A stretch of DNA of 63,511 bases, the filler included, from Octopus bimaculoides (lineage: Eukaryota): assembly GCF_001194135.2 (NCBI RefSeq). It is 5 parts of 5 records of this genome, joined end to end, with 100 filler letters (N's around TTAATTAATTAA, not from the genome) between each part and the next. Parts side by side here need not be neighbours in the genome. Positions count along the whole stretch, not along the records: positions 41,945 to 59,962 come from NC_069005.1; 4 more parts are not named here. One strand, 5' to 3'. The notes beneath the pieces are model-generated. The model was not told the origin of the DNA. It saw only the letters and a list, made by a program, of their open reading frames with translations, and ran no database searches. The position numbers and the translations under genes were made by a program. Positions 1 through 63,511 of the stretch are shown here, in pieces; the first letter of the stretch is position 1; every line of letters begins with the position of its first letter.

Positions 1-15052: not shown

Positions 15053-17956
15053 TTTCTACCCTTCCTCTCTTTCTCTTTCTCATTATCTCTCTATCAATCT
15101 ACCTCTCTTCACGTAACTCTCAACCATCTCCCTCTTTCTCTTCTCCATTTGTCACATCCTTGATTTTCAGTTGGGTCAAGACTGATAATTGAGGCCAACA
15201 GTAATTCCGGTAACAGTGGTGGTAGCAGTGGTAGTAGCGGTTGTGGTTTCGGTTGTGGTGGTGATAATGCGATGAGAGGTGGTAAGAGTAAGGATAGTGA
15301 AGGGTGGTGGACATGACGTTGGTTATAATAATAATAATGTCTGCGGTTATCGTTGTGGCTGTGCTGGTGGTTACGGTGTAGGTGGTAGTCGTGGTGCTAG
15401 TGATGGTGATTGTAGTAATGGCGACGGTGGTGGTGGTGGTGGAGGTCGTCGTCGTCGTAGTGGTGGTGATGGTGGAGATGGTTGATGAGTCAATGAGGAC
15501 GACAGTAGTAGTAATGGTAGTCGCAGCACTGGTGGTTACGATGGTTGAGGTGGTAGTATAAGATGTTATATCACAGCCCTAGCTCTGTCCCCTTTTTATT
15601 GTATTCTTTCGTCCCATTCACTCTCGCTCATTCTATCGATCTGTCAATCGTTTTTCTCTTATTATCCCACTCACAACTACCCCCACACACCCTTCTGCTC
15701 TTCCTCGCTTTCTCCCAAACGCTGCCCTAATCCCATCGTCCTTTGTACAGAGTTAATTAAACCGAAGTATTATCCTTTCACTAGTTTTCCGAGTAGATTG
15801 GTTATCCATGTTTATGTTCATTTTCTTTCTATTTCCTGATATGAAATATCTGTTGAGACAAGGTTTTCCAGCGCAGCCTGTCTTGTCGTTAACCTTTCCT
15901 TCACCCACACTAACACCTGTACAACCTCAAACAAACACACGCACACGCACGCACACACACACACACAAACTAATCCCTCCCTTCCTCTCTGTCTCTCTAT
16001 GTATGTATATGTATATGTGTGTATATATATATCTTTCGCTCTTTCCCTCTCTCTCTCTCTCTATATATATATACACACACACTCACACATATATATGTAT
16101 ATATAAACATATATATGCCTGTATGTATGTGAATATATATGTACACACACATATGCATGTATGTATGTATGTATCTATCTATCTATCTATCTATATATAT
16201 ATATATATATATATATNNNNNNNNNNNNNNNNNNNNNNNNNNNNNNNNNNNNNNNNNNNNNNNNNNNNNNNNNNNNNNNNNNNNNNNNNNNNNNNNNNNN
16301 NNNNNNNNNNNNNNNNNNNNNNNNNNNNNNNNNNNNNNNNNNNNNNNNNNNNNNNNNNNNNNNNNNNNNNNNNNNNNNNNNNNNNNNNNNNNNNNNNNNN
16401 NNNNNNNNNNNNNNNNNNNNNNNNNNNNNNNNNNNNNNNNNNNNNNNNNNNNNNNNNNNNNNNNNNNNNNNNNNNNNNNNNNNNNNNNNNNNNNNNNNNN
16501 NNNNNNNNNNNNNNNNNNNNNNNNNNNNNNNNNNNNNNNNNNNNNNNNNNNNNNNNNNNNNNNNNNNNNNNNNNNNNNNNNNNNNNNNNNNNNNNNNNNN
16601 NNNNNNNNNNNNNNNNNNNNNNNNNNNNNNNNNNNNNNNNNNNNNNNNNNNNNNNNNNNNNNNNNNNNNNNNNNNNNNNNNNNNNNNNNNNNNNNNNNNN
16701 NNNNNNNNNNNNNNNNNNNNNNNNNNNNNNNNNNNNNNNNNNNNNNNNNNNNNNNNNNNNNNNNNNNNNNNNNNNNNNNNNNNNNNNNNNNNNNNNNNNN
16801 NNNNNNNNNNNNNNNNNNNNNNNNNNNNNNNNNNNNNNNNNNNNNNNNNNNNNNNNNNNNNNNNNNNNNNNNNNNNNNNNNNNNNNNNNNNNNNNNNNNN
16901 NNNNNNNNNNNNNNNNNNNNNNNNNNNNNNNNNNNNNNNNNNNNNNNNNNNNNNNNNNNNNNNNNNNNNNNNNNNNNNNNNNNNNNNNNNNNNNNNNNNN
17001 NNNNNNNNNNNNNNNNNNNNNGGGATTTTTCTGTAATTTTGTTAGAAATCCTTTTCTCATTTCTATATTTATTTTTTTTTTTTTATTTCGTTTATATTCA
17101 TTTATTTGTATTTATTTATTTGCCTTTGTCGCTCCTTTCTGCTTTGTTTCATTTATATTTCGTTTCTAGTTTTTCGTTTCTGGTTTATATTTGTTTCTGT
17201 TGTGTCTTTTTTTGTTTTGTTGTTGTCGTTTTTACTTTATAGCCATCTTTTTGAGGAAATTTCTGATCTAATTTGATTGTTATTTTGGCTTTTCGTATTT
17301 TCTTTCATTTGTTCTTTTTATTTTTTATTGTTTTTTTACTACTGGTGGATGGATCGTTGAGTCATCAGAACTGTTTTAACGATGGATAATCGCAATTTGT
17401 TGTCACATAAATGTCAATACGACCTTCAATGTTGAGGTTGTTAACCCTAGTTCAACTCTGATGATGCAGACTTACGTTCGACATCGTTCCAACTCTGACC
17501 ATCCAAAAAAAACCCCTGTTGCTTCATATATGTAGGTGGTTGTTCTAGATAGATAGATAGACACACACATACATACACACATATACACGTACACATACAC
17601 ATACATGCATGCATGTATAACTGTATGTATATAAGCAGTGTTGTCTACAATTTATAGATGTATTCCGTAGCCCAGCAAAGTCCATTGACAAACACTGTAA
17701 ACGTAATTTTAATTCTATTGAGACGCTATGTTTATTTTTCCTAATTTTTGTTCAGTCAAACTACAAGAAAGATCTCGTGATGCCTGATTCCAATAAAATG
17801 GCATTTTAAAGAATATAGTCGTAATTCGAAGTGATTTGTGAATAGGCACGACTACCACGACAATTTATGATGATGATGATGATGATAATAATAATAATAA
17901 TAATAATAATAANNNNNNNNNNNNNNNNNNNNNNNNNNNNNNNNNNNNNNNNNNNN

Positions 17957-17968
17957 TTAATTAATTAA
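17957..17968. other. Artificial gap linker TTAATTAATTAA (also 41889-41900, 60007-60018, 62084-62095)
   Basis: The same 12-mer sits centred in four N-runs of about 100 bp total and gives stops in all six frames. Confidence 0.95.
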
Positions 17969-18252
17969 NNNNNNNNNNNNNNNNNNNNNNNNNNNNNNNN
18001 NNNNNNNNNNNNTACAAAGGATTCCGCGGTACACGTGTTTCAAGCTTTATATGTGTATAATATAATATGTGTATAATTTACAATGTAAAGCTATCCTCAG
18101 CCGCAAAATTATTTCTCTCCCAGGAAATTATACCACCTCCGCGTTGAAGTAGGAAGAAAGGTGTGATGTAAGAGGTGAAGATCCGCAACCACTAGCTGGA
18201 ATACACAGGTGCTTACAATTGTCAAGTATTACCTCTAAATTTCAATTTACCT

Positions 18253-18296
<44 letters not shown>

Positions 18297-18437
18297 CACA
18301 CATACATACATATATACTCACACATACGCACGCACACACACACGTTTGCATGGACATGTACATAGCGCAGTTGGTAGACATTTAATCTGATTGACACGGG
18401 TTGAAGTGACGCTGTGGGTGCACGCTATAATTCTATA

Positions 18438-18833
18438 GGTGCAGACATGGTTGTGTGGTTAAGGAGCCATTCCTTGCAACCTCGTCATTTCGAGTTCATT
18501 CCAACCGAGAGGCAAGTGTCTACTACTTTAGCATCGGGCCTACCACAGTCTTGTGAGGGAATTTGGCAGACGGAAACTGTGCGGAGTCTCGTCTTTCAAA
18601 CGCATGAATAAATATATGCATGTGTGTATTTGCATATTTGTCTTTGTCTACCTGGTGTTGGTTTGTTTACTTCTGCATAACTTAGCTGTTCTGCCAAAAG
18701 AAACCGATAGAATAAGAAACAGATTGCAGAAATAAAAACTGGGGGTCGACTTGTTCGAAAGAACCCTTCGTGGCGGTGCCCCAGCAAAGCCGCAGTCCAA
18801 TAACTCTAAAAAGTGAAGGTAAAAGATAAAAGA
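18438..18833 (+). mobile_element. SINE family A, diverged full-length copy
   Basis: ggtgcagacatggttgtgtggttaag head, ggcaagtgtctactac core, gtaaaagataaaaga tail. Confidence 0.75.
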
Positions 18834-18856
18834 TGTTTATAAATCAGAAGGTACGT

Positions 18857-19203
18857 TTTCTAGAAGATTGATAAACGAGGCAAAAGAGATTTCTATTGCA
18901 ACCATTAGAGATATTTTTGTAGTTCCCAGGACAAAATAATTGATTTAGTCAAGATACTGAAAATAGATAGACATCGACAGATCGTTGTAGATATGTTCAA
19001 TTGATACGTGGTTAGTATTATAGTTGATGTTATCAAACTTGTACAGCTATTGCTATCTCCAGAAGATATCAAAAGCGATATAGCAATGACGTAGGAGGCC
19101 CAGTTATAAATCATTCAGACGACCTTGTCAGGTTACCAGGGAAACAAGTGTGGATATAAACACACGTAGAAGTTCTCTATAACTTTATTCTACTCTAGCT
19201 GTA
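18857..19203 (+). repeat. Local direct duplication, copy 1 (~350 bp)
   Basis: Matches 23299-23658 except for 3 substitutions and a 13-nt indel. Confidence 0.9.
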
Positions 19204-19479
19204 GATGGTTATTATATATAGGCATATATCTACATATGTAAATACATATATATAAACAATAATATATATATATGTATATATACATTTATGTATATATACA
19301 AATATACACACATACACACACATATTACATTAGTTAATGGACAAACGAAAGGAAATGGCACTCGACAAATTTCATTCGGTTCAACGCAACTTGAAGTTTC
19401 GTAGGCACATGAAAGAAATTTAACACGTCAGAATGGTATCAAACAATATCTATCTATCCATCCATCCATCTAGCCATCC

Positions 19480-19487
<8 letters not shown>

Positions 19488-19572
<85 letters not shown>
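19488..19572. repeat. (TATC)n microsatellite
   Basis: Direct reading of the sequence. Confidence 0.95.
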
Positions 19573-19573
<1 letters not shown>

Positions 19574-19609
19574 TTGAGCATTTTTGTGAGAGTAATTTTC
19601 TTACGTGCA

Positions 19610-19986
19610 GGTGCAATGGCCCAGTGGTTAGGGCAGCGGACTTGCAGTCGTAGGATTGCGGTTTCGATTCCCAGACCGGGCGTTGTGAGTGTTTATTGAG
19701 CGAAAACACCTAAAGCTCCACGAGGCTCCAGCAGTGGGTGGTGGCGAACCCTGCTGTATTCTTTCACCACAACTTTCTCTCACTCTTTCTTCCTGTTTCT
19801 GTTCTACCTGTATTTCAAAGGGGTCAGCCTTGTCACACTCTGTGTCACGCTGAATCTCACCGAAAACTACGTTAAGGGTACACGTGTCTGTGGAGTGCTC
19901 AGCCACTTGTACGTTAATTTCACGAGCAGGCTGTTCCGTTGATCGGATCAACTGGAACCCTCGACGTCGTAACCGACAGAGTGCCA
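19610..19986 (+). mobile_element. tRNA-derived SINE family C (OR1-like)
   Basis: Head GGTGCAATGGCCCAGTGGTTAGGGCAGCGGAC..GGTTTCGATTCCC with A/B boxes. The tail atttcaaagggg..gaatctc..cacgttaatttcacgagcagg is shared with 62998-63298. Confidence 0.8.
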
Positions 19987-20415
19987 CCATTCTGCATCTC
20001 ACAAATGGAATGAAACAATAGAATGAAACGAAATGAAGGAAAATTGAATAAAATAATTTTCTTATTACGTTTAAAGATTTTCTAGCCACTGAAAACGTTC
20101 GTACCTCAAGTGAATTATTAAACGCAGTGACGTAGATATAGTGAAATATAGTTATCACCCTTTGTTTTGAACCTTTCTATCCGAGAAGACACACGAAGGA
20201 GGTGCAAAAGGAAGCGGATAACAATTTGATGTTCTACAATTGTTTTTATATACATATTTTATATACATTCTTATATACATACATGTTAATATACATTTTA
20301 TAGCCTGTACCCATGGATGAGCTTAACACGGTAACCTCGAAGCTTACATCTGGATGAAATTATCATCATCATCATCATCATCACCCTCCTCCTCCTCCTC
20401 ATTATTATTATTATT

Positions 20416-20735
20416 GTTCAGTAGTTTTATTTTTATAACGTGCTTTCACTTCACTACCGAGCGCCACTCTGTGCGCCTTGGGTATGTGCTGTGGTTTGCT
20501 GTGATGCTCTTATGTTTACTGTATTGAAAGTATTTTGCGTAGAATGTGTGCAGTACCCAGTAGTGCAATTTTCTGTATGTTATATATATTTGTAAGTCCT
20601 GGTGTTTTTGTTATGTATTTGTCTGAATATTTTTTATTATACCTAAGGCACCTACTATGATAGGAATTGTTTCTGTTTTTAGATTCCACATTCGAGTTAT
20701 CTCTATTTCCAGGTCTTTGTATTTTGAAAGTTTTT
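20416..20735 (-). mobile_element. R4/Dong-like non-LTR retrotransposon, 3' end
   Basis: Minus ORF ends NIYNIQKIALLGTAHILRKILSIQ* (the LGTAxILRK C-terminal motif of RLE-type elements). The 3' end runs into (AAT)n at 20401-20415. Confidence 0.8.
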
Positions 20736-21160
20736 NNNNNNNNNNNNNNNNNNNNNNNNNNNNNNNNNNNNNNNNNNNNNNNNNNNNNNNNNNNNNNNNN
20801 NNNNNNNNNNNNNNNNNNNNNNNNNNNNNNNNNNNNNNNNNNNNNNNNNNNNNNNNNNNNNNNNNNNNNNNNNNNNNNNNNNNNNNNNNNNNNNNNNNNN
20901 NNNNNNNNNNNNNNNNNNNNNNNNNNNNNNNNNNNNNNNNNNNNNNNNNNNNNNNNNNNNNNNNNNNNNNNNNNNNNNNNNNNNNNNNNNNNNNNNNNNN
21001 NNNNNNNNNNNNNNNNNNNNNNNNNNNNNNNNNNNNNNNNNNNNNNNNNNNNNNNNNNNNNNNNNNNNNNNNNNNNNNNNNNNNNNNNNNNNNNNNNNNN
21101 NNNNNNNNNNNNNNNNNNNNNNNNNNNNNNNNNNNNNNNNCACGTGTATATATACATATA

Positions 21161-21315
21161 TACGACGGGCTTCTTTCAGTGTCCGTTTACCAAATCAACT
21201 CACAAGGCTTTGGTCGGACCGAGGCTATAGTAGAAGACACTTGCCCAAGATGCCACGCAGTGGGACTGAACCCGGAACCATGTGGTTGGTAAGCAAGCTA
21301 CTTACCACACAGCCA
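21161..21315 (-). mobile_element. SINE family A, 5' half
   Basis: gacgggcttctttcag...cttgcccaag...gggactgaacccggaaccatgtggttggtaagcaagctacttaccacacagcca. Confidence 0.8.
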
Positions 21316-21661
21316 ATGACAACAAGAGAATGAATGATACCTCGAAATTATGTAAAGAGAGAAATTTATCTGTAAAATAATATGCGACAGTTATTCAGTT
21401 ACCATAATAAAACTCCGAGTTTCGGATGTCAGGGCGGAAATCTACTCCGGCATCTCGTCAGTTATTAAGGCAAAAAAAAACTGATTTGGAAGTGTTATCA
21501 TGTACATTGTTTTGACGAGATGCCGGAGCACATTTCCGCCCGACCTCCTCCTCCATCTCCTCCACCTCCTCCTCCTTCTCCTCTTACTACTACTACTTTT
21601 ATTATTATCATTATTATTATATGTTTGACTTTTGCTTTGTATTTGTACAAATTGACTCCAG

Positions 21662-21852
21662 TTCTCACCCAAGAGACAACAAGTTAGAAGTTCATGTTGA
21701 TGTTATGCTTAGGGTGCCATATATTTGGTTTTGCACATAATATCGTTCTAGAGAATGTTTAAGAAAACAAGAAAATTACGAGTTTGTTTCAAAATTCGAG
21801 ATTACATAGGCAGAATTTTACGTAGGATATGGGCAGTTCCCATGAGTACTTC
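21662..21852 (-). mobile_element. R4/Dong-like 3' fragment
   Basis: Minus strand EVLMGTAHILRKILPM*; abuts (CAT)n(TAT)n. Confidence 0.65.
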
Positions 21853-21874
21853 CCATCATCATCATCAGCAGCAG

Positions 21875-21935
<61 letters not shown>

Positions 21936-21964
21936 GTTGTTGTTGTTATCATAATTATTATATA

Positions 21965-22830
21965 GTTGTTCAATATTTGGTAGATTGAGGCAAATTTCTA
22001 CTGCATCACCTGCTACACCTCTGTGTTGCGGGGGCGTGTGCAGCATTTTGTATTCTTTTCTGCTATTGGGAGAGTGGAAAATCTTCCCGGTACAGTATTG
22101 TGATAGCTTTTCCCCCTTGAGTTATGCTGCTTTCGTTTGTTGTATTACTGCTTTATTGTGTATTGTGTGTGTAATGCTTTGGTTTTCTAGCTTGCTGGTG
22201 GGAGTTTATTTCACTGGATAAATGCTGTATAGAATGTGTCTTGTATTTGTGGGTTGTTTTGTTTAGCTTGTATTATTGGATTGATAGTGTCTTGCGTAGG
22301 ATGTGGGCTGTTCCCAGGAGGGCTATTTTTTGCACAGTGTATAGTGTTGATGTTCCAGGGATAGCTTCTACATTTTGTTCGTACGACTTTTTATCATGCT
22401 CAATGCTCCAGTTATTATTGATATTGTTTTTACCTTCATGCACCACATTTTGAATACTTCAATTTCTAGTTCTTTGTACTTCGACAATTTCTCCTCTTCT
22501 TTTCTGACCAGAAGAGACTGCAATGTTTTTCAGTAAGCAGGTATTTCCCCCCCTAATCCTTAACTATTATGTCTGAGCGATTCGCTTTTATTTCTTTGTC
22601 GGTTTGAATCGATACATCCCAGATGATAGTGGCCTGATCGTTGTCTTATACCTTGCTTGGCACATGCTTATGCTACATGCTGTCAGTTTTGATGTAATAT
22701 TGGTACATTGACCAGTGGATATAACTACTTACTTTGTCGTATCTGCGTACATATCCAGACACGGCAAGGACAGGGCAGCCAGAGATGATGTGGTCAATTG
22801 TCTCATTGTGTTGTCCTAGATAGAAGTAGC
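21965..22830 (-). mobile_element. R4/Dong-like element: CCHC finger, RLE endonuclease and 3' UTR (degenerate)
   Basis: Minus strand, frameshifted: ETIDHIISGCPVLA..., IIWDVSIQTDKEIKANRSDIIVKD, and a LLGTAHILRK-like end. The 3' end abuts (TAT)n at 21875-21960. Confidence 0.8.
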
Positions 22831-23298
22831 GATCCAAAAAACCACAATTTAATATAAAATATATACATACACATGAATATTTGCTATTATTTTAAGTGTG
22901 TTTCGTAAATCAGAAATTATGTCTCATGACAAAGTGCAGTCTAGTTAGACAAACTATAGCTTGATTGATATATGTTACAGAATCTGTATAAAGCGTAAGA
23001 GAACAAAAAAATTTCATTTGGTTGATTATATTCGTAGACAGGAAGCATAAGAACAACAATGAAGTCGATAGTTCTGAAAACGTTATATCGACAAAGAAAA
23101 AAACCTAAGTGAGATGTTTGGCGGGGACTTAGATAATAAATCAGAAAAGGCAAAAAGCAAAATAAAATAAAAGAAGAAAAATTAGGATTTTGGTTGCGTA
23201 CTTATTGGAAATTTTGTTATATAGAAAAGAGATGAGATAAAAAGTTGTAGGAAAGAAAGCACAGGCGAACGTGGATAAATAAATAGAAGCAGATATGA

Positions 23299-23658
23299 TT
23301 TCTAGAAGATTGATAAACGAGGCAAAAGAGATTTCTATTGCAAACATTAGAGATATTTTTGTAGTTCCCAGGACAAAATAATTGATTTAGTCAAGATACT
23401 GAAAATAGATAGACATCGACAGATCGTTGTAGATATGTTCAATTGATACGTGGTTAGTATTATAGCTGTTGTTATCAAACTTGTACAGCTATTGCTATCT
23501 CCAGAAGATATCAAAAGCGATATAGCAATGACGTAGGAGGCCCAGTTATAAATCATTCAGACGACCTTGTCAGGTTACCAGGGAAACAAGTGTGGATATA
23601 AACACACGTAGAAGTTCTCTATAACTTTAATCTAATCTCTAATTCTACTCTAGCTGTA
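23299..23658 (+). repeat. Local direct duplication, copy 2
   Basis: See 18857-19203. Confidence 0.9.
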
Positions 23659-24933
23659 AATGGGAATTAGTTGAGGCTAGTCAATATAGTATATCAATAC
23701 CCGTTGCTTGCCTTTCCATTCAAACTACCAACAAAAAACATTAACATAGACAGCATTCACTGCATATAAAAACGTCTACATTAATGCTTACATTCAAAAA
23801 CAAATATATATGCGTGTGTGTGTGTGTGTGTGTGAGTGTGTGTGTATATGCATATATGTATGTATATGTATATGTATAAATATATATATAAACATCCATA
23901 CATATACATGTATATATATATATATATATATGTATATNNNNNNNNNNNNNNNNNNNNNNNNNNNNNNNNNNNNNNNNNNNNNNNNNNNNNNNNNNNNNNN
24001 NNNNNNNNNNNNNNNNNNNNNNNNNNNNNNNNNNNNNNNNNNNNNNNNNNNATATATATATATATATATATACATATTGATACGTTTATATATTCGTTTT
24101 GCAAGATTACGATTAATGTAAAAAATAAAATAAAGCAGAAGCAAATTAACACCAAATATATATAGTGCGTGTGTTTTTATTTGCTAAACTGGCAACATGA
24201 CCATCCCCAAATACAACAATATATATTGATTGTTGTTCGTTAATGTGTACTTATACAAAGTCAACACACACGTGTGCATATGTACGGACACACATACACA
24301 CACACACATGCCCACACACACACATGCACACGCATACACACTCACATACACACACATGTATATTTAATACAGAATGAAGGAAGACAACACCTGATGGCCA
24401 AGTTCTAACAAATGTATTTGCTTAAAAAGGGAGGGCAAGAGTTTTGACGTTTCGGTCTCTAATCCTTCTTCATAAGGAAATATAGAGAAAAGTATAGGAA
24501 GGAAGAGACAGAAAAATGCATCTGTCTCTCTCTCTCCTTCTCTCTTTCTTCCCCTTCCTATATATATATATATATATCTTTAAGATACAGGTAACTCTTT
24601 CACAATATTTAGATAGCTTCCACACCACCATGTCAGCTAATTTTTCCTCAGTTACAACTTCAATGATTTTGCTCTCCAAAGCCGTCTGCTGTTCATCAAT
24701 ATGTTAAGTTGTTCCTGGGGAAAAGGATGCATAAAATCGTCAAGAGTAACGCTGCAATCCCTCCTCTCTCTCTCTCCCTCCCTCCCCGTCTGTTTCCCCT
24801 CTCTCCCCTTCTTTCCATCTCTCAGCCTGTCTCTCTTCTCCCTGTCTCTCCCCCTCCCCATCTTTCCCCATCTCTCCTCTCTCCCTCTGTTTCTCTATCT
24901 GTGTGTATGTATGTGATCATACACACACGTACA

Positions 24934-24989
<56 letters not shown>

Positions 24990-26159
24990 TGCACTCACGC
25001 ACATACAAACACACACACAAGTTTATATATGTATGCATACACATATGTCTGTATATACATGCATTAACGTATGTGTACACACATACGTATGTACCAATAT
25101 ATATATGTGTGTGTGTGTGTGTGTATGTATGTACGTATGTATGCATGAATGCATTACTGTCTGTATATATGTATGTATGCATGTATGTATGCATGTATGT
25201 ATGTAAGTTTGTATGCATGCATGTATGTATGTATGTATGTTTGTATGTATGTATGAATGCATGCATGCGTATATGTACACCATTTGAAACCCATAAGTAC
25301 AGAAAGTAATGTACTGGAAATCAGGGCAAGTCCACATAATGTTAGTCCTCCGAGAAGAGTGTCTGATAGCCAGCCCTCTCCTGAGCCCAGTGTGCAAAAA
25401 TATATGTCACCTATTTGTCTCATAACTGAGGGCCTTTGCAGGCAACACCATCCTAAACCAGAGTTGATCTGGTTAAGTAGTAGAAAGAAGGTTTAACTCC
25501 ACACTTACGTAAATTCTTAGACTCTCGAACAAACAGCCTCATCGGAAGCCCAAGGCAAGCTTAGACGGGAAATAAAGGAACTGAGGTGTTAAGAAATCTA
25601 ACTTTCCAGAATAGAGATAGCTTGCATGTTTATTCTTAAAACATTCCGGCAGGTTTGAGCATGAATGTGCTAATCGTTGTTTTGTTTTGTCACAGATGAA
25701 TGACTTCTTTGCGACAAATATATAACACACTCGATTCATTACTACAAGGGGTTTCTATCTCAGATGGTGTCTTCAACTCTTTGTATCTCGTCAGCCAGAG
25801 GCACCTCGGACTAATGAATCTAATGATGGTCTTGTTTATTAGCTTCATCCAGCAAACTTCAGTGTGGTTGTTAGGTCAACTTTACAACTTCATTTGTACT
25901 TCATCAGAACCCAGTCCTAGGCGATAAAGGGCAAACATTTGTCCCTTAGTATTTAAGCTCATTCTCAAAGAGACGTGAATAAAAATCGTAACATATTTCT
26001 ACTTAATCCGATAATCTACCGACTTTGTCACTGTAGTGTCTTCAGAACAGTAAAATATTATATTCGCTGTCTTCCCCACAGTACAGGGGCTGTTGATATG
26101 TTCAACGTTTGACAGTTAATAAAAAGAAAAAAGAAAAATTCCAATAAGCTTTTAACAAG

Positions 26160-26450
26160 CGAGCATAGCTGTGTGGTTAAGAAGTTCGCCTTGCAAGCAC
26201 GTGGTTTCGAGTTCAGTTCCACTGCACAGCACCTTGGGCAAATATTTCCCGGCTACCACTTAACGATCGGTGTTGGTTTGTTTGCGTCCCTTGTAAGTTA
26301 GAAGTTCGGTGGAAAAGTCCGACAGAATAAGCATCAGATTTACAAAAAAAAAAAAAGAAAGCTCCGAAGTCGATTTGTTGAACTAAACGTTTTAGGGCGG
26401 TGCCACAGTATGACCGTAGATCAACAACTGAAACATGAAAAGATAAAAGA
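26160..26450 (+). mobile_element. SINE family A, diverged copy
   Basis: gagcatagctgtgtggttaagaag head, gagttcagttcc B-box-like, caccttgggcaa core, aaagataaaaga tail. Confidence 0.7.
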
Positions 26451-26819
26451 GAACATCATATGTCCGGTTTCTGTTCTGTTCCTCTTTTTCTTTCTTCCTT
26501 TCTTCGTTTTATTATTGTCCTATTTCTTTTGATTAATTAACATAACCTATTCAGTTTAGTAAACGCGGTGTCATAATTTATTTGTCCTCGTATCAAGCAA
26601 TTGTAATTTCACTCTAAATCAAACACACACATATTACGCAATTAATAATTGACCGAAAGGCAACGACCTAATGACGGAACATACAGGGTGGTGCAAAAGT
26701 AGGCTTGCAGTTGAATAGTTGTATATTTTATTTTTATCTTTTTATTAAAAAAAAAGTGAGAGAAAACTTCCACCATTCTCTTCTTCAAAACCCAAATCAA
26801 CTTCCGAAATATTTACTTT

Positions 26820-28050
26820 GTCCTTGGTAATCGCCATTTTTCTCATTACCATAGTCCTAATCGTATCTTTTATGTTCGCCATCATGATAATCGCCATCTT
26901 GGTACTCCCCATTTTTGTTGTCAATACTTTTTCATCGCCTCCGTGGTAGTCGCCGTTTAAAGAGTCATCATCTTGATAGTCGCCATTTTTGTCATCGTCA
27001 GCTTAGCAAGTGCCATCGTGGTAGTCACCATTTTATCGCCGCCGCCATCTTAGTATTTGCTATCGTGGTAGTCCCAACATTTGTCATCACCACCATAGCA
27101 GTCACCTTCTCTGTAGTCGCCGTTTTTGTCGCCGCTATTTTGGCAATCGCCATCTGCGTAGTTCATCGTCAATACTGGTGTTTCCATCGTTAACCTACTT
27201 CATCCGTTTGTGCTCAATACTCCTTTGAATAGTCTCATCTTTGTAAACAAACTCTAGCCTTCTCTAGCTGTCGGACACCATGCATCTTACCTTTATGAAA
27301 AGCTTAAAGTTGCTTCTGCTTTGAATCCATTGTTTGTCTGCAAAGCACAACGAAAGAGTTACTCGACTTATATATGCAATCTGAACGTTCTAAATCATTT
27401 GCTAAAAAAGCTATGCTCACTTCTGCTTTATTTTCGTGCCAACTCTCGTAATTTCGGAGCCAGCTTAATCTTTGACTGCATCCGCAAGCTGCAGAGTTTT
27501 GCCTTTTTAAACAATAGGCCGAAACTTTAGTGTAACGATCCACAATGAAACTTCAAGCTAGCACCAGTTTGTTAGATTAAATCTTTCACAATTTTAAAAC
27601 ATTCATAACGTCCACCATGATGGCAACGACAAAAATACTGACTACCACGATGATGATGACGAATATGGTGACTACCACGACAACCACTACCAAGATGGCG
27701 TTTACCCAAATAGCGACAATAAAAACAGCGGCTACAAAGAAAGCGACGACTATGACGGTGATGACAGATACTGCAACTACCACGATAGCAACTACGAAGA
27801 TGGCAGCGACAAAATGGCGACTACCAAGATGGTAAATACTAGGAACGCGATGACAGAATGGTTACGACAAAAGTGGTGACTAACAAGATGGCGATTACTA
27901 CGTCGTTCATGACAAAATGGAGACTGCCAAGATGACGACCACCACGATGGTCCTTACGAAGATGACGATGACAAAAATGGCGACTATTATGATAAATGAC
28001 TACCAAGATGGTGATGAAAAAAATGTTAACTCTCACTATGGCGGTGACCT
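26820..28050. mobile_element. Foldback-like element with inverted minisatellite arrays around a ~400-bp unique core
   Basis: Left array of catcttggtagtcgccatttttgtc-like units, right array of gacaaaatggcgactaccaagatgg-like units. 26976-27000 is the exact reverse complement of 27963-27987. Confidence 0.6.
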
Positions 28051-28531
28051 AAAATCGTGTCGCTCATTAAACAAAATCTTTGACATACTAAAATAAACCT
28101 AAATCCACTAAAACCAACAGAATAATATTGTGTACACAAGTACAACTTTACTGATGGAATTTGATGCTAATTTTCTCTGATACAAAGATCAGTGGTACTA
28201 AAGTTTAAGGTCGGTTCCAAAATACAGTCTGAACTGCGGCTTATCATTTGTGCTTCCATATATTTCAGTTTTTCATAGATTATTCCCGGCCGTAAGATGT
28301 TTTGTTCTCATCTAATCTAGATAAGCAATCTTATCTGGATAAACAAACTCGTACTGTCTCTGCTTATATCTGCTACAGGCAGATTATAGATTGATAAATA
28401 TGAAACGAAGTGTTACGTAAATAACAGAATGGTATTGAAATACACATTGCTGTTTAGATAAGAAGCAGCAGCAACAACAACAAAAATAAGCAGGCATACA
28501 GTGATATATATATATATATATATATATAGTA

Positions 28532-28598
<67 letters not shown>

Positions 28599-29879
28599 CA
28601 TTATCATATTAATATGCACATATTCATACATGTATAAATAAACATACGACATACATGTATATTATTACATATATGAATACACATACGCACATACATGNNN
28701 NNNNNNNNNNNNNNNNNNNNNNNNNNNNNNNNNNNNNNNNNNNNNNNNNNNNNNNNNNNNNNNNNNNNNNNNNNNNNNNNNNNNNNNNNNNNNNNNNNNN
28801 NNNNNNNNNNNNNNNNNNNNNNNNNNNNNNNNNNNNNNNNNNNNNNNNNNNNNNNNNNNNNNNNNNNNNNNNNNNNNNNNNNNNNNNNNNNNNNNNNNNN
28901 NNNNNNNNNNNNNNNNNNNNNNNNNNNNNNNNNNNNNNNNNNNNNNNNNNNNNNNNNNNNNNNNNNNNNNNNNNNNNNNNNNNNNNNNNNNNNNNNNNNN
29001 NNNNNNNNNNNNNNNNNNNNNNNNNNNNNNNNNNNNNNNNNNNNNNNNNNNNNNNNNNNNNNNNNNNNNNNNNNNNNNNNNNNNNNNNNNNNNNNNNNNN
29101 NNNNNNNNNNNNNNNNNNNNNNNNNNNNNNNNNNNNNNNNNNNNNNNNNNNNNNNNNNNNNNNNNNNNNNNNNNNNNNNNNNNNNNNNNNNNNNNNNNNN
29201 NNNNNNNNNNNNNNNNNNNNNNNNNNNNNNNNNNNNNNNNNNNNNNNNNNNNNNNNNNNNNNNNNNNNNNNNNNNNNNNNNNNNNNNNNNNNNNNNNNNN
29301 NNNNNNNNNNNNNNNNNNNNNNNNNNNNNNNNNNNNNNNNNNNNNNNNNNNNNNNNNNNNNNNNNNNNNNNNNNNNNNNNNNNNNNNNNNNNNNNNNNNN
29401 NNNNNNNNNNNNNNNNNNNNNNNNNNNNNNNNNNNNNNNNNNNNNNNNNNNNNNNNNNNNNNNNNNNNNNNNNNNNNNNNNNNNNNNNNNNNNNNNNNNN
29501 NNNNNNNNNNNNNNNNNNNNNNNNNNNNNNNNNNNNNNNNNNNNNNNNNNNNNNNNNNNNNNNNNNNNNNNNNNNNNNNNNNNNNNNNNNNNNNNNNNNN
29601 NNNNNNNNNNNNNNNNNTGTTTGTTTCAGTCATTTGACCGTGGCCATGTTGAGGCACCGCCCTGAAGAATTTTAGTCGAACGAATCGACCCCAGGACCTA
29701 ATCTTGAAAGCCTGGTAACATGTTCTATTGGTCTCTTATGCCAAACTGCTAAGATACGATAAACGGAAAGACACGAACACGGCTGTTAAGAGGTGGCGGG
29801 GACAAACTCGTACGAAGAGACACACACGCATACAAGCACTCTCACACACAAACACACACACACAGGGTGTCGCGAAAGG

Positions 29880-30047
29880 CCTGGTTGGAGACCCAACCTT
29901 CCGAGTTCTTTTACACGGTTTAGAAAAACTTAAGGATCGTTGCAATAAGTTTGTGAATCTGAGAAGGGAATATGTTGAATAAAATCATAATTAACTGATC
30001 CTCCTGTGTTTTCTCTTACCCAAAGCCAGGAACTTGCAGCACCCTCG
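29880..30047 (+). mobile_element. mariner transposase 3' fragment with TIR remnant
   Basis: LHGLEKLKDRCNKFVNLRREYVE* (the mariner C-terminal GI.KL..RW.KC....G.YVE pattern), then gccaggaacttgcagcaccctcg. Confidence 0.75.
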
Positions 30048-30199
30048 CATATGTAAGCATGTATGTATGTATGTATGCCTTTTTTTTTTCTGTGCACAAT
30101 TTGTGACGGACCATGCCTTTCTTTTACTGAGACCAAATCGCATTTACGGACACAGGTAAAACGAACTTTCACCAACTACTCAGCGCATTTATTTGTGCA

Positions 30200-30420
30200 T
30201 TTCTGTCAATGCCATGCATGTCATAAGGTCTGACAATCTAGCAGAAGCCTCATTGGTAGTCGAAATCGGATATGCAATCTATTTGGGTGTATTTTCAAAA
30301 CATTGTCTGATTTAAAAAGCCACATCAGACGCCATGATGGTTCTAAGGTGTAAGTACAAGAGGTGGTCAGACTTTGCATAAGGAGTAGACAACCACAAGT
30401 ATGTATGTATGTATGTATGT
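30200..30420 (+). mobile_element. LINE 3' end (probably RTE-like) with degenerate C2H2 finger(s)
   Basis: 30210-30353 reads CHACHKV*QSSRSLIGSRNRICNLFGCIFKTLSDLKSHIRRHDGSKV*, followed ~45 bp later by a (TATG)n tail. Confidence 0.55.
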
Positions 30421-30469
30421 GTGTATGTGTATGTGTGTGCGTGAGTGAGTGTCTGTATGTGTATATATA

Positions 30470-30677
30470 CAGTAATCCCTCGACCATTGTGGGTGTTACG
30501 TTCCAAGACCTCCCACAGAAATAATTAAAATCTAAAAAACATATAAATACCTACCGGTCGCAGAAAACCACGATATACTGAGGTGGCCGCGATTTAAATT
30601 TACAAATATTAGCCAGAAAATTCCGCGATGTACTGAGTGTGGAAATAGATGAACCGCGATATGGCGATGGTTTACTG
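30470..30677. mobile_element. pogo/Tigger-type MITE
   Basis: TA|CAGTAATCCCTCG ... CGATGGTTTACTG|TA. Confidence 0.75.
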
Positions 30678-30999
30678 TATATAAAGTATACACACCCACA
30701 CACAGACACACACAGACGCACATAAACGGACACAAATACATATTTATGATTCATAAAGGTGACTTGTGGTTCGACAGTTTCGTACAAGTCGCTTGTCAAA
30801 TCAACAGCTTGATAATTGCGATGCAGGAAACTCTTAGCCCTTGCGTCGCTCTCATAAGTTTCTTATTTCTTTATTGCCCAAAAGGGGCTAAACATAGAGG
30901 GGACAAACAAAGACAGACAGAGGGATTAAGTCGATTACATCGACCCCGGGGCGTAACTGGTACTTAATTTATCGAAAGAATGAATAGCATAGTCGACGG

Positions 31000-31369
31000 A
31001 AGATGCGGGGAGATCTCATTCTGGCTTTCAACATCTTCAACGGGAATGTAAACCTACCTTTTGCAGAGTTTTTCACCCCTGCGCCGAATAGGGGTCTTCG
31101 TGGGCATGATCGCAAACTCTATCCCTGAAACTTTCGACTCAACAGGCAGAAGGCCGCAATCTCCAACCCTATCGCAGCCCCGTGGAACAAACTACCTCAA
31201 GATGTCATTCAACTACCCACCACTACTCTCTTCAAATAGGTTCTGGACAACTGTGACGACTATGTATAAAACTGTATATAACAATAACTGGTTTTTCTTC
31301 TTTTTTTTTTTTACCTCGCTAAGCACATCGTGCTCTTCTCCTGCCAATAAATTTGATTTGATTTGATTT
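31000..31369 (+). mobile_element. CR1-clade LINE, 3' end
   Basis: RRCGDLILAFNIFNG..RGLRGHDRKL..RLN..PWNKLPQDVI..FK*VLD, then AATAAA and an (ATTTG)n tail. Confidence 0.8.
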
Positions 31370-32379
31370 AATCTTACATCATTCTTTTTTCTGCACCTTC
31401 ATTACAAACATCATTCACGATGTTCATGTAGATCTTGTCAATGTGCCAATCTGCATTCTTATCCTCTTTCTTGCCTAGATGAAGACTGTATCATCGTTTG
31501 GAGGTGACTCCTCCATTTCCATCTACTCAGTAAGGACCTGAAGCTCTCCTCGGCTGTACTATTTTTTTTTTCATCCTTAGCTTCAAAACATGTTCCCAAG
31601 TTTAACATTTATTGAGTCTTTATTGTGTATTACAATCGTTTCGACCCATCCTGCGACTGTCTCTTACTGGTGGGATACTATACATCATATTATGTTTCAG
31701 TTTGAGTCACATAAGGTACATTCATACATAAAGCGGTGTCTGGCGCTAAAGATGAGTTTGGCCAGTCATGTTGTTATTTGCCCGCTTCAATTGGGGAATG
31801 ATGTGTTGCTATAATTGTTATTATAGTTATATACAGCGGATTTCTTTCAGCGTACAACAACCAAATTCACTCAGGAGGCTTCGGTTTACCCTGGGCTATA
31901 GCAGAAGGCACTTGTCCAAGGTTTTGCCGCACTCTGCTCGAACCCAAAACCATGTGGTTGGGAAGTGAGCTTCTTATCTACACAGACATGCTTGTGTCTA
32001 TTGTGGAAAATAACAGTGCAGCTAGTCACCGAAATATGCAAATTCACTTAGACATGCTGATAAGGACTAATCAGGGTGATATTATATTCAAGGATAAAGT
32101 AATCAGGACTTAAACCCAATTTGATAAGACATGTCCATCTGATAAGAGCGTATCAGTATTGGAGATAAGGACAATTACGAAATACAAGAGTTTGAAAATA
32201 ATGATAGGAGGAGTAAGGAGTCTAGAAAGTAAAGCTATATCGAGTTTGTGGGAAAGGTTGCGCATGTATGACCGTGTGGATAGGAAGCTCGTTTGACAAG
32301 CGTTTGGTGTTCGGTTTGGGTTCGAGCGCAGTGGTGGAACGTTCGGCAAGTGTTTCGTACTGTAGTCTTGGACCGTATA

Positions 32380-32820
32380 AAGGAGGAGGAGGGGGAGGGG
32401 GAGGGGAGAAGTAGGAGGGGAAAAAGGGGAATAGAAGAGGAGGAAGAAGAAGGGGAAGCAACAGTGAAAGAAGTAGAAGGTAGAAAAAGAAGAAGAAGAA
32501 AAAGAAGAAGGAGGAGGAGGAGGAGAAGAAGAAGAAGAAGGGGAAGAAGAAGAAGAAGAAGAAGAAGAAGAAGAAGAAGAAGAAGAAGAAGAAGAAGAAG
32601 AATGGTGAGAGGGAGAAGAGCGGCAAAGGTGGGATCAGGTGGAGGTTAAAGAAAGAAGGAAGGGAAAAATGGGAAGATGGCTAGAAAGGGGTGGAGGAGG
32701 AGGAGGAGGAGGAGGAGAAAGAAAAGTAGGTACAGTGGGAAGAGGGCGAAAAAGAGGGGAGGAAGGAGAGGAAGAGGCGAAGGAGGAGGAAAAGGAATAG
32801 ATGAGGAATGTTGAAGGAGA
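32380..32820 (+). repeat. Polypurine (GAA/GGA)n tract
   Basis: About 440 bp of almost only A and G. Confidence 0.9.
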
Positions 32821-33404
32821 ATATATATATATATATATATATATGTACATACATACACGCACGTATGTGTATGTGTGCTTACATACACACACACATATAT
32901 ATATATATGTCGATAAGGGGGATTGCACCTAAAAAGTTCGACTCCTCCCCCCGACGCACAAGTCTGGACACGTTTGTTTTTTATGGAAGACCAGCAGTCA
33001 CCCATACATACTGGTCTTCCGTCTCCGCGCCAATGATGTCCGATACAGCTTGGCACCAGTGACGTCTACAGTTGAGTGGACTGGAGCAACGTGAAATAAA
33101 GTGTCTTGCTCAAGAACAAGAGCATAACACACAACCTGGTCTAGGAATCGAACTCACTACTGAACCACGTGGCTTCACTATATACACATACATAATATAT
33201 ATCAGTCAATAGTTGATAAAGCAATTTATGATAAAAACAATTTTTCATTAATCTACATCAGTGGGTCCCAATGTTTTCCCCGTGGTACCCAACAATGGTT
33301 CCCAGCCCCTTTATTTAAATAAGTTTTCCCACAGCCCCCTTTTTGACGGCTAAATCCATAAGTTTCTTCTTATTCTTTCTCTTTCTCTCTTTATTTCTGT
33401 GTTC

Positions 33405-33442
33405 TTTTCTGTTGAAGAGCGTAGGCTCGAAACGTAAAAGAC
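33405..33442 (+). ncRNA. Minimal hammerhead ribozyme motif (Penelope-type), variant core
   Basis: TTTT-CTGTTGA-A-GAGC(gtag)GCTC-GAAA-CGT-A-AAAG: palindromic ACGT stem III, GUA triplet, A6>U in the core. Confidence 0.5.
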
Positions 33443-33529
33443 TTTCTCACTTTCCCTAGCGTCAAACTAATACACCTGTCTTCGTCTTTTGTTTTTCTGT
33501 AAATTTCAACTTTATATATATATCTTTAT

Positions 33530-34200
33530 TACTCCTTGTGGGCAATAAAGAAATAAGAAACGTTAGTACGCCGGGCGAAATGTTTAGCGGTATTTCGTCT
33601 GCCGCTATGTTCTGAGTTCAAATTCCGCCAAGGTCGACTTAGCCTTTCATTCTTTCGAAGTCGATTAAATAAGTAACAGTTACGCAGTGGGGTCGAAGTG
33701 GGGTCGATATAATCGACTTAATCCGTTTGTCTGTCCTTGTTTGTCCCTTCCATGTTCAGCCCCCTGTGGGCAATAAAGAAATAAAAAAACGTTAGCACTC
33801 CGGGCAGAATGCTTAGTGGTATTTCGTCTGCCGTTACGTTTTGAGTTCAAATTCCGCCGGAGTCGACTTTGCCTTTCATCCTTTCGGGGTCGATAAATTA
33901 AGTACCAGTTACGCACTGGGGTCGATGTAATCGACTTAATCCCATTGTCTGTCCTTGTTTGTCCCTTCTATGTTTAGCCCCCTGTGGGCAATAAAGAAAT
34001 AATTATTATCACGGCAACGAGCTAGCAGAATCCTTCCTTCGTCGGAAAAAATGCTTCAAGGTTTTTCTTCCGGCTCTTTACATTCTGAATTTACTCTCAG
34101 CCTTTCAGAATCGATGAAATAAGCACCAGTTGAGCACTTGGGCCGATGTAATCGACTTGTCCCCTCCCCTCAAAACTAGTGGCCTTGAGACAAAATTAGA
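33530..34200 (+). mobile_element. Head-to-tail cluster of SINE family B (Nin-domain-like)
   Basis: Three copies of gttagcacgccgggcgaaatgcttagcggtatttcgtc..GAGTTCAAATTCC..GCCTTTCATCCTTTCGGGGTCGATAAATTAAGTACCAG. The central block resembles the invertebrate Nin SINE domain (recalled). Confidence 0.8.
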
Positions 34201-34819
34201 GTTATTATGTCATAGAATCATTCTTCTTTCGCCTCCACACCAGACGTCTCATCACAACAACCCATTATAAGAACCAATTGATATTTATCTTCTCCACAGT
34301 TTTTACCGAAGCTAAATTCACTTACTCTTCCTCTATGTTATCCTCTTTTCCATTATCTTTATCTTTCACAACTTTCATAACATAACCTCATTGTTACCTT
34401 CAAAACTTCTACCTGACAACAACATTTAAATTAAGTTAATTGCAAACAATCTAGTCTTTATTAAGAAATCTCTTAACTACAATAACTTTTAATGTATTTT
34501 TAACACAATTTATCCTATTTTATCTCTTTTATTTCATCTAACTTTCTATTCTTCAATTTATCTAAGATCATTCTGTGATTTAAGCTCTTCTTTTAAACAC
34601 TTTAAATAATAATATATTTTCTTAACCGTTATCGTTAAATTATTAATCTAAGTGAATTACCTCCCTTCTGTTACCCTCTTCATAGACGGAGTAACACTAG
34701 TAACTATTCTTTACATTAATTTTTTTTAAACGAAGAATGTATATTTTTATGATGCTAAAAACTCTTGGAAATTATCAGAATCAACCATTTCTTATAGTTC
34801 TGGCAGTCCAACTTTAATA

Positions 34820-36168
<1,349 letters not shown>

Positions 36169-37055
36169 TATATTTTCCCTATAATACACACTTTTATCCG
36201 AGTATACATTGGTCTTCCTTCTCTCTCAGTTCATTTTCGTCTCTATGCATCTAATGATGTGGAGATGTATTTCTAATAGGAAGAGTATTACGTTCTCGAG
36301 ATCGTGAGTTCAATTCCAGGATCAGGTAGTGCGTTGTATTTTTGAGCGAAACACTTCACCTAACGTTGTTCTCTGATCACTTGGAGACCTGGCGTACAGT
36401 ACAACGTGTACCCGTTCAGGTAACGTCGATTTCAAAGGAGAGGGTGAGCTAACATAGAGTACATACATTTATTCATTTGATGACTATTAAAAAATTATTT
36501 GTGGAGGTTGTTCAGCCAGAAATTGCAGAACAGTCTTGCTAGAACTTCGAAAGACGAGAGACGTGAGACTACCGTCATATCTAATGGTGCAGAGGGCTCG
36601 GTATAGAGAGGGCTCAATATAGAGACACCTCAGTGTAGAAAGGGCTCAGGGAAGAGATTGTCCCTTTGATGTCTAGGGCTTTGGGGATTTCAGTGGAGTT
36701 CTCTCCGTTGCAAGCATTCGTATTAGGTTTATAGCCAGACTATCATATACGCTCTTTTCTCTTTCCAGTAACGGAGATTCCTGCAAAGGATAATTGTTCC
36801 CCCCCCCTCCCGCTTTTTTACCCTAACGAATTTACAAGAAGAAATTTAAAAAAGAAGCAGCGCATATGCTAGGACACATCATCTTCCTAAGCAGACCGAG
36901 TGCAGATATGAATAACATATGGGAACCGGTATTAAGGAAGGATTGGAAAATATTAGATTTATAAGCCCTAAAAATTCACTTCATAGTTGCCCACGGGCAT
37001 ANNNNNNNNNNTATTAGATTTATAAGCCCTAAAAATTCACTTCATAGTTGCCCAC

Positions 37056-37300
37056 GGGCATATGGCGTAGTGGTTAAGAGCGCGGGCTACTAACCCCAAG
37101 ATTCCGAGTTCGATTCCAGCCAGTGACGTGAATAATAATAATAATAATAACAACAACAATAACAAGATTGAAAAATACCTTAGGAACGAGAACTCAGGTT
37201 CGAAATTTCCCCAAGACACGTGACGAAGGCTGGAGGGTATATCAGCCGAAACATTGTGTTAACAACAAGGAAGAGGAGGACAAATATCCGTCAAATGTAA
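37056..37300 (+). mobile_element. tRNA-headed SINE with an (AAT)n spacer and a hammerhead-like tail
   Basis: A box TGGCGTAGTGG (37063-37073), B box GAGTTCGATTCC (37106-37117), (AAT/AAC)n, then GACAC-gTGACGA-A-GGCTG..CAGCC-GAAA-CaTT-GTGTT. Confidence 0.7.
37215..37260 (+). ncRNA. Minimal type I hammerhead ribozyme motif (Penelope-type), core-mutated copy
   Basis: Stem I GACAC/GTGTT, core GTGACGA (C3>G), stem II GGCTG/CAGCC, GAAA, loopless stem III ACAT (one CpG transition away from ACGT). Confidence 0.6.
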
Positions 37301-37317
37301 AGAAATTAATCTGATTA

Positions 37318-37529
37318 CAGTAATCCCTCGACTATCACGGGTGTTACGTTCTAAAACCTCCCATGATGAGTAAAAATGAAGTAGAAACAGCATTGCACTG
37401 TATTTTTTTGTTTGTTTTTATAATTTGTATATATTTTATTACAAATTAAAAACAACACCACGAAAGAATCGATGTAAGCTTAAATAATAAACCGCGATAG
37501 GTGAACAGCGATATGGCGAGGGATTACTG
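37318..37529. mobile_element. pogo/Tigger-type MITE
   Basis: TA|CAGTAATCCCTCG ... CGAGGGATTACTG|CA. Confidence 0.8.
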
Positions 37530-37567
37530 CATGTATATATATATATATGCATGTATGTATGTATGCA

Positions 37568-38180
37568 CAGTGATCCTTCGACTATCGCGGGTGTTACGTT
37601 CCAAAAAAAACCCGCGAAAGGTGAAAATCTGCGAAGTAGAAAGAGTACTCTTTACTCTTTCACTTGTTTCAGTCATTTGACTGCGGTCATGCTGGAGCAC
37701 CGCCTTTAGTCGAACAAATCGACCCCAGGACTTATTCTTTGGAAGCCTAGTACTTATTCTATCGGGCCCTTTTGCCGAACCGCTAAGTTGTCAAGCGATG
37801 TTAGGGGGACAAACACAGACACACAAACATATACATACACATATATATATATACGACGGGCTTCTTTCAGTTTCCGTCTACCAAATCCACTCACAAGGCT
37901 TTGGTCGGCCCGAGGCTATAGTAGAAGACACTTGCCCAAGGTGCCACGCAGTGGGACTGAACCCAGAAACATGTGGTTGGTAAGCAAGCTACTTACCACA
38001 CAGCCACTCCCGCGTACTGTACATTTAAAAAAAATATTTTTATAATTTATATATATTTATTTTATTATACATGGAAAACAACACGGAGGGATCGATGTAG
38101 GCTTAAGTAATAAACCGCGATAAGTGAACTGCAGTAGGTAAACCGTGATAGGTGAACCGCGATGTGGCGTGGCATTACTG
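37568..38180. mobile_element. pogo/Tigger-type MITE interrupted by a SINE
   Basis: CAGTGATCCTTCGACTATCGCGGG ... GGCGTGGCATTACTG|TA. Confidence 0.7.
37646..38013 (-). mobile_element. SINE family A, inserted in a pogo-type MITE
   Basis: Same head, core and tail as 34927-35372. It splits the MITE at 37568-38180. Confidence 0.8.
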
Positions 38181-38214
38181 TATGTATATATTTCATATAT
38201 TTTTACCCTTCATC

Positions 38215-38635
38215 GCTTATTAGTTTCAGTTATTGACTTGCGGACGTGCTCAGGCCACTGCTTTGAAGAGTTTAGCCGAATAAGTCGTTCCCCCGCCTCA
38301 GAACTTAGCTTTTGTTTTTAGTATCTGACTTAGTCTATCAGTTTCAGTTTCTTTTGCCGAGCCATTACACTACGGGGACGTAAACAAACCAGCACAGTTT
38401 TAAGCGGAGTGAAGAGGCAAACACAGGCACAAAGTCACAGAAGCAAAGTCACACACACACACGTTTACACACACATATGCGATTGACTCCTACACAGTTT
38501 TCGCTGACTAATGACTCGCAAGTCATTAGTCAGCACGAAGCTACAATAGAAGACACTTGCCCAAGGTGTCGCGCAGTGAGACCGAACCGAAGATCAAGTG
38601 GTTGCAAACCGAATTTCTTAACCACACAGCTATGC
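38215..38635 (-). mobile_element. SINE family A, diverged copy
   Basis: Reverse-strand head taaccacacagc at ~38620, core gaagacacttgcccaagg, tail tttcagttattgac. Confidence 0.7.
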
Positions 38636-38999
38636 TTGTGCTGTTAATTCCAATCGGATATGCGAGAATCTTTCTTTTTATTCTTTCTCTCTGTACAGCT
38701 ATATATTGATACATCTTGATAGAGCAAGCGTTGCCACTGTCGTTGGCGGCCAAACCAATTTGTTGCCACAAACATGAAGCAGATATCGCTTCACTTGTCG
38801 TTTGAAATATATTCGCCCGATGGCGATGATAAAATAAAACCCTTCGTCGATATACTGGTGACGGAAGATAATTCTCCTATGAAATTACATTAACAAAATA
38901 AAAATAATAGACCAGACGTTAAATCGGCAGCGGAAAAATAAAAGAAGGGCTCTTGGAACAAACAGGCTTGAAAATAAAAGAAATATAACATTTTGGTTT

Positions 39000-40562
39000 A
39001 GGTGGCGAACTGGCAGAAACGTTAGCAGGCCTGGCGAAATGCTTAGCGGTATTTCGTCTGCCGTTACGTTCTGAGTTCGAATTCCGCCGAGGTCGACTTT
39101 GCCTTTCATCCTTTCGGGGTCGATAAATTAAGTACCAGTTACGCACTGGGGTAGATGTAATCGACTTAATCCCTTTCTCCGTCCTTGTTTGTCCCCTCTG
39201 TGTGTAGCCCCTTGTGGGCAATAAAGAAATAAGAATCGTTAGCACGCCGGGCTAAATGCTTAACGGCATTTTAGCAGATTCCTTACGTCGTGGTCGATAT
39301 TTTGTCATCGCTCCACCAGTTCCTTTTCTGTGCCCTTATCTCCAATCCCCTTTTTTCATTACACTATTACATTTCACTAAGGCGGCGAGCTGGCAGAGTC
39401 GTTAGCACGCCGAGCGGAATGCTTAGCGGCATTTCGTCTGCCTTTGCGTTCTGAGTTCAAATTCTGCTGAGGTCGACTTTGCATTCCACTCTTTCGAGGT
39501 CGATAAAAGAAGTACCAGTCAAACACTGGGGTCGATGTCATCAACTTACCCTTTACCCCCAAACTGCTGGCCTTGTGTCGAAGTTTGGAAATGTTTCATC
39601 ACTCCACTTTGTAACTCCTCCATTTCTTACTAGTTTTTTTTGTTTTGTGTTGCCGTTTCCCATCAACCCTTTTAAAATACATAGCACTGAGTTAATGTAA
39701 TCGACTAGGCCCCTCCCCTCAAAATCTTAGGCCGTGTGCTTATACTAGAAAGGATTATTATTATTAGTTTCAAATGTAGGCAAGAGTCAGTACTTTCGGG
39801 GTCGATGGGGGGAGTCAGTTGATGACATTTGGCCCCAGTGTTCACCTGTTACTTATTTCATCGACCTTGAGTGGATGAAAGGCAATGTCTTTGGAATTAG
39901 AACATAAAGACGGACGAAATGCCGCTAAGCATTAAATCCGGCGTGCTAACAGATCTGCCGGCATGCCACCTTATACAGGATAATTAATATTGTTAAGGCG
40001 TCGAGTTGGCAGAATCGTGAGCACGCCGGACAAAATGCTTAGCAGCATTTCTTCCGTCTTTACGTTCACAGTTCAAAGTCTGTCGAGGTCGGCTTTGTCT
40101 TTCTTCCTTTCGGACTTGATAAATTAAGTACCACTTGTGATTAGGTGTCGATATAACCCCACCAAAATTGCTGGTCTTGAGTACTGAAACTGACTGGCGT
40201 CCTGTTCGTGGGGTGGATGAGATAGTTGTGATCTCGGTTACGTATACACCATGGAAAAACGGATCATTGGCCTTAGGACTCCTGAACCTCAAGAGAAAGC
40301 AACAAAGACTTTGGTTAGTAGAAAAGGTGGCTCAACGTGAAAACTTGTGTTATCTGTCTGCGTCCCTGCTTAATACAGCTTTGGATTTTTTTTCATCTGT
40401 CTTTACGTTCTGAGTTCAAATTCCGCCGAGGTCGAATTTTCCTTTCATCCTTTCGGGGTTGATAAATTAAGTACCAGTTGCGTACTGGTGTCGATCTAAC
40501 CGACTGCCCGCCCCTTAACACCCCAAAATTTTGGGCCTTATGCCTAGAGTAGAAAAGAATAT
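39000..40562 (+). mobile_element. Cluster of SINE family B copies (mostly +, one - copy at ~39790-39972)
   Basis: Repeated ggcggcgagctggcaga head and cctttcatcctttcggggtcgataaattaagtaccag body at ~39000, 39378, 39994 and 40380. Confidence 0.8.
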
Positions 40563-40883
40563 TTTTTCCTTACGTAGTGGTTTTTTTTCCTTACTTAGTG
40601 GTTTATATAAATCCCTGTCACCGAGATTCATGTAAGGGGCTACACACGTGAGAAAGATGGATACGTAACTCTTATAACTGGCAGGCCATCAAACCTGCTA
40701 GAAATAGCAATTAGATATCCCCCCAAATACACGCTCTAATCATTTAAAAAAATAGATTACATTAAGTCTGAGGAAATAGTAGCGCCCCAATGAATGAAGC
40801 TAGTGAGTGTGTGTATATATACATATATATATGTATATGTGTGTGTGTATATATGTATGTGTGTGTATATATATATACAAATA

Positions 40884-40885
<2 letters not shown>

Positions 40886-40972
<87 letters not shown>
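40886..40972. repeat. (TA)n microsatellite
   Basis: Direct reading of the sequence. Confidence 0.95.
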
Positions 40973-40976
<4 letters not shown>

Positions 40977-41119
40977 GCATATATATTTGCACACACAAAG
41001 GTGCATTATCTATGCTTGCTTAGATGTGTGTCTTTGCAAATGCCATCTAAACAGAATGATAGAGATGGAGATGTAGACAATGAGCAGAAGAATGTCCAGG
41101 TATAGATAGACAGTTAGAT

Positions 41120-41150
<31 letters not shown>

Positions 41151-41540
41151 AAGGGGAGGGAGAGAAAGAGGAGGGAAGAAATGGAGGGAGATAATTAGAG
41201 AGAGAGAAAAAAAACAGGAGGAGACAGAAAGAGAGGAAGAGTAGATAAAATTCAACGATAGAAAAAGGCAACAGGAAAGGAAAAATAAAAAATAAAAAGA
41301 ATAAGAAACAGAAGAGTTCCAAAGAGGAGTATATGATAGAGAGATAGTGTAATGAAAAAGAGGATTAGAAATAAAGATACAGGAGAGAATTGATGGAGAG
41401 ATGACGACGAAAACTTATTTGTAAATGAGAGAGGAGTACCAGGATAAAGATAGCGGGAAATGGAATTAAGACATTGTGCAAACGGACATGATGGAATTAC
41501 TTGAGAAAAAGAAAATGCAGAACGACATCAACCTGGAATA

Positions 41541-41575
<35 letters not shown>

Positions 41576-41944
41576 GTATAAAAAATGCTGTGAAGAATAC
41601 ATACACGAAAGCACTAACCCAACTACATATAGATTATAGAAGTACGTTGAGTAAAGCACCAAATACAAAAGAAAGGTATAATGTAAAAAAAAAAACAGAA
41701 AAAGAAACAAGTAAAACGTTGTAAATATATACGGTAAGTAGAGAAGAAGAAATGGAAAGAAAAAAAACATAAATGAAAGTAAAAATAAAAATCAACAATC
41801 GCCTGTTTTAAGAGTGAACAAAAAAGGGTAATTATAATGTAGGANNNNNNNNNNNNNNNNNNNNNNNNNNNNNNNNNNNNNNNNNNNNTTAATTAATTAA
41901 NNNNNNNNNNNNNNNNNNNNNNNNNNNNNNNNNNNNNNNNNNNN

Positions 41945-42110
41945 GTTTCACCACGTGCAAATGCTGATGTGGAGAGAGTTTTTAGCCACGTGAATTTTAT
42001 GAAATCAAATAGACGTGTAACCGCCTAAGCATAAAAACACCAACAGAAATTTTGAACGTCAAATATGGACTTAGACGGAGAGGTAAATATGCTATGATTA
42101 AAAACTACCA
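41945..42110 (+). mobile_element. hAT transposase C-terminal (dimerisation) fragment
   Basis: SPRANADVERVFSHVNFMKS.. (the SxAxxERxFS motif). Confidence 0.65.
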
Positions 42111-42178
42111 CTTGAACACCTAAAAGAACTGTGGATCCATGGATGCTTATAAATCATGTGAAACCGCACCTTCTATAT

Positions 42179-42565
42179 CATTTAACATCCGTTTTCCATG
42201 CTGGTATGGGATGGTCGGTTTGATAGGAGCTGGCAAAGCCAGGATCCGCATCAGGTTCCATAGTCTGTTTTAGCTTGGACTCTACAGCTGGATGCCCTTC
42301 CTAACGCCAACCACTTTACAGAGCGCACTGGGCGCTTTTTACAAGGCACCATCATTAGTGCTTTTTACATGGCATCATCAGTGCTTTTTATGTGGCATCA
42401 TCATCAGTGGATTTTTTTTTACGTGGCACTTTTTTACGTAATATCTACGGTTCTTATTACCTGGCACCAGCACCAATGTTTTTACATGGTACCAGTGCTT
42501 TTTTTACGTGGTACCAGCACCAGTGCTTCTTTTATGTGGCACCATCATCAGTGCTGGCCTGCATC
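42179..42565 (-). mobile_element. RTE-related 3' tail repeat with internal tandem units
   Basis: tttaacatccgttttccatgctgg..ctggatgcccttcctaacgccaacc, followed by repeats of tttttacgtggcaccagcaccagtgc. Confidence 0.6.
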
Positions 42566-42746
42566 AAAAGAAAATGAGGAAACCTGCAAAAATATGATGA
42601 AGTAAAACTGAAATGTAATGAAAAAAAGGCATCGGAGGGGGCGATGCACACCCTGCGCACATAAATTTGTTCGCAAATTACAAAGCGTTGCCTGTCTAAG
42701 CTTTTAAATTGAACTTAATTAAGCTTTGTAAATGTTTGACTAAACT

Positions 42747-43467
42747 TGCGTATCGGGAAATTTGTAAGTTCGATATTTTTTTTTTTAAATATCACCATTA
42801 TGCGTATTTATACTCCAGTGAAATTTAGAAATCAACTCGTAAATAAACGAAACCCTCGAATCCATCACTGTACACACACACATACACACACACAGTCGCA
42901 CATCTATGTATGTATTTATGTACTTACACGTGTCTACACGCATAGGTACACCATGATCTATACACACGCAGACGAGGGTCGATTCATATGAAAAAGAGTG
43001 TGAACAAAATGAAATACTTATAGAAATTATTGCATAGAATTTGAGAAGTATTTTCAACATCTTTCAATGATGGCAGGTGAATCAAACGTACTGTAGTTCG
43101 TTGTAGTTCGATATAAATAATATGACCACCTGCTTATCGGGAAATTTGTAAGTTCGATCTTCTTTTTTTTTAAGTATCACTATTATGGATATTTATACTC
43201 CGGTAAAATTAAGAAATCAACCCGTAAATAAGCGAAACTCTCGAATTCATCACTGTACACACACACAGTCGCATATCTATGTATGTATTTATGTATGTTT
43301 GAAAATAATCAAACCAAATTTTCATCATTCTGAGCCACTCATCCAATGAGTATTTCTGCCAAATTTGGTGAAAATCCGTTCAGCCGTTTTCCAGTAATTT
43401 TGCAAACACACAGACAAACAGGAGTGATTACAATACTCTGCTTTCGCTTACGCGCGCAAGGTAATTA
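42747..43467 (+). mobile_element. Helitron/HINE-like non-autonomous element with a duplicated ~170-bp unit
   Basis: Direct repeats at 42747-42920 and 43129-43295 (tatcgggaaatttgtaagttcgat..gaat.catcactgtacacac). The end reads gccaaatttggtgaaaatccgttcagccgtttt..acagacaaac..cgcttacgcgcgcaaggtaatta. Class assignment is from recall. Confidence 0.5.
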
Positions 43468-44094
43468 AGTTAATTTCAGTCTAATTTAATTAGAAATGAA
43501 ATAGGTGTAAATATCGAAAGATTTAAATCAACAATTTTGCTTTGGTGATTTTTTTTTTGCACTTTTTTCATCTTTAGTGTCTTTTAACTATTGAAATAGT
43601 CTTTTTTTTTTAAATTTAGAATTGACAACCTTGGTCCCAGGTTATGACTAGTTAACACTACTCTGAGTAACACTACCCCTTCCAAGGTTCACGCCCCCAC
43701 CTATATCTACAGCCACCCTGAAAATACCTTATGTTGCCTCCATAGTCAACTTAATGGGCTTTCTGCTTACTGGCCCCCATAATGCTCAGTAAGTTGTAGG
43801 CTCTGCAAAAAGAGGGACTTAGCTGTTGAAGTGAAACAAATTTAATTTTGAAACAGAAAGAAAAAATTTGAAATTAAAAACGATTATGAAAAAATTAAAT
43901 TAAAAAATTGTTTTTATTTTTCGCTTTGTTTTATTTTATTTTGTTTCATTATTATTTTTTTCCTTTCTTTTCTTTTTTTTTTCCTTTTGCTTTTGATGAG
44001 TGGCTTAAGCCAACAGTTGAATGGAACAAGCACAGGATTGACTGGGACAAGCCAGCAAGTGAATGCTTTTGCAATTTAAGAAATTATATATAAA

Positions 44095-44335
44095 TGTATG
44101 TATGTACGTACGTACGTATGTATGTATGATGTATGTATGTGTGTATGTATGTATGTGTGCATGTGTGTATATGTATGTATGTACGTACGTATGTGTGTAT
44201 GTGTATGTATGTATGTATGTATGTACGTATGTATGTTCATGTTTGTATATGTATTATGTATTATGTATGTATGTATGTATGTATGTATGTACGTATGTAT
44301 GTACGTATGTATGTACGTACGTATGTGTGTATATG

Positions 44336-44369
<34 letters not shown>

Positions 44370-44450
44370 CGTATGTATGTATATGTGTGTGTGTATGTGT
44401 GTATATGTATTATGTATATATATGTGTTTATGTATGTATATGTATTCATT
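44095..44450. repeat. (ATGT)n-derived compound microsatellite
   Basis: Direct reading of the sequence. Confidence 0.9.
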
Positions 44451-45289
44451 CATGCGTGTTTACCTTTTGCTGCTTGCCATTTATTAGAAAGTATAACAGA
44501 GACACTTGAATTAAAAGGAAGGAAAGAAAGCTGAGAGAGAGGAAGAGAGATGGGGGGGGGGAGCAGAGAGTGCAAGAGTGAGAAGGAAAATAGCAGATGA
44601 AGAAATAAGGAAGAGAATCCAAAGTCACAGTCTTCAGCAACAAGATAGTGCCAACAATCACACCAAAATCAAAACAAATATCTGCAAATCCCTATCATCC
44701 TCCAACTCCCTTAAACCGCCACCACCACCCCACCCTACATCACCTCCACCCGAAGAAGGTTTGGGGTGAGGTTGGTGGGGGGAGGGGTTGAGTCAGTACT
44801 TAGCTTAAGTTTTTTTTTTTTTGTTTTTTTTTCTTTTCATAGCATCATGGAGATAGCACCAGTCTATTTTGCAAGTTACATTCACAGCTAGACGAAGTGA
44901 GGTAATGTGGAATAAAATATTCTGGTTAGAAACAGAATGAAGTGCCCGGTAATAGATTTGATCTGACAATCTGGGAATAAGTTAAATTGATCCACGTCTA
45001 CAGCACCACCAACAATTATAGCAAATTATGTAACATAATTTTTCTAGTGTGCGGCAGAAGACAGAAGATCCCAATTTCTTGGTTAGGGGAGTGAGGCAGA
45101 GACATTGAAACTAACATCAAGCAATGACTGCTACTTTGTTTACAAAATCTGGAGGGATGGAAAGAAGTAGAGTGACCGCTCACCTGAGTTGCACTCAGAA
45201 CATAGAGTGAGGAAATGAAGTAGAGTCCGGCATTTAATCCCTCCCACCACACGCTTCTGTTGCCTAGGCAATAATAATAATAATAATAA

Positions 45290-45875
45290 TCCTTTCTACA
45301 ATGGGGACAAGGCCTGAAATTTGGGGGAGGGGGCTAGTCAATTTCATTGATCCCAGTGCGCAACCTGGAAAGGATGAAAGGCTAAGTCAACCTTGGCAGC
45401 CACAAAGCATTTTGTTCAGCATGCCAACAATTCTGCCAGTTCACTGCCTTAATGATTTCAAATTTTGGCACAAGGCCAGCAATTTCAAGGGAGGGAGTAA
45501 GTCGATTACATCGACTCCAGCACTCAACTAGTACTTATTTTATTGACCCCAGAAGAATGAAAGGCCAAGTAGAACTTGACAGAATTTGAACTCTGAACAT
45601 AAAAATAGGTGAAACGCCACAAAGCATTTTGTCTGGCATGCTAGTGATTCTACCAGCTCACCCACCTTAGCAAAATAATTACAACAATGATGGTTTCAAA
45701 TTTTGGCACAAGGCCAGCAATGTCCGGGGGGTGTGCTCAACTGGTACTTATTTTATCGGAAAGGATGAAAAGCAAAGTTGACCTTGACAGAATTTGAACT
45801 CAGAACCTAAGACAGACAAAATGCCGCAGAACATTTTGCCCAAATGCAAACAATTCTGCCAGCTCACCACCTTAG
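45290..45875 (-). mobile_element. Tandem SINE family B copies, CpG-decayed
   Basis: aaaggatgaaaggc, gaatttgaactc and ttctgccagctcaccacctta motifs, with CG converted to TG/CA. Confidence 0.75.
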
Positions 45876-46321
45876 CAAATAATAATAATAATAGTAATAT
45901 AGGATTGCCAAGCACAGCCTACATCTCATACAATGCCACAACCTATACAACACATAATCACATAGTCACCACCCAATAATACAAGCACAACCAACACAAC
46001 ACATACTAAACAAAATCAACACCTAAATATAACACAGCTTGCACAGCACGTAGCCTATACAATCACTACCCAATAACGTAACAGACTGACATAACACAAG
46101 CTCCACACCAGAGACCACACCTCTTGGGGTGTTCTTTGACATGGCATGCCAAGGTATGTAACACAAAGAAGGGAAGTATGTGCTTCGTTAAAACTGTTTC
46201 TCAGAAATAAAATTAACCCCTTTCTTTCTATTGAAATACACACTGCTTTGTTTCAATTAATTTTGAAAATAATGAAGGACATAGTGAAATATAATTTGTC
46301 ATTATTCCCCCTTTAGCACAA

Positions 46322-46570
46322 GGAGGTGCATAGCTTAGTGGTTAGGGTGTTGGACTCATGATCATAAGATTGTGGTTTCAATTCCTCAGCTGGGCAATGC
46401 ATTGTGTTCTTCAGCAAAACACTTCATTTCACGTTGCTCCAGTCCACTCAGCTGGCAAACATGGGTAATCCTGTGACGGACTGGCATCCCATCCAGGCGG
46501 GGAATACATACGCCATGGAAACCGGGAAACCAGCCTTTATGAGTCGGCATGACTCAAAAAGCTAACCTTT
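46322..46570 (+). mobile_element. tRNA-derived SINE with V-SINE-like central domain
   Basis: tagcttagtggttagg A box, ggtttcaattcc B box, cttcagcaaaacacttcatttcacgttgctcc, cctgtgacggactggcatcccatccagg. Confidence 0.65.
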
Positions 46571-46791
46571 ATCTTTACTATCCTTTAGCATTTAAACTGG
46601 CCATATTTGGCCCAAATATTTTACCAGCTTCGTGTTCAAACTGGCCAGACCTGGCTTCTTACACCTACCCTATAATCACAAAGCTATGAGATAATTCATG
46701 ATTAATTCAAATCAACATGAATTAATAAGCATTACATTTGATAGAGTAAAAACGGAAAGCTAAAGGGTTAATCTGGCATTTGGAACATTAA

Positions 46792-47379
46792 CACTTTAGC
46801 ATTTAAACCAGTGGTTCTCAACTGGGGTCCCTATGGCCCCCGAGGGTCCAAATAAGATTTTTGGGGGTACACGCAACAAAGCAGTAAGTTGAGGATCCAC
46901 AATAATATCTTAAGGTCCCCTGAAAAAATTTCACTTTAGATGTATGTATTGGTATGTTTTGCAAGAAACAGCTAAGTTTTTTGGGGTTTTTTCTCTAATA
47001 TTTTGCATAGTTCAATCTACACAAGTTAATGTGTGAAAAACAAAACAGGAATTTTGAAAGAAGTTTGTATAAAACTAGTTTTTAAAACATCGAATGGCTA
47101 TCAGGGTCCACCAGAATAAAATAGCTATCAAAGGGTTCCATAAATAAAAAATGGTTGAGAACCCCTGACTTAAACCAGCCATATCCTGCCAGAATATTCT
47201 ACTTGATTTATGCTGAAGCCAGCTAGATCTGGCCTCTCACACCTACCTTACTATGTCATTGTAAACATAAACAGTCACATGATCAAAATTTCAAAGCTGT
47301 GAGATAATTGCATGATTAATTCAAAATAATGTGAATAAATAAGTTTTACATTTCACAGAATAATCTGAATGCTAAAGGA
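46792..47379. mobile_element. piggyBac-type MITE hosting a hAT MITE
   Basis: TTAA|CACTTTAGCATT ... AATGCTAAAGGA|TTAA. A related copy lies at 46581-46767 and ends GCTAAAGGG|TTAA. Confidence 0.7.
46809..47167. mobile_element. hAT (Charlie-like) MITE
   Basis: TIRs CAGTGGTTCTCAAC / GTTGAGAACCCCTG; 8-bp TSD ATTTAAAC / ACTTAAAC. Confidence 0.85.
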
Positions 47380-47905
47380 TTAAATTAGCATAGAAGTTTG
47401 ATGGAAGGTTTTAATTTAAATCTCTTGAAAACAGGGAAATTGTGTCATAGAACCAAGGTGTGGTCTCCAGTGGGTTAGTATCAAAACGGTTAAGCTTGCT
47501 TTCAAAGAAATAATTTTGCTCTGTTAAGCACATCAAGAACATTGTAACTCAATCTTTGGAAAATAAGCTAGTTATTAGAAAAGTAACTTGTTCGTTCATT
47601 TTCAAATATGATATTACTTATGTAGGAGTGTGATAATTAATTAAACATTTCTTAGGGATGGGAAGAGGGGTAGAGAAAGAGGCTGGGAACCAGAGCTCTA
47701 CTGGATCGCCATCAAATACTGAATCACAAGCCACACAACACACACCCTAAACAATCACCATCCAGTAATGTAACGGCCTGCATGGCACATACACTACATA
47801 ACTGCAGTCTGGCACACACAACACCACCCAACAAACTAACACAACTCACATTGCACAACAAATAAGATACTAAAAGATACTGCACAACAAACGAGATACT
47901 AAAAT

Positions 47906-48210
47906 AACACCAGAAACAAATCTCACAACACCAGAAACAAAATTCAGAACATCAAAAACAAACCTCACAACACAAAAAAACAAACATCACAACACTGGAA
48001 ACCAAATCTCACAACACTGAGGACAAATCTCACAATACAGTTGGATGCCCCTCCTAACACCAGCAAACAAACCCCACAACTCCAGGAACAAAACCTCACA
48101 ACACCAGGAACAAAACCTCACAACACCAGAAACAAAACCTCACAACACCATGAACAAAGCTCACAACACTGGAAACAACATCACAATACCAGAAACAAAC
48201 CTCACAACAA
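47906..48210 (+). repeat. 21-22-bp minisatellite (AACACCAGAAACAAACCTCAC)n
   Basis: About 14 diverged units are visible. Confidence 0.85.
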
Positions 48211-48819
48211 AGCAACACTGATATAGTATAGAAACACACTTCTATATCAATGCTACATAAACCTCAGGAANNNNNNNNNNNNNNNNNNNNNNNNNNNNNN
48301 NNNNNNNNNNNNNNNNNNNNNNNNNNNNNNNNNNNNNNNNNNNNNNNNNNNNNNNNNNNNNNNNAGCACTGCACAACCACACATAAAACCAATGAAAACA
48401 TAATGATAATCTCTCTTACATAGGCACAAGGCTAGAAATTTGGGGGAAAGAGACCAGTTGATTATATTGACCCTTCAGTATTTGACTGGTACTTTTACTA
48501 TACAGATTTTTTCCAGGACAGAGAAGAGGCCAAGTGGATCCTGGAAGGATTTGAACTCAGAACATAAAGGGATGTAGCTAAATACCACAAAACCTTTTGC
48601 CTGGCATCTCTAAATCATTGGGTAAAAGAGAAATAAGGAGCACAGTTGGTAACAGTCAAGCGTCAACTATTTCTCGTGAGATACGAAGAAAGAAAAAGAG
48701 TAAAAGGGGAAAATGGCTTCTAAAAACAAAAAAAAAAAATGGAGATTTCAAAAGCAAAAAAATTTTTTTTAAATTACACGAAACACAAATTAGAAATAAA
48801 CACACACAGTTTGTGATGT

Positions 48820-49745
48820 GATGTAATAGGAAGTCATATGGCATGATGGGAGGTCATGTGATGTGGTGCAAAGAAAATGACGTGTGAGGTGATGCTGCAT
48901 GATGAGGTACCATGGGAAACCATGTGGCATGATGGGATGTCATATGAAAGGATGAGGATATGTGAAGAGACAGGGGAGATGGGAAGGATGTTGGGAATGT
49001 CATTTGTGGGAGGAGGGGAAGGAGAGGAAGTCACGTGGGATGATGGGGGGATGCGATGCAAAGAAAGCTACATGTTAACTGATGTTTACAAGTTAACTGA
49101 CGTGGTATGATGGGAAACATGTAGCATGATGAGAATTCACATGAAAGGATGAGGTGTTGTGAGAGAACTGAAAGTGATGGGGACAACATGTGGGAGGAGG
49201 CAAAGGAGAGGAAGTCATGTGATGTGATGCAAAGAAAGTTATGACACGCGAACTGATGCTGCATGAGATAGTATGATGGGAAGCCATGTGACATAATGCA
49301 AAGTCACAGGAACAATGGGAAGTCATTCAAAGGAATGGTGAATTATTGGGAGGGAGAGGGAGTCATGTGGGAGAAGGGGAAGGATGACAAAATATGTGGC
49401 ATGATGGAAAGTCATGTGGAAGGGTGGGGTGTCATGAAGGAGAAAGGGAAGGATGGAAAACCATATGACATGATGAGGAATCATGTGGGGGTGATGGAAA
49501 GTCATGTGGTATGATGATGCAAAGGAAGTTATGACATGCAAAATGATGCTGCCTGACATGGTATGATGGGAAACCATGTTGTGGAAGAGAAACTCATGTA
49601 GCGTGGTGTGAGGTTGTAATGGTGTAATGCAAGACCGGGTGGCGTGATGGGTAGTCATGTGGTTTAACACGAAATTCATGTAGTGTGGTATAAATTCATG
49701 TGATGTGACGTGATGCCATGTGGTGTGAAATGAGATTCGTGACAC
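48820..49745 (+). repeat. Degenerate ATG/GTG/GGA-rich tandem repeat
   Basis: Recurrent catgtggcatgatggga and gaggaagtcatgtg..gatgcaaagaaag blocks, with a higher-order period of roughly 200 bp. Confidence 0.65.
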
Positions 49746-50664
49746 AATTAAAGGCCAAAAAATACAAATTGAAAAAAAAAATAATAAAATAAAATTGAAA
49801 ACAGAAAAATTAAGAAAAAATAAAAGTGGGGGGGAGGTTCTGGTTCACCATGATCGATGTTGAGAAAATACTTAATATTTCGGGGCATGACCCGTCATCA
49901 AGTTTAGTTTCAGTTTCCAAACCAGCCCCTCCTATCTACCTGAAGCTGTTTGTGTGCAGATTATGCATGTGTTTGTGCAAGTAAATGACTGCACAAAGGC
50001 ATGCCTATGCATGTCTACTTGTGTGGGTGTGCATGAGTGTGTGTGTGTGTATGCATGAGTGTGTGTGCATACATACAGACATACATGCATGCATGTTCAT
50101 GTATGAACAGACCATATTCATTATGAAATACATCCCCATTCTGTCTTTCCTTCTAATTACTCAACAGCCTCACACCAACAAACATTATACTCCATACCTT
50201 TCCTAATGACCACCACCAATAACTCTGCCTAACAGTTATAATCATCGATTAATTAACTACCCTGTTCCTTTGTAATCAATAGTTTAGAGAATAACAGTTT
50301 TAAACATTTAGAGATGGCAAAAGATAGAATGCAGTACCAACACATGTATTTTTGCGTATGTGTACGCATGCACCCATATCTGCATATGTGTCTGCATGCA
50401 TGTCATTGTATGTGTTTCTGAATGTGTGTTAGTGCATTTGACTACATGTGTGTGCATGTGTGCATGCATGTATGTGTGTACACAAAAGTGTCTACATGTA
50501 TGTATGTATGTATGATGTATGTATACATGCATGCATGAAAGTATGGATATATGTGTGAATGTATGGTAGCTTGCATATATGCAGGTATGTATGTGTATAT
50601 GCTCACTGATAAGATGGCACCCTTCTGATCAGAAATAGTGATCAACATGTATGCATCTATGTGC

Positions 50665-50706
<42 letters not shown>

Positions 50707-50910
50707 GTGTGTGTGCCTATATATGAATATGCTCAAATGTGTCTACATGTGTATGCATGTGAATATGTAGATGTCAACATGCATATGTCTATATATGCAT
50801 GTATATATGTGTGCATGTATCTGTGTTGATGTGTGTATGAATGAATCTGTACGTAAATATGTGTGCATGTATATACATATGCGTGTTGATGCATGTGTAT
50901 GTGTATATGA

Positions 50911-50950
<40 letters not shown>

Positions 50951-51574
50951 ATTCCATGACATGGTAAAAACAATGCTGAATTTTGAGAAGGTAATGCAAT
51001 AAAACAGAATGCCTCAAGCCTGTCCCCCAGTATATAGCAGGTACGTACATAGCATCAAGGATACTGCTGCCACCCACCATGAGGTGGAGGGGAAGGAGGA
51101 GTGGAGAATGATGAGGAAGTAGAGACATCATTCCCCCTCTAAACACTACAATAAATATCACAAGCCAACAAGGGAACCTACACACAGCAGCTTAATCTAC
51201 AGAAAATGGCAGACAAATCTCCCTCAAATTACACCTTACTGTCTACAACTTAAATAAAGGATATGTTAGATAATGTAGTCTTAGCCCTTGATTAAAAAAA
51301 AAGGAAAGGAAAAAACCAAGAGGTGATGGTCATGGACGTGGAAACATTTAATCATGGTTGACCTGGGGCTAAACAGTAACACTGACCGAACTATATATGT
51401 TCTATAATGCTATTATTTCAAACAGATGTTATTTATGACAAAGCAGCAACCAGCTTTTTTAAAGAATTCTATGGAAGAATAAACATTACTGGAAAACAAA
51501 CGGTAAAGTAATGCTAAATGCTGTTATGTTCACCAATACCATTCTCAGCAAAGCTTTTATAAGTATTAATAATA

Positions 51575-51827
51575 ATAATAATAATAATCCTTTCTACTAT
51601 TATAGGCACAAGCCCTGAAATTTGTGGGGAAGGGACTAGTTGATTACATAGACCCAGTGTATCACTGGTACTTAATTTACCGACCCCCAAAAGAATGAAA
51701 GGCAAAGTTAACCTTGGCAGAATTTGAACTCAGAATGTAAAGGCAGATGAAATACTGTGAAGCATTTTGTCCAGCATGCTAACAATTCTGCCAGCTCGCC
51801 ACCTTAATAATAATGATGATAATGATG

Positions 51828-51866
<39 letters not shown>

Positions 51867-52380
51867 GTTTCAAATGTTGGTACATGGCCAGGAAGTTGAC
51901 CTTTGCGGCATTTGAACTCAGAACATAAAGATGGACGAGATGCCACTAAGCATTTCATCCATCATCCTACCAATTCTGCCAGCTTACCGACTTTGCTTTC
52001 ATAATAATAATGATGATGATTTCAAATTTTGGCACAAGACCAACAAGATTGGGGGAGGGGTAAATTGACTACATCAATCCCAATTAATAATAATAATAAT
52101 AATAATAATTTCTATCTTAGGCACAAAGCCACAAATTAGAAGAGAGAGAGAGAATGCATTCAAGTAAATCAACCCTAGTATTTAACTGGTACTGGTGTTC
52201 TATTTTTGTTTTTCAATCCCAAAGTCAACCAAACTCCACACACACACACAGACACACACATACAGACACACACATTTTGCACCCACCAAGCAGCAGGATC
52301 TGCACTCTGAATGTCAAAGGATATAACTAAAATAATATTGCAAGGCATTTAGTCCGGCCATTCTAACCCTTTCAACCGCT
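51575..52380 (-). mobile_element. Tandem SINE family B copies separated by (TAA)n, CpG-decayed
   Basis: Same motifs as above, with taataataat spacers. Confidence 0.75.
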
Positions 52381-52446
52381 CTGCTGATCTAGAAATAATG
52401 ATGATAATAATAATAATAATAATATTAATAACAAAAGACATCTGTT

Positions 52447-52507
52447 TTACACTGCATCAACATAAGCAGAAGCTGGAAACAAATCTTCATGTCTTGCTGC
52501 CATATAT
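52447..52507 (-). CDS. MSL3: MSL3-like gene, terminal coding exon
   Basis: Strong acceptor (ttttttctttttgtgtttgtttcAG). The 61-nt exon reads (E)YMAARHEDLFPASAYVDAV*, matching MSL3 FLAEYHDDFFPESAYV. TAA stop at 52449-52447. Confidence 0.88.
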
Positions 52508-53163
52508 CTGAAACAAACACAAAAAGAAAAAAAAAAAAGAATTACAAATTAAGGAAGATATTCAAGAAAGTTCTATATTACAAATATAAAGTGCATCATG
52601 GCCTTCCCCTCATCACTCTACCTCCTCCAATGCATGTATATATACATACAAGCACACATTCTATGTAGTCAGAAAAATAAGGGAGAAGGTAACATCTATG
52701 GACCATTGATGAGGAGATTACAAATCCTACCCAAGATATACTTTAAGGTTCATACCTATTATTACAATGTGTAACAAATTCCTTTTCTTTTTTTTTTTTT
52801 TGTCTTTGGTCAGTAATTGTTATTTTCTATTTGCTTCTAGCTAGAAATCAAAAGAAATCACTACTATTCTCTTCAAACTTTGCTTTTCTGACCTGGACAT
52901 CAATGTTTTGAAACTGACCTATTTTCCATTACATCTCAGACAGATTCAGCATTGACTTGATGAAACAGAAATATCAATATTCTGCTCAATACTACAGATT
53001 TGCTAGTAAATATTAATATTATCTCGGTTGAAAAAACTTTGATAATGTAAATATGCTAATAGTTACCATGGATAGCAAAAATCACACAAAAACTGGGATA
53101 TCACACCTGTTTTATAGGTAGAAATACCAAGTTAAAGTGATGCATTTTGAGTAGATATTAAGA

Positions 53164-53491
53164 ATAATAATAAATGGAGCAAAACGCATATAAACAATAA
53201 GTTCCTTTAATTCCTACATATGTTTCAAAATATATGTGCACTCTACTCCAAAGAAGTAAGAGGTGTTGGAATTGCACATATATTCATCGTCAGGGAACCA
53301 ACATACAAAAGCAAGACATATGCTACATTTAGCATATGTCTTGCTTTTGTATGTTGGTTCCTTGATGATGAATTTATGTGCAATTCCAGCACCTCTTACA
53401 TCTTTGGAGTAGAGTGCACATATATTTTGAAACATATGTAGGAATTAAAGGAACTTATTGTTTATATGCGTTTTGCTCCATTTATTATTAT
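53164..53491. mobile_element. Foldback/MITE-like element: 162-bp inverted arms, 4-nt loop, 8-bp TSD
   Basis: Arms 53164-53325 and 53330-53491 are reverse complements with 5 mismatches; loop CATT. Flanked by direct repeat TATTAAGA (53156-53163, 53492-53499). Confidence 0.85.
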
Positions 53492-53519
53492 TATTAAGAT
53501 ATATATATATATATAAAGG

Positions 53520-53664
53520 GTGCAGAAACTCACAGACTTGGGATATGAGACTTTACCACATCCTCCATTTTTTTTAGCATTTAAACACGTTTTTAAGTGA
53601 TAAAACTTTCAGGTCCAAACCAGAGGTGGAATCAGCTTTCAAAGATTTCTTAGCATCAAAGCCA
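53520..53664 (+). mobile_element. mariner transposase internal fragment (MSL3 intron)
   Basis: VQKLTDLGYETLPHPP[YSPDL deleted]FF*HLNTFLSDKTFRSKPEVESAFKDFLASKP. Confidence 0.8.
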
Positions 53665-53817
53665 ATAAGGCATAAATAATCTCAATGTCGATGGCAGAGA
53701 TGCATAGATGCTCACAGTTCATACTTTGACTTATCAAAACATTTCTATTGTTAATTTTTCCAGAATAAACTTATGTTTCTGAAATCAGTCATTATTTTCA
53801 GAACAACCTAATAACAG

Positions 53818-54012
53818 TGACGGGGTAGGTGGCATGGACATACTTCTCACAGGGAAGTGGGTGGATATGGTCATAAAGGCAGTCAGAGTGTGCGATAGGG
53901 TGCTCAAGCTTAGGCTCTCTTACAGAATAGTATAGTGAGAATTATCTCTGCCTATTCCCCTCAAGTGGGCCTACCAAATGAACAGAAGGACCACTTTTAT
54001 GATGCTCTTATT
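53818..54012 (+). mobile_element. RTE-type LINE APE endonuclease fragment (MSL3 intron)
   Basis: GVGGMDILLTGKWVDMVIKAVRVCDRVLKLRL/LQNSIVRIISAYSPQVGLPNEQKDHFYDAL, with one frameshift. Confidence 0.75.
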
Positions 54013-54218
54013 TGATAGCTGATCTGACAAAGAGTCAGAGAGGCAGGCTATTAGCTTGATATAGAATGAAACACATAAGCTATCAGTCTGACAAGGAGTG
54101 AGACAGGTGGGCTTTTAGTTTGACATGGAGTGAAACACATCAGTTCTTTATACTGCAATTATCCAACATGAAATAATGTTCAAAAGTGACCGAAAAAAAA
54201 AATATATATTTCACTTAC

Positions 54219-54303
54219 TCTAGGAAATTTTCCAAATATCCAAGAAGTATTCCAAGTTTTAGTTCAGGCAAGTCCATTTTGCCAAGCACTTCTGGTAATT
54301 TAA
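54219..54303 (-). CDS. MSL3: MSL3-like gene, penultimate coding exon
   Basis: Acceptor tatttgtttcattttAG and donor GA|GTAAGT. The 85-nt exon reads (V)KLPEVLGKMDLPELKLGILLGYLENFL(E), matching MSL3 VKLPEILGKM...LLKHFDLFL. Phases fit both neighbouring exons. Confidence 0.9.
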
Positions 54304-54459
54304 CTAAAATGAAACAAATATAAATTTATGAATTTTAAGCTTTGTCAGGTACTACGATTCACCCTTCACTATTTCCAATTCATATAACATCTGTCCTACA
54401 TTAGATGGGTTTTTACCACCATCCCATTTAAATCCATAATTTACAACCATTTAAAAACA

Positions 54460-54494
<35 letters not shown>

Positions 54495-54624
54495 TAAACC
54501 AGACAGCTGGTCTTCATAAACTTTTTCTTCTTAGTGTTCTTTGACATCTACTTTGCTTCATGAATCTTGAACATTGTATATACTCTGCACAGTCTCATGC
54601 ACAGCTGGTGTATGTTTGTTTGTT

Positions 54625-54945
54625 GCTTGCTTCATGCTCTTGATTGATACGGCTGGGGTCATCACAGGTTAGTGGCCCCAGAGATGTCATCATGTGTAGA
54701 GCCAACCAGGTCCACCAGTGCTCTCCGTTGCTGGCAGTCCCGTGCCAGCACCTCTGCAACTTCCAAGGTGATGTCAAGCCTCTGGAGATCTGGGACTGGC
54801 ATGTGGCCTCTTCCAGCCCACAGCTACTGCATCAAATAAGAGTAAAGCTCTGGTAGAATGATCTAACAGGAGATGGAAGACCTGTCCATAACAGCACATG
54901 CAGTGGATAGCTATGAGGTGGGAGGTGGCAGGCTGATGATCAGAT
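54625..54945 (-). mobile_element. RTE LINE 3' fragment (same family as 57757-58935)
   Basis: Shares gctggggtcatc.caggttagtgg.cccaga..atcatgtgtagagcc..ccaccagtgctctc with the 57.8-kb copy. Confidence 0.75.
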
Positions 54946-55396
54946 CAAATTAACAAATTCAACTGTCAGCTTTGTTGACATTAGAAAAGGCCCAAATGTG
55001 GACTGCTAGCTTTGGAAATGGTTTTCCAACTGCTAGCTTTGCAGAATAAGACTATAGAATCACTTATATGTCAATGTCTACAAAGTTCTGCCAGCTGAGC
55101 GAAAACCTGATTCTGTGTGGGAAGAAGCTTGCTTCCAAACCACATGGTTCCGGGTTCATTCCCACAGCATGACACCTTTGGCAAGTGTCTTCTACTATAG
55201 ACTAAAACCAAACAAATCCTTGTGAGAGGACATGGTAGACAGAAAGTGAAAAAAGCCTGTCATGGCTCTGTGTGTGTGTATGCCTGCCTTTATGTGTGTG
55301 GGTTTGTCCCCCACCACTACTTAATAAACTGTGTTATATATATATACATATATCATATACATATATACACACATACATAAATAAATAAATAAATAA

Positions 55397-55474
<78 letters not shown>

Positions 55475-55671
55475 GGGTTAAATTACTTAGAAAAAAAGAT
55501 CATTTCACAATTCTCACACAAAAAGAATTTTTTTAATGAGTTTTCTTGTTTACATCATAAGAATTTAGAAAGTTTAGGAGACATGAAATGATTTATTTTA
55601 ATGGTGGACCTTAAAGTATAAAAATTATAAATAATAGCAGGGGTTTAAAAAAAAAACTCTTTTGATAGGTA

Positions 55672-56216
55672 CAGGGGTGGCTGTGGAGGGAGAAGCTTGC
55701 TTCCCAATCACATAGTTCCATGTTCAGTCCCACTATGTGGCACCTTCTGCAAGTATCAAGTCAGCCAAAGCCTTGTGAGGGGATTTGATAGATGGAAAAT
55801 GAAAGAAGCCCATAGTGTGCCTGTGCCACATAAAAAGCACTCAGTCCATTCTCCTGGTTGATTGGTGCCAAAATAGACACAGATGTCTGGTACAGGCACC
55901 TGCCTGGCCGGCTCCTATCAAACCATCCAACCCATGCCAGCATGGAAGGCAGACATTAAACAATGATGATGATGATAATGGTGGTGTGTGTGTGTTGTGT
56001 TTGTTTGTCCCCCACCACTGCTTGACAACCAGTGTTGGTGTGTTCCTGTCCCTGTAACCTTGCATTTTGGCAAAAGTGATCAATAGAATAAGTACCAGGC
56101 TTTAAAAGAAATTTTTTTTTAACACTGGGGTTGATTCATTCGGCTAAAAAATTCTTCAAGGTGGTGCCCCAGTATGGCCACAGTCTAATGACTGCAAAAA
56201 GTAAAAGATAAAAGAT
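55672..56216 (+). mobile_element. SINE family A, CpG-decayed, with an internal RTE-tail fragment
   Basis: Head ggggtggctgtgga..agcttgcttccc, tail gtaaaagataaaaga. 55840-55980 matches the reverse complement of the RTE tail at 42179-42330. Confidence 0.7.
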
Positions 56217-56386
56217 GAAAAACGAAAAATGTCAAAAGCTGACCATGGGACATAATCCACCTTTGTAAACATTCATCTGCTTTAAGCATTAAAAACAAAT
56301 TATTTCACATTCTCTCAAAGTTTCTAAATCTTTATGATGCTGTTAAGAACAAAGCTTCTAAAATGGATACAGAACTTCAAAGAAAT

Positions 56387-56454
56387 GCTTTGGTTCAATG
56401 GTAGAACATCATTCATGTTTACAGCAGATGCGAGTTCAAGTCCCATGAGCAGCC
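56387..56454 (+). pseudogene. tRNA-like relic (pseudo-tRNA or isolated SINE head)
   Basis: Intact D-arm GTTC-AATGGTA-GAAC and T-loop TTCAAGT; acceptor and anticodon stems are degenerate. Confidence 0.4.
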
Positions 56455-56726
56455 TTCAACTTTTTCCATCCCAAGGAGTATTTTTAGTTCAATATTTATA
56501 CACTATTAGTTATAGTTTTATCTACTTCAAGTTTCACTGAAAAATGAATTATGAGGTTTGTTTACCAACAAACATTCACCCACCTGCACACTTTTCTTTT
56601 ATATTGCTTCAAAGTATTCTATTTAGACTTAAAACCCACAGACATCCTAGCACACCACAAAGCATCTCAATATTTCTAAAATATTGGGTGTTTTTTTTTT
56701 TCTTCTTTTTGTTGATGATTTCTTAA

Positions 56727-57270
56727 CATGGGGTCCCTCTGAAGAGTGCCTGAAGTAACATTACTCGAGAGGATGCATAGCTCAGAGATCAGGGAGTCTC
56801 TCCAGATCAACCTGCTACTTTCCCGCATTGAGAGATCACAGCTCCGGCACCATAGACATGTGATTAGAATGTAGCAGGAAAGAATCAAATTGCAAGACAG
56901 ATTCTTCAAGCTGAGCCAACCAGAAGACCTAGATGTAGACCAAGAACGAGATGGTTGGATAATATCCATAGTCTCGGTTGGTTATGCTTGAGAATCAGGC
57001 CAAAAAGTGTAATGATGGTTGCTTCCCAAAGAACCATATTGAGGAGGTACCTGAGGACTCTATCCTTATGACCGGCAGAAGGCCTAGGAGTAGACCAAGA
57101 ACAAGATGGTAGGATAATATCCATAGACTCAGTTGGTTGTGCTTGGGAATCCAGACAGAAAGTGTAATGATGGCTACCTCAGACAGGACCCTATGGAGGA
57201 GGTGCCTGACGACTCTCCCTTCATAACCCACTCCCCAGGAATTGCAGGTAGAGAAAATGAATGGATGGAT
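56727..57270 (+). mobile_element. RTE (Expander/Rex3-like) LINE 3' end with an internal 155-bp tandem duplication
   Basis: SSEIRESLQINLLLFRIERSQLRH..HVIRM..RQILQAEPTRRPRCRPRTRWLDNI. The unit agaccaagaac.agatgg recurs at 56937 and 57092. Confidence 0.8.
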
Positions 57271-57756
57271 GGCTGGAATTCTTAATATCTTATACAATAC
57301 AAACCTACCCAACAGTATAAGTACGTGTCTCTCCTGTACCACTTGAATTGTTTATATTCATTTTAAAGAAAGTTATTAACTCTCTAATCTAAAATAAAAA
57401 TTTTAATTTCTTCTTCAGCCATTTATTTACATTCTGTAATGTTTGTTAATAAAATCAACCCACATATTGCCAAACTTTGGCAATTTATTCTATATATACC
57501 TGGGTGTGTTATTTCCACAGAGAGTAACTCAGTTTACCTGTAAATTTTATAATGGGAAAGCAACGGTAAAAAGGTCATGGAAAAATAACCTTAGTCTCAT
57601 TTTTCCGTGATGTGTCTATGTCCACATCTGTTACTAGCTGCCTTTAATTTACATCTTTTTTCATCATCCTATTTGAGTTTATATTTTTAGTTATTATGTA
57701 ATAAATTTATAATCATACAGGTACGTCATTATTTTTAGCACAAATAGCTATTTATA

Positions 57757-58935
57757 TTGCCAGCTTACTTCATGCTTTTGCTTGATGGGGCTGGGGTCAT
57801 CCCAGGTTAGTGGTCCCAGAAACATCATCATGTGTAGAGCCGACTAGATCCACCAGTGCTCTCAATAGCTAGCGGTGCCATGCCAGCCCATCTGCATCCT
57901 GTAAGGTGACATCAAGCCTCTGGAAACCTTCCTCAATTATGTCCAGCAATCTGGTGCAGGGCCTGCCACAAGGCCTCTTCCGGCCTGCAGCTACTGTGTT
58001 GAATGAGAGTAAAGCCCTTGTAGGATGATCTAGCAGGAGATGGAGGATATGTCCATACCAGCGCATGCAACAAATAGCTATTAGGTGGGAAGCAGCAGGC
58101 CAATGCATGCACACATGTGTTTCTTTGTTGGAAACATGATGGTACCATCCAATGTTCTCGATGGTCCTCAGGACTCTGCTATCAAAGTTGTTGATCCTCT
58201 TTACCAAGGTCTTCGAGAGGGGCCACATTTTTGCTCCATAGAGGAGAATGGAGAGGGAAGATGAGTTGTAGTTTTGTCTTCTGGGAGATAGAGCAGTGCC
58301 ACCAAAGAGGCCTCTATAGGAAGTACATGGCCTTGGCAACCAGACATCTGCAGGTGATCTTTGGGGGTCAAGTCTCCATTGTTGATGACTGTGGAGCCCA
58401 AGTAGATGAAGGAGCTCACAAACTCCATAACATCAGGGCCAATATAGGTGAGTGTCCAGGCCATCTCCGACATGTGTTGGCTTGGTCTTCACCCAACTCA
58501 CCTGAAGGCCAAGCTTTGCTGATTCTTCTCCGTATATCATCAGTGTGTCCCTGAGCTGGTCAATCAAAGTGCTGAATAGAGTGATATCATCCACATACAC
58601 CAGGTCAGTAAGGTAGTAGTTCCAAAGATAATTCCAGAAACTCACTCACAGACCCTGGTCATCAGATAATCAATGACACAGTTGAAGAGGTCAGGGTTAG
58701 CCACACAGCCCTCTCTGACTCCGCTGTTGATGGAGAACCAGTCAGAGTCCTTTCCATTCACCCAAACGTAGCTCTCAGCATTGCTATAGAGCCATTAAAA
58801 CAGAGCAGTGATCTTGGTGGGTGCACTGACAAGCTTGAGAATTTTCTAGAGGGATGTGTGCTCAACCACGTCGAAAGCTACCTCAAGGTCAACAAAATGC
58901 AGTGTAGAAGTAGCAATCTTTGCGGAACCCCCAAG
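57757..58935 (-). mobile_element. RTE LINE reverse transcriptase to 3' end (degenerate)
   Basis: INSGVREGCVANPDLFNCVID, LTDLVYVDDITLF, FIYLGSTV, INNFDSRVLRTI, RWYGHI, GRKRPCGRPCTR across frames. Confidence 0.85.
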
Positions 58936-59219
58936 ATCTTTCACTGGCTATTTATATTTTTAAAAAAAGTCTTTTCCACAATACAGCCAATTTTCATTAT
59001 AACCTGACGACAAGTAAAGACACTATAAACATTTGAATAAAGTCATTTAGGCTTAGGCACTTCCTACTCAATTATGATATGATTGAGATTTTGAATTAGA
59101 AAATTTTCAGCAGAATGTTAAAAGTTAAAAGGCACCAACTTAATGGAAGTTGTTCCAAACAAAAGAAAGGGGTCTACAGGTATCAACTTAAGCATGTATA
59201 CTGAAATGGAACTACTTAC

Positions 59220-59355
59220 CAAATAAACGTAACAATTGCTGAGGACCACAGATGATGGAGGGTTGTGGAGGACATTGACTATAGAAAGATTGAGGTAACA
59301 ATCTCCACGTGAAGATTTCATCAATACTACTTTGATCCGTTTGTGAATGGAAGAC
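59220..59355 (-). CDS. MSL3: MSL3-like (MRG domain) gene, third-to-last coding exon
   Basis: Acceptor ttgttcttgattgcAG and donor G|GTAAGT. The 136-nt exon reads VFHSQTDQSSIDEIFTWRLLPQSFYSQCPPQPSIICGPQQLLRLF, resembling the MSL3 MRG-domain segment (vertebrate VLSWKLVP...PPPPSYIYGAQHLLRLF, recalled). Ends in phase 1. Confidence 0.88.
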
Positions 59356-59499
59356 CTGCAATCAAGAACAACAATCTGGTTAAATACAAAATCTAATTAA
59401 AGATTTTTTTTTGTTGTTTATGTTTTATCATTTCATTTTTGTCTGTCCCACTCATTCTTTGCCCTGGTGTCAAATAAATGAAATCATTATTATTATTGC

Positions 59500-59552
<53 letters not shown>

Positions 59553-59561
59553 TTATTATTT

Positions 59562-59781
59562 GAGTGCGAGACCAGTGCATGCCATCAAAGTGACACAGGG
59601 GTACAAATATATGAAGCCCAGTATACCCATCACGACTACCCATCTGATAAGGGTACACCAGGTACATGTATCACAACAACCATATGTGCACAACAAGGTG
59701 ATCTCATAATGAGATAGACAGCACATGACCTTGCAGGTGGGGCCAGTTAGATTTCTTCAGGTTAAGTTGCCCATCCCACTC
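59562..59781. repeat. Unclassified ~220-bp insertion inside an (ATT)n array
   Basis: Complex sequence gagtgcgagaccagtgcatgcc..gttgcccatcccactc, bounded by (ATT)n on both sides. Confidence 0.55.
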
Positions 59782-59917
59782 ATTATTATTATTATTATTA
59801 AGACTAAATACTTAGTATCTTTCCTTTAAGGCAGTGAATTTACAGAATCATTAGACCACCGGGCAAAATGCTTAGCGGCATTTCATCCATCTTCACATTC
59901 TGAATTCAAGTCAAAAA

Positions 59918-59962
<45 letters not shown>

Positions 59963-60073
59963 NNNNNNNNNNNNNNNNNNNNNNNNNNNNNNNNNNNNNN
60001 NNNNNNTTAATTAATTAANNNNNNNNNNNNNNNNNNNNNNNNNNNNNNNNNNNNNNNNNNNNATATATGTATG

Positions 60074-60104
<31 letters not shown>

Positions 60105-60332
60105 CATTACCCAATAAGATAGTTAGACAGACACCGTGGAGTCTCCAGTTATTTTTATATCTTTTAATGTTTTAATTAGGCCAAGTCTTGCGAGACATGT
60201 GTTTGCAATGAAGGCGAGGAACTCTCACGTGACTACATGAATCCCAAATAGTCAATGGGGTTATGTCTCTACGAGGTTGTTTGATCGACTAAAAATAATA
60301 ACCAGACTTCACCCAAATCTTACAACCATTAA

Positions 60333-60768
60333 CCCTTTGCCGGTCGAAAGCATTTTGATAAGTGTCCTAAATGTCCACACTTGGTTTTAGTTTTAGTTAT
60401 CCCTTATTTGTTTATTGCCCACAAGGGGCTAAACATAGAGGGAACAAAGACAGACAAAGGGATTAAGTCAATTACATTGACCCCTGTGCATAACTGGTAC
60501 TTAATTTATCGACCCCGAAAGGATGAAAGGCAAAGTCGATCTCGGCGGAATTTGAACTCAGAACGTAACAGCAGACGAAATACCGCTAAGCATTTTTCCT
60601 GGCATGCTAACGTTTCTTTCAGTTATCCCTTGTTACATTTGTCCTGAGTGATATAAAGCTCCCCATACTTAAGTTCCAAGTTATTGTGGGGATTGAAAGA
60701 TATTGCATATGTGTATCATATCTAATGCATAGACACCTGAGAATTGTATGTCTTGAACAGGCAAAGAG
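60333..60768. mobile_element. piggyBac-type MITE with a SINE insertion
   Basis: TTAA|CCCTTTGCC ... GGCAAAGAG|TTAA. Confidence 0.75.
60406..60620 (-). mobile_element. SINE family B with 11-bp TSD inside a piggyBac-type MITE
   Basis: Flanked by AGTTATCCCTT at 60395-60405 and 60621-60631. Confidence 0.85.
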
Positions 60769-60849
60769 TTAAGAATTTCTATTAGAAGAAACAGTTGAGT
60801 GTGACATTGGTGAATTATTTTATGCAAAATATGTTTTTACAGTATATTC

Positions 60850-61592
60850 TTTTCTACTCTAAGCACAAGGCCTGAAATTCTGGGGGATGGGGCCAGTCGA
60901 TTAGATTGATCTCAGTATGCGACTTGTGCTTAATTTATCGACCCCGAAAGGATGAAAGGCAAAGTCGACCTCAAACTCAGAACACGAAGACAGACGAAAT
61001 ACTGCTAAGCATTTCGCCCAGCATGCTAACGTTTCTCATTTCTTTATTGCTCACAAGGGGCTAAACATAGAGGGGACAAACAAGGACAGACAAAGGGATT
61101 AAGTTGATTACATCGACCCTANNNNNNNNNNNNNNNNNNNNNNNNNNNNNNNNNNNNNNNNNNNNNNNNNNNNNNNNNNNNNNNNNNNNNNNNNNNNNNN
61201 NNNNNNNNNNNNNNNNNNNNNNNNNNNNNNNNNNNNNNNNNNNNNNNNNNNNNNNNNNNNNNNNNNNNNNNNNNNNNNNNNNNNNNNNNNNNNNNNNNNN
61301 NNNNNNNNNNNNNNNNNNNNNNNNNNNNNNNNNNNNNNNNNNNNNNNNNNNNNNNNNNNNNNNNNNNNNNNNNNNNNNNNNNNNNNNNNNNNNNNNNNNN
61401 NNNNNNNNNNNNNNNNNNNNNNNNNNNNNNNNNNNNNNNNNNNNNNNNNNNNNNNNNNNNNNNNNNNNNNNNNNNAAAGGATGAAAGGCAAAGTCGACCC
61501 CGGCGGAATTTGAACTCAGAACGTAACAGCAGACGAAATACCACTAAGCATTTCACCCGGCATGCTAATGATTCTGGCAGCTTGCTGCCTTA
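60850..61592 (-). mobile_element. SINE family B copies flanking a gap
   Basis: atcgaccccgaaaggatgaaaggcaaagtcgacc and cagacgaaatac..ctaagcattt motifs. Confidence 0.75.
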
Positions 61593-61628
61593 AATGTGTC
61601 TTTATAATGAGCCTGTCAGTGATTTTAA

Positions 61629-61843
61629 CCCTTTGCCAGAGCAAAGCATTTTCATGTCTTAAATGTCCATGTTTGTTTTCGGAGTTCAAGTTATCCCCCC
61701 TTTGTTTTATTCATTCTAAGTAATATGAAGCTTTCCTTTCGTAAGCCCCAAGTAATTTTGGTCGTTGAAAAAGAAAATTGTGAAAGTATATCATACATGA
61801 CACAAAGACATCAGGGAAATACATATCTTGGTTGGGCAAAGGG
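61629..61843. mobile_element. piggyBac-type MITE (uninterrupted relative of 60333-60768)
   Basis: TTAA|CCCTTTGCC ... GGCAAAGGG|TTAA. Confidence 0.85.
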
Positions 61844-62717
61844 TTAAACAGGTCTGTTAGAAGTGTCAGTTTAGGCAAGCGAAAGCGAAATCGTGATGGC
61901 ACCTGTGCCCAGCGTCGCCTTTCTGGCACTTGTGCCCGTGGCATGTGTAAGGACTTTCTAGCGAGATCGTTGCCAGTGCCTCAGGACTAGCTCTTCTGCG
62001 GGTGGCACATAAAATACACCATTTTGAGCGTGGCCGTTGNNNNNNNNNNNNNNNNNNNNNNNNNNNNNNNNNNNNNNNNNNNNTTAATTAATTAANNNNN
62101 NNNNNNNNNNNNNNNNNNNNNNNNNNNNNNNNNNNNNNNGTTGGTAAGCAAGCTACTTACCACACAGCCACTCCTGCGCCTTTGTTTCATTATTCATTTT
62201 AAACTACATTGCTCAATGTGTCCTTCAATTTTTCCATATTCTAAGGACAGTAGGAAATTATTTGAATAATACTTGGCAGTTATTTCTGTCAGGCGGCAAG
62301 TCTGGCAGTCGTCATTGTTACTAATGACAGTGGTTGAGATGCTGGCGATGGCAAAGTTGTTCCACTAAGCACCGATTTAATTAAGACTATATTGCTTGAT
62401 CCAGATTTGCAATATCCCAACAAAATAGATTCCAACACTGTTTATAATAAACTATCACTGGTTTTTGTTGGTAGAATTAGCGGGCAAAACCTATTGAAAA
62501 ATAATCTCGACTTCCTTGAATTTGGAAAAAATGTTTAGAGCAATTCGACTGAGTTTCAGATTTTGGATTACGAATGAATTTTTGAAGACAGCCATAACGT
62601 GACGACTTGCGTAGGTATTTGTTTCTGTCAGTATATTATACTACTACTACTAATGCTACCAGTGTGTGACGGCGCGTGGCTATTTAGTTCTGTCACTGCA
62701 TCGTACTACTACTAATA

Positions 62718-62925
62718 CTTCTTTCTTTATTGCCCACAAGGGGCTAAACATAGAGGGGACAAACAAGGACAGACAAAGGGATTAAGTCGATTACCAATGC
62801 GTAACTGGTACTTAATTTATCGACCCCGAAAGGATGAAAGGCAAAGTCGACCATGGCGGAATTTTAACTCAGAACGTAACGGCAGACGAAATACCGCTAA
62901 GCATTTCGCCCAGCGTGCTAACGTT
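62718..62925 (-). mobile_element. SINE family B, near-consensus with CpGs intact
   Basis: ttctttctttattgcccacaaggggctaaac...cagacgaaataccgctaagcatttcgcccagcgtgctaacg. Confidence 0.85.
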
Positions 62926-62997
62926 ACTGCCTCCTTACTACTACTACTACTACTACTACAACTACTGCTGCTGCTGCTGCTGCTACTAGCGTATAAA

Positions 62998-63298
62998 GGC
63001 GCGTGGCCAAGTGGTTAGGGTGGTGACTTCGAGACCCGGCGGCGCATTATGTCCTTGAGCAAGACACTTTATTTCACGTTGCCCTAGTCCGGTCAGCTGG
63101 CAAAAATAAGTAGTACCTATATTTCAAAGGGACAGCCTTGCCACATTAATTGTCACGCTGAATCTCGCGGAGAACTACATTAAGGATCACGCGTGTGTCA
63201 GGAGTGTGTCTCAGCCATTTGCACGTTAATTTCACGAACAGAGTGTTCTGTTGATCGAATCATTTGGAACGCTCTTCGTCGCAACTGACCGAGTACCA
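62998..63298 (+). mobile_element. tRNA-derived SINE with V-domain-like body and family C tail
   Basis: ggcgcgtggccaagtggttagg head, tgtccttgagcaagacactttatttcacgttgc body, and the same tail as 19610-19986. Confidence 0.75.
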
Positions 63299-63400
63299 GT
63301 TTTCCTACTACTACTATCTGTACTAGTGTTTTTGTCATCATAATCCTTATATAACGCTTTTGTTCTCACTTTATATTACACGTATATAATCTGTTATTTC

Positions 63401-63434
<34 letters not shown>

Positions 63435-63511
63435 CATTTAACATAATTTTTATCGCAAGTAGTGGCAGGTCTTTGATATTCTTTCTGAAGTGAAACACGT
63501 ATATATATATA

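What the first reader, a model, noticed from the sequence alone, without database searches (positions are those of the whole stretch)
53156..53499. 162-bp near-perfect hairpin element in the last intron of MSL3
Seen: arms 53164-53325 and 53330-53491, 4-nt loop, 8-bp TSD TATTAAGA. The five mismatches all cluster at 53255-53293, while the outer ~90 bp and inner 32 bp are perfect. Three mismatches are G.T on +, which become A.C in the MSL3 sense pre-mRNA. Each arm also has an internal 12-bp inverted repeat (aatatatgtgca/tgcacatatatt). Established: 8-bp TSDs typify hAT/P/Merlin-type transposition; long dsRNA is an ADAR and Dicer substrate; ADAR favours A opposite C. Inference: an all-TIR foldback transposon that puts a strong editing or endo-siRNA hairpin into the pre-mRNA of a chromatin regulator.
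Basis: partly seen in the sequence, partly recalled or inferred. Interest (0 to 1): 0.72.

Follow-up and report, generated by a model that had tools for sequence, protein, structure and literature searches.

The report
Palindromic transposon-like insert in octopus MSL3 intron
A 328-base, almost perfectly self-complementary insertion with an 8-base target duplication sits in the last intron of the Octopus bimaculoides MSL3 gene; it looks like an ordinary small non-coding "foldback" DNA transposon, a kind of hairpin-forming repeat that octopus genomes already carry in large numbers.

Summary
The arms are 53164-53325 and 53330-53491, the loop is CATT, and five mismatches lie at 53255-53293. An 8-bp direct repeat TATTAAGA flanks the element, and each arm holds a 12-bp inverted repeat.

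The gene context is also right. The window is Octopus bimaculoides (identical to GCA_001194135.2). The element lies on the opposite strand inside the 1,711-bp last intron of MSL3.

The best reading is a non-coding, all-inverted-repeat (foldback-like) MITE-type DNA transposon copy. I could not show that it belongs to a family. No second copy exists in the 18-kb piece, in 147 kb of three octopus MSL3 loci, or in any searchable collection, and the octopus genome itself could not be searched.

The hAT assignment is not supported beyond TSD length: the termini are ATAATAAT, not CAG-like.

O. sinensis and O. vulgaris lack the element. But they carry a mariner fragment in place of the whole target region, so there is no clean empty site.

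As RNA the sense strand folds into a 162-bp stem (-259 kcal/mol). Published work makes ADAR hyper-editing the likely fate in octopus. It makes endo-siRNA production unlikely in molluscs.

This is one ordinary example of a known class. Interest is low.

The parts
53156..53163 (.). Left copy of the 8-bp target-site duplication TATTAAGA
   Evidence: Chance of a flanking repeat of 8 bp or more is 3.5e-4. TA at positions 4-5.
53164..53325 (.). Left arm of the palindrome (162 nt). It starts ATAATAATAAATGGAGC.
   Evidence: No tandem subrepeats. The ACATAT/ATATGT motif occurs 5 times against 0.23 expected.
53326..53329 (.). 4-nt loop CATT at the centre of symmetry
53330..53491 (.). Right arm (162 nt), 157/162 complementary to the left arm. 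It ends GCTCCATTTATTATTAT.
53492..53499 (.). Right copy of the target-site duplication TATTAAGA. The terminal (TTA)5 run at 53482-53496 crosses from the element into it.
53255..53293 (.). Span of the left arm that holds all five arm-arm mismatches (partners at 53362-53400). In the sense RNA they are three A.C, one A.A and one U.U.
53229..53284 (.). Internal 12-bp inverted repeat within the left arm (53229-53240 and 53273-53284, 32 nt apart). It is mirrored in the right arm, where one copy is broken by the 53374 mismatch.
   Evidence: I14, D2. The arm alone folds only weakly (z = -1.8).
53499..53515 (.). (TA)8.5 microsatellite immediately next to the insertion site
52508..54218 (-). Last intron of MSL3 (1,711 bp; GTAAGT donor, CAG acceptor). 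The element lies 727 nt from the 5' splice site and 656 nt from the 3' splice site.
   Evidence: The spliced peptide is 93/93 identical to the C-terminus of XP_029651036.2.
54219..54303 (-). Penultimate MSL3 coding exon (..KLPEVLGKMDLPELKLGILLGYLENFLE)
   Evidence: Pfam MRG, E = 2.8e-13.
52447..52507 (-). Coding part of the last MSL3 exon (YMAARHEDLFPASAYVDAV, stop at 52447-52449)
59220..59355 (-). Antepenultimate MSL3 exon (VFHSQTDQ...GPQQLLRLF)

Best explanation
The feature is one copy of a small, non-coding DNA transposon. It is foldback-like, MITE-type, with inverted repeats along its whole 328-bp length.

It inserted by cut-and-paste, with a staggered 8-bp cut. The target was AT-rich DNA beside a (TA)n run in the last intron of Octopus bimaculoides MSL3 (inferred from the anatomy).

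The two arms were probably identical, or nearly so, at birth. Such an element can arise when one end of a parent transposon is duplicated in inverted orientation (inference). The arms now differ at 5 of 162 positions.

The element has no reading frame of its own. Because it is transcribed within the MSL3 pre-mRNA, the sense RNA can fold into a 162-bp, nearly perfect double-stranded stem (shown by folding).

In octopus the expected fate of such a stem is promiscuous A-to-I hyper-editing by ADAR, followed by removal with the intron. This step is inferred from published genome-wide data, not shown for this locus. Dicing into siRNAs is not the expected fate, and no consequence for the MSL3 protein is expected.
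For: - The palindrome with its exact ends, and the 8-bp TSD, stand well above chance.
- No coding capacity. The mirror-image 73-aa ORFs have no Pfam family and no homologue.
- No Rfam family reaches its threshold, and no tRNA-like part exists.
- A short motif (ACATAT/ATATGT) is repeated 5 times per arm, about 22 times the local background. Transposase-binding subterminal repeats look like this.
- The TSD has TA at positions 4-5, as in the Buster-type hAT target nnnTAnnn (PMC3517528). This is weak evidence.
- Arm-arm divergence (3.1%) is below the O. bimaculoides / O. sinensis-vulgaris intron divergence (7.0-7.6%), so the insert is probably young and lineage-specific.
- The element is absent from the O. 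sinensis and O. vulgaris loci.
- Octopus genomes carry hAT, Merlin, Mutator and MITE families (PMC13282606).
- Another long-inverted-repeat element lies about 40 kb away in the record (about 32 kb along the fetched loci), upstream of the same gene (L005 4820-5470).
- O. bimaculoides has an exceptionally high fraction of loci that form long, near-perfect dsRNA, and the strongest hyper-editing signal measured. A palindromic MITE is the most edited repeat in Xenopus (PMC5625713).
Against: - Only one copy is known. A sequence model of the arm finds nothing else in the 18-kb piece or in 147 kb of octopus loci.
- Exact-pattern scans of the metagenome, viral and prokaryotic collections found nothing related.
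- The octopus genome itself could not be searched, so 'family' is unproven.
- The termini (ATAATAAT...) match no superfamily signature I could test. hAT TIRs are normally 5-27 bp and CAG-like.
- There is no clean empty site. In O. sinensis and O. vulgaris a mariner fragment replaces the whole target region.
- The window and L004 are the same short-read-based assembly, with the same 94-N gap. The palindrome therefore has no independent sequence confirmation.
- Editing is not shown for this locus.
Confidence: 0.6

Rival explanations
1. It is a head-to-head dimer of a short retroposon. A roughly 160-nt RNA with an (AUU)n tail was copied into the nicked target by a LINE reverse transcriptase. The cDNA then snapped back on itself, which gives (AAT)n-body'-loop-body-(ATT)n flanked by a TSD of variable length.
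For: - Both outer ends are (AAT)3/(ATT)3-like.
- The (TTA)5 run continues from the element into the TSD, which looks like tail-target microhomology.
- The SINE-like repeats in the same window all carry (AAT)n/(ATT)n tails (families D6, D7 and D9).
- RT fragments of LINE type lie nearby.
- An 8-bp TSD is compatible with target-primed reverse transcription.
Against: - The 'tail' is only three units long.
- The arm has no tRNA-like or other promoter part.
- The arm resembles none of the SINE copies in 165 kb.
- A snap-back copy would be expected to run on into flanking DNA or stop short. Here both arms end at exactly symmetric positions.
Confidence: 0.12
2. It is a one-off palindromic insertion made during double-strand-break repair. 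A hairpin-capped or snap-back DNA fragment from elsewhere was captured at a staggered break. It is not a mobile family.
For: Only one copy is seen in any data at hand. The termini carry no recognisable transposon signature.
Against: - The clean 8-bp duplication and exactly symmetric ends are typical of transposase action.
- The arms are not copied from neighbouring sequence.
- The motif enrichment within the arms suggests an evolved element.
Confidence: 0.1
3. It is an assembly artefact, wholly or in its inner part. The scaffolded short-read assembly folded a sequence back on itself at a palindromic k-mer.
For: - The assembly has N gaps (48271-48364), and the window is the same assembly as L004, so there is no independent read-level support.
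- Long palindromes are hard for de Bruijn assemblers (own knowledge).
Against: - Fold-back artefacts give perfect arms and no TSD. Here five arm-specific differences exist.
- The two distinct flanks continue into sequence orthologous to O. sinensis and O. vulgaris on both sides.
- The 8-bp duplication is significant.
Confidence: 0.08
4. It is a selected hairpin-RNA gene, a miRNA- or hpRNA-type small-RNA precursor hosted in the MSL3 intron.
For: The stem is very stable. The mismatches avoid the centre and the ends of the stem.
Against: - No Rfam family comes near its threshold; the best hit is mir-3149 at 37.5 bits against a gathering score of 100.
- A 162-bp stem is far longer than a miRNA precursor.
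- It is not conserved in O. sinensis or O. vulgaris.
- Molluscs show no dedicated endo-siRNA pathway (PMC12479628).
Confidence: 0.03

Closest known systems
Palindromic Harbinger MITEs of Xenopus tropicalis (about 200 bp), the most hyper-edited repeat family in frog (Porath et al. 2017, PMC5625713)
   Same: Both are short, non-coding DNA-transposon derivatives whose whole sequence is roughly a palindrome. A single copy therefore folds into a tight dsRNA and needs no inverted neighbour to become an ADAR substrate.
   Different: Harbinger elements make 3-bp TSDs (own knowledge); this one has 8 bp. The frog family is high-copy with demonstrated editing. Here both copy number and editing are unknown.
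hAT-superfamily MITEs (for example Mar and Vege of Drosophila willistoni, PMC3517528)
   Same: 8-bp TSD, AT-rich, non-coding, a few hundred bp long. The TSD has central TA as in the Buster family.
   Different: hAT TIRs are 5-27 bp and start CAG-like. Here the inverted repeat is 162 bp and starts ATAATAAT. No transposase partner is known.
Foldback elements in the strict sense (Drosophila FB, Arabidopsis FARE, Meloidogyne Tm1; Mutator/Phantom-related, PMC3169594)
   Same: Very long terminal inverted repeats make up most or all of the element. There are MITE-like non-coding members, and Tm1 has TSDs of 8-10 bp.
   Different: FB-type TIRs are composite arrays of short tandem subrepeats with, most often, 9-bp TSDs. 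These arms have no tandem subrepeats and the TSD is 8 bp.
Drosophila hairpin-RNA (hpRNA) loci that yield endo-siRNAs
   Same: A long, near-perfect intramolecular inverted repeat that is transcribed by Pol II.
   Different: hpRNA loci depend on a Dicer-2/AGO2 siRNA pathway, for which no evidence was found in molluscs (PMC12479628). This element is not conserved between octopus species.

Membership tests
MITE (miniature inverted-repeat transposable element) | Small size (under about 800 bp) and no coding capacity | tested here: met
   328 bp. The only ORFs are mirror-image 73-aa frames with no Pfam hit and no homologue.
MITE (miniature inverted-repeat transposable element) | Terminal inverted repeats flanked by a target-site duplication | tested here: met
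   162-nt arms that reach the exact ends, with the 8-bp TATTAAGA on both sides.
MITE (miniature inverted-repeat transposable element) | Many dispersed, similar copies in the genome | tested here: inconclusive
   No second copy in the 18-kb piece or in 147 kb of octopus loci. The 2.7-Gb genome (size from my own knowledge) could not be searched with the tools.
hAT superfamily | 8-bp TSD | tested here: met
   A 6-8 bp reading is possible because pair 53163/53492 is ambiguous.
hAT superfamily | Target consensus nTnnnnAn (Ac family) or nnnTAnnn (Buster family) | tested here: inconclusive
   TATTAAGA fails the Ac pattern on both strands. It fits Buster (TA at positions 4-5), but this happens about 10% of the time by chance in AT-rich DNA. 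One site cannot define a consensus (for the definitions).
hAT superfamily | Short TIRs (5-27 bp) with CAG/TAG-like termini | tested here: not met
   The termini are ATAATAATAAAT / ATTTATTATTAT and the inverted repeat is 162 nt. Definition from PMC3517528.
hAT superfamily | An autonomous partner that encodes a hAT transposase and has matching ends | not testable with these tools
   There is no searchable octopus genome or repeat library.
Foldback (FB / Mutator-Phantom-like) elements | Long TIRs built of tandem short subrepeats | tested here: not met
   TRF finds no tandem array inside the arms. Definition from PMC3169594.
Foldback (FB / Mutator-Phantom-like) elements | 9-bp TSD (range 8-10 in Tm1) | tested here: inconclusive
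   8 bp is at the edge of the reported range.
piggyBac / Kolobok-type (TTAA target) | TTAA duplication with the family's characteristic termini | tested here: not met
   TTAA lies inside the 8-bp repeat. Reading it as the TSD leaves four further repeated bases unexplained. It also gives ends GAAT...ATTA, which are not the CCC...GGG ends of piggyBac (family features from my own knowledge).
Known structured RNA families (miRNA precursors and others, Rfam 15) | Score at or above the family gathering threshold | tested here: not met
   The best hits in the element are mir-3149 at 37.5 bits (threshold 100) and SpF43 at 34.1 bits (threshold 70).
ADAR hyper-editing substrate (long near-perfect dsRNA in a transcript) | Long, nearly perfect intramolecular duplex within a transcribed region | tested here: met
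   162-bp stem with five 1x1 mismatches, -258.8 kcal/mol, on the sense strand of the MSL3 intron.
ADAR hyper-editing substrate (long near-perfect dsRNA in a transcript) | Clustered A-to-G differences between RNA and DNA | not testable with these tools
   No RNA-seq access. Genome-wide precedent in O. bimaculoides comes from PMC5625713.
hpRNA / endo-siRNA locus | The host has a dedicated siRNA Dicer/Ago pathway, and phased 21-23-nt reads come from the stem | not testable with these tools
   No small-RNA data are available here. A survey of molluscs found no evidence of such a pathway (PMC12479628), which argues against membership.

The most novel reading that the evidence does not exclude
The element is a member of a recently active, still unclassified family of fully palindromic 8-bp-TSD transposons in O. 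bimaculoides. Copies of this family would supply a measurable share of the unusually abundant near-perfect dsRNA that drives octopus hyper-editing. This particular copy, which carries an AAUAAA at its upstream end in the sense RNA (53481-53486), would influence 3'-end formation or nuclear retention of the MSL3 transcript.
Probability: 0.1. Interest if true: 0.45.

Novelty: new member of a known kind. Interest (0 to 1): 0.2.

Why it matters
It matters little on its own. Palindromic, MITE-like insertions in introns are a known source of ADAR substrates. O. bimaculoides is already documented as having an exceptional load of loci that form long, near-perfect dsRNA.

The copy would become useful in two ways. 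First, it is a clean, datable example: its arms are 3.1% diverged against about 7% between species. It could serve to define the family and the superfamily behind octopus hairpin repeats. Second, if RNA data showed that such a stem changes processing of a chromatin-regulator transcript, that would be of interest.

The comparison also shows a limit of the presence/absence test. The sister lineage has lost the target region under a mariner remnant, so absence of the element there cannot be read as an empty site.

Tried and rejected
**Protein homology searches**
- Searches with the 48-aa and 93-aa MSL3 peptides and with the 73-aa palindrome ORF found nothing.
- The word index missed even the organism's own protein. 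The full HMMER search later found it.

**Pattern scans for the element**
- Exact 20-23-nt patterns from the element's end and centre gave 0 hits in the metagenome (two scans) and viral collections.
- The prokaryotic genomes gave one hit, a chance 20-mer in an alphaproteobacterial MAG that does not extend.

**Exact-protein look-ups**
- Look-ups of both palindrome ORFs and of an RT-fragment ORF found nothing.

**Known RNA families**
- Rfam at E <= 1 gave only sub-threshold hairpin and microsatellite hits. ARAGORN found no tRNA-like part.

**Other palindromic elements in the octopus loci**
- L005 17118-17437 has the same geometry (158-nt arms, 4-nt loop) but is a TA/TG microsatellite. I rejected it.
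- L005 4820-5470 is a genuine but unrelated long-inverted-repeat element.

**Empty-site test**
- It fails for an informative reason. The region is replaced by a mariner fragment in O. sinensis and O. vulgaris.

**Literature**
- A full-text search for the element's own sequence strings found no paper.
- The O. bimaculoides genome paper is not held.

**Practical limit**
- Loci L003-L005 never appeared in the script sandbox. They were examined only through the alignment, pattern and model tools.

Full report
**Observation**

Reading the sequence and a repeat search confirm the palindrome.
- The arms are 53164-53325 and 53330-53491, 162 nt each, with the loop CATT at 53326-53329.
- There are exactly five non-complementary positions: 53293G/53362T, 53289G/53366T, 53281T/53374T, 53266T/53389G and 53255A/53400A. 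The outer 91 bp and the inner 32 bp of each arm are perfect.
- TATTAAGA occurs at 53156-53163 and again at 53492-53499.
- Complementarity continues one pair into this repeat (53163A/53492T). The duplication could therefore formally be 6-8 bp; 8 bp is the simplest reading.
- The 12-bp inverted repeat inside each arm is real (I14).

Comparison with chance:
- The sense RNA folds at -258.8 kcal/mol, against -66.4 +/- 5.0 for shuffled sequence (z = -38).
- A flanking direct repeat of 8 bp or more at this spacing occurs at 3.5e-4 of positions in this microsatellite-rich piece.
- Confinement of five mismatches to 39 of 162 positions has p about 0.011.

**Organism and gene**

Three minus-strand exons splice to a 93-aa peptide. 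The exons are 59220-59355, 54219-54303 and 52447-52507, with GTAAGT donors and CAG acceptors.
- The peptide is 93/93 identical to residues 576-668 of XP_029651036.2, 'male-specific lethal 3 homolog' of Octopus sinensis.
- It matches the human MSL3 MRG-domain structure 2Y0N (E = 8.5e-9).
- It matches Pfam MRG (E = 2.8e-13).

I fetched the genomic loci of O. sinensis (L002), O. vulgaris (L003) and O. bimaculoides (L004, L005).
- The window is base-for-base identical to O. bimaculoides GCA_001194135.2 across the intron.
- It carries the same 94-N gap. The window is therefore that same assembly and gives no independent support for the palindrome.
- The last intron is 52508-54218 (1,711 bp). The element lies 727 nt from the donor and 656 nt from the acceptor, on the strand opposite to '+'.

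**What the element contains**

- It has no coding capacity. The two 73-aa ORFs are mirror images produced by the palindrome, and they have no Pfam family and no homologue.
- No Rfam family approaches its threshold, and there is no tRNA-like segment.
- The arms contain no tandem subrepeats.
- The hexamer ACATAT/ATATGT occurs five times per arm, against 0.23 expected from the surrounding 18 kb. CATATG occurs twice, against 0.07 expected. This pattern resembles subterminal protein-binding repeats of DNA transposons, but that is only a resemblance.
- The ends are ATAATAATAAAT / ATTTATTATTAT.
- The (TTA)5 run at 53482-53496 crosses from the element into the duplication, and the insertion abuts a (TA)8.5 run.

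**Other copies**

None were found.
- BLASTN of the arm against the piece found nothing beyond the element itself.
- A sequence-only covariance model of the arm, searched over 147 kb of octopus loci, returned only the two arms themselves in L004.
- Exact-pattern scans of the metagenome, viral and prokaryotic collections gave nothing except one chance 20-mer.
- No tool allowed a DNA search of the octopus genome. This is the main gap: 'transposon family' is inferred from anatomy alone.

**Comparison between species**

- O. sinensis and O. vulgaris align well to the window from the penultimate exon down to 53547, and again from 52912 to the last exon.
- Intron divergence is 7.0% and 7.6% to O. bimaculoides, and 3.7% between the two.
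- Between those anchors O. bimaculoides has 634 bp: the element, one TSD copy and 290 bp of flanking sequence.
- The other two species instead have about 391 bp whose reverse strand encodes a mariner transposase fragment (Pfam PF01359, E = 2e-27).
- So the element is absent from those species, but its target site is absent too. Absence cannot be read as an empty site.
- The only dating is internal. The arms differ by 3.1% (5/162, with a wide Poisson error), less than half the between-species divergence. This fits an insertion, or an arm duplication, after the split.

**Mechanism**

The best-supported reading is a cut-and-paste insertion of a non-autonomous, fully inverted-repeat DNA transposon.
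- Shown: symmetric ends, a significant 8-bp duplication, no coding capacity, and enrichment of an internal motif.
- Inferred: transposase action, the origin of the palindrome by inverted duplication of one transposon end, and membership of a family.

Superfamily:
- The TSD length fits hAT, P, Merlin and a few others.
- The TSD fails the Ac-type nTnnnnAn consensus. It fits the Buster-type nnnTAnnn, which is weak evidence from a single site.
- The termini and the 162-nt inverted repeat do not fit the hAT definition of 5-27-bp, CAG-like TIRs (PMC3517528).
- It is not a Foldback element in the strict sense. Those have composite TIRs of tandem subrepeats and mostly 9-bp TSDs (PMC3169594; TRF result).
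- Octopus genomes do contain hAT, Merlin, Mutator and MITE families (PMC13282606).
- An unrelated long-inverted-repeat element lies upstream of the same gene (L005 4820-5470).

**RNA consequences**

In the MSL3 pre-mRNA the element is a 162-bp stem with five 1x1 mismatches: three A.C, one A.A and one U.U.
- Of the A.C adenosines, 53362 (UCA[A]GGA) and 53266 (CCA[A]CAC) have the 5' A that ADAR tolerates well. 53366 has a 5' C. The 5'-neighbour rule is from PMC5663115. The preference for A opposite C is from my own knowledge.
- Porath et al. found that O. bimaculoides has the strongest hyper-editing signal of the species tested (PMC5625713).
- They also found an exceptionally high fraction (4.4e-3) of loci able to form long, near-perfect dsRNA.
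- In Xenopus, a palindromic Harbinger MITE is the most edited repeat, precisely because one copy folds on itself.
- ADAR hyper-editing of this intronic stem is therefore the likely outcome, and a well-precedented, common one.
- The alternative, endo-siRNA production, is disfavoured. A 2025 survey of mollusc small RNAs found no evidence of a dedicated siRNA pathway despite many inverted repeats, and itself suggested editing as the sink for dsRNA (PMC12479628).
- Nothing indicates an effect on MSL3 splicing or protein.
- The sense RNA carries an AAUAAA at 53481-53486. I note this only as a possibility.

**Rival explanations**

- **Retroposon dimer.** A snap-back, head-to-head dimer of an (AUU)n-tailed retroposon is suggested by the (AAT)/(ATT) ends, the tail-TSD continuity and the (AAT)n-tailed SINE-like repeats nearby. 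However, the 'tail' is only three units, there is no promoter-like part, no monomer is seen, and the arm ends are exactly symmetric.
- **One-off capture at a break.** This cannot be excluded while copy number is unknown.
- **Assembly artefact.** This is unlikely because of the arm-specific differences, the distinct orthology-anchored flanks and the TSD, but it is not excluded by independent reads.
- **Selected small-RNA gene.** This is very unlikely.

**Verdict**

The interpretation as a foldback-type transposon is reasonable but rests on a single copy. The superfamily call is unsupported. The editing idea is plausible but ordinary for this organism, and the siRNA idea is unlikely. I classify the feature as a new member of a known kind, of low interest.

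Noticed in passing
L002 29466-29857 (O. sinensis) and the aligned stretch of L003 (O. vulgaris); corresponds to window 52913-53546: Both species carry a 391-bp fragment of a mariner transposase gene (reverse strand, Pfam PF01359, E = 2e-27). It replaces the O. bimaculoides sequence that holds the palindrome's target site. This looks like a truncated mariner insertion with an associated deletion, shared by the two species.
   Followed up: yes
L004 1-7168 and 10001-22166; L005: In the O. bimaculoides annotation MSL3 is split into two gene models: XP_014791000.1 (305 aa) and XP_014791003.1 (116 aa, 'MSL3-like 2'). O. sinensis and O. vulgaris have a single 668-aa protein. This is probably an annotation artefact of the gapped assembly.
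   Followed up: partly
window 45270-45900, 48408-48570, 51548-52150: Several diverged copies of a SINE-like repeat, about 160-250 bp long. Shared motifs are ...TTTCAAATTTTGGCACAAGGCCAGCAATTT... and ...GAATTTGAACTCAGAAC.... Each copy has an (AAT)n run on its left on the + strand, which is an (ATT)n 3' tail if the element lies on the minus strand.
   Followed up: partly
window 57872-58794 (-) and 54598-54944 (-): Decayed LINE-type reverse-transcriptase fragments lie in the two MSL3 introns (Pfam RVT_1, E = 3.3e-9, for 58436-58794). The stretches 54625-54791 and 57763-57929 are 82% identical copies.
   Followed up: partly
L005 4820-5470 (O. bimaculoides, upstream part of the MSL3 locus): An unrelated element with long inverted repeats: arms of at least 233 nt, 92% complementary, about 90-nt spacer. 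With small indels the repeat extends beyond the stretch I read. No clear TSD was seen.
   Followed up: partly
window 48271-48364: A run of 94 N (scaffold gap), identical to the gap in L004 26249-26342. This shows that the window comes from the same scaffolded assembly.
   Followed up: yes
window 47897-48219: A minisatellite of about 22 bp (AAACCTCACAACACCAGAAACA-like units, about 14 copies) lies just before the gap.
   Followed up: no
window 48800-49750: A degenerate tandem array (units related to GATG..GGAAGTCATGTGGCATGATGG). It creates long, low-complexity ORFs on both strands; these are not genes.
   Followed up: no
window 56921-57228 and 54023-54143: Two local tandem duplications: 153 bp x2 at 81% identity and 57 bp x2 at 81% identity. 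The second lies in the last MSL3 intron and is conserved in O. sinensis and O. vulgaris (A1 columns about 170-300).
   Followed up: no
window 44060-44460, 50000-50970, 55330-55470: Long (TGTA/TATG/TG/TA)n compound microsatellites. They produce all the sub-threshold mir-297 / mir-3149 Rfam hits, which are false positives.
   Followed up: yes
L002 about 30010-30400 and the same place in L003: A SINE-like insertion of about 400 bp (…GGTAAGTAGCTTGTTTACCGACCA…GTTCAGTCCC…) is present in the last intron of O. sinensis and O. vulgaris and absent from O. bimaculoides. It explains why their intron is longer even though they lack the palindrome.
   Followed up: partly
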